Part shown: piece by piece, positions 1 through 64,000 of the stretch | Layout: every line of letters starts with the position of its first letter | Numbering within the stretch: position 1 is the stretch's first letter | NCBI GenBank assembly: GCA_966211835.1 | Contig: CBIHNV010000002.1 | Coordinates: forward strand, 110,751 to 174,750 | DNA length: 64,000 bases | Direction: 5' to 3' | From: an uncultured Sphingobium sp. | Lineage (GTDB): Bacteria; Pseudomonadota; Alphaproteobacteria; Sphingomonadales; Sphingomonadaceae | Notes under the pieces: model-generated | What the model saw: only the letters and a program-made list of their open reading frames with translations | Database searches by the model: none | What the model was told of the DNA's origin: nothing | Made by a program: the position numbers and the translations under genes

Positions 1-202
1 CAGCATGCTTCAGGTCCATATAGTTTTTTGAACGGGACAGCGGCGTATCCAGCTCATAATGGTCGGCAAGCTTCAACCGCGCGTGAATGGAAATGCGCAG
101 CGGCTGGGGCAGATGGGTTTCTTCCGAATAGATGCCCGTCAGGACATCGACGTCCAGATGATTGACCTCCAGCGTCAGAAAATCGTCAAATCCGCTGTGC
201 AT
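1..202 (-). CDS. folB: Dihydroneopterin aldolase family protein, 3'-truncated by the window edge
   Basis: Hand translation MHSGFDDFLTLEVNHLDVDVLTGIYSEETHLPQPLRISIHARL...SKNYMDLKH resembles the FolB N-terminus (GIYxxE..QPLRI). AGGAAAG RBS upstream. Confidence 0.65.
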   Translation of the reverse strand, partial: MHSGFDDFLTLEVNHLDVDVLTGIYSEETHLPQPLRISIHARLKLADHYELDTPLSRSKNYMDLKHA

Positions 203-313
203 GGCTTTCCTGCTGCTGGCGATGGCCAGAATAGACTTTAATTTTGCGGAGCAGGCGCTAATCCCGCCGCTCCCGGCGCGGTCCATGCGCCATTGACGGC
301 GGATCGGCAAGAC

Positions 314-832
314 GTGTCTCATATTGTGCCCCTCAACATCGTGGCGGAAGAGGCGATCGAGCAGTTGCTTGATGCTGCTTTCGGGCCCGACCGGCACGGC
401 CGCACCGCCTATCTGATCCGGCAAGGCATGGCCTGGGCGCCCGAACTGTCGTTCGCTATGATGGACGAGCATGGCAAACTGGCCGGGACACTGCAAAGCT
501 GGCCCGTCGCGCTCACCCATGACAACGGAACGCAAACACCGCTTATCATGGTGGGTCCTGTCGCTGTGTCACCGGCCCTTCAGCGCACCGGTCATGGCCG
601 CGCGCTGATGGACGCGGTCGTGAACGCCGCCCGCGCTCATCATAGCGAGCCGCTGATCATGATCGGCGATCCGGAATATTATAGCCGCTTCTGGGGCTTT
701 TCCGCCGCAGCCACCGGCGGCTGGAGCTGCCCCGGCCCCTATGAAGCGCGCCGCCTGCTCGCCCTCTCGGTCGATGGCTCGGCAATCGGAGGGGCGGGCA
801 TGCTGGGGCCGCGAATCACCGCAGAGGTGTGA
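314..832 (+). CDS. GNAT family N-acetyltransferase
   Basis: Acetyl-CoA motif A (VAVSPALQRTGHGRALM) and IGDPEYYSRFWGF. GTG start at 314 chosen; track ORF begins at 293. Confidence 0.8.
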   Translation: MSHIVPLNIVAEEAIEQLLDAAFGPDRHGRTAYLIRQGMAWAPELSFAMMDEHGKLAGTLQSWPVALTHDNGTQTPLIMVGPVAVSPALQRTGHGRALMDAVVNAARAHHSEPLIMIGDPEYYSRFWGFSAAATGGWSCPGPYEARRLLALSVDGSAIGGAGMLGPRITAEV

Positions 833-875
833 TTTCCCTTTTGCCTTCCCCGCCGCGCGATCCTATCTCGACGGC

Positions 876-1442
876 ATGCCGATGGACCCGCTACCCGATC
901 TTGCAAATCTCTCGCTCGCCGACATAGCCCGTCTGGCGCAGGACAAGCGGCTGCCGCCTGTCGGCAAGTGGAACCCCGACCATTGTGGCGACAGCGAGAT
1001 GCGCATCGCCCGCGATGGCACCTGGTTCCATCAAGGCTCGCCGATCGGCCGGGAAGCGATGGTGCGGCTCTTCTCCACGATCCTGCGGCGTGAGAGAGAC
1101 GGTTCCTATGTACTTGTAACTCCACTTGAAAAGCTCTCGATAGAAGTTGAAGACGCTCCCTTCCTCGCGGTGGAGCTGAAAAGCGAGGGCGAAGGCCGCA
1201 GCCGCGCCCTCGCCTTCCGCCTTAACACCGGCGACCTGATAGCCGCAGGGCCCGGAAACCCCCTCGTCATCCGGGAAACGCCCGACGGCCCGCATCCTTA
1301 TCTCCATGTTCGCGGCGGCCTTGAGGCATTGGTCAATCGCAGCGTCTATTATGAACTGATGAACCTCGCGCTTGATGAAGCGAGCGACCCGGTCGGCCTG
1401 TGGAGCAACGGCGCCTTCTACCCGCTGGATGGCTCCGCATGA
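876..1442 (+). CDS. DUF1285 domain protein
   Basis: RLPPVGKWNPDHCGDSEMRIARDGTWFHQGSPIGR...LVTPLEKLSIEVEDAPF is typical of DUF1285. Confidence 0.75.
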   Translation: MPMDPLPDLANLSLADIARLAQDKRLPPVGKWNPDHCGDSEMRIARDGTWFHQGSPIGREAMVRLFSTILRRERDGSYVLVTPLEKLSIEVEDAPFLAVELKSEGEGRSRALAFRLNTGDLIAAGPGNPLVIRETPDGPHPYLHVRGGLEALVNRSVYYELMNLALDEASDPVGLWSNGAFYPLDGSA

Positions 1443-2050
1443 GCCTGGCTGACCGGCTGCGATCCGCGCTGGCTGAGGGACATGCCCGCGAAGTCGGGCT
1501 GACGACATCGGACACGCGCGATCCACGCATCGATGGCGAACTGGTGCTTGCGCCTGCCGCCGTGCTCGTCGCCATCACCGACCGGCCGGAACCCGGCCTT
1601 ATCCTTACCGAGCGGGCGGCTTCCCTGCGCAAGCATGCGGGCCAGATAGCGTTCCCCGGCGGGCGCGTTGATCAGGAAGACGCAGACGAGATTGCCGGGG
1701 CGTTGCGTGAGGCGAAGGAGGAAATAGCCCTCCCGCCCGATATGGTGGATATCATCGGGATAACCGATCGCTACCATACATTTACCGGCTTCGACATCGT
1801 GCCCGTCCTGGGCGTCATTCCGCCCAACCTGCCGCTCACGCCGCAAGCCGACGAGGTGGCGGACTGGTTCGAGCTGCCCCTGTCTTTCGCCCTGGACCCC
1901 GCCAACCGCATCAAACATGCTGTGAACTTCCAAGGTGTTGAGCGGCACTATTATGAAATCATGTGGAACGACCGCCGCATCTGGGGCATCACCGCCGCCA
2001 TCCTTGCCAATCTCTCGCGGAGGCTCGATCTTGACCGCCTTGTTGCCTGA
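1439..2050 (+). CDS. NUDIX hydrolase, CoA pyrophosphatase type
   Basis: LRKHAGQIAFPGG (NuCoA motif) plus Nudix box ALREAKEEIAL. ATGA overlap with the upstream gene. Confidence 0.88.
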   Translation: MSLADRLRSALAEGHAREVGLTTSDTRDPRIDGELVLAPAAVLVAITDRPEPGLILTERAASLRKHAGQIAFPGGRVDQEDADEIAGALREAKEEIALPPDMVDIIGITDRYHTFTGFDIVPVLGVIPPNLPLTPQADEVADWFELPLSFALDPANRIKHAVNFQGVERHYYEIMWNDRRIWGITAAILANLSRRLDLDRLVA

Positions 2051-3242
2051 TGCCGAATGGCGTCATCGGCCCGGCCTAGATGGCCTGCTCACTGCGCTGG
2101 GGGCGGAACAGGGCCTTGCCCGCTATGTCGGCGGAGCGGTACGCGATGGCCTGCTTGGGCTCCCCGTCAACGACCTCGACATCGCGACTGCACTGGAGCC
2201 GCAACAGGTGGTCGATCGCCTCAAGGCCGCCGGGATCAAGGCGGTGCCCACCGGCATCGACCATGGCACCGTCACCGCCGTAATTGCGGGGTGGCCGGTC
2301 GAGATCACGACCCTGCGCCGCGATGTCAGCACCGATGGCCGCCGCGCGACCATTGCCTATACTACCGAGTGGCAAGAGGATGCAGCCCGGCGTGATTTCA
2401 CCATCAACGCCCTTTATGCCGACCCCCAAACCCACGAGATCACCGACTTCTTCGGCGGCGTCGATGATCTGCGCGCGGGCCGCGTCCGCTTCATCGGCAG
2501 CGCCGTCGAGCGAATTGCGGAGGATCATCTCCGCATTCTGCGCTACTTCCGCTTCCTCGCACGCTTCGGCCGCGACACAGTGGATGAGGAAGCCTATGCC
2601 GCCTGCCGCGCCGCCGCCAACAGCCTGATGGCGCTATCTCGCGAGCGTATCGCCGACGAATTGCTGAAGCTGCTCGCCCTTCCCGATCCGCTCACCTCGC
2701 TTCGACTGATGGTCGATGGCGGTATCTTCCTTCCGGTCCTGCCGGAAATCGGATCTGACGGGCTTGTGCGGGTAGAGCAGCTTGTCCAGCGCGAGACTGA
2801 AGCCGCTATTTCGCCCGCCGCCCTGCGCCGTCTGGCCGCGCTTCTTCCTCCAGACGCCCGCACCGCCGATGCTGTCGGCGCGCGTCTCAAACTGTCCAAC
2901 AAAGCTAGAAAGCGCCTGGGCATCGCGCTTGAACCGATGTCTGAGTCAAGCTCGCCCAGGGCGCTTGCCTTCCAGGTCGGCGTGGAAGGCGCCATCGACC
3001 GGATCCTGCTCGACCGCTCCTCACCAATCGACGGCATCGCCGAGCTTGAAGGCTGGGTCCCGCCGCAACTCCCTATCGGCGGAGGCGCGCTCATCACGCG
3101 CGGCCTGCGCCCCGGGCCTGACGTCGCCAAAGCCTTGGGCGAAGTGCAGAGCGCTTGGGTGGATGAAGGGTTCCCGGAAGAAGCCCGGGTCAATCAGATC
3201 GCTGATCAGATCGTCTCGAAATTCCAGCGCGCGCGCCAATAA
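2031..3242 (+). CDS. cca: CCA tRNA nucleotidyltransferase
   Basis: YVGGAVRD..DLDIAT, RRDFTINAL and EDHLRILRYFRF motifs. TTG start inferred. Confidence 0.85.
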   Translation: MTALLPDAEWRHRPGLDGLLTALGAEQGLARYVGGAVRDGLLGLPVNDLDIATALEPQQVVDRLKAAGIKAVPTGIDHGTVTAVIAGWPVEITTLRRDVSTDGRRATIAYTTEWQEDAARRDFTINALYADPQTHEITDFFGGVDDLRAGRVRFIGSAVERIAEDHLRILRYFRFLARFGRDTVDEEAYAACRAAANSLMALSRERIADELLKLLALPDPLTSLRLMVDGGIFLPVLPEIGSDGLVRVEQLVQRETEAAISPAALRRLAALLPPDARTADAVGARLKLSNKARKRLGIALEPMSESSSPRALAFQVGVEGAIDRILLDRSSPIDGIAELEGWVPPQLPIGGGALITRGLRPGPDVAKALGEVQSAWVDEGFPEEARVNQIADQIVSKFQRARQ

Positions 3243-4957
3243 TCGAACGCCTCATTTTCCGGCATGGGGCGCGCGAAGTAGAAGCCCTGCCCATGGCCGC
3301 AGCCCATGGATTGCAGCGCGTGGGCCAGTTCCTGCGTCTCTATGCCTTCCGCCGTGACGTGCAGGTTCAGCGATTCGGCCAGCGACAGGATCGTGCGAAC
3401 GATCGCCTGCTTGTCCTTGTCCTCAAGCATGGTGGACACAAAGCTGCGATCGATCTTCAAAATGTCGATCGGCAGGCTGTGCAGGCTCGCCAGATTGGAG
3501 TAGCCGGTGCCGAAATCGTCCATGGCGATCGGCATCTGCAGGTCTTTCAGCGCCACCAGCAGCTTCCGCGCCTTGTCCGGATCGGCGATGATCGCGCTTT
3601 CCGTCAATTCAACGGTCAGGCGCTTGCCCGACACCCCCGAATAACGCAGCGCCTCCTCGAACATCGACGCCACATCGTCGCGCGCCATCTGGATGGGCGA
3701 CAGGTTCACGTTGACGCCTACCGGCAAAGCCTGCCCGAACTTCGCGTCCCAGCGGCTGAGCGCCTGCGCCGCCTCATAGGCCGCCCAGCGCCCAAGCGGC
3801 GTGATGAGGCCGCTTTCCTCGGCCACCGCGATGAACTCGCATGGCGACACATTGCCAAGGTCCGGGTCGTTCCAGCGGGCGAGCGCCTCGAAACCGGTGA
3901 TTTCGCCCGTCTGCAACTGGATCAGAGGCTGATAGGCCAGCGTCAGGTCACCCTGCGCCAACGCAGTCCGCAGGCGGCTTTCGATGGAAAAGCGCCGCTG
4001 CGCTTCCTTGAGCACCCCGTTGCGGTAGATTTCCACCTTTCCGCTGCGCTTGGCGATCTTCACCGCCGCCTGCGCCTTGCGCACCACATCGTCGGGGTCG
4101 TCATCAAGGCTGGTCGACAGCGCACAGCCGATCGCGCAATCCACGCGGATTTGCAGATCGCTCAGCCGGATGGGCGAACTCAGCGCGTCCTTCACCCTCT
4201 GAACGATATGAAGACAGTCAGACAAACCGTTGTTAAGGCGTGCAAATATCGCAAAGTCGTTTCCGCCGATCCGGGCCAGCACGTCGCCTTGCCGCAAATT
4301 CGACTTCAACCGTTTTGCGACCGTGATCAGCAGTTCGTCGCCAGCCATCGGTCCCAGCGATTCGTTGACACGGCTGAACCTGCTGAGATCGATCGCGATG
4401 ATGCCGAATTGCGAATTGCCCGGCCATGGCGTGTTGCGCAGCCGGTCTTCAATCTCTTCGCCAAAGCCCGTGCGGTTCGGCAACGCTGTCAGCCCGTCCG
4501 ACAATAATTCCCGCCGCAGGTTCCTCTCGGTGACCCGGTCGCTGGTGCGGTCCATCGCCGTGAAAAGGATGAGGTTCACGCCCTCTTCGTCCGACGGCAG
4601 CAGGCCAGCCGTGCAGGAAAAATATTCCGGACCCAGCGGACCGTCTCGCCGCAATTCAAAGGAAGAGGAGACATTGTCGGTCAGTGCGACCTCCAAAATC
4701 CGCTCTCGCCAATCCTTGCAATAAGGCAGCTCGGCCCCCAGCTCGCTGCTTTCCAGGAAGCTGCTGTAGAATGTCTTGTTGACAGCAACGATCATCAAGT
4801 CGCTGTCTTTAAAGCATAACATGGCGGCGGCGTGCGGCACGGCCTCCAGCCAATGCTCCATCTCGGCCCGGCAGCGCAGATGCGTGCGCTCGAACCTCGC
4901 AAGGAGGCCGTCGTCCAGCCTTTGACTTGGCCGAATACGCACAGGGACCGATTTCAT
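3206..4957 (-). CDS. GGDEF-EAL protein, probable c-di-GMP phosphodiesterase
   Basis: DGLTALPNR, degenerate GGNDF active site, intact EAL and DDFGTGYS. Start at MKSVPV is uncertain. Confidence 0.88.
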   Translation of the reverse strand: MKSVPVRIRPSQRLDDGLLARFERTHLRCRAEMEHWLEAVPHAAAMLCFKDSDLMIVAVNKTFYSSFLESSELGAELPYCKDWRERILEVALTDNVSSSFELRRDGPLGPEYFSCTAGLLPSDEEGVNLILFTAMDRTSDRVTERNLRRELLSDGLTALPNRTGFGEEIEDRLRNTPWPGNSQFGIIAIDLSRFSRVNESLGPMAGDELLITVAKRLKSNLRQGDVLARIGGNDFAIFARLNNGLSDCLHIVQRVKDALSSPIRLSDLQIRVDCAIGCALSTSLDDDPDDVVRKAQAAVKIAKRSGKVEIYRNGVLKEAQRRFSIESRLRTALAQGDLTLAYQPLIQLQTGEITGFEALARWNDPDLGNVSPCEFIAVAEESGLITPLGRWAAYEAAQALSRWDAKFGQALPVGVNVNLSPIQMARDDVASMFEEALRYSGVSGKRLTVELTESAIIADPDKARKLLVALKDLQMPIAMDDFGTGYSNLASLHSLPIDILKIDRSFVSTMLEDKDKQAIVRTILSLAESLNLHVTAEGIETQELAHALQSMGCGHGQGFYFARPMPENEAFDYWRARWNFETI

Positions 4958-5042
4958 AAGGCCCGGATTACGCACCAGTGGTAAATTTTCAGGAAACGAC
5001 ACGCTGTCATTTCCAGCAGATGAGCGGATTGTTACGGAATCA

Positions 5043-7331
5043 TCAAAAGCGGTTGTCACGAGGGAAGCCCACCGGCGGCATCCGGCCCGCTGCACCGCGC
5101 GCGACGCGCCAAGGGGTCATGTCCGCCTCCGTCCGCGTCCGCCCGCTTTCGCCGCCCATAGTCCAACTCAGGCCATCGCTCATGCGAAACGCAACGGCGT
5201 CCGAAAGCCCACCGTCTCGATAACGCTGCATCTGCACGCCCTGCCCGCGCGCCATGCGCGGCATCTCCACAAGCGGGAATACCAGCAGCTTGCGGTTTTC
5301 GCCGACGACGGCGACGCTGTCCGCCTCGGCCGCTATGACGTGAACCACGGTCAACCGGGACCCGGCCCGCACATTCACCACCTGCTTGCCCTTGCGGGTT
5401 TCGGCAATCACGTCCGAAACCGCCGCGACAAAGCCCCTGCCGTCCGACGCCGCAAGCAGCAGCTCGCTGCCTGCCCGCGCCGGGAAAAGCGCCACAATGT
5501 CGCCCTGATCATCCATATCGACAAGCGACCGCACCGGATCACCAAAGCCACGCCCGCCCGGCAGCTTGTCCGCGCCCAGCGTGAAGACCCGCCCGCTCGC
5601 CGTCGCCAGCAGCAGCTTGTCGGTCGTCTGCGCGTGGAAGGCGATCTTGGGCCCGTCGCCTTCCTTGAACTTCAGCGTGTCCGCCGAGGCCAGGTCGCGA
5701 TGGCCGCTCATCGCCCTTATCCAGCCACGCTCGGACAGGATGACGGTGATCGGCTCGCGCTCGATCATCGCCTCCAACGGAATTTCGCGCGCGGGCGCCG
5801 CTTCCTCCACCAATGTGCGCCGCTTGCCCATATCTGTCTCGGGCGAATAGCGCTTGCGCAGGTCCGCAAGGTCCTTCTTCAGCCGGTTGCGCTGGCGGGT
5901 CGGGCTCTCGACCAGCTTCGTCAGCTCGTCCCGCTCTTTGATCAGCTGCGAATGCTCACGCCGCAGCTCCATCTCCTCCAGCTTGCGCAACGAACGCAAC
6001 CGCATGTTGAGGATGGCTTCGGCCTGCCGGTCGTTGAGCCCGAACTCCTCCATCATCACTGCCTTGGGCTCATCCTCGGTCCGGATGATCTCGATCACCC
6101 GGTCGAGGTTGAGATAGGCGATGATATAGCCGTCGAGCAGCTCCAACCGGGCCGCGATCTTGTCCAGCCGATGGCGAGCACGCCGCACCAGCACGTCGAT
6201 CTGATGCTTCAGCCACTCGACCAGCACCGGCTTCAGCCCAAGCACGCGCGGCGTCCGGGTCGCGTCCAGCACATTGAGGTTCAGCGGGAAGCGGTTTTCA
6301 AGGTCGGTCAGCCGGAACAGGCTGTCCATCAGCACGTCGGGATCGACCGTCCGCGCACGCGGTTCGATGACGATCCGGATTTCCGCATCGCTCTCATCGC
6401 GGACGTCCGCCAATATCGGCAGCTTCTTGTCGTTGATCAGCGCGGCGATCTGCTCGATCAGCTTGGATTTCTGCACCTGGAACGGGATCTGCGTGACGAT
6501 CGCCACCCATGTCCCCCGCCCGCCATCCTCCTTATGCCAGCGCGCCCGCGTTCGGAAAGAACCGCGCCCAGTCGCATAGGCTTCCGAAATGATCGACGGA
6601 CTATCCACCAGCACCCCGCCGGTCGGAAAGTCCGGCCCACGCACGATCTGCATCAGGTCCGCATGCTCGGCGTCGGGATTGTCAATCAGCAGAGCCGCCG
6701 CGTCGATCAGTTCGGACACATTATGCGGCGGAATGCTCGTCGCCATGCCGACCGCGATCCCGCTCGCGCCATTGGCGAGCAGGTTGGGGAAGAGCCCCGG
6801 AAAGACCTCCGGCTCTTCATCCTCGCCATTATAGGTCGGCCGGAACTCGACGGTGCCTTCGTCCAGCCCGGCCATCAGGTCGGCTGCCGCCTGGGTCAGC
6901 CGCGCCTCGGTATAGCGCATCGCCGCTGCATAATCGCCGTCGATATTGCCGAAGTTACCCTGTCCATCGACCAGCGGGGTTCGCAGGGAGAAGTCCTGCG
7001 CCAACCGCACCATGGCATCATATACCGAAGAGTCGCCGTGCGGATGATATTTGCCGATGACGTCGCCCACGACGCGCGCGCACTTCTTGTAGGACGTTGT
7101 GTTGCGCGCCGGGTTGGCGACCAGCACGTCCGGCGAAGCGCCGCCCGGCTCCATCTTCAACAGCCGCATCGCCCACAACAAGCGCCGGTGCACCGGCTTC
7201 AACCCATCGCGCAGGTCCGGCAGCGACCGCGCCGTGATGGTGGAAAGCGCGTAGACGAGGTAGCGCTGCGACAGCGCTTCGTCGAACGGGTGATCCTTGA
7301 TAGCGTCGAACGGGTCGCGAAAATCGGTCAT
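5043..7331 (-). CDS. parC: DNA topoisomerase IV subunit A
   Basis: [23 protein letters not shown], catalytic AAMRYTE, C-terminal beta-pinwheel repeats. Confidence 0.95.
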
Positions 7332-7474
7332 CGCGATCGGAATAGCAGCGCAACGACAAAACGGAAACGGGGATTGCGGTCTTGGCTGCTGGCCGAGACA
7401 GCCGCGCTTTGAAAAATTCGCGCAGCCCGGCGACCAAGGCTTGCACATTCGTTGCAACGCGCCAATTTGCGCCC

Positions 7475-8236
7475 GTGTCCGATTCAAGCCCCCACCTCAC
7501 CACCCTTCCCCCGCCGCCAGCTTCCCTGCTGGCAGATGCATCGCTCTTCCTGGACTTTGACGGAACCCTCGCGCCGATCGCCGCGACCCCCGATGGCGTG
7601 GTCGTTGACGATGAGCTGCTCGCGATGCTCCGCAACCTGCGCGACGCTCTGGACGGCCGCCTCGCCATTGTCAGCGGCCGGTCGGTCGAGACCCTGCGGG
7701 AACTTGGCTTTGGCGACTTCCTGCTCGCCGGAACCCACGGGCTGGAGTTTGCAGAGCCCGGCGAACAGGTCGAAGCCCCCGCCCGCCGCCCAGCGGTGGA
7801 TGATGCCGAAGCCGCTTTTCATACATTCGCGGATGGCAAGCCCGGCGTCCTTGTCGAACGCAAGACGATCAGCGTCGGCCTGCACTTTCGCGGCGCACCC
7901 CAATGGGGCGAGCAGGCGGGCGAACTCGCCACCCATCTTGCTGAAAAGCTCGGCCTCGCTGTCCAGCCGGGCAAGATGCTGTTCGAACTGCGCCCCGGCG
8001 GCGCGGACAAGGGCAGCGCGGTTCACACCCTTATGGCCCGTTCGCCCATGGCTGGCGGCCGCCCGCTCTTCATCGGTGATGATGTGACCGATGAGGAAGG
8101 CTTTGCCGCCGCAGCCGAATTGGGCGGCGCGGGCATTCTGGTCGGCCCGCCCCGGGCGACACTTGCCGCATTCTCTTTGGAACAGGTTGCCGCCGTCAGG
8201 CATTATCTTGGAAAGGGGGTCGTCAGGCCGGGCTGA
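7475..8236 (+). CDS. otsB: Trehalose-6-phosphate phosphatase
   Basis: HAD motifs FLDFDGTL, DKG and FIGDDVTDE; operon with otsA. Confidence 0.9.
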   Translation: MSDSSPHLTTLPPPPASLLADASLFLDFDGTLAPIAATPDGVVVDDELLAMLRNLRDALDGRLAIVSGRSVETLRELGFGDFLLAGTHGLEFAEPGEQVEAPARRPAVDDAEAAFHTFADGKPGVLVERKTISVGLHFRGAPQWGEQAGELATHLAEKLGLAVQPGKMLFELRPGGADKGSAVHTLMARSPMAGGRPLFIGDDVTDEEGFAAAAELGGAGILVGPPRATLAAFSLEQVAAVRHYLGKGVVRPG

Positions 8237-8282
8237 GCCGTGGCTGGCGCCCCTTCGTTCGAACGAACCAGGGGGCAGAACG

Positions 8283-10112
8283 ATAGTCAGGACCAATCAA
8301 ACCCATTTCGCCGGGAACGAACGCAATCTCGATCTCTGGCCGATCGGCAATTGCCAGGCTTCCGCGCTGATTGACCGCGCCGGGCGGATGATATGGGCAT
8401 GCGTGCCCCGCGTGGACGGCGACCCCGTCTTTTCCGCTCTTCTCGATGACAAGGCGTGGGACCAGCCGGACGCACGCGGCTTCTGGGCGATCGAGCTGGA
8501 AAACTGCGTCACCGTCGAACAGCATTATATCCGCAACACGCCGATCCTCGTCACGCGCCAGACCGATGACCATGGCAACGCCATAGAGCTTTATGATTTC
8601 TGCCCGCGTCACCGGCATTTGGGCCGCATGTATCGCCCGGTGGCCTTTTGCCGGATCGTCCGCCCCGTCGCTGGCAGCCCCCGCGTCCGCGTCCGGCTGC
8701 GTCCCACGACGTCCTGGCATTCGGAACAGGTGCCGATCAGCTACGGCTCCAACCATATAAGGCTGGTCTTGTCCTATATGGCGATGCGGATGTCGACCAA
8801 TGCGCCCATCGGCCTCATTTCCCAGGAAAGCTGGTTCCGCCTGGAACATGACATGCATTTCTTCCTCGGCCCGGACGAAAGTTTCTCCGATGCGCTGCGC
8901 CCCGCGGTGGAGCGGATGCTGGACGACACCATCCACGAATGGCAGGTCTGGGTCCGGGGCCTCGCCATTCCCGCCGAATGGCAGGAAGCTGTCATCCGCT
9001 CGGCCATCACGTTAAAGCTGTGCCAGCATGAGGAAACCGGCGCGATCGTCGCGGCACTCACCACCAGCATCCCCGAACATGCCGATTCGGGACGCAATTG
9101 GGACTATCGCTACTGCTGGATACGCGACGCCTATTATACGGTCGAAGCGCTCAACCGCCTCGGCGCGCTCGACGTGTTGGAAAGCTATCTCGTCTACCTC
9201 CGCAACATCGTTGACGGTGCAAAGGGCGGCCATATCCAGCCGCTCTATGACGTGCGCGGCAATGCCACGCTGGAGGAAGGCGAGGCGGAAAATCTGCCCG
9301 GCTATCGCGGCATGGGCCCGGTCCGCGTCGGCAACGCCGCTTATTCGCAGATCCAACATGACGCCTATGGGCAGATCGTCCTGTCCTCGGTCCAGGGCTT
9401 CATCGACCAGCGCCTGCTCCGCATGGCGGGCATGTCCGACTTCGAAGCGCTCGAAGCCGTCGGTGAACGCGCGTGGTCGGTCTATGACCAACCGGACGCT
9501 GGCCTTTGGGAACTGCGCACCCGCGCCCATGTGCACAGCTATAGCGCCGTCATGTGCTGGGCCGCGTGCGACCGCCTCGCCCATGCCGCCGCCGCGCTAG
9601 ACCTCTCCGATCGCGAGATCCATTGGCGCGAGCGGGCCGAAATCATGAAGGCGCGCATCCTCCAGTCATCCTGGCGGACCGAAAGCAACGCCATCTCCGC
9701 CAATTTTGAGGATGACGCCCGCGACGCCTCGCTGCTCCAGCTTCTCGACCTGCGCTTTCTGACTGCCGACAATCCGATGTTCGTCGGCACATTGAAGGCG
9801 CTGGAAAAGGACCTGCGGCGCGGCAACAACATGCTCCGCTACAGCACGCCCGACGATTTCGGCGAGCCGGTCACGGCGTTCAACGTCTGCACCTTCTGGC
9901 TCATCGAGGCATTGCATCGCACGGGCCGGACAGAAGAAGCGCGGCTGCTGTTTGAAGAAATGCTGTCCCGTCGCACCGCCGCGGGACTATTGTCGGAGGA
10001 TATCGATCCCGTGACCGGCGAATTGTGGGGCAATTATCCCCAAACCTACTCATTGGTCGGCATCATCAACTGCGCCGTTCTGCTGAGCAAGCCGTGGAGC
10101 GTGATGCGATGA
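8283..10112 (+). CDS. Glycoside hydrolase family 15 (trehalase/glucoamylase-like)
   Basis: AALTTSIPE, RNWDYRYCWIRDA, DAGLWELR and LWGNYPQTYS motifs. Start uncertain: ATA at 8283 behind an AGGGGG RBS, or TTG at 8208. Confidence 0.88.
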   Translation: MVRTNQTHFAGNERNLDLWPIGNCQASALIDRAGRMIWACVPRVDGDPVFSALLDDKAWDQPDARGFWAIELENCVTVEQHYIRNTPILVTRQTDDHGNAIELYDFCPRHRHLGRMYRPVAFCRIVRPVAGSPRVRVRLRPTTSWHSEQVPISYGSNHIRLVLSYMAMRMSTNAPIGLISQESWFRLEHDMHFFLGPDESFSDALRPAVERMLDDTIHEWQVWVRGLAIPAEWQEAVIRSAITLKLCQHEETGAIVAALTTSIPEHADSGRNWDYRYCWIRDAYYTVEALNRLGALDVLESYLVYLRNIVDGAKGGHIQPLYDVRGNATLEEGEAENLPGYRGMGPVRVGNAAYSQIQHDAYGQIVLSSVQGFIDQRLLRMAGMSDFEALEAVGERAWSVYDQPDAGLWELRTRAHVHSYSAVMCWAACDRLAHAAAALDLSDREIHWRERAEIMKARILQSSWRTESNAISANFEDDARDASLLQLLDLRFLTADNPMFVGTLKALEKDLRRGNNMLRYSTPDDFGEPVTAFNVCTFWLIEALHRTGRTEEARLLFEEMLSRRTAAGLLSEDIDPVTGELWGNYPQTYSLVGIINCAVLLSKPWSVMR

Positions 10113-11518
10113 GCCGCCTGATAGTCATTTCCAACCGGGTGAGCAGGCCTAACAAGTCCGGCAACCAGGGCGGCCTCGCCGTCGCGCTCGCCCAGGCTCT
10201 GCGGGAAAGCCGTGGCATCTGGGTCGGCTGGTCGGGCGAGGTGACGGAAAATTTCACCGGCCAGATCGGCTTTTCCGAAGATCAAGGCGTCAAGACCGCG
10301 ACCATCGATCTCGAAGAGCAGGATGTCGACGAATATTATAACGGCTATGCCAACAAGACGCTGTGGCCGCTCTTCCACTTCCGCATAGACCTGGCGGAAT
10401 ATGCCCGCGATTTCGAAGGTGGCTACAACCGCGTCAACAAGCGTTTTGCCGACACCACCAGCCCCCTGATCGAACCCGACGACATTATCTGGGTGCAGGA
10501 TTATCACATGATCCCGCTTGGCCAGATGCTCCGGGACAAGGGGCTGAACAACCGGATGGGCTTCTTCCTGCACATCCCCTGGCCGCCGACCCGCCTGCTT
10601 GTCTCCCTGCCCCATCATACAAAGCTGGTGCAGACGCTGTTCGCCTATGACGTCATCGGCTTCCACACGGAAGAATGGCTCGAATCCTTCCGCCATTATG
10701 TGGAGCGGGAGATGAACGGGACGGTGGATGGCGATTTCGTCACGCTCGGCGACCGCACGATCCAGGCGATCGCCTGCCCGATCGGCATCAACGCTCAGGA
10801 ATTTTCCGGCGCCGCCGTCAGCGAGCCCGCCAGAGAGATGTACGAGAAAGTCCGCCGGTCCCTTCAAGACCGTTCGATGATCGTAGGCGTGGACCGCCTC
10901 GACTATAGCAAGGGGTTGGAGGAACGCTTCAGCGGCTTTTCCCGCTTCCTGAAGGACCATCCCGAACATCATCGCAAAGTGGTCCTGACGCAGATCGCGC
11001 CACCCTCACGCGGAGAGGTGGAAAGCTATCAGCATATCCGCTCCACGCTCGACGCCATCGCCGGGCGCATCAACGGCGAATATAGCGACGTTGACTGGAC
11101 CCCGATCCGCTACGTGAACCAGGGCTATCCCCGCGACAAGCTGGCGGGCATCTATCGCGCCGCCCGCATTGGCCTCGTCACCCCGTTGCGCGACGGCATG
11201 AACCTCGTCGCCAAGGAATATGTCGCCGCGCAGGACCCCGACGATCCCGGCGTCCTCATCCTCTCCCGCTTCGCAGGCGCGGCGACGCAGCTCAAGGACG
11301 CGCTGCTCATCAATCCCTACAGCCCGGAAGAGATGTCCGACGCCATCACCCGCGCCCTCGCCATGCCACTTGATGAGCGCCAGCGCCGCTGGCGTTCGAT
11401 GATGGATTGCGTCGAGGAACAAGACATCAGCTGGTGGCGCCGCTGCTTCACCGAGCGCCTGACAGCGGCCCGGCAGGAAGAGGGCGAGCCGACGGGGCAA
11501 ATCGAAACGACCCATTAG
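10109..11518 (+). CDS. otsA: Trehalose-6-phosphate synthase
   Basis: GGLAVAL, IWVQDYH, FFLHIPWP, VDRLDYSKG and DGMNLVAKEY motifs. Confidence 0.95.
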   Translation: MSRLIVISNRVSRPNKSGNQGGLAVALAQALRESRGIWVGWSGEVTENFTGQIGFSEDQGVKTATIDLEEQDVDEYYNGYANKTLWPLFHFRIDLAEYARDFEGGYNRVNKRFADTTSPLIEPDDIIWVQDYHMIPLGQMLRDKGLNNRMGFFLHIPWPPTRLLVSLPHHTKLVQTLFAYDVIGFHTEEWLESFRHYVEREMNGTVDGDFVTLGDRTIQAIACPIGINAQEFSGAAVSEPAREMYEKVRRSLQDRSMIVGVDRLDYSKGLEERFSGFSRFLKDHPEHHRKVVLTQIAPPSRGEVESYQHIRSTLDAIAGRINGEYSDVDWTPIRYVNQGYPRDKLAGIYRAARIGLVTPLRDGMNLVAKEYVAAQDPDDPGVLILSRFAGAATQLKDALLINPYSPEEMSDAITRALAMPLDERQRRWRSMMDCVEEQDISWWRRCFTERLTAARQEEGEPTGQIETTH

Positions 11519-11664
11519 GGCACTGACCTCCGGCCCTTTAAGCCCCCTAATTGCACCCCCGCCAGCTTTGGTCTATGGGCCGTGCCCAGCAGCCCCGGCA
11601 CCCGCTGATCCTCCTTGATTCGCGTTGCCGGGGCACATTCTTTCTTGGGAAGACAGGAACGCGC

Positions 11665-12447
11665 ATGGCCCGTCGCCGCCAGATCTACGAAGGCAAGGCA
11701 AAGATCCTTTACGAAGGCCCTGAGCCCGGCACGATCATCCAATATTTCAAGGACGACGCGACCGCCTTCAACGCGCAGAAGAAGGGCACGATTTCCGGCA
11801 AGGGCGTGCTCAATAACCGTATTTCCGAGCATATCTTCACCCTGCTGGGTCAGATCGGCGTTCCCACCCACTTCATCCGCCGCCTCAACATGCGCGAACA
11901 GCTCGTCCGTCAGGTCGAAATCGTGCCGATCGAGGTCGTGGTCCGCAACGTCGCCGCCGGTTCTTTGAGCAAGAAGCTGGGGATCGAGGAAGGCACGCAG
12001 CTGCCCCGCACCCTCATCGAATATTGCTACAAGGACGACGCGCTGGGCGACCCGCTCGTGTCGGAAGAGCATATCGCCTGCTTCGGCTGGGCCAGCCAGG
12101 AAGAGATGCACGACATCGCCGACATGGCGATCCGCATCAACGACTTCATGTGCGGCCTGTTCGCGGCGATCGGCATCCGCCTCGTCGACTTCAAGCTGGA
12201 GTTCGGCCGCCTGTGGGACGGCGACTATAGCCGCATCATCCTGGCCGATGAGATCAGCCCGGACGGCTGCCGCCTGTGGGACATGAACACCGGCGAAAAG
12301 CTGGACAAGGACCGCTTCCGCCGCGACCTGGGCGGCGAAGTCGAAGCCTATCAGGAAGTCGCCCGCCGCTTGGGTCTCCTGCCCGAAGGCGCGGACACGA
12401 CCGTCCTTGACCTCGACACTCATCGCAAGAAGCGCAGCAAGGACTGA
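11665..12447 (+). CDS. purC: Phosphoribosylaminoimidazole-succinocarboxamide synthase
   Basis: [38 protein letters not shown]. Confidence 0.96.
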
Positions 12448-12461
12448 ATAGTCCCACCGCT

Positions 12462-12539
12462 CCGTTCGCACTGAGCTTGTCGAAGTGCCCTTCTTCCTTG
12501 AAGTACAGGGCAAGCCTTCGACAGGCTCAGGCCGAACGG
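12462..12539. repeat. REP-like inverted doublet (CCGTTC-GNNC-TGAGCYTGTCGAA-GNNC family) between convergent genes
   Basis: Left arm ccgttcgcactgagcttgtcgaagtgc; inverted right arm agccttcgacaggctcaggccgaacgg. Confidence 0.85.
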
Positions 12540-12555
12540 AAATGCGGTTTGCTCA

Positions 12556-13308
12556 TCAACCCACCAGTGCATCCACCATCAGCTTGATCCCCAACAGCAC
12601 CATCAGCACGTAGATCAACGTGTAGAAGCGCGCCGGATCAACCTTCCGCACCAGCAGCACCCCCGCATAGGTCGCCCCTATCGCGACCGGCGCCAACATA
12701 GCCGTCGCCATCAGATTGGCCCGCGTGAACTGTCCCAGCGCCGCGTAGGCGGGCACTTTGATCCAGTTCATCACGGCAAAGGCGATCGCGGTAGTCCCCA
12801 CCAGCACATCGCGCGCCAGCCGCTTGGGCAGCACCCACATCTGAAACGGCGGCGCGCCAGCATGCGCGATCTGGCTCGTAAAGCCGCTCACCACGCCCAG
12901 CAGCGTGCCCATCCAGTCCGGCGAACTGGACGGCAGCACCACCTTCCCGCCGCGCTCGACCCAAAGCCGCTGCGCCCCGAACAATGTCGAGATGAATCCC
13001 AGCGCGCCCAGCACTGCGGTCTCCGACACCTGCGCGGCGAACAGATAACCCAGCGCCACGCCAACAGCCATGCCGGGCAGCATCACCTTCAATATATGCC
13101 CATCCCAGCTATGCCGGAACGACCAGACGCTCACCGCATCCTGCAAAATGAGGATAGGCAGCATGATCGCCGCCGCCCGCACCGGATCGATGCCCAGCGC
13201 CATGATCGGCATCGCCAGCGCCCCCGCGCCGGAAAAGCCACCCTTGGCGAGGCCGGACAGGACCACCGCCACGATCGCGCATGTATAATAAAGATAGTCG
13301 CCGCTCAT
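12556..13308 (-). CDS. Sulfite exporter TauE/SafE family membrane protein
   Basis: SGLAKGGFSGAG and SQIAHAGAPP motifs; multiple TM segments. Confidence 0.85.
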   Translation of the reverse strand: MSGDYLYYTCAIVAVVLSGLAKGGFSGAGALAMPIMALGIDPVRAAAIMLPILILQDAVSVWSFRHSWDGHILKVMLPGMAVGVALGYLFAAQVSETAVLGALGFISTLFGAQRLWVERGGKVVLPSSSPDWMGTLLGVVSGFTSQIAHAGAPPFQMWVLPKRLARDVLVGTTAIAFAVMNWIKVPAYAALGQFTRANLMATAMLAPVAIGATYAGVLLVRKVDPARFYTLIYVLMVLLGIKLMVDALVG

Positions 13309-13363
13309 GCGCCCGCCCTAAAGCAAGGCAGCGACCCAAGCGAACAGCTTTTCCAAGCAAAGA

Positions 13364-13513
13364 TCAGGCGCTCGCCCGGTATCCGATCAGAACGCCGAAA
13401 GCGAAGGTAGCAAGCAGCGCCAGCTGAACGCGGCCATGCGGATCGTCATAGCCGACGATCTGCTGCCCAAAGGCGAAAAGCCCCACAAACATCGCCAGTG
13501 CAAGACCAGCCAT
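13364..13513 (-). CDS. Small 49-aa two-TM membrane protein (below the ORF-track cutoff)
   Basis: MAGLALAMFVGLFAFGQQIVGYDDPHGRVQLALLATFAFGVLIGYRASA; GAGGG RBS 8 nt upstream. Confidence 0.65.
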   Translation of the reverse strand: MAGLALAMFVGLFAFGQQIVGYDDPHGRVQLALLATFAFGVLIGYRASA

Positions 13514-13639
13514 ATCGAAAACCCTCTATCCCGTCCCACAACCATAGCGGTCACTCGCTAATAAAGGGATAATGCCTTGCTTGGCGCGGCGCAGGGGACT
13601 AGGGGGTGCGCCATAGCAATCCACGGAGTTTTTGGCCTC

Positions 13640-13873
13640 ATGAAAGCCCGCATCTTCGTCACCCTCAAGGGCGGGGTTCTCGACCCGCAGGGTAAGGCGA
13701 TCCACCACGCGCTCGACAGTTTGGGCTTTTCCGGCGTCAACGACGTGCGCGCGGGCAAGCTCATTGAGCTCGACCTTGCCGATGGCACCAGCGATGACGA
13801 TATCGACGCCATGTGCCGCAAGCTGCTCGCCAACACCGTGATCGAAAACTACCGCATCGAAAAGGTGGCCTGA
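13640..13873 (+). CDS. purS: FGAM synthase subunit PurS
   Basis: VTLKGGVLDPQGKAI...LLANTVIENY. Confidence 0.95.
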   Translation: MKARIFVTLKGGVLDPQGKAIHHALDSLGFSGVNDVRAGKLIELDLADGTSDDDIDAMCRKLLANTVIENYRIEKVA

Positions 13874-13876
13874 GCC

Positions 13877-14551
13877 ATGAAGAGCGCCGTCATCGTCTTC
13901 CCCGGCAGCAATTGCGACCGCGACCTCGCCGTGGCTTTCGAGGCGGTGAGCGGTGAAAAGCCGGTCATGGTCTGGCATCGCGACACCGAATTGCCCGAGG
14001 GCATCGACCTGATCGGCGTGCCCGGCGGCTTTTCCTATGGCGACTATCTGCGCTCGGGCGCCATGGCTGCCCGCTCGCCCGTCATGCAGGCGGTGGCAAA
14101 GGCCGCTGAACGCGGCACCTATGTGCTCGGCATCTGCAACGGCTTCCAGGTGTTGACCGAAAGCGGCCTCCTCCCCGGCGCACTCCTTCGCAACGCAGGC
14201 GGCCATTTCATCTGCCGCGACGTCGCGCTAACCGTCGAAAACGCCCAGAGCGCGTTCACCAGCCGCTATGCCGCTGGCGAGCAGGTCACCTTCCCCGTAG
14301 CCCATCATGACGGCAATTATTTCGCCGACACAGAAACGCTCGACCGCCTCGAAGGCGAAGGCCGCGTCGCCCTGCGCTATGCCGATGCCGTAAACGGTTC
14401 CGCCCGCAACATTGCGGGCATCCTCAATGAAGCAGGCAATGTGCTGGGCATGATGCCCCACCCCGAACGCGTCATCGAACCCGCCCACGGAAAGACAGAC
14501 GGCCGCCGCCTGTTCGAAGGCTTGGTAGAAGGCTTGCTGGCGAACGCCTGA
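13877..14551 (+). CDS. purQ: FGAM synthase subunit PurQ
   Basis: [40 protein letters not shown]. Confidence 0.96.
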
Positions 14552-14581
14552 TCGCGGGCTGGCGGCGGGGTGCCAACATCC

Positions 14582-14662
14582 CGTCATCCCAGCGGAAGCT
14601 GGGGTCTCGTGAGGCTAGGCCGTGCCCTATCCATAGAGATGCCAGCCTCCGCTGGCATGACG
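14582..14662. repeat. CGTC-tagged REP-like inverted doublet
   Basis: CGTCATCCCAGCGGAAGCTGGGGTCTC and inverted CGTCATGCCAGCGGAGGCTGGCATCTC. Confidence 0.8.
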
Positions 14663-14695
14663 AGTAACTGTGCGGCTGCTAACACCAAGTAATAT

Positions 14696-14830
14696 CCCCT
14701 CTCCCCTTTAGGGGTCGACCAGAGTCACGTGCCTCTGGCCGAGGTGCCGAGCAAAGCGAAGGCGGGAGAGGGGCCTGAAAAGCAACCTTTGCTCATTCTC
14801 CCTCTCCCCTGCAGGCGAGAGGGAGAATGA
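14696..14830. repeat. Two CCCTCTCCC...GGGAGAGGG-type palindromic repeats
   Basis: CCCCTCTCCC (14696) pairs with GGGAGAGGGG (14764); perfect 14-bp stem TCATTCTCCCTCTC/GAGAGGGAGAATGA at 14793-14830. Confidence 0.7.
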
Positions 14831-14835
14831 CGCCC

Positions 14836-15465
14836 TCAGCCCGTCCAAAATCTGTCCCCCTCCCGCAGGCGTTCAAACGAGGCACGTGACTCGTTTGAAG
14901 GGCTAGGGGTGGGCGCGAGCGAAGCGAGCTTTGCGGTCCCTATTTCAACCCCCCGCACAAACTCCGGCAAATGCGCCAAGCCGCTGGGATTAGGCCCAAC
15001 CATATAGAGCGCCATCACGGTCCCAGCAGCAATCGCCACCCCATAAGGAATAGGCCCACCCGCCGCGAAGATCGCCAGCGACGATCCTTCGCGCACAGCT
15101 TTGGGCACCATCCGCCGTCCAACCATGATCAGCAGAGCCAGCAAGCCCCCGCCCACCGTCACATAAACAAACCACGGCAGTGCCGCGCCCCAATCGAACC
15201 ACAGCGCACAGGTCGCCAGCAGCTTGACGTCACCCCCACCCATCCATCGCATCGCGAACAGCAGGCATCCGACCGCAAACACCGCCAGGAACAAAGTCCC
15301 ATTCTGCCAAAGATCGCTCTCCCACCCCGCCAAAGCGACCCAAGGCACGAACAGTCCCAGGATCAGCAGCGGAAACATGTTGGAGATCCTGAGCCTCGCA
15401 ATATCCTCAATCGCGGCGGCCAGCAGCACCAGCGACACCGCCAACAGGATCAGGTCCTTCGTCAT
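14836..15465 (-). CDS. cpaA: Flp/Tad prepilin peptidase (A24) with repeat-derived C-terminal extension
   Basis: AAIEDIARLRISN and MGGGDVKL catalytic aspartates, PYGVAIAAG; last gene of the tad operon. Confidence 0.88.
   Translation of the reverse strand: MTKDLILLAVSLVLLAAAIEDIARLRISNMFPLLILGLFVPWVALAGWESDLWQNGTLFLAVFAVGCLLFAMRWMGGGDVKLLATCALWFDWGAALPWFVYVTVGGGLLALLIMVGRRMVPKAVREGSSLAIFAAGGPIPYGVAIAAGTVMALYMVGPNPSGLAHLPEFVRGVEIGTAKLASLAPTPSPSNESRASFERLREGDRFWTG
14857..14913 (-). repeat. CCCACCCC...GGGAGGGG-type palindromic repeat inside the 3' end of cpaA
   Basis: Minus strand cccacccctagccc-[ttcaaacgagtcacgtgcctcgtttgaa]-cgcctgcgggagggg. Confidence 0.65.
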
Positions 15466-16289
15466 GGCTTCGCCCCCATCGCTGCCAAGATAGCCGCCGC
15501 TTTGGGCTGATAACTCTCCGCTTCCGTCATGGCGCGGCTGAGATAGGCGCGCGCTTTCACGGCGTCACCCATGCCCAGCGCGACCTGCCCGGCATCGCCC
15601 AGCCGCTTGGCCCAGCTGTCCGCGTCGTCTCCGGAGCGCCTTTCTATGTCCTTTCCCGCCCTTATCAGCGCCGCATCCCCGTTAGAGATGATCCGCGCGT
15701 CATCGGGCGCGATCTGGCGCGCCTTGTCGAATATCGCCACTGCCTTGTCCGCATCACCCTGCGCCATCAGCGACAGCCCATAATTGTTCAGCACCTGCAC
15801 GGGTCGGTCGGTAAGCTGAAACGCGCGTTCATAGGCTGCCGTGCTCAAGGCCCAGGATTTGCTGGCGTCATAAGCAACGCCCAGCGCATTCCACGCCCGC
15901 CAGCTCTGGCCGCAATGATCGACGGCGCGGCGCAGAAGCTCCGCCGCCTGCCCCGCTCGCCCAAGCCGCAGCCGCGCAATGCCCAGTCCCTCATCGATCC
16001 GGCAATCCACCACGCCCGCCTGCGCCAGTGCGTCAAACCGCGTTTCGGCATCCGCATCCTGCCCTTTGGCAAGCGCCAGGCGGGCCTCTGCGATCTCGAT
16101 TCCATCCTTGGCATTCGGTGCAGAATCGGCCTGCCACTGTGCCAGCATTGTCTCGGCCTGAATGATCCGGCCCCCGTCGATCGCCTGATCGATCAAACGG
16201 CCGTGGTCCAGCGAACCCGTGGCGGCTCCCGAAGCGTCCGCCACCGGCACATACGTCGCAGCCGCCAGTAACAACAGCAGCAGGCTCAT
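15462..16289 (-). CDS. TPR repeat protein of the tad locus
   Basis: TPR consensus segments (AWNALGVAYD, VLNNYGLSL); N-terminal hydrophobic signal. Confidence 0.75.
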   Translation of the reverse strand: MSLLLLLLAAATYVPVADASGAATGSLDHGRLIDQAIDGGRIIQAETMLAQWQADSAPNAKDGIEIAEARLALAKGQDADAETRFDALAQAGVVDCRIDEGLGIARLRLGRAGQAAELLRRAVDHCGQSWRAWNALGVAYDASKSWALSTAAYERAFQLTDRPVQVLNNYGLSLMAQGDADKAVAIFDKARQIAPDDARIISNGDAALIRAGKDIERRSGDDADSWAKRLGDAGQVALGMGDAVKARAYLSRAMTEAESYQPKAAAILAAMGAKP

Positions 16290-17086
16290 CCCTGCCCCCC
16301 GCTCCACTTCCACAATTTCTCGAACAGCCGGTCGGGCTCATCCCCGCCCGCCATAGCCGGACAGCTGCGCTCGCGGCATGGCAGGGCGGCTGAAGGCTCT
16401 GCTGCCTTGACGATCGGCGCATTCAGCTGCCGCGCAAGTGAGACATCCTCCACCCCAGCAGCATTGGCGACAGTGACTATCGCGGTATTGAGCTGTGCCG
16501 TGCGCCGTCCCGGCAATATGGCCCGAACGACCCCCGCCCCCGTGGTGCGCAGCCGTACCTCGCCCATCGAAAGGCGCTCCAGTTCCAGCCTGCCGGTCTG
16601 CGCCTGAACATTAGGCTGGCTCGCCCCTCCATCCGCCAATTGCGCCAGCGTGACACGCCGCGCTCCCACTGGCGCCGTCCCCTGCCCGATCTCCGCCAGC
16701 AGCGCATTGGCGTCATCGCGCAACCCCTGCGCCATCAGGCTCCGCGCGAAGTTGCGATGCACCCGCTCGTCCAATGGCGCGCGGGCAAGCGCCAGTTCAA
16801 AATATTGCCGCGCCAGGTCATGCCGGCCCATCGCCGCATAGCTGATCGCCACGCCGTTCAGCGCATTGGCATCGCTCGCGTCCTGTCGCATCGCCCGCCG
16901 GAACGCGTCGAGCGCCAGCGCATGCTCACCGCGCGAAAACAGCAATTGGCCGCGCGCCAATGCCTCTTTCGCCGTTGCCATCGCCACAGCGTCTGCGTTC
17001 ACCGGCCGGATCGCCAAGTCCCGGTTACCCGAACTGCATGCCCCGCTCGCGAAGATGAGCGCGATTGCTACTATCCGTCTCATCAT
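16286..17086 (-). CDS. TPR lipoprotein, TadD-like
   Basis: Lipobox SGAC; TPR segment ALNGVAISYAAMGRHDLARQYF; follows tadC. Confidence 0.7.
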   Translation of the reverse strand: MMRRIVAIALIFASGACSSGNRDLAIRPVNADAVAMATAKEALARGQLLFSRGEHALALDAFRRAMRQDASDANALNGVAISYAAMGRHDLARQYFELALARAPLDERVHRNFARSLMAQGLRDDANALLAEIGQGTAPVGARRVTLAQLADGGASQPNVQAQTGRLELERLSMGEVRLRTTGAGVVRAILPGRRTAQLNTAIVTVANAAGVEDVSLARQLNAPIVKAAEPSAALPCRERSCPAMAGGDEPDRLFEKLWKWSGGQG

Positions 17087-17105
17087 GCTTCCCCCCTCAT
17101 TCCCG

Positions 17106-18077
17106 CTACCGCGTCATCACCGGCAGGATGTCCCGCACCACGCGCACCACCGCGGGCAGCATCAGCACGCCGATCATCACCGGCAGCATGCATGCGACCA
17201 GCGGCACCGACAGCAGCACCGGCAAGCGATGCGCCTTCTCCTCTGCCCGCATCCGCCGCTTCTCGCGCATCTCCGCCGCGTAGATGCGCAGCGTCTGCCC
17301 CACGCTCGACCCCAGCTGGTCCGACTGGATCAGCAGCGTCGCAAAGGAGCGGATTTCGTCCACATCGACATCATCCGCCATCCGCCGCAGCGCATCCGCC
17401 CGGCTGCGCCCCGCGCGCAATTCCAACACGACCTTGCCCAGCGTCTGCGACACCAGCGGATGCGAGATGGCAAGCTCCCGTCCCACCCGGTCCATCGCCG
17501 CTTCCAGCCCCAGCCCCGCCTCGACGCACACCAGCATCAGGTCCAGCGCGTCGGGAAAGCCATGGACGATCGCCTCCTGCCGCCGCGCCGCCTTGGCCGA
17601 AATGAAGAGGTTCGGCAGATACAGCCCCATCACCGCGACCCCCATCGCCATGAAGTAGAGCTTCAGCGGGCTCGGCGGCTCAGGCTTGTTGAGGGACATC
17701 AACACCAGCACCGCAGGCAGCGCGAGCGTCAGCACCAGCCGAACGAACGTGAATATCTTCGGCGCCTCAGGCGAAGGATAGCCCGCCGCGATCAGCCGCT
17801 TGCGCAAGCTGTCATTCTTCGTGTCCGCCAGCGAAATGCCCAGCTTCTCGATGCGATCGACCAGCTTCTTCCATTCGCTATTGTTGCGCTCGTTGCGCAG
17901 CGACTGCCCGCCACCTTGCACCGCGCTGCCCGCGTCGCTCACGATGTCGAGCCTGCTGCGCACCCGCGACGTGCGCGCGACCGCCTCCGTCACGCCATAG
18001 ACGATCGCCACTATCGCGACGAACAGCAGGACCAGCAACAGCGGCCGAAGCTGCGAGATAAGGGCGAAGTCCAGCAT
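17106..18077 (-). CDS. tadC: Tad inner-membrane platform protein TadC
   Basis: FPDALDLMLVCVEAGLGL, RAEEKAHRLPV. Confidence 0.9.
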   Translation of the reverse strand: MLDFALISQLRPLLLVLLFVAIVAIVYGVTEAVARTSRVRSRLDIVSDAGSAVQGGGQSLRNERNNSEWKKLVDRIEKLGISLADTKNDSLRKRLIAAGYPSPEAPKIFTFVRLVLTLALPAVLVLMSLNKPEPPSPLKLYFMAMGVAVMGLYLPNLFISAKAARRQEAIVHGFPDALDLMLVCVEAGLGLEAAMDRVGRELAISHPLVSQTLGKVVLELRAGRSRADALRRMADDVDVDEIRSFATLLIQSDQLGSSVGQTLRIYAAEMREKRRMRAEEKAHRLPVLLSVPLVACMLPVMIGVLMLPAVVRVVRDILPVMTR

Positions 18078-18081
18078 CAGA

Positions 18082-19086
18082 TCACACTTTCAGGTCAACC
18101 ATGCGGCGTATCGTGACGAAGCCGACGATGTAGAGGATGATGAGCCCCGAAAAACCGAAGATGAACATCGGGTCCTGCGCAATATCCAGGTAAAAAGCAG
18201 GGTTGAGCAGGAACAGCGCGACGAACGCCAGGATCGGCAATGCCGTCAGCATGACCGCCGTCATCCGTCCTTCGGAACTCAACGCGCGCACCTTCATGAA
18301 CAGGCTCGCCCGCTCGCGTATGACCAGCGACAGATTCTCCAATATTTCGGCCAAATTGCCACCCGTCTCCGCCTGCACCGACAGCGACGTCACGAACATG
18401 TGCATCTCATTCATGTCCCACCGTTCGGCCATGCGCTGCAAAGCATCACGCAGGTCGGACCCATAGGTCACCTCATCGACGACGATGCCGAATTCGCTGC
18501 CGATCGGGTCCTTCATCTCCTTAGTCAGCAGGTCCAGCGCCGCCGCAATCGGGTGCCCCGCGCGCAAGCCCCGCACGAACGTATCGAGCGCAACCGGAAA
18601 CTGCTCCTCCATCTTCTTGCGCCGACGCTGGCTCATTCGGCTGAGCACCATGACCGGCAGCAATACGCCCAGCGACAGGGCGAAAGCCCCCGCCATCACG
18701 ATCATCCCCGCCGTCATGCCATATCCCGCGACCAGCGCGCCGATAACCACGATCAGGAACAGCACGCCCGTGCCTATGCCCATGAAGGTCAGCACGACGC
18801 GCGCAGGCACGCTCAGCCCCGCGCCATGCAGCGACCGCACGACGCCCAGCGCGATACGCCCAAAGACGCTGTCATGATTGAAGTTCAGGCTGTCGTCATT
18901 GCGCCGCAGCTTCGACAACACGGTGCTGCGCTCAAATCCCTGCGCGATCATCTTCAGCCGCTTGTTGACCACCCGCTCCTTGCCAGCGCGTGCCCGGAAC
19001 CAGCCATGAACGCCCTCGATCGTCAGGATCACCGCCGCGAACAGCAGCACCAGCACGAAAGCACGGATGTAAAGCGGATTGATCAT
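18082..19086 (-). CDS. tadB: Tad inner-membrane platform protein TadB
   Basis: QFPVALDTFVRGLRAGHP, ETGGNLAEIL, ALSSEGRMTA. Confidence 0.9.
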   Translation of the reverse strand: MINPLYIRAFVLVLLFAAVILTIEGVHGWFRARAGKERVVNKRLKMIAQGFERSTVLSKLRRNDDSLNFNHDSVFGRIALGVVRSLHGAGLSVPARVVLTFMGIGTGVLFLIVVIGALVAGYGMTAGMIVMAGAFALSLGVLLPVMVLSRMSQRRRKKMEEQFPVALDTFVRGLRAGHPIAAALDLLTKEMKDPIGSEFGIVVDEVTYGSDLRDALQRMAERWDMNEMHMFVTSLSVQAETGGNLAEILENLSLVIRERASLFMKVRALSSEGRMTAVMLTALPILAFVALFLLNPAFYLDIAQDPMFIFGFSGLIILYIVGFVTIRRMVDLKV

Positions 19087-20441
19087 TGCACCACCGCATC
19101 GGGACGGAAGAGGTCGGCGGGCAGATGGATGCCCCGATCCGCTAGTTCGCCCATGAATTTAGGCCGGATACCGGTCGCCTCGAAATGACCGCGCACCATG
19201 TCGTTCTCGTCCCGGCCAGTCATCTTGAAGCGGAAGATTTCCTGCATGGTGATGACCTCTCCCTCCATCCCGGTGATCTCCGAAATGCTGAGCAGCCGCC
19301 GCCGCCCATCCGACAGACGCCCCACCTGCACGATGACGTTCAAAGCCGAAGCAATCTGCGCCCGCGCCGACCGCGGCGAAATGTCGATGCCGCTCATGCC
19401 GATCATCTGCTCGACACGCGACAGCGCATCGCGCGGCGTATTGGCGTGGACCGTCGTCATCGACCCGTCATGCCCGGTATTCATCGCCTGGAGCATATCG
19501 AACGCCTCCCCGGCGCGCACTTCGCCCACGATGATCCGATCAGGCCGCATACGCAGCGCATTCTTCACCAGATCGCGCTGTGTAACCTCGCCCCGCCCCT
19601 CGATATTCGGCGGCCGCGTCTCCAGCCGCACCACATGGCGCTGCTGCAACTGAAGCTCGGCCGAATCCTCGATCGTCACGATCCGCTCGGCCTCATCGAT
19701 GCTCGCCGACATCGCGTTGAGCAGCGTCGTCTTGCCCGAACCCGTACCCCCGGAAATCAGCACGTTCCGCCGGGACGCCACCACAGCCGAAAGCACCTGC
19801 GCCATCGGCGCGGGCACGCTGCCCAGCTCCGAAAGCCGCGCCATGCTGATCGGCACCTTGGCGAACTTACGAATGGACAGCAGCGATCCATCGACCGCCA
19901 GCGGCGGCACCACCGCATTAACGCGCGAACCATCGGCCAGACGCGCATCGACAAAGGGCGAAGCCTCGTCCACGCGCCGCCCCACAGCAGCCACGATCTT
20001 CTGGATGATGCGCAGCAGATGCTTCTCATCCTTGAAGCGCGTCGCCGTCTCCACCAACCGCCCGCCGCGCTCGACAAAGACGATCTTGTGCCCGTTCACC
20101 AAAATATCGGTGACGCTCTGGTCCTTCAACAACGGCTCGAGTGGCCCCAGCCCCAGCAACTCGTCCAATATGTCGGACACCAGCCGCTTGCGCTCTTCCA
20201 GATTGAGCGCATGCTTCTGCAACGCCAACTGCTCATGGACGATCTCGCCCACTTCCGCCTCGACCTGCGCGCGCGACATATTCTCCAGCGCCGACAGGTT
20301 GATCAGGTCGATCAGCTTCTGGTGCAGCGCGACCTTCAGCTCCGTATGCCGGTCCTCTTCCCAATGGACCAGCTCGGTATCGGTCGGCCCGACCTCGTCC
20401 CGCGCCTCAAACCGGCTGTCCCCTTTTCGGATCTGCCACAT
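19083..20441 (-). CDS. cpaF: Tad pilus assembly ATPase CpaF/TadA
   Basis: Walker [40 protein letters not shown]. Confidence 0.95.
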
Positions 20442-21673
20442 CAGCCCTTCTCCGCCGCCCGCCGCGCCTCGACCGCCTGCACCGTGCAATCGACGATGTC
20501 CGCCATGTCCTTGCAGATGCGGCTACGCGCCTTCAATTCCTGGATGAGCAGGCCCTGATCCAGCGCAGAGCTGACCAGCGGGAAATCATTCGCGATGCTC
20601 AAGGTCACAGGATGGTCCAGCGCCGCCGCCGCATCCTCCAGCCCGATCGCGCGGAACAGCTTTTTTTCCACCCGGTTGGCGATCACATGAATGCGCGCCG
20701 GATCGATATCCTGGTCGCGCAGCAAAGCGATCTGCCGCCGCGCCTGGCGCAGGCTTGCGATGGTCAGTTCGCACACGAGGAAGATAACCTCAGACCGCGC
20801 CACCAGCGACATCGACCAATTGGTCCAGTTGCCCGGCAGGTCGAGATAGACTGTGTCGAAGTTCCGCTGCGCCAGTTCGACCACGCGAAACACCTGATCC
20901 GCGTTGATCGCCTCCAACGGCATAATCTCCGTCGGCGCGGTAACGACACGCAACCCGGTGGGCGTCTTCACTGTAACGGAGCCTAGCAGTTCAGCATCAA
21001 CCCGGTTCCCACCCTGCAACAGGTCCGCCAGGGTCAGCGGCGACGTAATATTCAGGAAAGTCCCGGCATTGCCGAACTGAACGTCAAAATCGAACAGGCA
21101 GACCCGCTCGCCCGCTTGGCCCGCGGTCCGCGCATGCAAGCTCGCCGCCTGCGTCGCAATAGTCGTTGCGCCCACGCCGCCGACGCTCTTGATGATCGAA
21201 ACCAGCGCGCCAGTCTTGACCTCGCGCCCGACCTTGGCGGTGATCTCCGTCCGAAGATGATCGATCGTCGCCGACAATTCACTCGCCTGCAGCGGCAACG
21301 CCACCACATCATTGATCCCACTCCGCAACAACGCGCGCACCAGCGGTATCTCCGCATTACGCACCGCCGCCACCACCAGCAAAGCCGGATTAGCCGCCCG
21401 CAAAGCCGACAACCGCCGCATGGACGCGTCGTCATCCGGCTGCACCTCCAGGATGACAGCCTTCGCCTCCGCAACCAACTGCTGCGGCAAAGGCGCCCCG
21501 GCAGGAAGCATGGAGAGCGTCAACGACTGCCCGCCCAGCCGATCCCCAAGAATGTCGGAAGCCGCTACCTCCTGCTCCGAAAGGATCAGATAAATCCCCT
21601 CATCCCCCACATTGAGGGTCCAACTCTCGGCCGCTTCCGTTGTGTTCACGATGCCCAAGATCTTGTTCCTCAA
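20441..21673 (-). CDS. cpaE: CpaE/TadZ pilus localisation protein (receiver-like plus MinD-like domain)
   Basis: Deviant Walker A KSVGGVGATT, DFDVQFG; directly upstream of cpaF. Confidence 0.82.
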   Translation of the reverse strand: MRNKILGIVNTTEAAESWTLNVGDEGIYLILSEQEVAASDILGDRLGGQSLTLSMLPAGAPLPQQLVAEAKAVILEVQPDDDASMRRLSALRAANPALLVVAAVRNAEIPLVRALLRSGINDVVALPLQASELSATIDHLRTEITAKVGREVKTGALVSIIKSVGGVGATTIATQAASLHARTAGQAGERVCLFDFDVQFGNAGTFLNITSPLTLADLLQGGNRVDAELLGSVTVKTPTGLRVVTAPTEIMPLEAINADQVFRVVELAQRNFDTVYLDLPGNWTNWSMSLVARSEVIFLVCELTIASLRQARRQIALLRDQDIDPARIHVIANRVEKKLFRAIGLEDAAAALDHPVTLSIANDFPLVSSALDQGLLIQELKARSRICKDMADIVDCTVQAVEARRAAEKG

Positions 21674-22287
21674 TTTGACTGCGAGCCCTGGCCGTCTTCA
21701 AAAGTCAGGGAGGACTGGAATGGCGGCAGCGTAATCGCCTGTTTGAAAAGCACAAATGCCGTTGGAGTGAATGTTACATTCTGCAGACTGACAGTGACTA
21801 TGGGCGCCACCGCCAGACTATTGGGATCGCCAGCATAACCTAGGCCTGAATTGGCATAGGTCACCTTTACCTTCGCATTGTCCGCAATGCCTGGGTAGAA
21901 ATACTTCATATAGTTCACCAGCGCCGAAAATGCTGTGCTGTCAGTTGCCTTGAACCCATTTTGCGTACAAGCGCTGCCGGTGCATGCGTTACAATCTGCA
22001 GATGTACATGTTATGCTGCCGAACACGGATGCTGGCACAACTTCGCCGGGTAACACACCACCGTTCGTCACAAAATTATAACTCTGAAGTCCAGATGACA
22101 CCGGTGTTGTCACGACTGCATAACGCACACCCATTTGCGTCGCCTTTTCTGCCTGGTTCCAGGTCCACATCAAACGGCCTACGTCGACGATGCCCAGCAG
22201 AAATATCAACAACAGCGGCAGCACCAATGCGAACTCGGCTGCAGAGCTTGCCCGCTCATCTTTTAGAAGTTGTGCGAGCTTCCTCAT
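21670..22287 (-). CDS. tadE: TadE-like pseudopilin
   Basis: ASSAAEFALVLPLLLIFLLG N-terminal pilin helix; AEKATQMGVRYA. Confidence 0.8.
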   Translation of the reverse strand: MRKLAQLLKDERASSAAEFALVLPLLLIFLLGIVDVGRLMWTWNQAEKATQMGVRYAVVTTPVSSGLQSYNFVTNGGVLPGEVVPASVFGSITCTSADCNACTGSACTQNGFKATDSTAFSALVNYMKYFYPGIADNAKVKVTYANSGLGYAGDPNSLAVAPIVTVSLQNVTFTPTAFVLFKQAITLPPFQSSLTFEDGQGSQSN

Positions 22288-22805
22288 ATTCCCACCACGG
22301 CCGCTTCCGATTCCGCGTTCAGGCTAAGAGACGTATTGGCCAGGCCTACGCGGGCAAATAGTGACGGATAATTTACCGCAGCTCGAACAGTAACGACCGG
22401 AATATCGCCTGGCATGCCGCCGGAATAAATGCCGGTATAGGTGCTTGGAGAAACGCACTTCACCGTCACGAAGACTGTATTGGTATTGCTTGTCCAGTAG
22501 GACAGGCGCGGGGAGGCGCTCGCGTCGATACTGCCCGTCCGCGTGACGTTCTTGATTTCGGTTTCACCACCAGTGATGCTGCCGCTCGCCGACCCGCTGG
22601 GACAGCTATAGTTGGTGATGGGAATTCTTGTGGCATAGCGCGCACCGTCACGTACCGCCTTCGCCAGAGCATGTTCGCTCAGGAAATAATTGCCCAGTTC
22701 GAACGATCCGAACATCAAGGTGATCAACATCGGTGCCACAAGCGCCATTTCAGCCGCTGCGGCTCCAGCCTGCTCTGTCCGGATCCGGGTGAAAAGCTGT
22801 CTCAT
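22284..22805 (-). CDS. TadE/TadF-like pseudopilin
   Basis: G|AAAAEMALVAPMLITLMFG; AVRDGARYA. Confidence 0.8.
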   Translation of the reverse strand: MRQLFTRIRTEQAGAAAAEMALVAPMLITLMFGSFELGNYFLSEHALAKAVRDGARYATRIPITNYSCPSGSASGSITGGETEIKNVTRTGSIDASASPRLSYWTSNTNTVFVTVKCVSPSTYTGIYSGGMPGDIPVVTVRAAVNYPSLFARVGLANTSLSLNAESEAAVVGI

Positions 22806-24445
22806 TTGATCAAATATGGCTTGTTGCGGGAGTAATATTGGAACGCGTTGCCACCACCAGGTTTCGTCGCAGGACCGATGATCTCGACATAGATCTGGTC
22901 GGCACTGGTACGGGTACGGGCGAGCGAAGGTTCGATAAGAAACAGGTCGATCCAGCTCTTTACCTTTATCGCCGTGGACCCCTTGACCCCTCCCGCAACA
23001 CAGTCGACAACTGCCGCGGTAATGACGCGCCGATCTTTCTGCGTCGTGGATTCACCCACACCCGCAGCGCATTGTGGCGAGCCATAAGAATAATAGCTGC
23101 CTGATGCGATGGATCGCGAGTCCAGCATGCCTGCCGTTGCAAGCTCCCAACGGTAAACGTCATACCTCGTCAGCCGCGTGCTATTGGTTCGTCCAGTCCA
23201 CGCCTGGGCGGCGCTCAATGATCCCGGGTGATTCACCTGAAAATACAAGTCGCGCGCCCAGTTGCCGTCACCGAAGCGGGCTGCCTGTCCTCCATTATAG
23301 CTGGTACAGTCTCCCGTGCTGCTCACCGCATGACAGATGTCGCGGGGGAAGCCCATATTGTCGGGAGAGCTTCCAACCTGCGCTCTGGTACTGGCTGAAG
23401 GCAAATATTGGACGGATGGTAGCACCCAAGGGTCGGTGCCATTGGCGAAGCCACAATTGGGCCCACCGCCACCGCCACCGCCATTGCTACCGCCGCTGCC
23501 GTTTCCATTACCGTTCCCGCCGGCATTGCCGTTGCTTCCTCCATTGCCGTTCCCGTTGCCCGTTCCCGTCGAAAAGGGAACATGGATGACGTCCTTGCGA
23601 ACGTTGAGGGCAGGACTGCAATTCCCAGTGGAAGCACTGCAATAATTCGTCAGGCCGTTCCCGTAGATGTCAAAGCGCGTATTGATCGCGTCTGGTACGG
23701 ACGCCGTATTGCCAGGCTTGGTCGCTATGCTGTCGCTGCTCAGGCAATTTTCGATATCGCTGTTTGCGCCTAGCGCCTGTTCCAAAGAACTCGCGCCGCT
23801 ACCAAAATCCAGATAGCCGTAATTGCCTGGTGTCCAGGTTGTGCCACCGCCAGCCTCCAGCAGCAGGCCTTTTCCATTATCCGCAGCAGTTGGAAACGCT
23901 CCCCCTCCCGTCTCCGCAGGATTACAGATCATCACCGGCGGCACTTTGCAAATTGCACTGCCCATTCCGGCAACTGCTTGAGCTCCGAGATTGCCGGACC
24001 TGAACGCCCTCACAATGGGGGTCAGCGCGTATACTGCCTCACGCGAGCCAACAGCGACCTGGACGAATTTTGCTTTTGTGTCGTCGGTTGTCACCGTGCC
24101 CGGCACATCCGTGGACGAATTGTAGCTTTCATAAAATGTCAGCGTGGGGACAGTGATGCTCATCCCGCTCGCATTGCCATCATTGGCAAAGCGCGTCTTG
24201 TTCAGGATCATATTCTGCGCAGCGCTAGTGGCCCGCGAAACGGCATTGGCCTTCCCATCCAATTGCGTTGCCGCCGCGAGCGCAGCCTGATCGGCCGCCG
24301 TTTGCAACTCCGTATCCAGCCCCGCCATCCGCGCATAATCAAACGCGATACCACCCGCCGCGATCAACCCAAACAGCGACAGGGCTACCGTCGGTGCCAC
24401 CGCACCGCTGGTTGACCTTAGCAGGCTGTTCCGACGGGCAGACAT
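22802..24445 (-). CDS. tadG: TadG-like pilus tip/anchor protein with Cys-rich body and Gly/Asn linker
   Basis: G|AVAPTVALSLFGLIAAGGIAFD...ELQTAADQAALAAA (Tad N-terminal domain). Confidence 0.8.
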   Translation of the reverse strand: MSARRNSLLRSTSGAVAPTVALSLFGLIAAGGIAFDYARMAGLDTELQTAADQAALAAATQLDGKANAVSRATSAAQNMILNKTRFANDGNASGMSITVPTLTFYESYNSSTDVPGTVTTDDTKAKFVQVAVGSREAVYALTPIVRAFRSGNLGAQAVAGMGSAICKVPPVMICNPAETGGGAFPTAADNGKGLLLEAGGGTTWTPGNYGYLDFGSGASSLEQALGANSDIENCLSSDSIATKPGNTASVPDAINTRFDIYGNGLTNYCSASTGNCSPALNVRKDVIHVPFSTGTGNGNGNGGSNGNAGGNGNGNGSGGSNGGGGGGGPNCGFANGTDPWVLPSVQYLPSASTRAQVGSSPDNMGFPRDICHAVSSTGDCTSYNGGQAARFGDGNWARDLYFQVNHPGSLSAAQAWTGRTNSTRLTRYDVYRWELATAGMLDSRSIASGSYYSYGSPQCAAGVGESTTQKDRRVITAAVVDCVAGGVKGSTAIKVKSWIDLFLIEPSLARTRTSADQIYVEIIGPATKPGGGNAFQYYSRNKPYLIK

Positions 24446-24461
24446 GGATGAAGCCTCCCCC

Positions 24462-24740
24462 TTACCGGCCGCCTGAGCCGCCACCGGAGCCACCACCCGT
24501 GCCGGACGTCGTACTGATGGTCGCCGGCTTCTTCACCTTGTCGGTGCGGTAGCGTTCCACCGCCGCCGCGCTGCGGGTACCCTCGCCGCCTTCGACAAGA
24601 ACGCCCTCATAGCGCGGCTCGGGGTTGATCACCTGCTGGGCATAGTTGCTGCGCACCGCCCCGCCAAAGGTCGGGTCGTTGGCGGTGCATCCCGCCACAG
24701 CCGGAAGCACCAGCATCGCCACTACGGTCAGTCGGCCCAT
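24462..24740 (-). CDS. Small lipoprotein downstream of the secretin gene
   Basis: Lipobox VAGC; Gly/Ser tail; co-oriented within the operon. Confidence 0.7.
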   Translation of the reverse strand: MGRLTVVAMLVLPAVAGCTANDPTFGGAVRSNYAQQVINPEPRYEGVLVEGGEGTRSAAAVERYRTDKVKKPATISTTSGTGGGSGGGSGGR

Positions 24741-24754
24741 GGTCTCCCTCTCCC

Positions 24755-26257
24755 TCATAGCTCATACCCACTCTGCGCCGCACCAGCCGGAGCCGGTGCA
24801 GCCGCCGCCGGAGCAGCAGGAGCCGCAGGCGCCGACCGCTTCTCTGGAGGCATCGCGTCAGGATTGAGCGGATTGATCCCCACCGCCTTGTCCGTCCGCC
24901 CCATCAGGAACAGGTCCAGCTCGTGCGGATTGCCCACCCGGTCGGTCGGCAGGCTCACATCCTCCGCCCGCATTGGCTTAACCAGCCGCGGCGTCACGAT
25001 CATGACCAGCTCGGTCTGCTGCTTCTGGAACCCCGTCGAGCGGAACAGCGCCCCGATGATCGGGATCGATCCCAGCACCGGCAGTTGCCGCACGGTATCC
25101 TGGAAGTCGTTGCGCAGCAGCCCTGCGATCGCAAAGGATTGCCCATCGCGCAGCTCCACGACCGTCTTCGCCCGCCGCGTCAGCAATCCCGGCACCACCA
25201 ATCCATTGATCGTCACCGATGCCGAAGGATCAATCGAACTCACCTCCGGCTCGACCACCAGGTTGATGATCCCATCGCTCAGCACCGTGGGCGTGAAGCC
25301 CAGGCTGACGCCGAACGGCTTGAACTCGACAGTGATGCCATTATTGCCGTTGCCTCCCCCGCCGCCGCCATTCTGCACGACCGGGATCGGGAACTCGCCG
25401 CCCGCCAGGAACGATGCCGTCTCGCCGGAAAGCGCCACCAGCGTCGGTTCGGCCAGCGTCTTCACCAGCCCCTTGCGCTCCAGCGCGTCCAGCGCCGAGA
25501 AGATGTTGAGGCTACCGATCTTGTACGCCCAAGTCCCCACGCCAAAGGCATCGGACAGGCCATCCAGCTTGATCGTCGGCGTCCGCCCGTTGTTCGTCGG
25601 AACGATCGAGCTGGCCGACAGGTCGCCGATGCTGCCCGCCGTCCGGTTGCCGACAAAGCTGTGGTTCAGCCCGATATCCTTCGCCGCCGACCGGTTCACC
25701 TCCGAAAAGCGGACCTCCAGCATCACTTGCTGCGAAGCACCGACCGACAGCATGTTGACGACCTTCTCGTCGCCGCCCGCATAGGTCCGGGCGATCTGCA
25801 CCGCGCGGTCCACCGCCGAAGCACTCGACACCGTCCCCGTCAGCACCACCGCATCGTTGGAGATGCGCGCCCCGATCTGCTCGCCAGGGATCAGCTCCGC
25901 CAACTGCCGCTTCAACGTCACGACATCCGGACCCACCGCGACATCGACGACCGCGATCAGCATGTTGCGGCTGTCATAGAGGGTAAGGCTCGTCGTCCCC
26001 ACCTTCTTGCCCAGCACATAGAGCGAGCGGTTGGTCATCGGCAGGATGTCGGCGACCTCCTGATTACCGACCAGCGCCTTGGAGAATGGCCGATCGACCG
26101 TCAGCACCTGGCTCTTGTTGAGCGGCACGTCCAGCTGACCCGCATGATCCACATTGCTGGCGGTCAGCGAAGCGATCTGGGCCGGAGCGGACGCCGCTCC
26201 GCCGATGGCCAGCGCCGTCCCCAGCGCCAGCATGGACAAGGACCTAGCGTGAACCAT
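24755..26257 (-). CDS. cpaC: Tad secretin CpaC/RcpA
   Basis: QVMLEVRFSEV, SGETASFLAGGEFPIP, TELVMIVTPRLV. Confidence 0.92.
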   Translation of the reverse strand: MVHARSLSMLALGTALAIGGAASAPAQIASLTASNVDHAGQLDVPLNKSQVLTVDRPFSKALVGNQEVADILPMTNRSLYVLGKKVGTTSLTLYDSRNMLIAVVDVAVGPDVVTLKRQLAELIPGEQIGARISNDAVVLTGTVSSASAVDRAVQIARTYAGGDEKVVNMLSVGASQQVMLEVRFSEVNRSAAKDIGLNHSFVGNRTAGSIGDLSASSIVPTNNGRTPTIKLDGLSDAFGVGTWAYKIGSLNIFSALDALERKGLVKTLAEPTLVALSGETASFLAGGEFPIPVVQNGGGGGGNGNNGITVEFKPFGVSLGFTPTVLSDGIINLVVEPEVSSIDPSASVTINGLVVPGLLTRRAKTVVELRDGQSFAIAGLLRNDFQDTVRQLPVLGSIPIIGALFRSTGFQKQQTELVMIVTPRLVKPMRAEDVSLPTDRVGNPHELDLFLMGRTDKAVGINPLNPDAMPPEKRSAPAAPAAPAAAAPAPAGAAQSGYEL

Positions 26258-27173
26258 AGCGCTTCACCTCATAGCTGGTGCCGGTCGTGCCGCGCACGAT
26301 CTCAACCGATGCGGTCGCGGGCAGAGCGGAGATATTTTTCGGGACGCTGCGCCGTGGCGCACGCATCATCGGCATCGGAGCTGGGCCAAAGCCAGCCTCC
26401 GCGATCCGGGCACGCGGCCCTGCGAAACCTCCGACATAAGCGCCGTCGCGCAGATCCTCGATCCCCACCGTCTGCACGGCGGCGTTCGGCTGATCCGTCA
26501 CATTGCGCAGCACCAGCGTCAGCTGGCCGACCTGCTGGCCCAGGACCAGCTTCTGCGCATCGACCTGATTGACCTCGAGCGTCGCGGTCTTGCCGATCGC
26601 CGGGTCTTTCGAGCTGTCATTGGCATTCTGGTCGATCGCGATCACACGGATATTCTGCAACAGCACGTCGGTGATCTGCTGGCTCGCGCCGCCCATCGCT
26701 TCCTGTGCGGTCCGGGTCACGAAAACATCGACCGTATCACCCGGCAGCACAAAGCCGCCAGCCGCCGCCACGTCGCTCACGCGAACCGCGACCGCACGCA
26801 TTTCAGGCCGCAGCACACCGGACATGGTGGCGCGGCCTCCTTCTGCGGACAGCTTGGACGTCAGGATCGGCTCGCCCGGCTCGATCTGGCGCAGCACCAC
26901 GCGCTGCTTGCCAAGGGAGGTGAGCTGGATCGGATCGCGAAAAGCGCCCGGCGGCAAGGAAGCCGCAGGCCAATCGACCACGCGGATTTTTTCCGGCGTC
27001 ACCGCCGTGCCAAAAGCCAGCGGCATGGAGGCGACGACGACCTTCGCCATCCCCCCCTGCGGAGTAGTCTGCGCCTGCTCGGCCTTGCTCAAATAGCTAT
27101 TGGCGACGAATACCGCCGCCAAGCCCAGCAAGATCGCGAAGCCAAGAATGATGAGAGATCTGCGCTGCCCCAC
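26244..27173 (-). CDS. cpaB: Flp pilus assembly protein CpaB/RcpC
   Basis: SAF domain; MRAVAVRVSDVAAAGGFVLPGDTVDV. Confidence 0.92.
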   Translation of the reverse strand: MGQRRSLIILGFAILLGLAAVFVANSYLSKAEQAQTTPQGGMAKVVVASMPLAFGTAVTPEKIRVVDWPAASLPPGAFRDPIQLTSLGKQRVVLRQIEPGEPILTSKLSAEGGRATMSGVLRPEMRAVAVRVSDVAAAGGFVLPGDTVDVFVTRTAQEAMGGASQQITDVLLQNIRVIAIDQNANDSSKDPAIGKTATLEVNQVDAQKLVLGQQVGQLTLVLRNVTDQPNAAVQTVGIEDLRDGAYVGGFAGPRARIAEAGFGPAPMPMMRAPRRSVPKNISALPATASVEIVRGTTGTSYEVKRYGSR

Positions 27174-27206
27174 GACTGCTCCCCCCGGAGTTGAATATTT
27201 AGTAAC

Positions 27207-27231
27207 AGTCGGCCGGCGAGGCCGGCCGACT
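27207..27231 (-). terminator. 11-bp hairpin between the flp pilins and cpaB
   Basis: AGTCGGCCGGC-GAG-GCCGGCCGACT. Weak U-tract, so it may be a leaky terminator or mRNA stabiliser. Confidence 0.6.
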
Positions 27232-27245
27232 TAAACCGAAATCTA

Positions 27246-27431
27246 TTAGCAAGCCGTATTAGTCGGAGTCCGGGTGATACAGTTGCCAGCTTTATTCATT
27301 GCGCCACTGATTGACGTACCGAGAGTGTAAGCGGCAACCGCGATACCCGATCCTACAATAGCGAGGATGAGAGCGTACTCCGCGGCTGAAGCGCCACTTT
27401 CATCGATAATGAGTTTTTTGAAGAAAGTCAT
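27246..27431 (-). CDS. flp: Flp family type IVb/c pilin, second copy
   Basis: SG|ASAAEYALILAIVG Flp motif. Confidence 0.92.
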   Translation of the reverse strand: MTFFKKLIIDESGASAAEYALILAIVGSGIAVAAYTLGTSISGAMNKAGNCITRTPTNTAC

Positions 27432-27456
27432 GTTAAGCCCCTACGATTTGATGTTG

Positions 27457-27639
27457 TTAACAGTTGCTGCCATTCCCAGTCGTAATGCAATTTGACGCTC
27501 TATTCATCGCATTACTGATGGAAGTTCCCAGAGTGTACGAAGCGATTGCGATGCCTGAGCCCACAATTGCTAGGATCAACGCATATTCGGCCGCCGAAGC
27601 GCCGCTCTGGTCGCACCAGAGTGTTTTGAAAAAAGTCAT
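27457..27639 (-). CDS. flp: Flp family type IVb/c pilin, first copy
   Basis: MTFFKTLWCDQSG|ASAAEYALIL; AGGGGG RBS. The true start is internal to the track ORF. Confidence 0.92.
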   Translation of the reverse strand: MTFFKTLWCDQSGASAAEYALILAIVGSGIAIASYTLGTSISNAMNRASNCITTGNGSNC

Positions 27640-27780
27640 GTCTCTTTCACCCCCTACTGCGCCGAAAGCATTTCGGCTGCTCTTGCACAGTTCTGCGGAG
27701 GGGCCTTTGCCACCTGGCGACCCTAGCGTTGGTTCTCCCACTCGCCAGGCAGTTGGGCAGTTCCCGTAGAACTTGACCTC

Positions 27781-27808
27781 AAAATGAACCAATGAAGGGG
27801 CAAGTCAA
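27781..27808 (-). promoter_or_regulatory. Candidate sigma70-type promoter of the flp/tad operon
   Basis: TTGACT-N16-CATTTT at the edge of an AT-rich tract. Confidence 0.4.
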
Positions 27809-28111
27809 CATGGTAAAAATATTCTTTATTTATCAGCTAGTTAGGGAGATTTTTTATTAACCAATTCTGTTTTCCTTGCGGCATGCTCCAAGTAAAAATG
27901 CAGTATTACCTTATATATCCTTGGTTATATACCATTGGAGAATTTCATATATACTTGAAAATAATCCATGACTTCTATTCGTTCGTTGATAGACAACAAC
28001 GAAACTGACCATGTAAATAGAGACTTTATTGATACATGGCGATAATATTACGATCAGCTATCGTGCATAATTAACGATATATATCTCCCATACCTCATTC
28101 GGCTTTGGTAT

Positions 28112-28126
28112 TTAATTCACGTTAAA
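28112..28126. promoter_or_regulatory. CtrA-like site upstream of flp
   Basis: TTAA-N7-TAAA, one mismatch to TTAA-N7-TTAA. Confidence 0.4.
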
Positions 28127-28326
28127 ACGCTTCCGAATGATGCCGATCCGTCCACCTCGTCGCAGTCGCGGAAATGCTCTGATGTAAAGGCAGCGGGTCA
28201 CGCCTCGGCGCGAATCAGCAACAATCGGACGCGCTCCAACACGCGAATCACTCTGCAGTTTTTTGTAGTCCAACGGTGGCCGGTCAGCCTGCCGCTGTAG
28301 GATCAGCCCGGCCTAGCTCAATCTGC

Positions 28327-29109
28327 TCAGGCGCTTACCCTGTTGCGAAAAGTGATGTTCACCCGCTCCGACAGCAACAGGTAAGGCAACCAGAGCGCTG
28401 CGCTGATGAGAACCTTCTTCACATTGCCGTTCAACAGATCGGCCAACGCCACCTGCACGGCATCAGGCACATCCCCGATGCGCGCCACCAGTTGCGCAAT
28501 GCCCAACTGCGCCATCAGGTCCACGCCCCACACCATCACCAGAAAACGGGGGAACAGCGGCACCACGCGCAACGCCATGGCAAAGGCGAACATGTATAGG
28601 CATGACAGGGCCACCACGTCCGCCAGCATCACCGCATACAGGCCGACGAACCAGCCCGGCGCATAGCTGCCCAATGCAGGCACCGCGCTCAAAAACTCCA
28701 ACGTCCGCACCGGCACATTAAGCGCGATACCCAGCAACAGCGACGCCATCACGCCGTAAAGCCCGAACTGCGACATTTCGCGCGCCTTCAGGCAATCGAC
28801 CTTGCGCCACCGCCCCAACTGCGCCAGCCGCAGGCTGGGCTGCGCATGCAGTCGCCCCGCCGGGAACAGCTTCAACCCCAGCAACAACGTCCCCACAGGC
28901 GCGCCGATGACGAGCAGATAGGGCATCAGCCCCACTCCGCTTGCCCAGGGAGCGCTGGCATAAGGTGTTGCGGGAAACGCCAGCCGTAGACCGCAGGCAA
29001 AGGCAGCGATCAGGACCCAGGCGGCGACAATGCGCTGCAAATTGAGTTGCAATGACAGCACCAGCGCCACGCTTCTACGGTAGAGGTGATCCTGAACCAA
29101 TCGCACCAT
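28327..29109 (-). CDS. Multi-pass membrane protein, DUF2569-like
   Basis: Several TM helices; C-terminal LWLPYLLLSERVNITFR resembles the DUF2569 W.PY...S.RV..TF motif. Confidence 0.6.
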   Translation of the reverse strand: MVRLVQDHLYRRSVALVLSLQLNLQRIVAAWVLIAAFACGLRLAFPATPYASAPWASGVGLMPYLLVIGAPVGTLLLGLKLFPAGRLHAQPSLRLAQLGRWRKVDCLKAREMSQFGLYGVMASLLLGIALNVPVRTLEFLSAVPALGSYAPGWFVGLYAVMLADVVALSCLYMFAFAMALRVVPLFPRFLVMVWGVDLMAQLGIAQLVARIGDVPDAVQVALADLLNGNVKKVLISAALWLPYLLLSERVNITFRNRVSA

Positions 29110-29166
29110 GGAAACCGGGCCTCCACACTCCGCAATATCGGAAGCGCCACCTATCGATCATACTGG

Positions 29167-29181
29167 TTAATCCCCGGTAAA
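29167..29181 (-). promoter_or_regulatory. CtrA-like site upstream of the DUF2569 gene
   Basis: Minus strand TTTA-N7-TTAAC, about 60 nt upstream of the ATG. Confidence 0.45.
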
Positions 29182-29282
29182 ACGCCGCGTCCGGCGAAAG
29201 TCTCCCTCAATCACCCTATCACGATGGGGAATGATCGAAGAAAGGCGCATGACCCCAGCCCACGAATGCGGCCCCCGCATGT

Positions 29283-30941
29283 TCACTTCCGCGGCACGGT
29301 AATCTGGATCATCGTGCGCCCGCCGATATTCCGCAAATAGACCTCCCCACCCAGCGCCTGCACACGCCGCATCAACGACCGCGATTGCACCGCCCCCGTC
29401 GATCCCAATCTCGCCAGGTTAGGCACGCCATCGTCCGTCACGTGCAAGGCAATCCGATTGCCCGCCGGTTGCAGCGAAAATTCCACCGAATGCGCTCCCG
29501 CGTGACGCACCGCGTTCGCGACGATCTCACGTACCGCAAAGCTCAACTCGCGCCCGATCATGGCCGTCGTCGCGCAATTCCCATCCTCGACGCGCAGCTC
29601 ACATCGGATGCCCCATTGATCGCCCAGCGACCGCACCACCATCGACAACATCTCGGGCAGATAGGCGAAATCCTCATCCTCCTCGACCGGGTTGATGATC
29701 CAGCGGAGAGTGCCGATCTGGTCCTTCGCGATCCGATCGACATTGGCCAGGATGGGAAAGGGGTTCTCGATCGTGCCATTCAGCACCGGCGCAACCTGGT
29801 AGCGAATGCTCGCCAGCGCCTGCAACACACTGTCATGCAACTCCCGCTGCAACCGTTCGCGCTCTCGCGCGCCCGCAATGACATGGGCAAGGTCCAGGCT
29901 GTTGCGGACCATCATCTCCTCGCACGCGCTTTCGAATATGCGCTGTGCGATCGCCGCTGCATCCTCATGCGTGGGATCATCCAGCTGAACCGCGCCAACC
30001 GCGTCGAACGTCCCCAAGGATACGCGGAGCGTCATCAGGGTCTCCGCGTCGAGCAAGGCCGCCCAGGCACGCCCTCCCGGCGTCAGGGGGGACATCTGGC
30101 TTACCCCGTCCGGCGACAGGCTGATCGAAGCGCCCCGGCGGCAGTCATGCCAGCCCGTCTCAACCGCCAGCAATCCGTTGCTGCCTTCGGGCATCTTGTC
30201 GCCGACATGGCTCGATGCAAAGCGATATGCCTCCGTGCTCGCCGTGCGGAACAGCACTGCGCCATTTTCCCCGCCCGTCGCGATCTTCAGCGCCTGCAGC
30301 AGAAAGGGTTCAGAGCTGCCCTTCGCCAGCGGCATGCTGCTTTCGGTCAACCGCCGCGCCTTTTCCTCCTGCAGCAATTTTTCACGGCGCGGGCCAAGCA
30401 GCATGCCCGTCACCGCGATCACGACTGCCAGGTAAAGCACGCGCAAGGCTACGCGCTCCGGGTCCGGTTCCGATGGCACCTCGACAAGGTCATCCATCCA
30501 GACGGTCAGCAACGCCGTTATGGTGGCGAAGGCGCCGACGAGCAGGTGGAAACGGCGGCGCACGATCAGCGCGATCTCGACCGCCACGAACAGGCTGCCG
30601 GAAAAATAGGGGCTGTTCGATGCGTTCGTCACCACCAACAACGACAGGAACAGCAGTGCGTCCAGGCAAACTACCGGCCTGCGGATCCGCAATTCCGTGA
30701 CCCACGACCGCGCCGACAGGGTCAACGCCCCTACCGCCAGCAGCAGCATGGCAAAGATGATGGCATTCTCCGCCGCCTCGGCCCATGACCGGGGCGAAGC
30801 GAAGGCAAAGCTTACAAAGCTGTAGACGCTGGCGAGCACCAGCCGGGTTACGTCCAGCATGCGCCATGGACGCAGTGCGGACAGGCCGAACCAGCGTCGC
30901 CCCTTCAAAGCCTGCCACAACTGCGCATGTCCACTGGTCAT
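29283..30941 (-). CDS. Orphan membrane sensor histidine kinase (HisKA_3 plus HATPase_c)
   Basis: RERERLQRELHDSVLQ H-box, EIVANAVRHA N-box, DDG; N-terminal TM helices. Confidence 0.82.
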   Translation of the reverse strand: MTSGHAQLWQALKGRRWFGLSALRPWRMLDVTRLVLASVYSFVSFAFASPRSWAEAAENAIIFAMLLLAVGALTLSARSWVTELRIRRPVVCLDALLFLSLLVVTNASNSPYFSGSLFVAVEIALIVRRRFHLLVGAFATITALLTVWMDDLVEVPSEPDPERVALRVLYLAVVIAVTGMLLGPRREKLLQEEKARRLTESSMPLAKGSSEPFLLQALKIATGGENGAVLFRTASTEAYRFASSHVGDKMPEGSNGLLAVETGWHDCRRGASISLSPDGVSQMSPLTPGGRAWAALLDAETLMTLRVSLGTFDAVGAVQLDDPTHEDAAAIAQRIFESACEEMMVRNSLDLAHVIAGARERERLQRELHDSVLQALASIRYQVAPVLNGTIENPFPILANVDRIAKDQIGTLRWIINPVEEDEDFAYLPEMLSMVVRSLGDQWGIRCELRVEDGNCATTAMIGRELSFAVREIVANAVRHAGAHSVEFSLQPAGNRIALHVTDDGVPNLARLGSTGAVQSRSLMRRVQALGGEVYLRNIGGRTMIQITVPRK

Positions 30942-31308
30942 GCCGTCACAACTCCGCCCTCTGGCAGTTATATTATAGGATATATGCCATTGGATAAGTA
31001 TTCATTCTCTTCACAGAGTATCTGAAAAGCGAACGAGGATGAAATTATCTATAGAGGATAATCATCAACTAACATTGATGGGGCATGCCGCTGAAATATA
31101 TCCACGACAACAAACAATCTGCGAGCTTTTGCACGACCCCTTCTCCTCACCATGCGCCTTGATTTTCAGCGTCTGGCAGGACCATTGCAGGACCGCACCG
31201 GCAAATCAAGGGCAGCAGGAAAAATCACGGCAGAATCAGCCACATACCCCGCCCACATTCGTTACCATTCCGAAACGAAATCAGTGGAATGGCGTTTTTC
31301 CCGCTACT

Positions 31309-33225
31309 TCATCCATGAAAATAATCATAAACCTGCTGCGCCACCGCCTTCGAAACACCGGGCGCTTTGAGCAAATCCTCCAGCGCCGCGCTCTTCACCG
31401 CCTTCGCCGTTCCAAAATGCATCAGCAGCGCTTTCTTTCGCGACGGCCCGATCCCCGGCACCTCGTCCAGCGAACTGGTCGAAATCGCCTTGCTCCGCTT
31501 CTGCCGATGCGCCCCAATCGCGAAGCGGTGCGCCTCGTCCCGCAATCGCTGCAGATAGAACAGCACCGGATGATTGATCGGGAAGCTGATCTCCCGCCCA
31601 TCGGGCATATGGAATATTTCCCGCCCCTCGCGCCCATGATGCGGCCCCTTCGCGATGCCGATCATGCACACATCCTCGATCCCCAGATCCTCCAGGATCG
31701 CGCGCGCCGACGACAATTGTCCCTTGCCGCCGTCAATCAGCACCAGGTCAGGCCACTCGCCGCTGTCGCGATCCGGATCTTCCCGCGCCGCCCGGCCAAA
31801 GCGCCGCTCGAACATCTCCCGCATCATCGCGAAATCGTCGTTCGATGTTTCGGGATTCTTCATGTTGAACTTGCGATAGGCGTTCTTCCGGAACCCTTCA
31901 GGCCCAGCCACCACCATCGCGCCCAGCGCATGGCTGCCTTGGATATGGCTGTTGTCATAGATCTCGATCCGGTCAGGCACGCCGTCCAACCCAAAAGTCT
32001 CGACCATCTCCTCCAGCACCTTGGCCTGCGTCGTCGTCTCGGCGAGACGCCTGTCCAGCGCCTCGACGGCATTGCGCTGCGCCTGCCGGATCAGTCGTGT
32101 CCGCGTGCCCCGCTGCGGCACTTCGATGCGAACCTTCGCTCCCGCCCGCTCGCCTAACGCCTGCGCGATCAGTTCACATTCCATCGGGGTGCGGTCGGAC
32201 AGGATCAGACGGGGCGGTGGCACTTCCTCATAAAATTGCGCCATGAAGCTCGCCAGCACTTCGTCCTCTGCCACCTCAGCCGTGTGGACCGGAAAGAAGC
32301 TGCGATGCCCCCAATTCTGCCCGCCGCGGATGAAGAAGGCCTGGATGCACATCGCTCCGCCCTTTGTCGCCAGCGCAAAGATGTCGGCGTCGCCCAATCC
32401 TTCGGCGTTGATCGCCTGACTGCCCTGGATGAAGGTCAGCGCCTTCAACCGATCGCGCAGCACCGCAGCCTGCTCGAAATCCATCGCCTCGGACGCGGCT
32501 TGCATCGCCTCGCCCAGCTTCTTCTGAACGGCCGTGGATTTCCCTCCCAGGAAATCCTGCGCGTCCTTGACCAGCTCGGCATAGCCGCCCTCGTCGATCC
32601 GCTGGACGCAAGGCGCGGAACAGCGCTTGATCTGGAAAAGCAGGCACGGCCGCGACCGGTTCGCGAAGAAACTGTCGGTACAGCTTCGCAGCAGGAACAG
32701 CTTCTGCAGTGCATTGATCGTCCGCGTCACCGATCCGGCGCTGGCGAAGGGCCCATAGTAGCGGCCCTTATATTTCCGGGCGCCCCTATGCTTCTGAACC
32801 CGGGGGAAAGAATGATCTTCCCGCAACAGGATGAAGGGGAAGCTCTTATCGTCGCGCAACAGCACATTATAGGGCGGGCGAAACCGCTTGATCAGTTGCG
32901 CCTCCAGCAGCAGCGCCTCAGCCTCGCTGTTGGTGGTCACGATCGTCATAGACCGGGTCTGCGCCACCATCCGCTGCAACCTTTTGGGCAGCCGGTCGAC
33001 CTGCGTGTAATTCGCCACCCGGTTACGCAGCGCCCGTGCCTTGCCCACGTAGAGCACGTCGCCGCGCGCATCCTGCATCCGGTAAACGCCGGGCCTCGTC
33101 GGCAAAGTCTTCAGCGTCGTGCGGATCGCGTCCACGCCCGCCTCGATATCCGGCGTCCCTGCGCCCCGGACGGTGAAGCTGGCCTTGTCCTCATGAAAAC
33201 GGTCGGGAGATTGGGGATGCGACAT
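31309..33225 (-). CDS. uvrC: Excinuclease ABC subunit C
   Basis: GIY-YIG (PGVYRM..LYVGKA), RIEIYDNSHIQG, LIDGGKGQL, C-terminal HhH. Confidence 0.96.
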   Translation of the reverse strand: MSHPQSPDRFHEDKASFTVRGAGTPDIEAGVDAIRTTLKTLPTRPGVYRMQDARGDVLYVGKARALRNRVANYTQVDRLPKRLQRMVAQTRSMTIVTTNSEAEALLLEAQLIKRFRPPYNVLLRDDKSFPFILLREDHSFPRVQKHRGARKYKGRYYGPFASAGSVTRTINALQKLFLLRSCTDSFFANRSRPCLLFQIKRCSAPCVQRIDEGGYAELVKDAQDFLGGKSTAVQKKLGEAMQAASEAMDFEQAAVLRDRLKALTFIQGSQAINAEGLGDADIFALATKGGAMCIQAFFIRGGQNWGHRSFFPVHTAEVAEDEVLASFMAQFYEEVPPPRLILSDRTPMECELIAQALGERAGAKVRIEVPQRGTRTRLIRQAQRNAVEALDRRLAETTTQAKVLEEMVETFGLDGVPDRIEIYDNSHIQGSHALGAMVVAGPEGFRKNAYRKFNMKNPETSNDDFAMMREMFERRFGRAAREDPDRDSGEWPDLVLIDGGKGQLSSARAILEDLGIEDVCMIGIAKGPHHGREGREIFHMPDGREISFPINHPVLFYLQRLRDEAHRFAIGAHRQKRSKAISTSSLDEVPGIGPSRKKALLMHFGTAKAVKSAALEDLLKAPGVSKAVAQQVYDYFHG

Positions 33226-33387
33226 GGTTGCAGAGATAGCGGGGGCCGAGCCAAGCGCAATGGCTGAGGCCGCCCAATTAGCCGTGCGGGCATTGAATCA
33301 GGCAGGGGATTTCCCACCTAGCCTTCGCCACTTCCATCCCCCTCGCGGTCATTGACGAAGATGAGCCGCGCGGATCAGCAGAAAGTC

Positions 33388-34446
33388 ATGAACATGGTCA
33401 CAAGAGCCTACGGCGCCTATGCCGCTGACAAGCCGGTAGAGCCGATCGACATCGAACGCAGGGCGGTCGGCCCCCATGATGTTCAGATCGCCATCGCCTA
33501 TTGCGGCATTTGTCATTCCGATCTGCATCAGGTTCGCTCGGAATGGGCCGGCACCCTCTACCCTTGTGTTCCGGGGCATGAGATTGTCGGCCATGTGACG
33601 GCCGTCGGCGAACATGTGACCGGCTTCAAACCGGGTGACACCGTGGGCGTCGGTTGCATGGTGGACAGCTGCCAGCATTGCGCATCCTGCGAGGAAGGAC
33701 TGGAGCAATATTGCGAGACTGGTTTCGTCGGCACCTATAATGGCGCCACGCAGGACCCGCCCGGCCACACGCTTGGCGGCTATTCGCAAGACATCGTGGT
33801 CAAGGACAAATTCGTCCTGAAGATCCGTCACCCCGTCGATCAGCTCGCCGCAGTCGCGCCGCTGCTATGCGCGGGCATCACCACCTATTCCCCCCTGCGG
33901 CATTGGCACGTTGGCCCCGGCAAGAAGGTGGGCATCGTAGGCATCGGCGGCCTCGGCCATATGGGCGTCAAGTTGGCCCACGCGATGGGCGCGCATGTTG
34001 TTGCCTTCACCACATCTGAATCCAAGCGGCAGGATGCGCTGGACCTTGGCGCGCAGGAAGTGGTCGTGTCGCGCAACCCTGACGAAATGGCAGCTCACAC
34101 GGGCAGCTTTGATTTCATCCTGAATACCGTTGCAGCCAGCCACAATCTTGACCAGTTCATGGCGCTCCTCAAGCGTGAGGGGACGATGACGCTGGTTGGC
34201 GTGCCCGAACATCCGCACCCCTCGCCCAACATTGGGATGCTGATCTTCGGCCGTAAGTCGATCGCCGGGTCATTGATCGGCGGCATCGCAGAGACGCAGG
34301 AAATGCTCGATTTCTGCGCGGACAAAGGCATTGTCGCAGACATTGAGATGGTCTCGGCGCGTGACATCGAGTCCGCCTACGACCGCATGCAACGACGCGA
34401 CGTCAAATATCGGTTCGTTATCGACAACGCGACGCTTGCGGAGTGA
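33388..34446 (+). CDS. Zn-dependent NAD(P) alcohol dehydrogenase (cinnamyl-ADH/YahK-like)
   Basis: CGICHSD, PGHEIVG, CxxCxxC, GIGGLGH. Confidence 0.9.
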   Translation: MNMVTRAYGAYAADKPVEPIDIERRAVGPHDVQIAIAYCGICHSDLHQVRSEWAGTLYPCVPGHEIVGHVTAVGEHVTGFKPGDTVGVGCMVDSCQHCASCEEGLEQYCETGFVGTYNGATQDPPGHTLGGYSQDIVVKDKFVLKIRHPVDQLAAVAPLLCAGITTYSPLRHWHVGPGKKVGIVGIGGLGHMGVKLAHAMGAHVVAFTTSESKRQDALDLGAQEVVVSRNPDEMAAHTGSFDFILNTVAASHNLDQFMALLKREGTMTLVGVPEHPHPSPNIGMLIFGRKSIAGSLIGGIAETQEMLDFCADKGIVADIEMVSARDIESAYDRMQRRDVKYRFVIDNATLAE

Positions 34447-34452
34447 CGCTCA

Positions 34453-34490
34453 TGCCGGTCGGCGTCTGCTAGATCAGGCGCAGACCGGCA
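34453..34490. other. Long hairpin after the adh stop codon
   Basis: TGCCGGTC-G-GCGTCTG-CTAGAT-CAGGCGC-A-GACCGGCA. Confidence 0.55.
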
Positions 34491-34512
34491 GACCAATCTT
34501 TGCCGGACAAGG

Positions 34513-34548
34513 AAAAAGGCCGGTGCAGCGATCTGTACCGGCCCTTTT
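34513..34548. terminator. Bidirectional intrinsic terminator between adh and atpF
   Basis: AAAAA-GGCCGGTGCAG cgat CTGTACCGGCC-CTTTT. Confidence 0.75.
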
Positions 34549-34567
34549 CAAACAAGATAAGCTGACT

Positions 34568-35182
34568 TCAGACGCTGGGGCCAAGACCCCTGATGGCGCT
34601 GTCCACCAACTGGCGATCCGCACCAGCGTCGTGATTTTGCGCGATCAGCGTCGCAGCCGCGCTCGTAGCGGCATTGACAGCCTTTGTACGAATGCCTGCA
34701 ATGGCGGCACGCTCCGCCGCACCGATCTTGTCCTCGGCCATCTTCTGACGCCGAGCGACCAGGGCTACCGCATTGGTCTTGGCATCTTCGAGCAGCGTCG
34801 CCGCTTCGCTTTCAGCCGACTTGCGCATCGCATCAGCTTCACCGGCCGCATTGGCCAGCTTCGCTTCATATTCTGCCTTCAGGGCATCAGCTTCGGCGCG
34901 CAGCTTTGCCGCTTCCGCCAGCTGCTCTTTGATCTGGGCGATCCGGCCGTCGAGCACATTGCCGATCAGCGCCGGAACCTTCTTGATCAGCAGGATGAGG
35001 ATAAAGACCGCCATCGCCAGGCTGACCCAGGCAGTCGCATCCATGCCAACGGCCTTAGGATCGGTATGAGGCGCCACGCCTTCGTGCGCGACGGTGCCCA
35101 CCGGCTCCATCCCCTCGGCGTGAATTGCGTCGTCAAGATGCGGAGGCGTACCTTCGCTATGCTGTGCTGCTGCCTCAGCCAT
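34568..35182 (-). CDS. atpF: ATP synthase F0 subunit b
   Basis: Single TM followed by a coiled coil; last gene of the F0 operon. Confidence 0.85.
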   Translation of the reverse strand: MAEAAAQHSEGTPPHLDDAIHAEGMEPVGTVAHEGVAPHTDPKAVGMDATAWVSLAMAVFILILLIKKVPALIGNVLDGRIAQIKEQLAEAAKLRAEADALKAEYEAKLANAAGEADAMRKSAESEAATLLEDAKTNAVALVARRQKMAEDKIGAAERAAIAGIRTKAVNAATSAAATLIAQNHDAGADRQLVDSAIRGLGPSV

Positions 35183-35669
35183 GGGCCAGTGCCGCCTTTA
35201 CTGCGTTGCGGGCCGCTTCGTCCGACGCATTCACGCCGGAGATACGGGCCACCATGTCGCGCGCTGCTTCAGCGGCAACGGTTTCAATTTCTGCCATAGC
35301 TGCCTGGCTAGCCGCCTGGATGCGGGCTTCGGCAGCGCCGATCCGCGTGGCGATTTCAGCGTCGGCGACAGCAAGCTGTCCTTCGGAAGCCTTTGCAGCT
35401 TCCGCTTTCGCACGCGCCAGCGTTGCCTGGGCCGCAGCCCTGCTTTCCGCGTCACGGGTGCGATAATCGGCCTCGGCCTCATCGGCGCGAGCGAAGGCAG
35501 CCTTGGCGGCGTCCAGATCACCAGTGATCTTCGCGTCGCGCGCGTCGGCTGTCGCCTGAACCTTAGGCACCATGCCCTGGCCGATGACGAAGAAGACAAA
35601 GCCGAATGTCAGCAGCATCCAGAAGATCTGCGATGCATAAGTTTCGGCAATTTGCGCGATTTGAGGCAT
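35175..35669 (-). CDS. ATP synthase F0 subunit b'
   Basis: MPQIAQI..YASQIFWMLLTFG is the typical b' N-terminus. Confidence 0.85.
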   Translation of the reverse strand: MPQIAQIAETYASQIFWMLLTFGFVFFVIGQGMVPKVQATADARDAKITGDLDAAKAAFARADEAEADYRTRDAESRAAAQATLARAKAEAAKASEGQLAVADAEIATRIGAAEARIQAASQAAMAEIETVAAEAARDMVARISGVNASDEAARNAVKAALAHG

Positions 35670-35754
35670 TTTAGGTCCGTCCGATCAAGGCGCCGTCAAT
35701 TCATGCGAGCGGACGGGACGGCAACAGCCGCCCTGCCCGCACGCCAAGCGGTTG

Positions 35755-35982
35755 TCAGGCCACGAACACCAAGATCATGGCGATAACGAACGCCAGCAGA
35801 CCCAGAAGTTCGGCCGCGGCGAAACCGATGAACAGGCGGCCCTGCTGGCCGTCAGCGGCACCCGGATTGCGCAGAGCGCCTTCCAGGAACGATGCGAACA
35901 CGTTGCCCACACCGAGCGAAGCGAGACCCGCACCAATGGCGGCCAGGCCAGCACCGAGCAGCTTTGCGGCTTCTGCGTCCAT
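35755..35982 (-). CDS. atpE: ATP synthase F0 subunit c
   Basis: GAGLA..G.G..F; ALRNP loop; proton-binding Glu in AAAELLG. Confidence 0.95.
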   Translation of the reverse strand: MDAEAAKLLGAGLAAIGAGLASLGVGNVFASFLEGALRNPGAADGQQGRLFIGFAAAELLGLLAFVIAMILVFVA

Positions 35983-36037
35983 GTCGTAAACTCCCTTTTC
36001 TAAACTCGAACAAATGGTTGGAAAAATCGTAGAAAAC

Positions 36038-36823
36038 TTAGTGCAGGTTCTCGGCGTCGTTCAGATAGACCGAAGTCAGCAGCGCAAACACATAGGCCTG
36101 GATCACCGCGACCAGCACTTCCAGGGCGCTGATGCCGATCATCAGGATGAAGCTTGCCGAACCCACGGTCAGGCCATAGCCGAAGCCGGCATTCGAGCTG
36201 TTGATGACGAACCCGGCCAGCACCTTGAGCAGCACGTGCCCGGCGGTCATCGCCACGAACAGTCGCAGACCCAGGCTGAACGGCCGCACCATGAAGGACA
36301 CCAACTCGATCGGAAAGATCACCGGGATCATCGGCAGCGGCGTGCCGTGCGGCACGAACAGCGAGAAGAAGTGCAGGCCATGCTTCCAGAAGCCGACGAT
36401 GAGGACGATCGAGAAGCTCAGGATCGCGAGAACGCCGGTCGCCGTGAAGTGGCTGGTGAAGGTAAAGGGGTGCAGGCCGACCAGGCCGAGCGGCAGCAGG
36501 CCGAGCAGGTTCGCCAGCAGGATGAACATGAACAGCGAGAAGACATAAGGAATATACTTCTTGCCGCCCTCACCCACATTGGCGATCAGCAGGCTCTTGA
36601 TGAAGCCGGTCATATATTCGACGGCCATCTGCCAACGGCCCGGAACCAACTCGCGCTTCATGCCGCCGATCACGAAGATCCACAGCACCACAGCAGCAGC
36701 CACCATGTAGAGCGCGCTGTTGGTGAAGGCGATGTTATAGCCGCCGAGCGACAAGTGATCCGTACCGAACAGCGGTTCGATCGCAAACTGGTGCATCGGA
36801 TCGATTTTGCCGGATTCTGCCAC
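36038..36823 (-). CDS. atpB: ATP synthase F0 subunit a
   Basis: RPFSLGLRLFVAMTAGH; QAYVFALLT. Confidence 0.95.
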   Translation of the reverse strand: MAESGKIDPMHQFAIEPLFGTDHLSLGGYNIAFTNSALYMVAAAVVLWIFVIGGMKRELVPGRWQMAVEYMTGFIKSLLIANVGEGGKKYIPYVFSLFMFILLANLLGLLPLGLVGLHPFTFTSHFTATGVLAILSFSIVLIVGFWKHGLHFFSLFVPHGTPLPMIPVIFPIELVSFMVRPFSLGLRLFVAMTAGHVLLKVLAGFVINSSNAGFGYGLTVGSASFILMIGISALEVLVAVIQAYVFALLTSVYLNDAENLH

Positions 36824-36869
36824 GTTGACCCCTGTAACGTCTGGTATTCGGACTAAGATAAAAGCGCCC

Positions 36870-37193
36870 CTATTTGTCGGGACGCTTCGTCGTCGTCAAT
36901 CTGATGATATTCCTGAAAGCAACCACGATCCCAAGACCGAGGAACGCCAGCAGGAGCCAAGGAGATGTCCGCAGAAAGTAGTCCAAAGTCCCACCAACAA
37001 CGGCACCACCGGCAAGACCACCGATCAGTTCTGCAAGAACCCTGTTGCCCAGGCGCGATCCATCGTCCGCCTGTTGCTTCGTGGTCCCCTGCCTGACCTG
37101 TTCGGCTCGTTCGGCCTTTGCGATCCGCTCCTCAAGAGAAGTGATGCGCGCGTCCTCATCCGCCGGGTCTTGCCCAGGTACATCCTGCGTCAT
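36870..37193 (-). CDS. atpI: AtpZ/AtpI family protein
   Basis: Two TM segments with LDYFLRTSPWLLL; first gene of the F0 operon. Confidence 0.8.
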   Translation of the reverse strand: MTQDVPGQDPADEDARITSLEERIAKAERAEQVRQGTTKQQADDGSRLGNRVLAELIGGLAGGAVVGGTLDYFLRTSPWLLLAFLGLGIVVAFRNIIRLTTTKRPDK

Positions 37194-37368
37194 GGCCGTT
37201 CCTTTTCGTTCAGGCAGATAAGCCAACGTCAGGCGGCATGGCGCGTGCGGCTGCACCCGTCAAGGCGCGGCCCGTTTAGAAAGGGCTTTCCGGATAGTCA
37301 ACCGTAGTTGGACAGGAGATTTGCGCTTCTCCTGAACGCTTCAAGGAAACTCCCGCGCGCCCGCTCGA

Positions 37369-37770
37369 TTAGCCCGCTGTCGCGCAATAGGTGGGGAGCG
37401 AGATTGCCCCTGCCCCCTTGGTTTGCCACGGGCCAGCACCCACGCGATAGACCTGGCCCTGCTTCACCCGGTTACTGAGCGTCTGGCAACCCGTCGCCGC
37501 CGCCACGTCCTGAACAGTGACGCCGCGCTTCCCCGCAAGGTCGGTATAGGCCGCTCGACGCTTGATATTGATCGATTCGACCTCGGACCGCACGGCGGCG
37601 CTGACCGACCCGGCAATACCGAGATAGCCATCCGCCTGCTCACCCACGGCACCCTCGGCCATCGCAGCGGCCACTGCGCCCGACTGCGCCCGTGCAGGCC
37701 CGGTTGCGACAAGGCCGGTGGCCAGCACGACGGCAGCGCCTGCGGCAATCATCAAAAGCTTGCGTGTCAT
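37369..37770 (-). CDS. ydbL: YdbL (DUF1318) family periplasmic protein
   Basis: VGEQADGYLG, INIKRRAAY; follows ynbE. Confidence 0.8.
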   Translation of the reverse strand: MTRKLLMIAAGAAVVLATGLVATGPARAQSGAVAAAMAEGAVGEQADGYLGIAGSVSAAVRSEVESINIKRRAAYTDLAGKRGVTVQDVAAATGCQTLSNRVKQGQVYRVGAGPWQTKGAGAISLPTYCATAG

Positions 37771-37955
37771 TGCGGGAACAACTCCGGATTATTCTGGATA
37801 AGATCCTGTGCATCGCGCTGAAGTCGAACGACGACCTCCTGCTGCACCTTGACGTTCAGGTTGATTTCGATCGGCTTGTCAGGCGCCTTCACCTGAATGC
37901 AGCCCGCCAGGGCCAAACCGGCGAAACCCGCCGCAAAAATAGCTCGTCTGTTCAT
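37767..37955 (-). CDS. ynbE: YnbE family lipoprotein
   Basis: LAGC lipobox; IQVKAPDKPIEINLNVKVQQE. Confidence 0.85.
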   Translation of the reverse strand: MNRRAIFAAGFAGLALAGCIQVKAPDKPIEINLNVKVQQEVVVRLQRDAQDLIQNNPELFPQ

Positions 37956-40900
37956 CGCTGTTCCCTGTTTCTCACAGTGTCGCTTTCCGCAGGCTTAACT
38001 GCAATCCCTTCACGAATCTTCTCCTGCATCTGGTCGCCTATGCTGTTCTGGATGAGCGTGGTGGGATCGATGAAGGACTTGGCAGTGCCCAGCAGGCCGC
38101 GGAAGGGGGCCGCGATGCGCACATTGAAGATGAAGGGCAAGCCGGTCAGGCTGCGCGCCATACCGTCCGGAACGTCGCCCAACTTCCCGCGATTGACGCC
38201 GTTGAACACGACATTGGTCACCATCTCTCCATCCAGCGCACCGTCCATCAGGATGGTGAGGCATTTATATTGCAGGTTCTTGAGCGCGTCGAAGGCCAGC
38301 TTGCCCATCACACCCAGCTGCTCGTTGGAAACGGGCCCCACATAGGAAAGCGTCCCGGACTGCCGGTTGGGATCGCACGGAACCGTCGGCAGCACCCCTT
38401 CCGGCATGATGAGCGGCGGCATCCCCTGTTGCCGGGCGGCCAGCACGCCGCCCGCGACGCGCCCACCCTGCGCATTGAAGATCAGCGGCATGATCCCGTC
38501 GAACGTTCCGGTCGCGGAGATATTCTCCAGCTCCATCGTCTGGATGAACGCGCCCGCATCAATGCCGATCACCCGAAACGTCAGATAGCGGTCCACATCC
38601 GCGCTGAAATCCATCGTCGTGGGCAACAGCACCAGCTGCCCGCCGGAGAAGGGCCAGCCTCCGCCTTCGACACGCACCTTCTGCCCCGGCTCCAACCTGT
38701 AACGCACAATCCCGTCGCGCACCTCCACGCCGGGATTGACCATCTTGATCCGCAGGACCTGCCCCGGCGCGCTCACCAGCCCGAGCAGGTCGGTAAAGCG
38801 CAATTCTCCGGACAATCCTTCGACCGGACCAAAAGCCGCCGCAAGCTTGGCATTGTCCGTGCGGAACAGCCCGTCACTGGTGACAGAGGTGCCGTTCCAC
38901 CGGATATGCCCGTCCCCGGTCACCGTCGCATCGACATTGGCGACCACGCCAAGCGCCAGGCGCGTCACATCTTCGGGCTGTAAATCACTGCCGAACACCA
39001 GCCCCGGCACGGTCAGATCCGCCTTGCCGCGCCCCGAGCCCAGATCATGAGCGATATCGGCACGCGCGACCACCGCATCGTTGCGCGGGGCGCGTAGCGT
39101 TCCGGTCGCCGCGATCCTGCCATCGCTCAGCGTCAGGGCGAAGTCCGGCACCTTAAGCGGCTCAAATCGCCCTGGCGTTTGCGCGTCGCGCACCATCATC
39201 GCGGCGGCAAGCTTCAGCGTCCCTTGTGCGAAGCTCCAGTCGCCCGCGCCGTTTTCAACGATCAGCGGCACCGACCCGATTCGCGCGTTCGCTCCAGCAA
39301 GCTTTCCCTGAAGGCCTTTGGCGGTTGTCTGGCCAGTCAGCGCATCCGCCACCAGCTTTACTGGCGACGCCTCAGGCCCGATGGCCAACTGCGCTTTCGA
39401 CAGGGCGAAGCCTTCCTGGCCCAGCGCTACCCTTGCCCGCTCGGCCGACAGTCGCATGGGACTTTGGCCACTACGTCCACGCAGGTCGAGATTGCGGATC
39501 TCCGCTCCAGCACGTACCCCGCCCGGTCCCGCTGCCAGCAAAGCACCGCCACCGATCGGGCAAAGCGTTTGCCGCGTTCGCCCGATGGCGAAGCTGCCAT
39601 AGCGCGCCTCCTCCAGTGCCAGTGGCACGCAACGGCGGTTGATCGTAATTCCCCCATCCGCCTTCACCTCTCCCGCAACCGGCATGGCGAGCCCGCGCAG
39701 CCGCCCCCCGGGAAGCGGCCCGTCAAGCCTCACCACAGTGGAGAAGAGCGTATCGCCTCCAGGCCCCGCGCTGAAGCGAACCGGCTCCAGCGCCAGCTTC
39801 GCGTCCCCTGCAGCATAAGGATCGATAAAGAGCTGCCCGCCAAGGCCACCACCCGGCCGCCGCGCGAGCCTCAGCGCAGCCTTGGGGAGGCCGCCCCCTT
39901 CGGATGTAACCGCACCGTCCAAAGCCCAATCAATCGCCGCGCCAGATTTGCCCGGCCAGCGGACCATGACCTCGCCATCGCCCGGTATGGTCACCCGCGC
40001 GCCACTGCGCGATTGGAAACCGGTGCCCGTCAGAACGACGCTGCCCCCTTTGCCGCTCTGCGCGAAGGCAAGGTTTGTCCGCAGCACATTATCCTCGCCC
40101 GCCCGGCGCACAGCATCCGCCAGCCGCACGGCCAGGGGGCCAAGCGGCGTTCCGGCGGCCGATCGCTTCAACCCCGCCAGCGGATCGCGCCCTGCAAGGC
40201 TCAGCTGATGCGCTGAAAGCCGCCCGCTTGCCTGCGACTTGCCTTCCTCAAAGCGCCACGCGCCGACAATCTCTGAAGGCCCCGCCTTGACGCTTTCGAC
40301 GCCCAGCGCCGCAACGCCGATCCGCGCACGACCCGACGTGCCTGATCCGGTGCCATTGAAGTCGATCCGCCCGGCCGGTTTCGCCAGCACAACGCCTGAG
40401 GACTTGAGCGCCTCCGCCGCCAGGGTGACATGACCATCCCACCGGTCGAGCGCCTTGCCGAGCCAGACGTTGATATCGGCCCGTGGGGTTGCCGCTGCAG
40501 TCCCGCTGCCCCGGCACCCAAGAGCCGCGGCCTGCACCGGCCCGACCAGATGCGGCCGTTCATTCCTGATCGACACGTCCAGCAATGCCGTCATGCCCGT
40601 CACATTGCATCCGGCGACCGCCGCGCGCGGCATGGCTGCGGCAAGACGGCCATTGAAGCCCGACTTCAACTTGCCCCCGCCGTCGATCTGCATGCCGACC
40701 GTCCCCGCGTCGGTATCCAGCCGAACCCGTGCGTCCCGCAGCATCAACGCGATGTCAGGCAGGCTGAACGGGGCCTTCGACGCAGGATCGCGGAATTTGT
40801 CGAGCTCGCCGAGCCTAAGGACACCGCCGCGATAAGTACCACGCAACCGGACGCCGCCCGCCCTTACCTCCGCCACATGCGGGGACAGGCCCGTAAAGGC

Positions 40901-41185
40901 CAGATCCACCTCGACCCAGCTCGCGGTCAGGTCAGGATTTTCAGGATCGCCAAGGACAATATTCTCGATCCGCTGGGTGCGCAGGCCAATATCTTTAAGA
41001 TCATAGCTCGCCTGGACGCCGCGGCGATTCATCTCTCGCCCAATGAAGTTTTCCGCAATGGGCGCTCGCTGCGTCCACAACGCGACAAGGATCAGCGCCA
41101 GGGATCCCGTCCCGACACCCAGCCAGCGTAGCCAGCCGCGGCGAGATTCCTCTTCGCCGTCCTCAACTTCGATGCTTATGGCCAA
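37952..41185 (-). CDS. ydbH: YdbH (AsmA-like) intermembrane lipid-transport family protein
   Basis: 1077 aa; N-terminal TM; Gly-rich beta repeats; NPGVEVRDG and ALKNLQY C-terminal motifs; operon with ynbE-ydbL. Confidence 0.8.
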   Translation of the reverse strand: MAISIEVEDGEEESRRGWLRWLGVGTGSLALILVALWTQRAPIAENFIGREMNRRGVQASYDLKDIGLRTQRIENIVLGDPENPDLTASWVEVDLAFTGLSPHVAEVRAGGVRLRGTYRGGVLRLGELDKFRDPASKAPFSLPDIALMLRDARVRLDTDAGTVGMQIDGGGKLKSGFNGRLAAAMPRAAVAGCNVTGMTALLDVSIRNERPHLVGPVQAAALGCRGSGTAAATPRADINVWLGKALDRWDGHVTLAAEALKSSGVVLAKPAGRIDFNGTGSGTSGRARIGVAALGVESVKAGPSEIVGAWRFEEGKSQASGRLSAHQLSLAGRDPLAGLKRSAAGTPLGPLAVRLADAVRRAGEDNVLRTNLAFAQSGKGGSVVLTGTGFQSRSGARVTIPGDGEVMVRWPGKSGAAIDWALDGAVTSEGGGLPKAALRLARRPGGGLGGQLFIDPYAAGDAKLALEPVRFSAGPGGDTLFSTVVRLDGPLPGGRLRGLAMPVAGEVKADGGITINRRCVPLALEEARYGSFAIGRTRQTLCPIGGGALLAAGPGGVRAGAEIRNLDLRGRSGQSPMRLSAERARVALGQEGFALSKAQLAIGPEASPVKLVADALTGQTTAKGLQGKLAGANARIGSVPLIVENGAGDWSFAQGTLKLAAAMMVRDAQTPGRFEPLKVPDFALTLSDGRIAATGTLRAPRNDAVVARADIAHDLGSGRGKADLTVPGLVFGSDLQPEDVTRLALGVVANVDATVTGDGHIRWNGTSVTSDGLFRTDNAKLAAAFGPVEGLSGELRFTDLLGLVSAPGQVLRIKMVNPGVEVRDGIVRYRLEPGQKVRVEGGGWPFSGGQLVLLPTTMDFSADVDRYLTFRVIGIDAGAFIQTMELENISATGTFDGIMPLIFNAQGGRVAGGVLAARQQGMPPLIMPEGVLPTVPCDPNRQSGTLSYVGPVSNEQLGVMGKLAFDALKNLQYKCLTILMDGALDGEMVTNVVFNGVNRGKLGDVPDGMARSLTGLPFIFNVRIAAPFRGLLGTAKSFIDPTTLIQNSIGDQMQEKIREGIAVKPAESDTVRNREQR

Positions 41186-41303
41186 CCCCGGCTCTCAACC
41201 ATTATCCGTAACGCCTGCATAACGTCCGAGCTGCCTTAAATATCCTTGCCCCGCATTTACGCAACGCATAGGTCCATTTCCCTGAACAGGGGATTATAAG
41301 GCA

Positions 41304-41999
41304 TTGGCGGACAGGGATGTTGTGGTCAGCCATGATGGCGTGGGTCATCGCGCGCGGCTGCGGCAAAAGCTGGCGGACAGCGGCGGTGATGCACTGCACG
41401 ATCATGAGCTCATCGAATATCTGCTCGCCCTCGCCATTCCCCGCCGCGATACCAAGCCGCTTGCAAAAGCGCTGCTGCGTGAATTTGGCGGCATCGGCGG
41501 CCTGATGACGGCCGATTGGCAGGCGATCGCGCGCGTTCCGGGCATGGGCGACACCAGCATCGCCGCTGTGAAGATCGTGCACGCCACGCTTCTACGCATG
41601 CTCCGAAATGAGGTCGCGCAGCGGCCGGTCCTGGCAAGCTGGCAGGCGCTGCTCGATTACCTGCGCGCCGACATGGCCCACCTGCCAGTAGAGCGCGTCC
41701 GCGTGCTTCATCTCAACAGCCGCAACATGTTGATCCGGGACGAACATATGGGCGACGGGTCGATCGACCAGGCTGCCATATATACGCGCGAAGTCATACG
41801 CCGCGCGATCGACCTTGGATCATCAGCGCTGATCCTGGTCCACAATCATCCGAGCGGCTCGCCCGAACCAAGCCGCCAGGACATCGAGATCACCCGCCAG
41901 ATTGCCGAGGCGGGCAAGCGCCTCAACATCGCGGTTCACGATCACATCATTATCGGATCGCAAGGACATAGCAGCCTGCGGGCCATGGGGCTGCTATAG
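41304..41999 (+). CDS. radC: RadC/JAB domain protein
   Basis: GHRARLRQK, LIEYLLALAIPRRDTK, HNHPSG..PS..D. Confidence 0.9.
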   Translation: MADRDVVVSHDGVGHRARLRQKLADSGGDALHDHELIEYLLALAIPRRDTKPLAKALLREFGGIGGLMTADWQAIARVPGMGDTSIAAVKIVHATLLRMLRNEVAQRPVLASWQALLDYLRADMAHLPVERVRVLHLNSRNMLIRDEHMGDGSIDQAAIYTREVIRRAIDLGSSALILVHNHPSGSPEPSRQDIEITRQIAEAGKRLNIAVHDHIIIGSQGHSSLRAMGLL

Positions 42000-42008
42000 A
42001 GCGGCTCT

Positions 42009-43361
42009 TCAGCCGTCGAACCCTACCGAAAGAAATTCGGGCACCGGCCCGTTCCAACCCTCGTCCGGACCATCATCCACCATTTCGGCCCGGCGCGGCC
42101 GCGCACCATTGCCTTGGCTTCGAGCGGCACGCGGTTCTTCACGGCGATCATCGCGACGGTCATCCCGACGCTTGCCGGAGCTGCGCTCCGTCTTTCGCTC
42201 GCTGTCACGGCGCGGCTCTTCGGCCTTCTCCGGTTTTGCAGCACCGGCAGGCGCATCGATCATCTCGATCTTCTGCCCGATCAGCTTCTGGATATTGTCG
42301 ATCGCTTCCGCATCATCCGCCGTCACAAAGGTGAAGGCCGCACCCTTCGCTCCCGCTCGGCCCGTCCGGCCGATGCGGTGGACATAATCGTCCGGATGCC
42401 AGGGCGCGTCAAAATTGAAGACGTGGCTGACGCCCTTGATGTCGAGCCCACGCGCGGCGACGTCGGACGCTACCAATATATTCACCGTACCCGCACGGAA
42501 CCGCTCCAGTTCGGCGATGCGCGCCGACTGGTCAATGTCGCCATGGATTTCGCCAGACTTGAAGCCATGGCGCTGCAGGCTCTTGTTGAGTTCGCGCACC
42601 GTCGTCTTGCGGTTGCAGAAAATCACCGCGCTCTGCACCTGCTCGCCTTCCAGCATCGCGCGCAACGCCTCACGCTTCTTGCGCGAATCGACCTTCACCA
42701 GCCGCTGGGTGATGTTGGTCGATGCGGTAGCGGGGCGCGCCACCTCGATCGACTTGGGGTTGCTGAGGAACCTGTCAGCCAGCTTCTTGATCGGCGCAGG
42801 CATGGTCGCGGAGAACAACAGCGTCTGCCGCTGCGAGGGCAGCTTCGTGCAGATTTCCTCAATGTCCGGGATGAACCCCATGTCGAGCATGCGGTCCGCC
42901 TCGTCGATCACCAGCATGCTGCAGCCGTTGAGCAATATCTTGCCACGCTGGAACAGGTCCATGAGGCGACCAGGCGTTGCGATCAGCACATCAACGCCCT
43001 TCTCCAGGGCCTTAAGCTGATCACCCATCTGAACACCACCGATCAGCAGGGCCATGTTGAGCTTGTGATATTTGCCGTATTTCTCGAAATTTTCGGCAAC
43101 CTGCGCAGCCAATTCGCGCGTCGGCTCCAGGATGAGCGAGCGTGGCATCAGCGCACGGGCGCGGCCATGCGCCAATATGTCGATCATCGGCAGCACGAAG
43201 CTGGCAGTCTTGCCCGTCCCCGTCTGCGCGATGCCGATGATATCCTTCATCATCAGCACTGGCGGGATGGCCTGCGCCTGAATCGGCGTGGGCGTGTCAT
43301 ATCCGGCCTCGTTAACGGCCTTCAACAGTTCATCGGATAGGCCGAGATCGGCAAAAGTCAT
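42009..43361 (-). CDS. DEAD-box RNA helicase
   Basis: Q motif, AQTGTGKT, PTRELA, DEAD, SAT, HRIGRTGR. Confidence 0.95.
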   Translation of the reverse strand: MTFADLGLSDELLKAVNEAGYDTPTPIQAQAIPPVLMMKDIIGIAQTGTGKTASFVLPMIDILAHGRARALMPRSLILEPTRELAAQVAENFEKYGKYHKLNMALLIGGVQMGDQLKALEKGVDVLIATPGRLMDLFQRGKILLNGCSMLVIDEADRMLDMGFIPDIEEICTKLPSQRQTLLFSATMPAPIKKLADRFLSNPKSIEVARPATASTNITQRLVKVDSRKKREALRAMLEGEQVQSAVIFCNRKTTVRELNKSLQRHGFKSGEIHGDIDQSARIAELERFRAGTVNILVASDVAARGLDIKGVSHVFNFDAPWHPDDYVHRIGRTGRAGAKGAAFTFVTADDAEAIDNIQKLIGQKIEMIDAPAGAAKPEKAEEPRRDSERKTERSSGKRRDDRRDDRREEPRAARSQGNGARPRRAEMVDDGPDEGWNGPVPEFLSVGFDG

Positions 43362-43482
43362 TCAATTGTCCGGGACAGAGGCTCTCCGCAACGCGCTCCT
43401 GCACCACGGAAATCGCGCGCGCCTTGCTGAAATATTGGCATCTTGTCAAGAAATTCGCGCATCAAGGCCCGTTTGAATCGGG

Positions 43483-43920
43483 TCAATCGTCCCGTTCTAC
43501 CTCTTCCAATCGCCTGAAACTGTCGATCACGCAGCTAAGGCCACTACGCGCCTGCAATTCATCCCGCCCCGAACAAAGCGACCCATCATCATCGGGCTCG
43601 ACATAGAAGCCGGAGTAAAAGCCGGTCGAACTGCACCCCCGCTCCAGCCGCGCGCGGTAGCGGTGATTGTCGGCCAGCAGCAAGTCGACGCCATGCCCCA
43701 CCACGACGCTCGCTGACCGGATAGACCGCAGCGCAATGCAGCGCGGCCCCTTCTTCTCCTTCCACTCCTGCCCGGCCTGGGGGGCTATCCGCATCGGCGC
43801 ACGCCCCTTCTTCTTAACCATCGGCACGCGAATGATGACCCGTTGCTCGATCGACATCTGGGCCAATTGCACAGATCCGGCATTGGGTGCGACAAGGAGC
43901 AACAGGACGGAATGAAGCAA
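43483..43920 (-). CDS. Conserved hypothetical four-Cys protein (DUF6491-like pattern)
   Basis: TTG start behind an AAGGGG RBS; hydrophobic N-terminus; C..I, C, C, C spacing. Family assignment is from memory only. Confidence 0.5.
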   Translation of the reverse strand: MLHSVLLLLVAPNAGSVQLAQMSIEQRVIIRVPMVKKKGRAPMRIAPQAGQEWKEKKGPRCIALRSIRSASVVVGHGVDLLLADNHRYRARLERGCSSTGFYSGFYVEPDDDGSLCSGRDELQARSGLSCVIDSFRRLEEVERDD

Positions 43921-43997
43921 ATCGAACCCCTTTTGGGGCGGCACGCTATGGGCCGGTGGTTGAACCGTCGATGAATTCCGGGGCATAGCATCGTGTC

Positions 43998-45437
43998 ATG
44001 ATAGGACAAGAGATCATCGGCAGGTTCGCATCGCTGCTGGGGCCAAAGGGCGTCGTCACCGATCCTGACGCCATCGCGCCCTGGCTGACCGACTGGCGCG
44101 GCCGCTTTCATGGCGCAGCGTCCGCGATCCTCCAGCCCTCGACCACGGAGGAAGTCGCTGCGGTCGTCGCCCTCGCGGCAGAACTTCGCGTTCCACTGGT
44201 GCCGCAGGGTGGAAACACCTCAATGGTCGGGGGCGCGACTCCGCCGCCGGACGGTTCAGCACTTATCCTCTCGCTGCGCCGCATGAACCGCATCCGATCG
44301 CTATCACCACAGGACAATCTCGCCATATGTGAGGCAGGCGTGATCCTCGCGACGCTACATGATGCTGCGGAACAGGCGGGACGCCGTTTCCCGCTCAGCC
44401 TCGGCGCCAAGGGTTCAGCGACGATCGGCGGCCTCATCTCCACCAACGCCGGTGGTACCCAGGTCCTGCGCCACGGCACGATGCGGGCGCTGGTCGAGGG
44501 GCTGGAGGCAGTGCTCCCCGATGGCAGCATCCTCTATGGCCTCGACGCGCTCAAGAAAGACAATCGCGGCTATGATCTCAAACAATTGCTGGTCGGTGCC
44601 GAAGGCACGCTGGGCATCATCACTGCCGCTTCCCTGCGACTCGTGCCTGCAATTGCCAGCCGCGCCGTCGCCTGGGTCGGCATAGCCTCGCCTGCCGACG
44701 CCTTAGCCCTCCTCCGCCTGACCGAAGCGCGCCTCGGTGACAGCGTCGAAGGTTTCGAGATCATCGCTGACGATGGCCTGGGCCATGTTCTCTCCCATAT
44801 CCCCAGCACCCGCTGCCCGATCGAGACGCGCACGCCCTGGCACGTCCTGATCGAAGTCGATCATGCCGATCTGTCGCCCCCTCCCCCGGAAGAACGTCTT
44901 GAGGCGGCGCTGGCGGAGGCGCTGGCACAGGGTGTCGCCATCGACGCCGCGATCGCCACCAATGAAGCGCAAGCGGCCGCATTCTGGCGCCTACGCGAAT
45001 CGCTTTCCGAAGCCGAGCGCGCACAGGGACCGGCCCTTCAGTTCGACATCAGCGTCCCCGTCGCGCGCATGCCCGCCTTCATGATCGACACGGCAGCGGC
45101 CGCCGAACGCACCTTCCCCGGCATGACCGCCTCCTCCTTCGGCCATCTCGGCGACGGCAACATCCACTTCCATGTCCGTGCGCCCAGGGGCACCGCCGAT
45201 GGCCCGGCCTGGATCGCGGCGGAGGGGCAGGCGATCAACGCCTTCGTCCATGACGCTGTCGTGGCGGCAGGCGGCTCCATTTCCGCCGAACATGGCATCG
45301 GGCAGATGAAGCGGGCGGAACTCGGCCGCCTCTCCAGCCCCGCGCGCCTGCATGCCCTGCGCGCGATCAAGGCGGCGCTGGACCCCTTGGGCCTCATGAA
45401 CCCCGACAAGCTGATCCCGCGCGCCAGCGAGGGCTGA
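43998..45437 (+). CDS. FAD-binding oxidoreductase (GlcD / D-2-hydroxyacid dehydrogenase-like)
   Basis: VPQGGNTSMVGG, GGLISTNAGG, GAEGTLG, SAEHGIG. Confidence 0.88.
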   Translation: MIGQEIIGRFASLLGPKGVVTDPDAIAPWLTDWRGRFHGAASAILQPSTTEEVAAVVALAAELRVPLVPQGGNTSMVGGATPPPDGSALILSLRRMNRIRSLSPQDNLAICEAGVILATLHDAAEQAGRRFPLSLGAKGSATIGGLISTNAGGTQVLRHGTMRALVEGLEAVLPDGSILYGLDALKKDNRGYDLKQLLVGAEGTLGIITAASLRLVPAIASRAVAWVGIASPADALALLRLTEARLGDSVEGFEIIADDGLGHVLSHIPSTRCPIETRTPWHVLIEVDHADLSPPPPEERLEAALAEALAQGVAIDAAIATNEAQAAAFWRLRESLSEAERAQGPALQFDISVPVARMPAFMIDTAAAAERTFPGMTASSFGHLGDGNIHFHVRAPRGTADGPAWIAAEGQAINAFVHDAVVAAGGSISAEHGIGQMKRAELGRLSSPARLHALRAIKAALDPLGLMNPDKLIPRASEG

Positions 45438-45554
45438 CCGCCGCTGGCAAGACAAAGCAATTGCCTCCCATGCTCAAGGTCTTTATCGCCCTCTCCCAGT
45501 TTTTGGGAAAGGTGGCGCACCCGCACGCGCTGCTTGGATAGAATGGAACAGATC

Positions 45555-46343
45555 ATGGCTAGCGCGCCCGCCAACAACCTCCCTGTCTTCTACAACGACC
45601 TGCTGCCGCTCAGCAGCGTTGATCATGCGAGCTATCGCAGCCGGTCGGTAGAAACCGCCCCCTTCCTCACCAAGCAGCATGCCGTCCCCCTGACCGTGGA
45701 CGAATTCGTCGCGGCCCAGCGGTTCGTGCCCATCATTTTCTCGGCGGGCGACGAAGCCGTGCCGCTGGCGCTGATGGGCCTTAACGAAGGCGTCAACACC
45801 TTCCTCGACGATGAGGGCAAGCTGCGCGGTCCCGCCTATGTGCCCGCTTATGTCCGCCGCTATCCCTGGATGCTGGCAAAGCTGCGCCCCGACACGGATG
45901 AACTGTCGCTCTGCTTTGATCCCACCAGCGAAGCGATCGGCGAATTTGAAGAAGGCCAGCCGCTTTTCGAAGACGGCAAGCCCTCCGAGCTCACCCAGGG
46001 AGTGCTAAAATTCTGCGAGGATTTCGAACAGGCTGCCGCACGCACCGGACAGTTCATGAAGGACCTCAAGGAACTCGACCTGCTCATGGATGGCGAAGTC
46101 GCCATCCAGGTGCCCGGCAACGACCAGCCCTTCGTCTATCGCGGCTTCCGCATGGTGAATGAGGAAAAGCTCCGCGACATGCGTGGCGATCAGCTTCGCA
46201 AGATCAGCCAGAACGGCATGCTGCCCCTCATCTACGCGCATCTCTTCTCGCTGCAACTCATCCGCGAAGTGTTCGAGTCGCAGGTCAGCCAAGGCAAAGG
46301 ACCGATTTCTGTCCCGCAGGCGCCTCAGCCCGCCGAAGCCTGA
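45555..46343 (+). CDS. SapC family protein
   Basis: PLTVDEFVAAQRFVPIIF, LMGLNEG.N, YVPAYVRRYPW. Confidence 0.8.
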   Translation: MASAPANNLPVFYNDLLPLSSVDHASYRSRSVETAPFLTKQHAVPLTVDEFVAAQRFVPIIFSAGDEAVPLALMGLNEGVNTFLDDEGKLRGPAYVPAYVRRYPWMLAKLRPDTDELSLCFDPTSEAIGEFEEGQPLFEDGKPSELTQGVLKFCEDFEQAAARTGQFMKDLKELDLLMDGEVAIQVPGNDQPFVYRGFRMVNEEKLRDMRGDQLRKISQNGMLPLIYAHLFSLQLIREVFESQVSQGKGPISVPQAPQPAEA

Positions 46344-46397
46344 GAAGGAAAAGCAACCTGGATCAAGCATGTTAAAGAAAAGCTTTCCGCTCGCCCC

Positions 46398-46426
46398 TTG
46401 AAAGTGAGCGGGGCCTTCTTTATCTT
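46398..46426 (+). promoter_or_regulatory. sigma70-type promoter of the candidate sRNA
   Basis: TTGAAA-N17-TATCTT; overlaps a hairpin (46387-46411) that may terminate sapC. Confidence 0.6.
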
Positions 46427-46431
46427 CCAAA

Positions 46432-46543
46432 CATACGGCGCACCTGCCCCCCTTTCGGGTGTGTCGTATGGGCGCCTCCCCCTTTTGGAGGCGTCTCCTC
46501 CCTGAACCTTGGCCACCCCATGTATTACATGGGGTGGTTTTTT
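46432..46543 (+). ncRNA. Candidate trans-acting sRNA with C-rich anti-SD loops (suhB/alpha-r8 or cuckoo-like)
   Basis: Promoter; 15-bp hairpin with CCCCCCUUU loop; 9-bp hairpin; CUCCUCCCC linker; intrinsic terminator CCACCCCAUG/CAUGGGGUGG-UUUUUU. Confidence 0.7.
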
Positions 46544-46586
46544 GTGGGTCGAAGACAAGGAGCAGGGCGGGCGAAACCGGTTTCGC

Positions 46587-46615
46587 TTGACGGCCTACCC
46601 CGCTCCCCGTAAACG
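46587..46615 (+). promoter_or_regulatory. sigma70-type promoter of tRNA-Glu
   Basis: TTGACG-N17-TAAACG. Confidence 0.55.
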
Positions 46616-46644
46616 CCACCGCCTGCCAGCCGCCATGCGGCCAA

Positions 46645-46719
46645 GGCCCCTTCGTCTAGCGGTCAGGACGCGGCCCTCTCACGGCTGAAACACGGGTTCG
46701 ATTCCCGTAGGGGTCACCA
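46645..46719 (+). tRNA. tRNA-Glu (anticodon CTC)
   Basis: GGCCCCT/AGGGGTC acceptor stem, CTC anticodon loop, GGTTCGATTCC T-arm, encoded CCA. Confidence 0.95.
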
Positions 46720-46815
46720 TTCAGCGCAAATCATGCATTGGCTAAGCAGTCGCTCACGCACGTGGCCGGGCGTTCCCTTCATCCCTCGCGACTCGAAGAG
46801 GGATGACCCCTGCCG

Positions 46816-46910
46816 CCGTTCGCCCTGAGCCTGTCGAAGGGCTTCTCTTCTTCAAGATGAGGGTTTCGACTGCTGCCTGCAGCAGTCGCTCAGCACAGGC
46901 TCCGCCCGGA
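46816..46910. repeat. REP-like doublet of the CCGTTC family; right arm interrupted by a 24-nt palindromic insert
   Basis: ccgttcgccctgagcctgtcgaagggc ... ttcgac[tgctgcctgcagcagtcgctcagc]acaggctc. Confidence 0.75.
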
Positions 46911-46977
46911 TCAATCCGACAGGGTTGAGAAATTCATATCAAGCACATGCCACAAACCATCTTTGTTGCGCGTCGAT

Positions 46978-47002
46978 CGAACAAACTGGCGTCTCTGTCG
47001 TT
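46978..47002 (+). promoter_or_regulatory. Candidate EcfG/sigmaT general-stress promoter
   Basis: CGAAC-N16-CGTT, one mismatch to GGAAC-N16/17-CGTT, 28 nt before the ATG. Confidence 0.45.
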
Positions 47003-47030
47003 TCACTCCTGTCGAAATTGGAGACCAACC

Positions 47031-47321
47031 ATGCGTAATACCATTCTTTTGATTGCCGGATTGGCGGCTGCAGCCAGCGTTGGCGGCTGTTCACGTGAGA
47101 CGACGCGCGACGGTCTGCGTGGCGCGGGCATCGGCGCGGTCGGCGGCGCGGTCGCTGGCGCGATCGTGCCTGGCCTGGGCGTGGCCGAAGGTGCGGCGAT
47201 CGGTGCAGCCGGTGGCGCTGTGGTGGGCGCAGCAACTTCGGATGGTGATCGGCGCTGGGAACGCGATCGTCGCGGCCGGGAATATTATATCGATCGCAAC
47301 GGCCGCCGCGTTTACCGCTAG
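47031..47321 (+). CDS. Glycine-zipper lipoprotein with Arg-rich tail
   Basis: Lipobox VGGC; GAGIGAVGGAVAG..GAAIGAAGGAVVGA. Confidence 0.8.
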   Translation: MRNTILLIAGLAAAASVGGCSRETTRDGLRGAGIGAVGGAVAGAIVPGLGVAEGAAIGAAGGAVVGAATSDGDRRWERDRRGREYYIDRNGRRVYR

Positions 47322-47360
47322 GCCCGAGGTAGCCGTGCATGCTGCGCGGCCATAGGTGAG

Positions 47361-48110
47361 ATGACCATTCCTCAGGGGCAGCGATGGCAGGGTCGGGACA
47401 GGATCGCCCCTGCCATCGCAGCGCTCCTGATCAATGCCATCATCGGATATGCGTTGATCATAGGTCTGCGCGGTCCCGCCTTGTGGCAGAGGGCGGATGA
47501 CGAGTCCCCGCTCGCGCTCTTCGACCTGCGGCCCCCCGAGCGTGAAAATCCGCCACTACCACCTCGCCAGGAGATTAAGGCTAAGGAGGAAGGTGGAAGC
47601 CCCTCTGCTCCCAAAGCAGAGGCGCGAGAGACGCGGCCCGCACCTCCAAACCCGGCGAGCCTTACGGCGCCTATCCCGATAATCACCACCCCGAACCCGC
47701 CTTTACCCACCGCGCCAGCATCTTCGATGACCAGTGGCGCTGGCGACGGGGGCGGCAACGGCGTCGGCACGGGCGCAGGGCGAGGAACGGGCACCGGATC
47801 CGGCTCTGGCCAGGGAGACGGGGAGGGAACCTTCTCCAGGGCACGCCAGACCGGCGGCCGCTTCCGCAATTCCGACTTCCCCGACTCCCTGCGCGGCGTG
47901 GGCCGGGTCAGGATTGGCGTGCGCTATGCTATTGGCCCTTCCGGACAGGTGGACAAATGCGAGGTGATCGAAGGGAGCGGCTATTCCGAGCTCGACGCGA
48001 TGACCTGCCGCATCATCATGGAGCGATATCGGTTCCGGCCCGCTCGCGATCCCGACGGCTATGCCGTCACGGAGGTGCGAGAGGAAGATTATCGCTGGCG
48101 CGTTCGCTAG
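47361..48110 (+). CDS. tonB: TonB family energy transducer
   Basis: N-terminal TM, Pro/Gly-rich linker, TonB_C (GSGYSELDAMTCRII..RFRPARD). Confidence 0.75.
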   Translation: MTIPQGQRWQGRDRIAPAIAALLINAIIGYALIIGLRGPALWQRADDESPLALFDLRPPERENPPLPPRQEIKAKEEGGSPSAPKAEARETRPAPPNPASLTAPIPIITTPNPPLPTAPASSMTSGAGDGGGNGVGTGAGRGTGTGSGSGQGDGEGTFSRARQTGGRFRNSDFPDSLRGVGRVRIGVRYAIGPSGQVDKCEVIEGSGYSELDAMTCRIIMERYRFRPARDPDGYAVTEVREEDYRWRVR

Positions 48111-48123
48111 GTGGGTGCGCCGA

Positions 48124-48873
48124 TCAGCGGATCAGCCCCAACGCCCACCATCCCGGCAGCGCTGCAACCGCCTGACAAGTGCCCAGCGGAACCCGTGTCG
48201 CCGCCGTCATTCTGCGCCCGCCAGCCATGCCCACTAGAACAACCAACAACCCCAGGCTCGCCGCCATCAGCAATATGAAGGGCAGCGCTTGCCAGCCGAA
48301 CCAGCCCCCCAGCGCGCCCATCAGCTTGGCATCCCCCAGGCCCAATCCCTCACGTCCACGCACCGCGCGATAACTGAGCGCGATGATCAGCAGCGCGGCA
48401 TATCCGCCCGCCGCTCCAATCAGCCGGTCCGCCAGCATCGCATCCGTCACCCAAAGACCAAGCGTCAGCCCAAAAAAGGCAAGCGGCAATGTCAGCGCAT
48501 CGGGCAACCAGAAATGCCGCCAATCAAGCAGCGCCAGCGTCAGCAGCAGCCATCCGAGCAGCGCCCATCCCGCACCTGCCAGCCCCGGCACCAGCCCACA
48601 TGCAAGCGCGCCGATCACGGCACATGCCACTTCCACACGCCCATGCAGCGGATCGATCTTCGCGCCGCAGGTCCGGCACCGTCCTTTCAGCAGAAGCGCA
48701 CTGACAACCGGCACAAGATCGATCGCGCCCAAAACCCGCCCGCAGCCATCGCAAGCCGACCGTCCACGCGCAACACCCCGCCCCTCAGGCCAACGCAGCA
48801 CCAGCGTCCCCAAAAAGCTGCCCGCAATCGCGCCCGCGACCGCGCCCAGCACCGCCCATAGCGGATCAATCAC
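48124..48873 (-). CDS. gspO: T2SS prepilin peptidase
   Basis: GSFLGT, CxxC..CxxC, DWRHFWLPD, GLGDAKL. Confidence 0.88.
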   Translation of the reverse strand: MIDPLWAVLGAVAGAIAGSFLGTLVLRWPEGRGVARGRSACDGCGRVLGAIDLVPVVSALLLKGRCRTCGAKIDPLHGRVEVACAVIGALACGLVPGLAGAGWALLGWLLLTLALLDWRHFWLPDALTLPLAFFGLTLGLWVTDAMLADRLIGAAGGYAALLIIALSYRAVRGREGLGLGDAKLMGALGGWFGWQALPFILLMAASLGLLVVLVGMAGGRRMTAATRVPLGTCQAVAALPGWWALGLIR

Positions 48874-49592
48874 AGCGTCCCTTCGACCTTCAGCTCGCGC
48901 GCGCCGCCTGTCCCTGCGAAGCCCGCCTTCGCCAGCGCTTCGCCTAGCGCCGCATCCGCCGTCTCCACCCGCATCTCCGCCACATAGCGCCCCGACCGCC
49001 ATATGCGCAGGGTCACTTTCTCCAGTCCGGATTGGCTCACCAGCGGCAGCAGCAGCGCCTCGCCGTCGCAACTCGCGACGCCCGACAGCCCCTGCGTCAG
49101 GTTAAGGCCGGGGAACTGCCCCGCCATCTGCGCCCGCACCCGCCCCTCGGCATGACCGCAGCGATCACCGGAGAAGTATGCCGATACATCCTCCATCGCC
49201 AAACTCGCGACCGGCAGCGGCGCAAAGCTTCGGCCAAGCGGCACCGTGCCTGTCACATCATCGATGCCGACACGTCCAAAACCGACCGTCAGCGCCCCGC
49301 TCAGGTCGTCGGCTGCGCCCTGCCGCCGCCATATGTCGAACCGCACCCGGCCCATCAGCAACGACACCGGCGACAAGGCGGCCTTCACCGACCCGACCGG
49401 CATCGTCCCCAGCATCAACTGGTCGATCCGCCCGCTCCACAGCGTCCCCCGCACTTCCCGCGCAGCCACGCCCAACCGTTCCAGCCCCGAAAGCCCAAGC
49501 GCGATCCGCATCGGCATGAACAGGATCAGCCCGAATATAAACAACAGGAGGACCGCAATCCGCGTCCGCCGCGACCAGCCGAGCCGCCTCAT
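48870..49592 (-). CDS. gspN: Type II secretion protein N
   Basis: N-terminal TM, GTLWSG motif; position after gspM. Confidence 0.8.
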   Translation of the reverse strand: MRRLGWSRRTRIAVLLLFIFGLILFMPMRIALGLSGLERLGVAAREVRGTLWSGRIDQLMLGTMPVGSVKAALSPVSLLMGRVRFDIWRRQGAADDLSGALTVGFGRVGIDDVTGTVPLGRSFAPLPVASLAMEDVSAYFSGDRCGHAEGRVRAQMAGQFPGLNLTQGLSGVASCDGEALLLPLVSQSGLEKVTLRIWRSGRYVAEMRVETADAALGEALAKAGFAGTGGARELKVEGTL

Positions 49593-50074
49593 CGCCCCGC
49601 CCCCCGCACCAGCACCGCCTGCACCGATACGCTACCCGCCGTCGGCGAAGGCCGCGCGCTCATCGTCTCCACCCGCACGCCTTGCGCCTCCAGCGCCGCG
49701 AGCCAGGAAAAAAGCGCCACCGACCGCACCGAAGCCATCGCAATCTCGATCCGCGCGCCGCCCTGCGCCTCCGCCCGCTCCAGCGTCAGCCCGGCCTCGC
49801 CCGCGCTCTGGCTCACCAGCTGGTCGATCCCCACCGAAGCCGAGCCGCCTGTCACCCCGCGCGGCAGCGTCTTCAGCAGCTTGACCTTCGCCCGCATCGC
49901 CGCATTGCGATCCGTCGCCGTGAGCAGCGCATCCCGCGCCGACCGCTGCGCCCCCGCCAGCCCCATAGCGCCCAGCCACAACAGCACCACCGCCAGCAGC
50001 GCGAACATCACGCCCAGCATCCATTGCTCGCGCGGTGACCGTTCGCCCCACATCGTTTTCACCGCGTCCATCAT
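49589..50074 (-). CDS. gspM: Type II secretion protein M
   Basis: SPREQWML plus TM; WLAALEAQGV. Confidence 0.82.
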   Translation of the reverse strand: MMDAVKTMWGERSPREQWMLGVMFALLAVVLLWLGAMGLAGAQRSARDALLTATDRNAAMRAKVKLLKTLPRGVTGGSASVGIDQLVSQSAGEAGLTLERAEAQGGARIEIAMASVRSVALFSWLAALEAQGVRVETMSARPSPTAGSVSVQAVLVRGAGR

Positions 50075-51192
50075 GATCGCACCGTAATGTCAGCCAGCGC
50101 CCGCCCGCCGGGGTCCTGCGAAGGGGTCGCCGTGATGGTGAAGCCCGCGCTCTGCAATGCCAGCAGCACCGCGTTGATCTCTTCCACCTTCGCCGCCGCC
50201 AGCGTGGCGCGGATCATCCCGTCCGGGTCACGCGACAGCGCCGTCACCGATACTCCAGGCGCCTCCTGCAAAGCGCCGAGCAAGCCCGCCACCGGCGCGG
50301 TAAAGGCGTAAGCCCCTGCCCCCCGCGCGGCCAGCTGCCGCTCAATCTCCGCCTCGGCCTGGGTCAAGTCGCCCGCCCCCGGCACCACCTGCCGCGCCAG
50401 CGCCAGGCTCTCCGCATCCAGCCCCCGCGCCGCCGCATGCTGCCGCACCATCGCCGTCAGGGAAATAAGCAGGCTGACGAGCAGGATCAGCCCGCTCCAC
50501 AGCATGATACGCCGAAGCACCGCCTTATCCGCAACCCGCCGCACCCGCTTGGCGAAATCACCCTGCCGCATGTCCAGCGGAGGCCGCTCCAGCGCCTCGA
50601 CCGCTCGCGCTTCCAACAGGCCTACGGGCACATCCTCGACCAGCGCGTCAGCCACCAGAACGGCCGCCAGGTCGCCGCCCAACGCGACGTCCCGCCCCCT
50701 CAGCATCACCTCGCCGTCCACCGCGCCATCCAGCGATCCGCGCGCGAAACCTTCCTCCGGCTCGGGCAACAGCAAAGGCGCGGGCACGATGATGTCCGGG
50801 TCCAGCCCATGATGCTGCGCCCAGAGCAGCCAGTGCTGCATGTCGCTCCGCGCCGCGACCGCCACGACATGCGCCCGCGCCGGGTCGTCATTCTCATCCG
50901 CTGCCGCGAACAGCTGGTCGGCAGGCACTATCCCGCCCGCCAGCGCCGCCAGCCGCGCCGCGGCACGACCCTGACGGGGCGCCAGTTCAGGATATTCCGC
51001 CCAATGCAACGTCACCATCGCAGCAGGCGGCACCAACATCACCACCGCATCGGCGGGCAAGGCCGTCAGGCCGCAAGCCGCCAGCCAGTTCGCCCCCGTG
51101 CCGCGTTGCGCCACCCTGCTATCAACGACGCGCATCCACAGCGGCTCGCCGTCCTCAAACAGGGCGACGATCAATCCCACCGCCAAGCTCAT
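50071..51192 (-). CDS. gspL: Type II secretion protein L
   Basis: Actin-like cytoplasmic domain; LDMRQGDFA before the TM. Confidence 0.82.
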   Translation of the reverse strand: MSLAVGLIVALFEDGEPLWMRVVDSRVAQRGTGANWLAACGLTALPADAVVMLVPPAAMVTLHWAEYPELAPRQGRAAARLAALAGGIVPADQLFAAADENDDPARAHVVAVAARSDMQHWLLWAQHHGLDPDIIVPAPLLLPEPEEGFARGSLDGAVDGEVMLRGRDVALGGDLAAVLVADALVEDVPVGLLEARAVEALERPPLDMRQGDFAKRVRRVADKAVLRRIMLWSGLILLVSLLISLTAMVRQHAAARGLDAESLALARQVVPGAGDLTQAEAEIERQLAARGAGAYAFTAPVAGLLGALQEAPGVSVTALSRDPDGMIRATLAAAKVEEINAVLLALQSAGFTITATPSQDPGGRALADITVRS

Positions 51193-52178
51193 GCACCGGT
51201 CCCCAAGCTGCGGCCGATCAACCGCGCCGGGCTCTGCCGCGCATCGATCAGCGCTCGCTCCACCACTTGCGTACCCCCAACGTCCACCGTCACGTCCACC
51301 CCGAAAAATCCTGTGGTCAGCTTGACCTGATTGGCCGCTTCCTCAAGCGGATTTATGCCTTGGGCGGCGAGCGGCGCCCAAAATTGCACTGTGCTGCCAT
51401 AGCCTTCGACTGGCCGCTGCACCAAATATTGCCGCGCCTGGGCGACGCTCACCTGCCCTTGCAGCAACATCGCGAACAGCACCGCCTGCCCCGGCAGCAG
51501 CGTATTGACGTTGATCGGTGACAAATCCGATGTCGGCAGCGCGCACACCCACGGCCGCGCCAGATCGTAGATGGCTGGCGTCACGCCATGCACGGCGCGC
51601 AGCTCGCTTGCGTCGATCATGAAGCGGTTGGCCGTGCGATAGGGCCACGCCGCCTGCGCATAAACCTCATCCTCCGCCCCGCCGGGCTGCGGCACGCTAT
51701 CGCTGTCGATCCAGTCGGCAAGCGATGCCGCCGCCACCTGCGCCTGCCGGGCGTCGACGCCCAACGCCTGCAACAATGCCTGGAATTGCGCAACGCCGAG
51801 CGGCCGGACCTTCAGGTTCGACTCATTCTCGCCAGCCACCACGCTGTTGAGATTGAAGCAATTGCCCGCATCACTAACCCGCGCACTCGCCACCCCGCCC
51901 GGCACAGCGACAGGCTGCGGTGTGCCCATCCAATTCCCGGCCAGCGTCGTCTTGCCCGGACTGGCTGCGACCAGATCACCGATCCGCAGCCGCGCCATCT
52001 CTACCCCAGCATCGGCAAAGGCGCGCGCCTGATCCACCGCCCCACCATTGCCCGTCATCCGCGTCGCCAGCGCCAGCCGCTCCAGCGCCGTCGATGCTAC
52101 CACCGCCATCACCGCAACCAGCAGCAACACCGTCAGCAGCGCCGCACCGCGCTCACCCTTTTTGCCGGGATCAGGCAC
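51189..52178 (-). CDS. gspK: Minor pseudopilin K
   Basis: ERG|AALLTVLL, DAGNCFNLNS, DWIDSD, ININT-like INVNT. Confidence 0.88.
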   Translation of the reverse strand: MPDPGKKGERGAALLTVLLLVAVMAVVASTALERLALATRMTGNGGAVDQARAFADAGVEMARLRIGDLVAASPGKTTLAGNWMGTPQPVAVPGGVASARVSDAGNCFNLNSVVAGENESNLKVRPLGVAQFQALLQALGVDARQAQVAAASLADWIDSDSVPQPGGAEDEVYAQAAWPYRTANRFMIDASELRAVHGVTPAIYDLARPWVCALPTSDLSPINVNTLLPGQAVLFAMLLQGQVSVAQARQYLVQRPVEGYGSTVQFWAPLAAQGINPLEEAANQVKLTTGFFGVDVTVDVGGTQVVERALIDARQSPARLIGRSLGTGA

Positions 52179-52839
52179 CAGCCATCTCCCCTTCCAGCTT
52201 TTCGGCAGGCCCCGGCCCGACCAGAAAGCGCAAGGTAACCGGCGCCTCACCCGTGCGCGTCACCGTCAGCTCGACGGCACGCGGCATCAGGTCCGGCTGC
52301 GTCGGTATCCACTCATCGCGCCACTCTCCGCGCGCATCGCGAAAGCGCAGCGCGACATCATCCACATGGTCCAGCAGCGTCGCAGGCTCCTCCCCCCCCG
52401 CACCATCGACCTGGCGGTAGGTCCGCCGCTCCAGCCGCCCCTGCCGCACCCAATATTCGACCTTTTGCAACGACGGGCGCGGCAAGTCGCCCAGATTGTC
52501 CCAGCCACCGCGCACGAACTGCATCACCGGCACCGCCTCGCCCTCGCGATGCGACCAGAATGCAGGGGCCAGCGTACCCGCTTCCGTCCGACTGATCCGC
52601 GGCACCGCCTGCCCAAGATCAGCGGCCAGCGCCCCGCCTGCCCGCTGCACGGCGGCCATGTCGTCCAGCCGCTCCTTCACCTGCGCCTGCGCCGAAACGC
52701 TGTTCCCCAGCAACAACACTCCCGCCGCCGCCAGCATGGCAAAGATCATCAACGCCACCAGCAACTCGATAAGCGTAAAGCCCGCCTGCCCGCGCTCCTC
52801 CTGATGCGAGCCAGCTCCATCGGATGCGCGGCTCATCAC
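52171..52839 (-). CDS. gspJ: Minor pseudopilin J
   Basis: G|FTLIELLVALMIFA; VRGGWDN; LQKVEYWV. Confidence 0.88.
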   Translation of the reverse strand: MMSRASDGAGSHQEERGQAGFTLIELLVALMIFAMLAAAGVLLLGNSVSAQAQVKERLDDMAAVQRAGGALAADLGQAVPRISRTEAGTLAPAFWSHREGEAVPVMQFVRGGWDNLGDLPRPSLQKVEYWVRQGRLERRTYRQVDGAGGEEPATLLDHVDDVALRFRDARGEWRDEWIPTQPDLMPRAVELTVTRTGEAPVTLRFLVGPGPAEKLEGEMAGA

Positions 52840-53303
52840 GGCACCACCCGAACAAAACTTAGCACGACCGGCGACGACCCCGCCTGCCCATTCACCGTCA
52901 GATCAACCTGCAACAACCGCTTGTCGCTCGTAGCCTTGACCGCCCGGCTCCAATGCCAGCGCCGCCCGCCATTCTCGACATCGCCCTCTTCGCTGCCCAG
53001 CGAAGGCGGCGCGGGATCGGTCTGCACTTCGACCATCAGGTTACGCGCGACAATCTGTCCCAGCGCCTTGCTGTCGAGATCCGCCGCCGTCCGCAACGTC
53101 ACCCCCTGCAACCGCACCAACGCCAGCGCCGCCAGACTGAACACCGCCAGCGCCACCAGCATCTCCAACAGCGTGAAGCCTTGCTCACCCGTTGGACCCC
53201 GCCTCTCGCCCGTTACAGACCACCTCTCATCCGTTCGGGCTGAGCCTGTCGAAGCCCTTCCCTTTCTTCCAGCAAAGCTACCCAGGATGCCAAACCTACC
53301 CAC
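52836..53303 (-). CDS. gspI: Minor pseudopilin I with a 42-aa repeat-containing leader
   Basis: G|FTLLEMLVALAVF. The only in-frame ATG/GTG/TTG start is the GTG overlapping the gspH stop. Confidence 0.85.
   Translation of the reverse strand: MGRFGILGSFAGRKGRASTGSARTDERWSVTGERRGPTGEQGFTLLEMLVALAVFSLAALALVRLQGVTLRTAADLDSKALGQIVARNLMVEVQTDPAPPSLGSEEGDVENGGRRWHWSRAVKATSDKRLLQVDLTVNGQAGSSPVVLSFVRVVP
53231..53257. repeat. Single REP arm inside the gspI leader
   Basis: ccgttcgggctgagcctgtcgaagccc. Confidence 0.85.
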
Positions 53304-53748
53304 CGACCATGACCTTCCCAGCCATATCGACGGTCACAGAAACCCGCTCCGCCTCCCGCGCCAAAGTCACCGTCATGGCGTCAGTCGGCAGCCCGGTCCC
53401 ATCAAACCCAATCTGTTCCCGCCCATCCTTGCCCACCAGCGCCCGCGTCCCGGCCTTCCAATTCGCCGTCACGAACAGCTTTTCCTCCACCGGCACCCAT
53501 TGCCTGCCATCGCGGCGCTGAAATCCATAGCCCGACGCCGAAACCCACACCCCCATCGGACGCGCCGTCACGACCGCTTCGTCGCGCGCGGCAGCAACGC
53601 GCGCGGCAAAGCGATCGGCATCCTCGACAACCCGGCCGCGCGGATCAGGCATGGCCAGCACCACCGCGGCCGAGATGAAGCCGATGATCGTCAACACAAC
53701 CATCAGCTCAATCAAGGTGAAGCCATTAGCGATTGGCGAACGAACCAC
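53296..53748 (-). CDS. gspH: Minor pseudopilin H
   Basis: G|FTLIELMVVLTIIG. Start is GTG 53748, or ATG 53886 which would include the repeat. Confidence 0.82.
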   Translation of the reverse strand: MVRSPIANGFTLIELMVVLTIIGFISAAVVLAMPDPRGRVVEDADRFAARVAAARDEAVVTARPMGVWVSASGYGFQRRDGRQWVPVEEKLFVTANWKAGTRALVGKDGREQIGFDGTGLPTDAMTVTLAREAERVSVTVDMAGKVMVGG

Positions 53749-53755
53749 TCCCTCT

Positions 53756-53782
53756 CCGTTCGGGCCAAGCCCGTCGAAGTCC
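53756..53782. repeat. Degenerate REP arm at the gspG-gspH junction
   Basis: ccgttcgggccaagcccgtcgaagtcc. Confidence 0.7.
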
Positions 53783-53857
53783 TCAGTCGAGCAAAGCGAG
53801 GCACTCCGCCCTTCTCGGACTTCAACCCCGCTTCCTTCAAACGGATGGCGAGCCAGA

Positions 53858-54391
53858 TCAAAGCACGCTGGAATAAATATCCGCATTCTCGCTCTCGCCG
53901 CCCGGCTGGCCGTCCGCGCCCAGCGAACTGATATCAAACGCGCCCTTCCGCCCTGGCACTACATAATTATACGCCCGGCCCCACGGGTCCTGCGGCAGCT
54001 TCTTGATATATCCACCCCTGCGATAGCGCTGCGGCTGCGCCAGCGAGGCAGGCGGATTGATCAGCGCCTGCAATCCATCGGTCTGCGCCGGGTAGCTCAG
54101 ATTATCGAGCCGATACTGCTCCAGCGCCTGCTCGATCGTAGCGATATCCGCCTTCGCCTTCTCCACCCGCGCCGTGTCGGTCGCCGGAATAACGTTGATC
54201 GCCACGATCGTCGCCAGCAGCCCGATGATGACGATAACCACCATCAACTCGACCAGCGTGAAGCCGTGTTCGGCGGAACGCCTTGAGAAGGTGAAGCAAT
54301 TCTCGCCCGCCTCTCGACCTCCGTTCGCACTGAGCTTGTCGAAGTGCCCTTCTTCTTCTTGGAAAAGGCGCGCGACTTTCAAACTCCACAT
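53858..54391 (-). CDS. gspG: Major pseudopilin G with a 43-aa repeat-containing leader
   Basis: G|FTLVELMVVIVIIGLLA, LPQDPWG, SSLGADGQPGG; GAGGAG RBS 5 nt before the ATG at 54391. Confidence 0.92.
   Translation of the reverse strand: MWSLKVARLFQEEEGHFDKLSANGGREAGENCFTFSRRSAEHGFTLVELMVVIVIIGLLATIVAINVIPATDTARVEKAKADIATIEQALEQYRLDNLSYPAQTDGLQALINPPASLAQPQRYRRGGYIKKLPQDPWGRAYNYVVPGRKGAFDISSLGADGQPGGESENADIYSSVL
54321..54347. repeat. Single REP arm inside the gspG leader
   Basis: 54319-54355 is identical over 37 nt to 12460-12496. Confidence 0.88.
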
Positions 54392-54400
54392 AATCACTCC

Positions 54401-55618
54401 TCAAGCCCCCGTAAGGCTCTGCAATTGCAGGATAGGCAGCAGGATCGACAGGATGATCACCGCCACGATCCCGCCCATCAATATGATGATCACCGGCTCC
54501 AGCATGGCGAGCGCGGCGGAGGTGAAGCTGTCGAACTCCCGCTCCAGATAGTCCGCCGCCCGCTCCAGCATCGTGTCCAGCCGCCCCGCGCTCTCCCCGC
54601 TCGCCGCCAGATAGACCAGCAGCGGCGGAAACACGCCCGCCCGACGCAGCGCCGCCGACAGGCTCCCCCCGCCGCGAATGGCCTCGACAATCTCCTCCGA
54701 CGCCTGCCGCAGCACCCGATTATGCACCGTCTGCGTGGTGAGCGTCAGACCCTCCATCAACGGCAAGCGGCTCGCCACCATCGTCGATAAAGTCCGCGCC
54801 ATCCGCGCCGCATGCAAGTCGCGGATCAACCGCCCCAGCAGCGGCAACCGCAGCAACGTCGCGTCAAATCGATAGCGGAAAGCCTCGACCTTCAACGCCC
54901 GCCAAAAGGTAAAAGCGCCGACCGCGATCAGAATCGCCAGCAACCACCAATAGCCAGCCAGAAAAGCCGAAGTCCCCATCACCATCCGCGTCAGCAGCGG
55001 CAGGTCCTGCCCCACCGTGTCGAACTGCTCCACCACCTTGGGCACTACAAAGATCATCAGCGCCGCGACGACGCACACGGCAAAGGCAGCCAGCACGCTC
55101 GGATAAGCGATCGCCGTCAGCACCTTCGACCGGATCACCGCCTGCCGCTCCATCAGGTCGGACAAGCGCTCCATGATCGTCGGCAAGCTACCGGAGCTTT
55201 CACCCGCCGAAATCATCGCGCGATACAGCGCCGGGAAGCTCTTCGGCTCGGCGCCCAGGGCATCCGCCAACCGCCGCCCTTCCAGCACACCCGAATGCAC
55301 CTTGCTGACGATCGCGCGCACATGCTCCTGCTCGCTCTGCCGCCCGATCGTCCGCAGCGATTCCTCCAGCGGGCTCACCTGGATCAGCGTCGACAGCTGG
55401 CGCGTGAACAGCGTCAATTCCTTGGCCGATAATCTCGGCGCGCGCAGGGAAAAGGCCGCCCGCCTGGCCACCTTCTCCGCCACGTTCGGCTCGATCCGCA
55501 CGATGAACAGCTTGCGCGCGTCGAGCTTCGCCCGCGCATCATCGACCGTCTCGGCCTTCACCTTGCCGCTGCGTTCCTTGCCCGCCGGATCGATGACCAG
55601 ATAATCGAACTCAGCCAT
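54401..55618 (-). CDS. gspF: Type II secretion platform protein F
   Basis: FTRQLSTL, GESSGSL, AMAYP-like AIAYP, GESAGRLDTML. Confidence 0.92.
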   Translation of the reverse strand: MAEFDYLVIDPAGKERSGKVKAETVDDARAKLDARKLFIVRIEPNVAEKVARRAAFSLRAPRLSAKELTLFTRQLSTLIQVSPLEESLRTIGRQSEQEHVRAIVSKVHSGVLEGRRLADALGAEPKSFPALYRAMISAGESSGSLPTIMERLSDLMERQAVIRSKVLTAIAYPSVLAAFAVCVVAALMIFVVPKVVEQFDTVGQDLPLLTRMVMGTSAFLAGYWWLLAILIAVGAFTFWRALKVEAFRYRFDATLLRLPLLGRLIRDLHAARMARTLSTMVASRLPLMEGLTLTTQTVHNRVLRQASEEIVEAIRGGGSLSAALRRAGVFPPLLVYLAASGESAGRLDTMLERAADYLEREFDSFTSAALAMLEPVIIILMGGIVAVIILSILLPILQLQSLTGA

Positions 55619-57143
55619 CAGCGATGGTTTCCACCTCCGCCGCATCGCGCCGCGACACGCGGATGGCTTCTTCCGCCGTAGTCTGCCCATCGCGCACCAG
55701 CGCCCGCGCAGCCGACCCCAGATTGGGCGCGTTGAGGAAAGCATGCCGCGCGATCAAGGACTCGTCGCCCCCATCGTTGATCAGCCGCCGGATGGTATCG
55801 TCCACCCGGATCGCCTCGAACACGCCGATCCGCCCCTTATAGCCGGTGCCGTTGCACTCCTCACACCCTCGCGCCCGATAGATAATAGTTCCGGGATCGA
55901 AACCAAGCAGCGCGCTCGCCGATTTGTCCGCCTGCACCGGCTCCCGGCAATGCTGGCACAGCCGCCGCACCAGCCGCTGCGCAATCACCGCGCGCAGGGT
56001 CGAGGCGAGCAGGAACGGCTCCACTCGCATATCCCGCATCCGCGTGATCGCCCCCACGGCATCATTGGTATGCACCGTCGACAGCACCAGATGCCCCGTC
56101 AGCGACGCCTGCACGGCAATCTCCGCCGTCTCCCGGTCGCGGATCTCGCCGACCATCACCACATCCGGGTCCTGCCGCAGGATGGCCCTCAACCCGGCAG
56201 CGAAAGTCAGACCGACCTTCGCATTCACCTGCGTCTGCCCAACCCCCTCGACCGCATATTCCACCGGGTCCTCCACGGTAAGAATATTGCGCGTCCCATC
56301 ATTCAACTGCCTCAGACCCGCATAGAGCGTAGTCGTCTTGCCCGACCCAGTCGGCCCGGTAACCAGAATAATCCCATTCGGTTCGTGCAATCCTTCACGA
56401 AAAATCCGGTCCGCCGCCCCCGCCATGCCCAGCAGGTCCAGGTTCATGCCCGCATTCTCCTTATCGAGAATACGCAGCACCACCCGCTCGCCAGCCCGGC
56501 TCGGCAGCGTCGAAACGCGCACGTCCAGCAACTTCCCGCCCAACGTCAGCCCGATCCGCCCATCCTGCGGCACCCGCCGCTCGGCAATATCCAGCCGCGC
56601 CATCACCTTGATCCGGCTCACCACCACCGGCGCAACATGCGGCGGCATGCGCAAAGTCTCGCGCAGCACCCCGTCGATCCGCATCCGCACGATCAAGCCC
56701 GTCTCATACGGTTCGATATGAATGTCCGAAACGCCCTGACGCGCCGCCTCCGCAATGATGCCGTTGATCAGCCGGATCGCGGGCGCATCATCGGCGCTGT
56801 CGAGCAAGTCGTCGGCAGTCGGAATATCGGCAGCGAGAATGTCCAGCTCATCCGCCCCTACTTCCAGCGATCCCGCCATGGCGGCAGCGCTGCCCTCCAT
56901 CGCATAATGGTCGGACAGATGCCGGTCGAACTGCGCCCCATCCACGAAGCGCACATCGAAACTGCGCGCCAGATGCCGCCGCACTTCCAGCAACACCCGC
57001 GGATCGCTCCCCTCGCGTACCGCGATCGTCAGCCGGTCCCCGTCCAGCGGCAACATGACCACGCCATGCTTGCGCGCAAAGACATAGGGAATATCTACCG
57101 CGCGCGGGGCGGTGTGCAGAAACGGTTCGGCAGGCGCGCTCAC
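55611..57143 (-). CDS. gspE: Type II secretion ATPase E
   Basis: SDIHIEP, GPTGSGKTTT, RQDPDVVMVGEIRD, tetra-Cys motif. GTG start at 57143 or 57149. Confidence 0.95.
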   Translation of the reverse strand: MSAPAEPFLHTAPRAVDIPYVFARKHGVVMLPLDGDRLTIAVREGSDPRVLLEVRRHLARSFDVRFVDGAQFDRHLSDHYAMEGSAAAMAGSLEVGADELDILAADIPTADDLLDSADDAPAIRLINGIIAEAARQGVSDIHIEPYETGLIVRMRIDGVLRETLRMPPHVAPVVVSRIKVMARLDIAERRVPQDGRIGLTLGGKLLDVRVSTLPSRAGERVVLRILDKENAGMNLDLLGMAGAADRIFREGLHEPNGIILVTGPTGSGKTTTLYAGLRQLNDGTRNILTVEDPVEYAVEGVGQTQVNAKVGLTFAAGLRAILRQDPDVVMVGEIRDRETAEIAVQASLTGHLVLSTVHTNDAVGAITRMRDMRVEPFLLASTLRAVIAQRLVRRLCQHCREPVQADKSASALLGFDPGTIIYRARGCEECNGTGYKGRIGVFEAIRVDDTIRRLINDGGDESLIARHAFLNAPNLGSAARALVRDGQTTAEEAIRVSRRDAAEVETIADG

Positions 57144-57271
57144 TTCCACCCCCGTTCGCCCTGAGCTTGTCGACCCGATAAGGCGGCGTAGCCAACGGCC
57201 TTACTGACTTGAAGAGAAGAGAAGGGCTTCGACAAGCTCAGCCCGAACGGAGATGGCAACGCGTCTGTCAC
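57140..57271 (-). CDS. Putative 43-aa repeat-encoded bridging ORF between gspD and gspE
   Basis: MTDALPSPFGLSLSKPFSSLQVSKAVGYAALSGRQAQGERGWK; GTGA overlaps at both ends. Confidence 0.4.
   Translation of the reverse strand: MTDALPSPFGLSLSKPFSSLQVSKAVGYAALSGRQAQGERGWK
57152..57250. repeat. REP-like doublet of the CCGTTC family with a nested insert
   Basis: ccgttcgccctgagcttgtcga[insert]...gggcttcgacaagctcagcccgaacgg. Confidence 0.85.
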
Positions 57272-59460
57272 CGCTGCCCTCCACTCGCCGGAACATCCAC
57301 CGGCCGCACGACGCCGCTCGATTGCCGCATCGTCGGCTCGATCACCTGCGCCGGAACAGCAGCCGCAGCGCCCGGCTGCACCACCGCATCGCCTGCCTGC
57401 ATGGGTGCAGGCGGCGTCGCGCCCATATAGTCGCGCACCAGTTCATCAATGCTGGGTTCGGCCTCCGGATTGCGCGCCAACTGCATGTCCCGGACATAGC
57501 CATAGCGTTGCTGCGTCAGGCGCTGCGCATCCTCCTTCGACCGTAGGATGGTGGGCCGGATGAAGACCATGAGGTTGGTCTTGCTCCGGCTCTTGCTGCG
57601 CGACTTGAACAGCTCGCCTATGCCCGGAATGTCCGAAAGCAGCGGAATCCGCTCGATCGTCTTGCGCTCATTATCGTCCAGCAACCCGCCCAGCGCCAAT
57701 ATCTCGCCATCATCCACAGTGACCGTCGTCTCGATCTCACGCTTGTTGATGATGAGGTCGCTATTATTGTTGGACACCGGCCCCGCGACGCTCGACACTT
57801 CCTGCTTCAGGAACAGCTTGATCGCGCCACCCGTGTTGATCTGCGGCTTCACCTCCAGCTTGATACCGACATCCTGCCGCTGGACGGTACGGAACTGGTT
57901 ATCGAAATTCTGGCTCAGCGCCTCGCCAGTCGTGATTGGCACCTGCTGCCCGACCAAGATCGACGCTTTTTGATTATCGAGCGTCATGACCGACGGCGTC
58001 GAGAGGATATTGCTATCCGTATCCGACCGCACCGCATTGATGATCGCGCCGAAGATTCCATTACGGCCGATCTGCGTCGCGACCCCGCCAAAGCCGCCGG
58101 TCGCGTTCATCAGGCTATCGACGGCTGCCTGTTGGAGCGTGTTGGACAGATCGCCATTCTGCCGCGTCTCTGTGGTCGTCCTGGTTCCATCAGGCGCGAC
58201 TACGGTGGTCGTAGTCGTTCCCAGATCATTGGCTGCGACAGCCCCCGCTAACGTCAGCAGATTCGGCGAAGCATTGGAATAGTTAGTCGCAGCAAAGCCC
58301 GTCTTCGTACTGCCGATCAGGAACTGCACACCCAGCTTCCGGGCAGCGGTATCGCTGATCTCGACGATGATTGCTTCGACCAGAACCTGCTCGCGCCGCG
58401 TGTCCAACTGCCGGACAGTCTCGCCCAGCATCCGCTGCACATCACTATTGGCGGCCACGATGATCGCGTTGGCCCCTTCATAACGGGTGACGATAGCAGG
58501 CCCGCGCGTGGAAATACCGGCCCCGGATGATCCGCCGCCACTCGCCACGGGCGCGGCCGCAGCCTGTGCAGCCCCGTTCGCCGCCGCCGGGACGGATGCC
58601 GTCACCGCCGAAGCGGTCGATTGCCCCACCAGTTGCTGCAACACCGGCAGCAGCTTTTCGGCGTCCGCATGCTCCAGCCAGTAAACGCGGATTTCGGTGC
58701 CACTTGCCGCCTGCCGGTCAAGGTCGCGCGCCATCTGCGCCAGCCGCACGACGGTGCCGGAATCGCCGCGAATAGCGACCGAATTGCTGCTGTCGATCGG
58801 CACGATGGTCGCCGCCCGCTGCGCCCCTTCGGCCCCGTTCTGCACCAGCGCCTGAAGCGAGGTCGCGATTTCACGCGCGCCAGCATTGCGCAGCGTCACC
58901 GTCTGCGTCGCCGCCGTGTCGCGGTCGATCCGCGCCAGCACTTGGCGGATGCGCCCGATATTGTCGGCATAGTCGGCCACCACCACGCTATTGCCCGCAC
59001 GGTTGGCCGTCACCGATCCGTCCTTGCTGACCAGCGGCCGCAATGTCTCCAGCGCGCTGGCGGCATCGATCGATCGCAGGCGGAAAACCTCCGTCACGAA
59101 CTGGTTGCGGTTGGCGCCCCGTCCAACGACGCTGGGCTGCCCTGCAGCTCCATCGGCTGGCTGGATGCGATAAGCACCTCCCGGCGCTGGCACGGCGACC
59201 AGCCCATTTGCCCGCAGGGTCGAAAGGAAAATCTCGAAATATTCCGATCGCGACAGCGGCCGGTCAGTCACGACCGAAACCTTACCCTGCACCCGATTGT
59301 CGATGATGAAGGTCCGGCCCGTCACCCGCGCCGCATCCTGAATGAAGGCGCGGATGTCGGCGTCCCGCACATTCAGCGTCTGCTGCGCCGCTACCGGAGA
59401 AGCGAGTGGCGCGGCCAAAGCGAGAGCCATTGCAGCGGAAAGAAGGAGTTTTCTGGTCAT
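57268..59460 (-). CDS. gspD: Type II secretion secretin D
   Basis: N0 domain ADIRAFI, QVLVEAIIVEI, LSTPSVMTLDN, KTNLMVFIRP. Confidence 0.95.
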   Translation of the reverse strand: MTRKLLLSAAMALALAAPLASPVAAQQTLNVRDADIRAFIQDAARVTGRTFIIDNRVQGKVSVVTDRPLSRSEYFEIFLSTLRANGLVAVPAPGGAYRIQPADGAAGQPSVVGRGANRNQFVTEVFRLRSIDAASALETLRPLVSKDGSVTANRAGNSVVVADYADNIGRIRQVLARIDRDTAATQTVTLRNAGAREIATSLQALVQNGAEGAQRAATIVPIDSSNSVAIRGDSGTVVRLAQMARDLDRQAASGTEIRVYWLEHADAEKLLPVLQQLVGQSTASAVTASVPAAANGAAQAAAAPVASGGGSSGAGISTRGPAIVTRYEGANAIIVAANSDVQRMLGETVRQLDTRREQVLVEAIIVEISDTAARKLGVQFLIGSTKTGFAATNYSNASPNLLTLAGAVAANDLGTTTTTVVAPDGTRTTTETRQNGDLSNTLQQAAVDSLMNATGGFGGVATQIGRNGIFGAIINAVRSDTDSNILSTPSVMTLDNQKASILVGQQVPITTGEALSQNFDNQFRTVQRQDVGIKLEVKPQINTGGAIKLFLKQEVSSVAGPVSNNNSDLIINKREIETTVTVDDGEILALGGLLDDNERKTIERIPLLSDIPGIGELFKSRSKSRSKTNLMVFIRPTILRSKEDAQRLTQQRYGYVRDMQLARNPEAEPSIDELVRDYMGATPPAPMQAGDAVVQPGAAAAVPAQVIEPTMRQSSGVVRPVDVPASGGQR

Positions 59461-60281
59461 TGGCCTTGCAGAGTAAGGTTGATCGTCGAAAGGCTCGCGC
59501 CCCGCTCGACGGTCAGGGAAATGCGCGCGCCGGGCATGATCTTGCCCTGCAACGCCTGGAGGTCGCTCGGCGAGCCGATCGGCTGCCCATCGACCTGGGT
59601 GACGATGTCGCCGAGCTGGAAACCGGCATTCTGGAAACTCGGCCCCCTGGCCGTCAGGATCAGGCCCGTGATGCGCCCGCTCTGCATGCGCGGCGCAAAG
59701 CCGATATCCCGCTTCAGCCCGTCGGCGGTCGGATTGTCGATGCCGACAGCCGGAGCCGGAACCACGCCACCTTCTCCGGCCGAAGCTGTCGGCGCAGGCT
59801 GAGACTGGTCGAGGAATATCTGTTCTTCCGCCCCGCCCCGGTCGATGGTGACATGATCGAACGCCACGGCTTTCAGCAGCACGCCCGGCAATATCTCGTC
59901 ACCCACGGCAAAGCTGTTCTGCACGCCGTCCGGCCCCGCGATGATCGCTGACCCCAGGCCTGACCCCTCATTCAACCGGATGCCGTAAACGGTCAGCGCC
60001 AGCGACGTGACCACGCCCCCGCCAGCCGCCTGCTGCGGCCCGGCCCGATAAAAGGGATCGAAGCTCGAAAATAATGCCTGACGCGCGGCGAAATTGGGGA
60101 ACTGCGCCTGCCGCCCTTCCCACGGTCCAAAGCTGCCGACCGGCGTCAGCACCGCCCAGATCAGCCTCGCGCATTGCAGCACCAACAGGCCAAGCAGCAG
60201 CTTTTCAGCCACCCGCACCCAGTCGATCGGGGCAAGGCGGCTGCTAAGGCCCTGAAAGTTACTGCGAAACGGCACGCGCAT
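59457..60281 (-). CDS. gspC: Type II secretion protein C with PDZ domain
   Basis: TM, HR domain GSAIIAGPDG.Q, PDZ GDIVTQVDG; first gene of the operon. Confidence 0.8.
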   Translation of the reverse strand: MRVPFRSNFQGLSSRLAPIDWVRVAEKLLLGLLVLQCARLIWAVLTPVGSFGPWEGRQAQFPNFAARQALFSSFDPFYRAGPQQAAGGGVVTSLALTVYGIRLNEGSGLGSAIIAGPDGVQNSFAVGDEILPGVLLKAVAFDHVTIDRGGAEEQIFLDQSQPAPTASAGEGGVVPAPAVGIDNPTADGLKRDIGFAPRMQSGRITGLILTARGPSFQNAGFQLGDIVTQVDGQPIGSPSDLQALQGKIMPGARISLTVERGASLSTINLTLQGQ

Positions 60282-60338
60282 GGAACTTGGTGATCCCCCT
60301 TGACACCCGCGCTGCTAGGCAATTGTTTTTACTGCTGG

Positions 60339-60367
60339 ATGACAGAAATGTGACCTATCCATGACAG
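60339..60367 (-). promoter_or_regulatory. Triple Pho box (PhoB site) upstream of gspC
   Basis: CTGTCAT-ggat-AGGTCAC-attt-CTGTCAT: three heptamers at 11-bp period. Confidence 0.75.
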
Positions 60368-60451
60368 CCGCAATCCGCAAGCGATGGCGCTTGCATTTAG
60401 GGCGACGGACGGTAGCAAAAGGCCGCGAATCTTCCGCCCGGTAAGGCGTCC

Positions 60452-61105
60452 ATGCAGAGCCCACTCCTTCTTACAGCAGCCGATGCCGATCCGGACTGGA
60501 TCGCTTCGCAGCCTCATGTTCAGCGCGTGCCTAGCCGTGATCTGATACTTTTCATCAAACGCGGCTTCCTGACGGGAGAGGAATGCGATGGACTGATCGA
60601 GCGGATAGAAGCGCGCCGCCGCCCCTCCACCATAGCCGACGCGAACGGCGACACCGCCTTCCGCACCAGCGAGACCTGCGATCTCGACAAATCCGATCCC
60701 CTGATCGCTGCCATAGATGAAAAGCTCGCCACCTTCGCGGGCATCGACCCTGCCTTTGGCGAGCCGATACAGGGGCAGCGCTACGCCGTAGGTCAGGAAT
60801 TCAAGGCCCACACCGACTATTTCGATCCCGCAGGGCTCGATTTCACGCGTTACTGCTCCGTCTCGGGCAACCGCACATGGACGTTGATGGTCTATCTCAA
60901 CCAACCGCCCGCAGGTGGCGCGACCCGCTTCGTCAAGATCGGCAAGACTGTCCAGCCGGAACAGGGGAAACTGCTCGCCTGGAATAATCGCCTCGAGCCC
61001 GGCCGCTACAACGACGCCAGCCTGCACCACGGCATGAAGGTGCGCAGCGGCGTCAAATATATCATCACCAAATGGTATCGCGAAAAGCCCTGGGCTGAAG
61101 CTTAA
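60452..61105 (+). CDS. 2OG-Fe(II) oxygenase, prolyl 4-hydroxylase type
   Basis: RTS, QRYAVGQEFKAHTDYF (HxD), RTWTLMVYLN, GGATRF, HHG, KYIITKW. Confidence 0.85.
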   Translation: MQSPLLLTAADADPDWIASQPHVQRVPSRDLILFIKRGFLTGEECDGLIERIEARRRPSTIADANGDTAFRTSETCDLDKSDPLIAAIDEKLATFAGIDPAFGEPIQGQRYAVGQEFKAHTDYFDPAGLDFTRYCSVSGNRTWTLMVYLNQPPAGGATRFVKIGKTVQPEQGKLLAWNNRLEPGRYNDASLHHGMKVRSGVKYIITKWYREKPWAEA

Positions 61106-62538
61106 TGCCAGAAGAGCTTGGCATCCGCCAAGGCTTCGTAGGCGTCTTGGGCAGCAGCCAACAGCTTCTTCTTGCCGCGCGCACCGCCTGACAATTCCGC
61201 GTCCATCGGCAATCCGTGCTGCGCCAATATGGTGCCGGCGCTGGCGAGGTCATTGAGCGCGCCCAGTACATCCTGCAAATCTTCCAGCCCTTCGATATAG
61301 CGCCCATATCGCCGCTGCTGCTTCTTGCCATTGAACAGGCTGCCGAAGAATTCCGCAGCATAGCGCAGCTTCTTCGCTTTCTTGCGCACCTCATGGCGAT
61401 GCTCATCGTCCAGCTTGGCCAAGCGGTCCGCATGTTTCAGAACCCAGCGATGGAACTGGTTCAGGCGGCGCGCGGCAAATGCGTCCGCCTGCTCGTCGTG
61501 GTTGCCGTCATCAGAACGGAGCGTCAGCCATTCCACAATGTCGATCATCAACGCGCACGCCCGGGCGGACTGCAGCGCCTCGATCACCCGTCCATGCACG
61601 ATGGTGCGAGCTTCGCTTATCTGCTCGTGCAGGCCATCGGGCCTGATCCGCTCGATGAGCACATCCAGGTCACGCGCTTCGCCGAGCAGCTTGGCGAGCC
61701 ATCGCAGGTCATCCCGAAACCTGGCGACATCCTGATCCTTCAACTTTGGCTTGAACAGCGTCAGCGCAGAACGCAGCCGCCTGACAGCTACCCGCGCCTG
61801 GTGCAAAGCCTTGGGCTCATAATGATCCAGCAGCAGGTCTTCGTTCAGCCGATACTGCCTGACGCAGGCACGGACGATCACTTCGAACGCCTCTTGCGCC
61901 CCGAAGCCAGCCTTCAACATGATGGGCTCAGCCTTGAAGCAGGAGGGGGTCGGGGCCAGCAGCCGGTATCCCCGCTCCGATTTCGCCGCGACCCCCATCC
62001 GCACCGGCACCCCCGCCGCGATCCGTCGCGCAAGGGAAAATAAGGCGTCTGGCCGCCCGCTTTTGATTTCCAGTTCCGCCTCGCAGATCGGCGCCTGCCG
62101 CTCGCCCGTCCCTACCCATCCCCGGTCCAGCACTAGCTCGATCTTGGCCGCGCCTTCCTTCACGACCCATGTGCGACGCTCAACCTCCACCTTGAAGGCA
62201 GGCTCAAGCATGTCCGCAGCATCCCCCAGAACGGCTCCTAAAGGGGTGCGGCTATCGATAACGGGCCGGTCGTCAGCGACAGGCATCTCCCACTCGGCTC
62301 GCGCGAACAGCCCGCCTCCCTGTCCTCCGCCATCGGCCTTGACCGTCTGGACACGCTTCTCGCCCGATCTACGGATGCGCAGTGTATATCCCCGCGCATG
62401 CAATTGCCGGTCTGGAGTGTCGAAATATACGGCCTTCAGCTCTGCCCTGTCACTCTCCCCCGGCAGCAGCGCCAACTGCTCAAATGCTTCGGCAGCCTCG
62501 CTCGACAGCTCCAGCTTCAGTTCGATTTCCTGATCCAC
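61102..62538 (-). CDS. CYTH-CHAD domain protein (YgiF-like triphosphatase)
   Basis: EIELKL (ExExK), YFDTPD, EAELEIK; CHAD motifs HQARVAVRRLRS, HEVRKKAKKLRY, QDVLGALND. GTG start behind GGAGG. Confidence 0.88.
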   Translation of the reverse strand: MDQEIELKLELSSEAAEAFEQLALLPGESDRAELKAVYFDTPDRQLHARGYTLRIRRSGEKRVQTVKADGGGQGGGLFARAEWEMPVADDRPVIDSRTPLGAVLGDAADMLEPAFKVEVERRTWVVKEGAAKIELVLDRGWVGTGERQAPICEAELEIKSGRPDALFSLARRIAAGVPVRMGVAAKSERGYRLLAPTPSCFKAEPIMLKAGFGAQEAFEVIVRACVRQYRLNEDLLLDHYEPKALHQARVAVRRLRSALTLFKPKLKDQDVARFRDDLRWLAKLLGEARDLDVLIERIRPDGLHEQISEARTIVHGRVIEALQSARACALMIDIVEWLTLRSDDGNHDEQADAFAARRLNQFHRWVLKHADRLAKLDDEHRHEVRKKAKKLRYAAEFFGSLFNGKKQQRRYGRYIEGLEDLQDVLGALNDLASAGTILAQHGLPMDAELSGGARGKKKLLAAAQDAYEALADAKLFWH

Positions 62539-62603
62539 TGCCCGCCTCCGCAACGCCCTGTCCATAGCACAGCGCAGAAAAACTCGCGAACGGTGCAAAT
62601 AGC

Positions 62604-62641
62604 AAAAGGGCCAACCTGCGCCTTCGCAGATCGGCCCTTTT
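62604..62641 (-). terminator. Intrinsic terminator after the TonB-dependent receptor
   Basis: AAAAGGGCC..CTGCG-CCTT-CGCAG..GGCCCTTTT. Confidence 0.65.
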
Positions 62642-62661
62642 CCCTGGCGATTTCGCTATGA

Positions 62662-64000
62662 TCAGAAGGCGACGGTCAGCGAAGCCGCAATCGTCGTTCC
62701 GATCTTATAGCGGTTGTAGAACACCTTGTTCCCGCCCGCTTCCTGGAACTCCTGGAATTTCCGCCCGGTGATGTTCCGGGCCTCGAACTTGAACTCGCTG
62801 TTGATCCCGCCGGGCAACAAGACAGCCTGACGCGCGACGAAGTCGAGCGTGAAGCCTGGCTTTTCCTTGATATCCGGCTGCAGGTTCGGGCCACGGCTGG
62901 TCACGCGGGGGCTGGCATAGGTGATCAGCAGCGTCTGTTGCGACAGCTTGTCGGTGTCCTCCAGACCCACCTGGAAATTCACCAGATGATCCGATTGACC
63001 GGTCAGCGGAGCGCCATCCAGGAAATAGTCGGATGCGGCAGGCAGCGGGCCGGTCGTATAGCTGTAGGGAATGGTGGTATCTCCCTCGCTCACCTTCAGC
63101 TCCGATTGGGTGTATGTGTAATTGCCGATCAGGACGATGCGGCGGCTCTGCAGGAAGGGCGAACTGGACCAGCGATCAAGCGGCAGATATTTCTGCGCCT
63201 CAAATTCCAGGCCGTATAGCTGCGCCTCAGGTGCGTTGGCGAAGCTGGTGGTCACGGAGTAGGTATCGCTGATGGTCGTAAAGGTTTCGACCGGATTCTT
63301 GATCTTCTTGTAGAAGGCCGACGCCGTCAGCCTTTCCTCACGCCCCATATACCATTCAGCGCGAATATCACCGTTCCACAGTTCGCTGTCCTGCAAGAAG
63401 GGATTGCCGCGATAAAAGCGGTTCGATTCCGGATCGAGGAAGGGCTGGGCAATCAGTTCACGGAACTGCGGACGCCCGATCGTCTTTGAGCCGCTCAAGC
63501 GGAACTGCAGGCCCTGGGCCGCCTCCACCGTGATCGTCGCTGCGGGCAGCCAGTAATCCTTGCGGATCTGGTTGAACTCAGTGACGCCCGTTGAATAGAC
63601 GTCGACGCCCGTCACCGATTGGCGGCCCTTTTCGAAACGCACGCCCGCGTCGACCGTGATGCCCGGAACGATCTCCGCCTTCACTTGCGCGTATCCGGCA
63701 TGGGTGCGCAGTGCCGCGTCATACACCGGATAGTTGCCGGAAAACTCCAGCAGGCCGATGTCATACAGCTGGATCGCCGCGTCCGACAGGAGATAGTCCG
63801 GACGCATTTGCTGGGCACCGATCGGCAGGTTGATTGCATCGAAATGCAACTCATAGCGGGACGAGGTGCGCTTCGTGTCGCTGAACGCATAGCCGATCGT
63901 CGCGGTCAGGTCCGGCGAGAATTTGTAGCTAAGGTCCCAACCTGCGGACCAGAGATCTTCATTCAGATCGCTGAAGGTAACCGAAGCATCGCCACGCTGA
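62662..64000 (-). CDS. TonB-dependent outer-membrane receptor, C-terminal part (5' end lies outside the window)
   Basis: Beta-barrel strands, GNPFLQ, SAFYKKIKNP, terminal Phe. Confidence 0.88.
   Translation of the reverse strand, partial: QRGDASVTFSDLNEDLWSAGWDLSYKFSPDLTATIGYAFSDTKRTSSRYELHFDAINLPIGAQQMRPDYLLSDAAIQLYDIGLLEFSGNYPVYDAALRTHAGYAQVKAEIVPGITVDAGVRFEKGRQSVTGVDVYSTGVTEFNQIRKDYWLPAATITVEAAQGLQFRLSGSKTIGRPQFRELIAQPFLDPESNRFYRGNPFLQDSELWNGDIRAEWYMGREERLTASAFYKKIKNPVETFTTISDTYSVTTSFANAPEAQLYGLEFEAQKYLPLDRWSSSPFLQSRRIVLIGNYTYTQSELKVSEGDTTIPYSYTTGPLPAASDYFLDGAPLTGQSDHLVNFQVGLEDTDKLSQQTLLITYASPRVTSRGPNLQPDIKEKPGFTLDFVARQAVLLPGGINSEFKFEARNITGRKFQEFQEAGGNKVFYNRYKIGTTIAASLTVAF

Follow-up and report, generated by a model that had tools for sequence, protein, structure and literature searches.

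Small mobile sequences, among them the Rickettsia palindromic elements, are already known to occur in frame within genes (PMC2229807), and intragenic REPs have been described as well (PMC3733652). As a rule, REPs are inserted a few dozen nucleotides at most past the stop codon of the upstream gene, and the catalogue of Di Nocera et al. (2013) includes CGTC-tagged REPs of sphingomonads (PMC3733652). Class III leaders, for which a range of 6-26 aa has been published, are cytoplasmic and are cleaved on the cytoplasmic face, with only the glycine at position -1, Gly(-1), being critical; leaders above the type IVa norm, as in type IVb and Flp pilins, are processed as well (PMC4471445).

The window, that is, the whole stretch of 64,000 nucleotides that was analysed, carries on its minus strand gspD, E, F, G, H, I, J, K, L, M, N and O, which form a type II secretion system (T2SS) operon of the Sphingobium type. 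The nearest relative found was Sphingobium agri, with 91% identity for GspL, and the window sequence was also present in rhizosphere and plant metagenomes. Pfam analysis identified T2SSG, GspH, T2SSI, T2SSJ and T2SSK domains, encoded by genes arranged in the order gspD-O, as well as N_methyl above the cut-off in GspG, GspH, GspI and GspJ (residues 39-63, 54-75, 40-62 and 16-39, respectively). Based on Pfam and a motif scan, the window pseudopilins exhibited the N-methylation motif G↓F-T-L-x-E (the arrow marks the cleavage site), followed by a hydrophobic helix, and a cognate A24 prepilin peptidase, encoded by gspO, was found within the operon. Their leaders, however, were not the short hydrophilic peptides of the published range: they measured 43 aa in GspG, 55 (or 9) aa in GspH and 42 aa in GspI, with a maximum of 98 aa among relatives.

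At their 5' ends, gspG, gspH and gspI each contain a copy of a dispersed repeat, CCGTTCG-NNC-TGAGCYTGTCGAAG, in an orientation common to all three. The pattern CCGTTCGSRCTGAGCYTGTCGAAG, searched with up to 3 mismatches, gave 8 matches in the window and 0 in the 100 shuffles used as a control. Three of these matches, all on the plus strand, were located in the gsp genes (53231, 53756 and 54321), and the remaining copies at 12462/12516, 46816 and 57152/57227. Each arm was characterized by a conserved 13-nt centre and a short flanking stem that covaried among copies (GCAC/GTGC, GGGC/GCCC, GCCC/GGGC), and the 22 specified bases of the arm were found in several phyla. The tail of the repeat, GAACGGAGG, yields Shine-Dalgarno-like sequences.

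In four metagenome assemblies, the gspG and gspI arms were covered at a depth of approximately 307-3243, versus about 11-25 for their flanks; arm depth was roughly 10-150 times that of the flanks, varying by run, which indicates a high-copy repeat family. The runs that contain the window sequence are metagenome assemblies stored as contigs, and they yielded copy number and strain variants, with no transcript ends. Like a REP or REPIN, the window repeat is a short palindrome, dispersed at high copy and mostly located behind genes. Inverted doublets were present as well, two of them at 12462/12516 and 57152/57227 and a third, decayed, in gspH, and doublets accounted for 91 of the 148 arm copies sampled at random from 120 genomes. 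The consensus, CTCCGTTCG..CTGAGCTTGTCGAAG.., carries neither a GTAG nor a CGTC tag, CGTC being observed only in the decayed gspH copy among the window repeats. An Rfam scan of the 52-58 kb region (E ≤ 1) returned AaHKsRNA41 as its sole match, at chance level (E 0.8), on the gspD-gspE doublet; the window repeat is not a member of any curated RNA family.

The gspG ATG (54391) lies 9 nt past the gspF stop codon, and the 43-codon leader that follows is MWSLKVARLFQEEEGHFDKLSANGGREAGENCFTFSRRSAEHG↓FTLVEL (Table 1). The mRNA carries the complement of the repeat arm, read as GHFDKLSANGG, and the 37 nt at 54319-54355 are identical to those of the intergenic copy at 12460-12496. Closer to the cleavage site, a decayed extra unit, CFTFS (54284-54298), precedes the 23-mer CGTTCCGCCGAACACGGCTTCAC (54258-54280), which encodes RSAEHG↓FT. 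The gspI gene, whose GTG start at 53303 makes it overlap the gspH stop codon (53296-53298), contains an arm read in a different frame from that of gspG, as RASTGSART. Between the repeat and the G↓F site, neither gspG nor gspI has an in-frame ATG, GTG or TTG, and CTG, ATT, ATC and ATA are likewise absent.

These observations agree with a previous, sequence-only reading of this DNA, which had described a 43-aa GspG leader with FDKLSANG and 37 nt identical to the copy at 12460, a 42-aa GspI leader with RASTGSART as the same repeat in another frame, the lack of in-frame ATG, GTG or TTG between repeat and cleavage site in both genes, and repeat-free GspJ and GspK leaders of 20 and 11 aa. It had also assigned single CCGTTC-family arms to gspG, gspH and gspI at their 5' ends. 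Their location and single orientation were confirmed, but the gspH element turned out to be a complete palindrome whose left arm has decayed (fold of -60.5 kcal/mol, z -2.4). The conserved gspH ATG sits 26 nt within the 3' end of gspG, and the GspH leader comprises 55 aa from this ATG (53886) or 9 aa from the in-frame GTG at 53748. In the window, gspH has a plausible start of its own past the repeat, and read-through is not the sole solution for this gene.

Among the repeat-free leaders, that of gspK had identical spacing in 68 of the 80 genomes. GspK is likewise a prepilin-type protein with a leader predicted to be removed, and the near invariance of this leader counts against the neutral reading proposed below.

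Table 1. Features of the gsp operon and of the repeat copies in the window (minus-strand features are given in forward-strand coordinates).
Feature	Coordinates	Strand	Basis or remark
Inverted repeat doublet between convergent ORFs; reference intergenic copy	12460..12539		Pattern scan (copies 12462/12516)
gspO, prepilin peptidase	48124..49071	-	Pfam A24_N_bact and Peptidase_A24; longest ORF, true start may be downstream
gspK leader, 11 aa, repeat-free	52146..52178	-	Reading frame; nearly invariant across genomes
gspJ leader, 20 aa, repeat-free in the window	52780..52839	-	Reading frame; GTG overlaps gspI stop (GTGA)
gspI leader coding region, 42 codons, GTG 53301-53303 to G(-1) codon 53178-53180	53178..53303	-	Reading frame, comparison
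Repeat arm in gspI leader	53231..53254	+	Pattern scan; high depth
gspH leader coding region, 55 codons, conserved ATG 53884-53886 to G(-1) codon 53722-53724	53722..53886	-	Start conserved across genomes
Alternative gspH start: GGAGAGGGA (53749-53757, repeat tail) then GTG (53746-53748)	53746..53757	-	Sequence; 9-aa leader
Right arm of gspH-leader repeat, 3 mismatches to pattern	53756..53779	+	Pattern scan
Decayed left arm of gspH repeat, pairs with right arm into a long hairpin	~53817..53844	-	Fold; sequence
Mature GspG (major pseudopilin) and stop codon	53858..54262	-	Pfam T2SSG, E 5e-39
Proximal leader and cleavage junction of gspG	54258..54298	-	Read from sequence
gspG leader coding region, 43 codons, ATG 54389-54391 to G(-1) codon 54263-54265	54263..54391	-	Reading frame; N_methyl
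Repeat arm in gspG leader, core 54321-54344	54319..54355	+	Pattern scan; high depth
Shine-Dalgarno GGAG, 5 nt 5' of gspG ATG	54397..54400	-	Read directly from sequence
gspF stop codon TGA	54401..54403	-	Read from sequence
Inverted repeat doublet, gspD-gspE intergenic spacer	57152..57250		Pattern scan (copies 57152/57227)

The locus was compared with 80 gspG loci from species-representative genomes, mostly of Sphingomonadales and Caulobacterales, and with 80 Sphingobium gspL loci, representing about 150 genomes, isolates included. Relative to the upstream stop codon, starts were found at +4 to +14 for gspG (ATG), at -26 or -23 for gspH (ATG), at -5, -8 or -11 for gspI (GTG) and at -1 for gspJ (ATG or GTG). 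In the 80 gspG loci, the distance from the stop codon to Gly(-1) fell into one mod-3 class at the I-J (70 of 71; 30 lengths), H-I (69 of 72; 30 lengths) and G-H junctions (62 of 74; 39 lengths). The same pattern was observed in Sphingobium (about 77 loci): the G-H junction had 41 lengths (10-259 nt), with 74 of 77 loci in one class, the H-I junction 36 lengths (13-244 nt; 76 of 76) and the I-J junction 38 lengths (11-290 nt; 77 of 77), while 54 distinct lengths (40-267 nt) were found at the F-G junction. Control junctions before non-prepilin genes, in contrast, had only 4 (K-L, with 66 of the 77 identical), 2 (L-M) and 6 (M-N) lengths in Sphingobium.

The first ATG past the gspF stop codon was in frame with the G↓F site in 75 of the 76 genomes, at 39 distinct distances, and this frame was stop-free at the F-G junction in 75 of 76, versus 15 and 10 of 76 for the other two frames. 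When junctions were at least 60 nt long, the gene frame was open in 50 of 51, 37 of 37 and 49 of 49 cases, compared with 43-65% for the other frames. Moreover, 57 of the 176 distinct leaders of at least 30 aa had no in-frame ATG, GTG or TTG after codon 8. The gspD-gspE spacer was considered as a non-coding null for the mod-3 distribution and was dropped, as gspE mostly starts at the gspD stop codon (59 of 75 in one class); when only long gspD-gspE spacers were retained, the classes were mixed (8 versus 6).

Because frame and openness were kept over hypervariable lengths and the control junctions were invariant, we conclude that the coupled starts are probably used and that the inserts would thus be translated. 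Gene callers do not follow this solution everywhere: they were split on gspH (196 aa or 150 aa) and shortened gspI to 106 aa, with a start placed inside the mature protein. Their calls would fit a reading in which the repeats are extragenic, gspG and gspI start downstream at a non-canonical codon, or gspH starts at the GTG behind GGAGAGGGA, and the long ORFs are artefacts of a GC-rich genome with few stops. REPs at annotated N-termini have mostly been judged extragenic (PMC3733652), the downstream start in gspH is a good one, and the proportion of long junctions with open alternative frames given above is not small. We nevertheless regard extragenic repeats as very unlikely, as gspG and gspI have no ATG, GTG, TTG, CTG or ATH codon between repeat and cleavage site, the frame is kept in 74 of 77 to 77 of 77 loci over 36-41 lengths, unlike in an untranslated spacer, and repeat-free orthologues are limited to the same upstream coupled starts. 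The leaders of these orthologues, for which the sequence-only reading had proposed a comparison, were not equally long, with 13-17 aa in GspG, 13-16 aa in GspH, 7 aa in GspI and 5-11 aa in GspJ.

Some loci departed from this scheme. The gspH frame was broken in four genomes, in which a downstream start is required, and in one genome gspG could only start at a GTG, giving the 8-aa leader MRRSAEHG. Together with the gspH GTG of the window, these cases indicate that read-through is not the sole solution. Frame-keeping could also be partly mutational, since the lengths of the two intergenic doublets in the window, 78 and 99 nt, are multiples of 3.

Short-read assembly contigs end at the repeat arms, as would be expected if the repeats were assembly artefacts; an explanation by such artefacts, or by decaying genes, is extremely unlikely. 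The same GspG protein, called from ATG 54391 and comprising 177 aa, was present on two independent assemblies, each with an intact gspD-L neighbourhood, all pseudopilin ORFs of the window were intact with complete Pfam domains, and the pattern recurred in about 150 genomes, including isolates.

Across genomes, the leader inserts corresponded to several repeat families and to tandem 33-nt units. The family of the window was translated in leaders as FDKLRAN, VRAEPVEA or STSSGRT, a second family, with the core CCCGCCTTCGCGGG, was read as PAFAG or DPRLRGDD, and an FSTSLETNG family was present alongside further ones. Among the Sphingobium loci, 18 of 76 leaders of gspG, 7 of 76 of gspI and 2 of 77 of gspH contained the window's family, and 47 of its 55 copies in 630 kb of Sphingobium gsp loci fell in leaders. 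All inserts were located upstream of Gly(-1), and upstream of the 6-8 residues beside this glycine, which were retained. Leader length spanned 5 to approximately 98 aa between close relatives. Clean in-frame indels of 105 nt and 39 nt separated the window from S. agri and a second close relative, the former reflecting the lack of the gspH insert in S. agri, and a clean 3-nt in-frame indel was observed relative to metagenome strain variants.

The presence, family, length and position of the inserts thus differed even among the closest relatives, and no junction retained any one element across the genus in the Sphingobium set. This variation, along with the S. agri locus that has no gspH insert and the folding of single arms, which was weak and no better than that of shuffled sequence, makes it rather unlikely that the inserts are non-neutral, i.e., that long leaders, mRNA hairpins or repeated pseudo-cleavage sites tune pseudopilin translation, stability or processing order, and hence stoichiometry. 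Such tuning would account for the restriction of variability to gspG, gspH, gspI and gspJ, with gspK spared, for the strong folding of the full palindrome at the gspH junction, for the nucleotide-level conservation and within-genome concerted evolution of the RSAEHGFT unit, and for the Shine-Dalgarno-like sequences derived from GAACGGAGG. A narrower version, in which the RNA hairpins had been co-opted to set stoichiometry, had been put forward from the sequence alone and found no support, given the variable presence of the inserts between closest relatives and the weak folding of single arms.

The tandem 33-nt unit, RRSAEHGFTxx, is a cleavage-site unit that was repeated up to 7 times. Its exact 23-mer encoding RSAEHGFT was found in at least 119 Sphingomonadales loci, and we rejected it as a general dispersed repeat, as all of its 201 matches were located in prepilin leaders. 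Among loci that had not been picked by the 23-mer, codon choice in RSAEHGFT was almost uniform, the Arg codon being CGT in 83% (background 13%) and the Ser codon TCC in 96% (background 19%). Variants such as RSAQQGFT were common to several genes of one genome. The conservation of synonymous sites in this unit is not what pure neutrality would predict. Gene conversion among adjacent paralogues is the simplest idea to explain it, and a sequence-level function of the unit is also conceivable. In a further reading, which appears improbable, the gspG, gspH, gspI and gspJ leaders are an actively maintained, concertedly evolving cassette: the 33-nt unit, RRSAEHGFTxx, whose synonymous sites do not change between genera or between paralogues, would provide decoy G↓F sites, or an RNA or DNA signal that sets the order or rate of GspO processing, and might also be a footprint or a target of the CCGTTCG...CGAACGG repeat family.

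Taken together, it is likely that the repeats are read in frame within prepilin leaders, that the leader is removed by GspO and that in-frame insertions are neutral; we infer all three, translation through the repeat, cleavage and neutrality, from sequence. Dispersed hairpin repeats would land just behind the upstream stop codon, a spot that in the gsp operon would already code for the next leader, given that gspG, gspH, gspI and gspJ probably start at, near or before the previous stop (the ATGA or GTGA overlap in gspJ). The segment from the coupled start to the G↓F site would encode a class III leader peptide only. Ribosomes reading through the repeat would produce a long prepilin, which would be inserted in the membrane and trimmed by GspO to a normal mature pseudopilin. 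An insertion that keeps the frame and introduces no stop codon would be harmless, because GspO discards the leader, and would survive. The expected outcome would be leaders of 5 to about 98 aa with a quick turnover between species.

The sequence-only reading had presented prepilin leaders as safe harbours for repeats. Tolerance is borne out by the comparative conservation of frame; a preference is not, as none of the 148 randomly sampled arm copies (120 genomes) preceded a prepilin site. This sample is too small, and the baseline too low, for a measure of enrichment, and the count tells us only how minor a fraction of the repeat family sits in leaders. Our comparison thus shows that leaders tolerate repeats, and not that they prefer or attract them.

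If the repeats are translated as proposed, these loci would represent a natural experiment on the content of class III leaders, in which prepilin peptidases would have to process leaders whose length exceeds the textbook range several-fold and whose sequence is essentially arbitrary. Selfish repeats would then persist inside tightly coupled operons, in a coding segment that is thrown away. For genome annotation, the long ORFs appear to be right here, whereas gene callers shorten GspI, are split on GspH and, in general, take REPs at N-termini for non-coding sequence. A further use of the hypervariable junctions could be as strain markers.

Literature searches on REPs in prepilin leaders, on long T2SS leaders and on the peptides FDKLRAN and LSLSKG returned nothing relevant, and no sequence relation was seen between the window repeat and the Rickettsia palindromic elements (RPEs). 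Like the repeats described here, RPEs (Ogata 2000; PMC2229807) are dispersed palindromes whose ORFs lie in frame inside a conserved gene, where they are tolerated. RPE peptides, however, remain in the mature protein, whereas the sphingomonad repeat peptides, all of them upstream of Gly(-1), lie in the leader and are predicted to be removed. Unlike with RPEs, several unrelated repeat families and tandem duplications share the leader sites.

The REPs of Di Nocera et al. (2013; PMC3733652) resemble the leader repeats in lying close behind upstream stop codons and in often overlapping annotated N-termini. The CCCGCCTTCGCGGG family (...DPRLRGDD), observed in the leaders of other genomes, has the CGTC-stem-loop-stem layout of the CGTC-1 type, whereas the window's own family differs from these REPs in having neither tag. 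Most N-terminal REPs were considered extragenic by these authors, and their list of intragenic REPs contains no pilin or pseudopilin; the leader repeats described here, by contrast, are probably translated according to the comparative evidence. REPINs, the RAYT-mobilised inverted REP doublets (PMC3116915), are likewise high-copy hairpins found as inverted doublets and decayed singlets, mostly behind genes. They are lineage-restricted, whereas the window arm, with its conserved 13-nt loop and short covarying stem, occurs in several phyla.

Type IVb and Flp pilins, with leaders of 15-30 aa (PMC4471445), share with the sphingomonad pseudopilins a hydrophilic cytoplasmic leader that ends in glycine, with removal by an A24 aspartic peptidase predicted for the sphingomonad leaders. 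Their leaders are family-typical and conserved in length, whereas those of sphingomonads vary from 5 to approximately 98 aa and contain repeat DNA; in their mature part, the sphingomonad proteins differ from type IVb and Flp pilins in being T2SS pseudopilins of the ordinary, type IVa-like kind. Overall, the reading of these inserts as putative leader repeats is well supported by comparative genomics. Compared with the systems described so far, the novelty appears to lie in where the repeats are located, within a cleavable prepilin leader, and in the scale, with four adjacent genes concerned across a whole bacterial order and predicted leaders reaching up to 4 times the published maximum.

In many sphingomonads (loci L163-L281 and the Sphingobium set, L083-L162), the leaders of gspG, gspH, gspI and gspJ carried a 33-nt unit in tandem, with up to 7 copies. 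Its product, RRSAEHGFTxx, spans the proximal leader plus the cleavage site. Exact matches to the 23-mer CGTTCCGCCGAACACGGCTTCAC were found 201 times, at 119 loci or more, and all 201 fell inside prepilin leaders. Across sphingomonad leaders, the unit exhibited almost no variation at synonymous sites, and its variants showed concerted evolution inside single genomes. By contrast with the hypervariable leaders of the four neighbouring pseudopilins, the GspK leader was near-constant, and the J-K junction, which runs from the gspJ stop to the G(-1) codon of gspK, had the same spacing in 68 of the 80 Sphingobium genomes.

In Brevundimonas and relatives (L042, L045, L064, L065, L072-L080), GspG leaders ranged from 37 to 83 aa and contained their own repeated motifs (RAQAASRRA..., LDPRLKAEDD), which indicates that long, repeat-bearing pseudopilin leaders are not restricted to sphingomonads.

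The inverted doublet between gspD and gspE had CGAACGGGGGTGGAAGTG at its 3' end, which directly joined the gspE start; unlike in the window, the gspE start coincided with the gspD stop in most relatives. Distances to one conserved residue of GspE ranged from 2 to 265 nt. Since 59 out of the 75 distances shared one class modulo 3, the GspE N-terminus may also tolerate in-frame insertions.

Features located in the window
Feature	Detail	Position
gspO	longest ORF	48124-49071
GspK leader	11 aa, G|A site	52146-52178
GspI		52836-53303
GspH		53296-53886
Repeat tails	Shine-Dalgarno-like	53749-53760, 54316-54324
gspG unit	proximal leader and cleavage site	54258-54298
gspD-gspE spacer	inverted doublet of the repeat	57150-57267

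Automatic gene calls (window, L081 and L082) cut GspI to 106 aa, with a start falling within the N-terminal helix of the mature protein, and disagreed on the start of GspH (150 versus 196 aa). The longest gspO ORF overlapped gspN, with about 77 residues preceding the first Pfam domain; the true start probably lies downstream. The mRNA-sense end of the repeat, GAACGGAG(G), generated Shine-Dalgarno-like sequences in the window; in gspH, one such GAACGGAG-derived sequence was followed, with a 0 nt gap, by GGGA and an in-frame GTG.

Among the sampled repeat-arm loci (L282-L401), all 22 specified bases of the arm CTTCGACAAGCTCAGNNCGAACGG were identical in Sphingomonadales, Burkholderiales and other Betaproteobacteria, and Methylococcales, as well as in Dehalococcoidia/Chloroflexota, Dadabacteria, Sulfuricurvum, and Moraxella. 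Inverted doublets accounted for 91 of the 148 copies; in some taxa, the single unit formed a 10-bp stem enclosing a conserved 13-nt loop. Such identity across phyla is atypical of REPs.

Follow-up and report, generated by a model that had tools for sequence, protein, structure and literature searches.

The gspD/gspE junction

The window, which is the whole stretch of 64,000 nucleotides analysed here, contains a type II secretion operon with the order gspC-D-E-F-G-H-I, as judged from gene order and domain content (Pfam T2SSC/PDZ, Secretin, T2SSE and T2SSF, with N_methyl in GspG). The same gsp gene order is found in the relatives, whose loci are designated by L and a number. The operon and all features described below are located on the minus strand. 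The secretin gene gspD (57268..59460; Pfam Secretin, Secretin_N and type_II_gspD_N0) ends with TGA at 57270-57268, and gspE, the gene for the T2SS ATPase (Pfam T2SSE and GSPE_N1E), extends over 55611..57143. Between them lies an open reading frame of 43 codons (57140..57271), referred to as the relay ORF, which starts with GTG and is translated in the ORF listing of the window as VTDALPSPFGLSLSKPFSSLQVSKAVGYAALSGRQAQGERGWK*, a product of 43 amino acids. Its GTG (57271-57269) overlaps the gspD stop codon, forming an upstream GTGA at 57268..57271, and its TGA (57142-57140) overlaps a GTG (57143-57141) in frame with gspE, forming a downstream GTGA at 57140..57143. An earlier note on this DNA had described an ORF of this size joined to gspD and gspE by GTGA overlaps, and both the ORF listing and the sequence itself confirm it. 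A Shine-Dalgarno-like GGAGGG is present in the 3' end of gspD (57277..57282), 5-6 nt upstream of the GTG at 57271.

The gene callers left a gap at the relay ORF. One of them chose an alternative in-frame start for gspE, the GTG at 57149-57147, two codons upstream of 57143. Since TAA at 57203-57201 closes the gspE frame, these two GTG codons are the only possible gspE starts. Look-ups of exact products yielded no record for the relay peptide, for GspD, for GspF, or for GspE starting at 57143; GspE starting at 57149 is on record. At the other end of gspE, its stop codon and the gspF start overlap by 8 nt (ATGGCTGA, 55611..55618), and this junction is uninterrupted in the window.

A palindromic repeat between two copies of GTGA

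The 124 nt between the two GTGA copies (57144..57267) are absent from the closest relatives in the alignment. They contain one inverted repeat with arms of 28 nt, which are 86% complementary, and a loop of 55 nt. As recognized from the inverted repeat and from family copies, the 5' arm in mRNA sense (57229..57256) is read as PFGLSLSKP; the 3' arm (57146..57173), defined by the inverted repeat and by folding, harbors an SD-like G-run and the alternative gspE GTG. The segment had been described previously as a REP doublet with a nested insert. The repeat is real, but it is a single inverted repeat and not a doublet. The nested insert is borne out by 22 extra loop nucleotides (57175..57196) in the alignment with the same element in L082, and a small internal hairpin (57179-57203) including this loop segment is unique in the window according to a pattern search.

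The arms of the repeat family have the form CCGTTCG-NN-CTGAGCYTGTCGAAG. Besides the copy at 57146-57256, family members were detected in the window at 12461, 46815, 53230, 53755 and 54320, and in the relatives L013, L033, L082 and L166. In soil metagenomes, words from the arms reach a depth of 1000-7000x versus about 10x for the flanks. The element thus has dispersed copies with conserved inverted arms, as mobile palindromic (REP/MITE-like) repeats do, and orthologous sites are found both empty and filled, the latter with short direct duplications. No sphingomonad REP family was found in the literature search, and the best Rfam match at a permissive E-value scored 18 bits versus a gathering score of 97. 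A scan for promoters and terminators detected no terminator-like or promoter-like site and no T-run, and on these grounds the hairpin was rejected as an intrinsic terminator.

The ancestral junction

In relatives without an insert (L081, L001-L003, L166, L170 and L173), gspD and gspE share a single overlap of 4 nt, GTGA or ATGA. Almost all of the sampled junctions, about 60 distinct ones from one order, Sphingomonadales, and from one operon, have a start at -1 of the gspD stop; a metagenome scan contributed few further close relatives. In relatives lacking the insert, too, the overlapping gspE start follows the same Ser-Gly-Glu/Gly codons (GGAG/GGGGA). By these comparisons, an ancestral state is shown in which the stop of gspD and the start of gspE shared the four nucleotides GTGA and the predicted gspE ribosome binding site (RBS) resided in the last gspD codons.

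The downstream GTGAGCG of the window is also the gspE start of L081, the closest insert-free relative. Because the xTGA overlap of 4 nt is near-universal, the GTGA pair of the window can be regarded as a duplicated target site flanking the insert of 124 nt. Direct duplications are seen at other filled sites, too, ATGAG in L086 and TGAAGG in L104. Sequence comparison shows that one member of a multi-copy palindromic repeat family inserted at this position, accompanied by duplication of GTGA. That a repeat landed in an ancestrally coupled junction, as had been suggested in the earlier note, is strongly supported by the insert-free relatives and by GTGA on both sides. The GTG at 57271 together with GGAGGG at 57277-57282 is, as judged from this alignment, the retained ancestral gspE initiation site, which would now serve the relay ORF.

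Open frames and insert phase in relatives

The open frame across the insert could be incidental. The REP hairpin would then be a barrier to mRNA decay or a translation insulator lowering GspE versus GspD, gspE would initiate alone from its G-rich SD when the stem breathes, and the frame of 43 codons would be without consequence. For the window by itself such an explanation suffices. The insert is open across its whole length in one of three frames, the relay frame stays open in 37.5% of dinucleotide shuffles, the required phase has a chance probability of 1/3, and the canonical repeat element is open in two of its three frames. With openness and phase both within chance, the ORF of the window is not significant in isolation, and its significance has to come from comparative data.

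Out-of-frame inserts between gspD and gspE were detected in five further loci (L082, L086, L094, L093 and L104). In all five, the frame of the old start is open and reaches a stop between 5 nt before and 5 nt after the gspE start. L104 contains a different repeat, yet the same geometry of 128 nt and 43 codons. L082 is in the 'wrong' phase, its frame ending on a fortuitous TGA 5 nt into gspE. For openness at this junction, the product of the shuffle probabilities is 1.3e-3 and that of the frame counts 0.049, with L086 and L104 being uninformative because none of their three frames contains a stop. The absence of an insert from L003, the closest relative of L082, implies two or more independent events here.

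At the gspE/gspF junction, where the ancestral overlap is ATGGCTGA, inserts of at least five unrelated palindromic types were found in eight loci. The old start (-5) opens in each of the eight a stop-free ORF that ends on a TGA 5 nt into gspF, and the spacing is always 1 mod 3 (p = 1.5e-4 if counted naively, about 1e-3 to 4e-3 if five to six events are independent). Several of the new gspF starts lack their own SD. Taken over both junctions, each of the 14 loci with out-of-frame inserts has an open old-start frame that ends at the next start. The earlier note had asked whether relatives carrying different inserts keep the frame open. They do, and the coupled frame is closed in none of the surveyed junctions, including L174 and L175, which were chosen for an annotated gap.

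Pooled tests of phase gave p values from 0.004 to 0.04 according to the grouping of events; the window and L086, L093 and L094, and L109, L013 and L174 may each represent one insertion, in which case the conservative value of about 0.04 applies. Length differences within putatively orthologous pairs are all multiples of three: 36 for the window and L086, 9 for L109 and L013, and 405 and 42 for L093 and L094 at the two junctions. The insert of L082 (length 106) is out of phase with those of the window (128) and L086 (92) and was counted as a separate event. The gspC/gspD junction adds no test, as it is free of inserts in all sphingomonad loci examined.

An incidental frame leaves unexplained both the 14 open frames ending at the next start and the uniform spacing of the eight gspE/gspF inserts. 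The gspG/gspH junction of L082 speaks in its favor. A repeat copy of the same family is located there, with stops in two of three frames, and a relay ORF was not identified. As a control this junction is weak, since the shared gspG-gspH frame is open past the gspG stop and gspH starts are ambiguous elsewhere.

Folding and probable translation of the relay ORF

Further evidence concerning an incidental frame comes from the structure of the mRNA. The energy of the hairpin was computed as -59.5 kcal/mol. The SD-like GGGGGTGG upstream of gspE (57146..57153), from which gspE could initiate by itself, is sequestered at the base of the stem, as seen from the sequence and the unfolding calculation. 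Unfolding the gspE RBS was calculated to cost 23 kcal/mol in free mRNA, 24 kcal/mol when a ribosome occupies the gspD stop, and 13.4 kcal/mol when one occupies the 5' arm; for L081, which has a junction of the ancestral type, the value is 12.8 kcal/mol. Stable structures just 3' of stop codons have been reported to insulate against reinitiation (PMC7518266), which would suit a hairpin acting on its own. Burial of the gspE RBS at a cost of 23 kcal/mol and the lack of a terminator-like T-run are difficult to reconcile with it. Moreover, the ancestral SD and start are intact directly upstream of the hairpin, so that a special reason would be needed for the relay ORF not to be translated. An incidental frame is considered unlikely.

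Reinitiation is known to peak at an overlap of -4, and inhibitory structures overlapping the upstream ORF are opened by ribosomes during elongation (PMC4538824). Both features of such coupled pairs are found in the window, a -4 overlap at either end and a hairpin inside the relay ORF burying the gspE RBS. Short ORFs can also 'deliver' ribosomes, as has been described for MIRUs (PMC12548453). In public runs from soil and rhizosphere metagenomes, some of them labelled as RNA, the locus is represented by contigs that break in the repeat, and contigs from the RNA-labelled runs hint at transcription on both sides of it.

It is regarded as fairly probable, from sequence and folding calculations, that the relay ORF is a translated spacer by which the hairpin is opened and ribosomes are passed on to gspE. 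The upstream GTGA retains the gspD stop, the old Shine-Dalgarno sequence and the old start, so ribosomes should still initiate or reinitiate there. With a GTGA spacing of 128 nt (2 mod 3) and a stop-free frame, 43 codons would be read through the hairpin, and passage over the 5' arm would melt the stem that buries the SD-like G-run and the start codon of gspE. Termination would follow on the TGA within the downstream GTGA, and at this -4 overlap the same or a waiting ribosome could start gspE. Some independent initiation is possible, because gspE has its own SD-like motif. Selection would act on the openness of the relay ORF and on its end at the gspE start, not on the amino acid sequence. The arrangement most likely originated by filtering, with inserts in zero-length junctions being lost unless they share the frame of the downstream gene or form a relay. 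Since it recurs in relatives, the relay ORF most likely keeps ribosomes flowing into gspE and does not make a useful peptide. That a relay ORF preserves translational coupling had been proposed in the earlier note. Recurrence, phase bias, conservation (see below) and the folding calculation lend support to such a role.

The relay ORF could also be translated and merely tolerated. The old GTG would be active without the relay ORF driving gspE, and the phase bias would reflect harmful alternatives, either an N-terminally extended fusion or out-of-frame ribosomes blocking the downstream start. An active old start alone would indeed suffice for the bias. The distribution of in-frame inserts fits as well: fusions occur at gspD/gspE (L013, L106, L174, L096 and L110), whereas none was seen at gspE/gspF, a junction with a conserved GspF N-terminus (MADFDY). 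Mere tolerance fits less well with initiation at several downstream starts without their own SD (L019 and L094) or at the gspE start of the window, which is buried in the stem; for starts of these kinds, a ribosome that delivers or unfolds is the simplest source of initiation. This explanation is judged to be quite improbable.

Conservation and the encoded peptide

Strain L176 and the window differ at 12-14% of 4-fold sites, whereas their inserts show just 3 substitutions in 124 positions (p = 4e-5). The insert of L176 has no indel and no stop, and the relay frame is intact. Low divergence of the insert could stem from gene conversion among repeat copies instead of selection.

A candidate de novo peptide gene, the other possibility raised in the earlier note, is not supported by the data. 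Two of the three substitutions relative to L176 are non-synonymous. Relay peptides of relatives have only the arm-encoded PFGLSLSKP in common; 14 of 37 residues are identical between the window and L082 and at most 7 in other pairs, and the window and L082 differ in the frame in which the 3' arm is read. The GC content by codon position (0.58/0.56/0.65) is unlike that of gspD, gspE and gspF. A Pfam match of the product of 43 amino acids to DUF6411 (E = 4e-4, 20.9 bits, below the cut-off of 25) was treated as spurious. Translations of sister and canonical repeats and the other relay peptides do not match DUF6411, and no Pfam family was found for the relay ORFs of L093 and L094 (196 and 59 codons). 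A threshold score, a conserved peptide and a coding signature, as would be expected of a functional small protein, are thus all lacking. A new micro-protein with its own role, for example in the secretion machinery, would have a good SD and start, an ORF conserved in L176 and the weak DUF6411 match to its credit, but with peptides this divergent, a domain match confined to one product and that exact product not on record, it is very improbable.

Relation to known systems

The closest precedent is provided by the interspersed repetitive units of mycobacteria, MIRUs (Supply et al. 1997, described in PMC12548453 and PMC3184786). Like the insert of the window, these are small mobile repeats within polycistronic operons, situated at start codons, with direct repeats of four nucleotides where a site is filled. 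They contain an ORF in the sense of the operon, the ends of which overlap the flanking stop and start at a spacing of -4, and this layout has been proposed to keep the influence of an insertion on the expression of downstream genes to a minimum. MIRUs are units of 40-100 bp, often in tandem, in Mycobacterium, and the ORF has been described as belonging to the element itself. In contrast, the Sphingomonadales inserts belong to several unrelated families of GC-rich palindromic hairpins, retain the start codon of the host, and vary between copies in the reading frame of the 3' arm. Their length fits the overlap, being 2 mod 3 at the overlap of 4 nt and 1 mod 3 at that of 8 nt. The window insert shares with MIRUs the layout of an operon repeat at a start codon whose ORF ends overlap stop and start; by sequence it is not a MIRU, as it is a palindromic hairpin from Sphingobium with an ORF beginning at a host start. 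The resemblance is therefore in how the insert works and not in membership. This precedent, the retained ancestral start and the duplication of GTGA in the manner of a target site are three points absent from the earlier note.

Bicistronic designs (BCD) and couplers (PMC6302717; 10.1101/2023.02.09.527918; PMC4538824) also have a short leader cistron that initiates well and carries the downstream SD in its 3' end, a stop overlapping the next start, and ribosomal helicase activity removing structure at the second RBS. They are engineered, comprise about 16-20 codons and are placed at the 5' end of the transcript, whereas the relay ORF is natural, has 43 codons, lies between two genes and was made by insertion of a repeat.

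Rickettsia palindromic elements (RPEs) and intragenic MITEs or REPs (PMC10969869; PMC3733652) resemble the sphingomonad repeats as palindromes tolerated in translated sequence, and it is known that stop codons can be provided by the ends of REPs (same references). RPEs become part of the host protein, whereas the window insert does not share the gspE frame and constitutes a separate mini-cistron. In-frame versions of the repeat were observed as well, in the GspE N-termini of relatives and in the leader peptides of GspG and GspI in the window. Classical REP/BIME elements and ribosome termination structures (PMC3184786; PMC7518266) likewise are transcribed GC-rich hairpins just past a stop codon in an operon. 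These are located in untranslated spacers and stabilise upstream mRNA or insulate translation, in contrast to the hairpin of the window, which resides inside an open frame starting before it.

Implications

It is tentatively proposed that relay ORFs are a general route, maintained by selection, by which palindromic repeats enter zero-length coupled junctions in GC-rich bacteria, a generalization that may or may not hold. They would follow a 'phase rule', in which the overlap geometry of the junction dictates insert length modulo 3, and old start, open frame and duplicated stop/start would make up a natural bicistronic coupler. If true, the phase of inserts at overlap junctions would offer a genome-wide, experiment-free readout of selected translational coupling. 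The data suggest that in packed operons without neutral space selfish repeats survive if ribosomes read through them and hand on. As a natural experiment, the inserts also suggest that the stop/start overlaps in this secretion operon are functionally coupled, and they would extend the largely overlooked observation on mycobacterial MIRUs to hairpin repeats of alphaproteobacteria. The junction of the window itself is a candidate natural translational coupler across a hairpin of -59 kcal/mol. For annotation, sequence comparison indicates that the 'intergenic gaps' of 80-130 nt left by gene callers in such operons are probably translated, and start codons of GspE, GspF, GspG, GspH and GspI are mis-assigned in some records.

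Anatomy and origin of the gspD/gspE insert

The relay ORF, a 43-codon frame running through a palindromic repeat between gspD and gspE, lies in a minus-strand type II secretion operon of the window. Pfam domains identify gspC (59457-60281), gspD (57268-59460), gspE (55611-57143, alternative start 57149), and gspF (54401-55618), all on the minus strand, with gspG, gspH, and gspI, which encode pseudopilins, next in order. Gene order is the same as in relatives, and GspE is 96-97% identical to the proteins of Sphingobium chungbukense, S. mellinum, and Sphingobium sp. AP50, which assigns the window to Sphingobium. As described in the earlier note, the relay ORF is present at 57271-57140; a GTGA contains both the gspD stop and the GTG of the ORF, and a second GTGA contains both the TGA of the ORF and a gspE GTG. 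A second in-frame GTG (57149) is located two codons upstream of the latter (57143), and since TAA at 57203 closes the gspE frame, these are the only possible gspE starts. The ORF includes an inverted repeat (arms 57229-57256 and 57146-57173) with a computed folding energy of -59.5 kcal/mol; no Rfam family, terminator, or promoter was matched. The insert is open in one of three frames, the relay frame was stop-free in 37.5% of dinucleotide shuffles, and the phase required has a chance of 1/3. By itself, the relay ORF of the window is not beyond chance.

In insert-free relatives, a single 4-nt overlap is found at gspD/gspE. The junction of L081, the closest insert-free relative, reads ...CCGTGAGCG..., the overlap is ATGA in L002 and L003, and 4-nt overlaps are also present in L166 (S. 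yanoikuyae-type), L170, and L173. Nearly all of some 60 distinct Sphingomonadales junctions share a start codon that is in the gspE frame and lies at -1 of the gspD stop. In the window, the ancestral GTGA is therefore present twice, on either side of a 124-nt insert. On the upstream side, the gspD stop is retained together with the start and the SD (GGAGGG, 57282-57277) of the ancestral gspE; on the downstream side, GTGAGCG, which matches L081, retains the gspE body. Insertion of a repeat into an ancestral coupled junction, as proposed before, is thus confirmed by the insert-free relatives and the duplicated GTGA, and the two GTGA overlaps noted earlier represent one duplicated target site. 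The apparently new ORF begins at the old gspE initiation site.

The arms are those of a dispersed repeat family (CCGTTCG-NN-CTGAGCYTGTCGAAG), which has further copies in the window and in other sphingomonads. In soil and rhizosphere metagenomes, word depth on the arms was 1000-7000x versus about 10x on the flanks, hundreds-fold higher, and the family is therefore abundant in those communities. Short-read assemblies of six public sequencing runs (X1, X4, X11, X16, X31, X32) break within the repeat arm (57205-57258). A complete 79-nt copy at 12461-12539 is devoid of the 22-nt loop insert; in this canonical copy each strand has two open frames out of three, and PFxLSLSK...LRQAQxER is read without interruption.

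Inserts in other sphingomonads

When relatives with different inserts were checked for an open frame, as suggested in the earlier note, it was found open at all five further out-of-frame gspD/gspE loci. The same repeat family is present in L082-85 (spacing between starts 106 nt, relay of 37 codons) and, as a decayed copy, in L086 (92 nt, 31 codons). A different insert is found in L094 (182 nt, 59 codons), a repeat array in L093 (587 nt, 196 codons), and unrelated GGGGACAGTCCCC repeats in L104 (128 nt, 43 codons). In these five, the stop of the old-start frame, i.e. the frame of the ancestral start, falls between 5 nt before and 5 nt after the gspE start. In the gene tree, L082 adjoins the insert-free L003 and the window adjoins L086, so at least two insertion events occurred within Sphingobium.

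L093 (about 820-1410) is an extreme relay. Its 196-codon ORF traverses an array of about 590 nt with several palindromic repeat types, from GTGA at the gspD stop to ATGA at the gspE start, and has no Pfam match. L104 (about 1409-1540) reproduces the exact geometry of the window from GGGGACAGTCCCC units (GTGA ... ATGA), and its GspE keeps just two residues ahead of the conserved PY motif.

Palindromic inserts in frame, read as GspE N-terminus, were detected in L013, L106, L174, L096, and L110. In L174 and L175, selected for an annotated gap of 80-128 nt, the overlapped-start frame is open into gspE and both other frames are closed; the NCBI annotation of L174 places the gspE start past the repeat, creating a false 128-nt gap. 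The variable N-terminus of sphingomonad GspE repeatedly holds such translations (e.g. SPSPSGEGLGWG...PPTPNPSPEGEGL), and repeat-derived peptides are seen in many database GspE proteins, including P0057, P0064, P0073, P0083, and P0099.

The ancestral gspE/gspF junction is an 8-nt overlap, ATGGCTGA, retained in the window at 55618-55611. Eight loci (L091, L108, L109, L013, L174, L019, L094, L093) carry inserts here, 68-162 nt long and from at least five unrelated palindromic families, with the octamer RTGNNTRA at both ends. In 8/8, the frame of the old gspF start is free of stops for 27-57 codons and then terminates exactly at the TGA located 5 nt inside the new gspF (RTG-SCT-GA). Start spacing is 1 mod 3 in all eight; L091 is ambiguous, with a further ATG upstream in a different frame. 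A separate SD is lacking at several of the new gspF starts. Among the insert junctions examined at both sites, no prematurely closed frame was found.

For the six open gspD/gspE relay frames, the frame-count product is 0.049 and the shuffle product 1.3e-3. The gspE/gspF phase yields (1/3)^8 = 1.5e-4 naively, or 1.4e-3 to 4e-3 with five to six independent events. With the two junctions pooled and potentially orthologous inserts grouped, p is 0.004-0.04; for out-of-frame events only, the phase is right in seven of eight (p = 0.035). L082 was counted as an independent event, its 106 nt being out of phase with the window (128) and L086 (92). These values refer to one operon in one order, and to events whose independence we infer. 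Length differences in putatively orthologous pairs (window/L086, L109/L013, and L093/L094 at both junctions) are 36, 9, 405, and 42, all four multiples of three ((1/3)^4 = 0.012).

Conservation and proposed coupling

GspE of L176 is identical to that of the window, and gspD, gspE, and gspF differ at 12-14% of four-fold sites. L176 holds the insert at equal length with the frame intact. The three substitutions in 124 nt are all in the loop (p = 4e-5 versus the synonymous rate), and none is found in the arms, the 17-nt spacer, or the 8-nt spacer. Two of the three changes are non-synonymous, and one weakens a small internal hairpin. As the changes are mostly non-synonymous, the constraint does not look peptide-directed; conservation of the arms may also stem from gene conversion between repeat copies.

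The SD-like G-run of gspE (57153-57146) and the start codon are situated in the stem or at its base. The computed cost of exposing this RBS is 23 kcal/mol in free mRNA, 24 kcal/mol with a ribosome parked on the gspD stop, and 13.4 kcal/mol with a ribosome over the 5' arm, compared to 12.8 kcal/mol at the insert-free L081 junction. The modelled costs fit both established routes of coupling (PMC4538824; review PMC12548453): in one, ribosomes help to unfold structure that overlaps the upstream ORF; the other is reinitiation, for which a -4 overlap is most efficient. The arrangement is established in its anatomy, ancestry, recurrence, and conservation. Its best-supported explanation, held as moderately probable, is that the relay ORF serves coupling: it would be translated, and gspE would depend on it. 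The de novo peptide gene also suggested earlier is rejected: PFGLSLSKP, encoded by the arm, is all that the relay peptides have in common, the 3' arm reads GRQAQGER in the window versus PFDRLRANG in L082, GC by codon position is flat, gene callers leave the ORF uncalled, and a DUF6411 match was sub-threshold and not reproduced.

The closest precedent is the MIRU, a small repeat of mycobacterial operons (Supply et al. 1997); according to the summaries in PMC12548453 and PMC3184786, MIRUs are inserted at start codons, are accompanied by direct repeats of four nucleotides, and contain an ORF with -4 coupling to the gene that follows. Compared with MIRUs as summarised there, the relay insert works alike but is no MIRU: relay inserts represent several families of palindromic hairpins and occur in another phylum-level lineage, they use the host's own start codon, and their length fits the overlap geometry of each junction. 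Synthetic bicistronic couplers and the in-frame Rickettsia palindromic elements (PMC10969869) are similar arrangements. In the open-access literature searched, no description of the relay arrangement was found for REP-type hairpins or T2SS operons. The main interest of the finding is the recurrent phase rule at two junctions.

Repeats in the pseudopilin genes

A half repeat copy at 54320-54360 lies in frame within the leader-peptide coding part of gspG (ORF 53858-54397, minus strand), whose prepilin motif GFTLVELMVV starts at residue 40. As no in-frame start is present from the repeat to the cleavage site, translation of gspG has to begin some 10 nt past the gspF stop, and the leader, at about 45 aa, is unusually long and includes the repeat-encoded residues EEEGHFDKLSANGG. 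For gspI (ORF 52836-53303, minus strand), GTG 53303 is the only possible start; this start and the gspH stop form an 8-nt overlap (GTGGGTAG), and the leader, 41 aa before G|FTLLE, includes an in-frame half repeat (GRKGRASTGSARTDE; 53230-53270). A related repeat at 53755-53830 (minus strand) is located at gspG/gspH, between the gspG stop (53858) and GTG 53748. No stop interrupts the gspH frame across this repeat and upstream as far as ATG 53886 within gspG, and annotation of L173 and L176 places the gspH start 29 nt inside gspG. This repeat may again be translated as leader, which makes the gspH start ambiguous.
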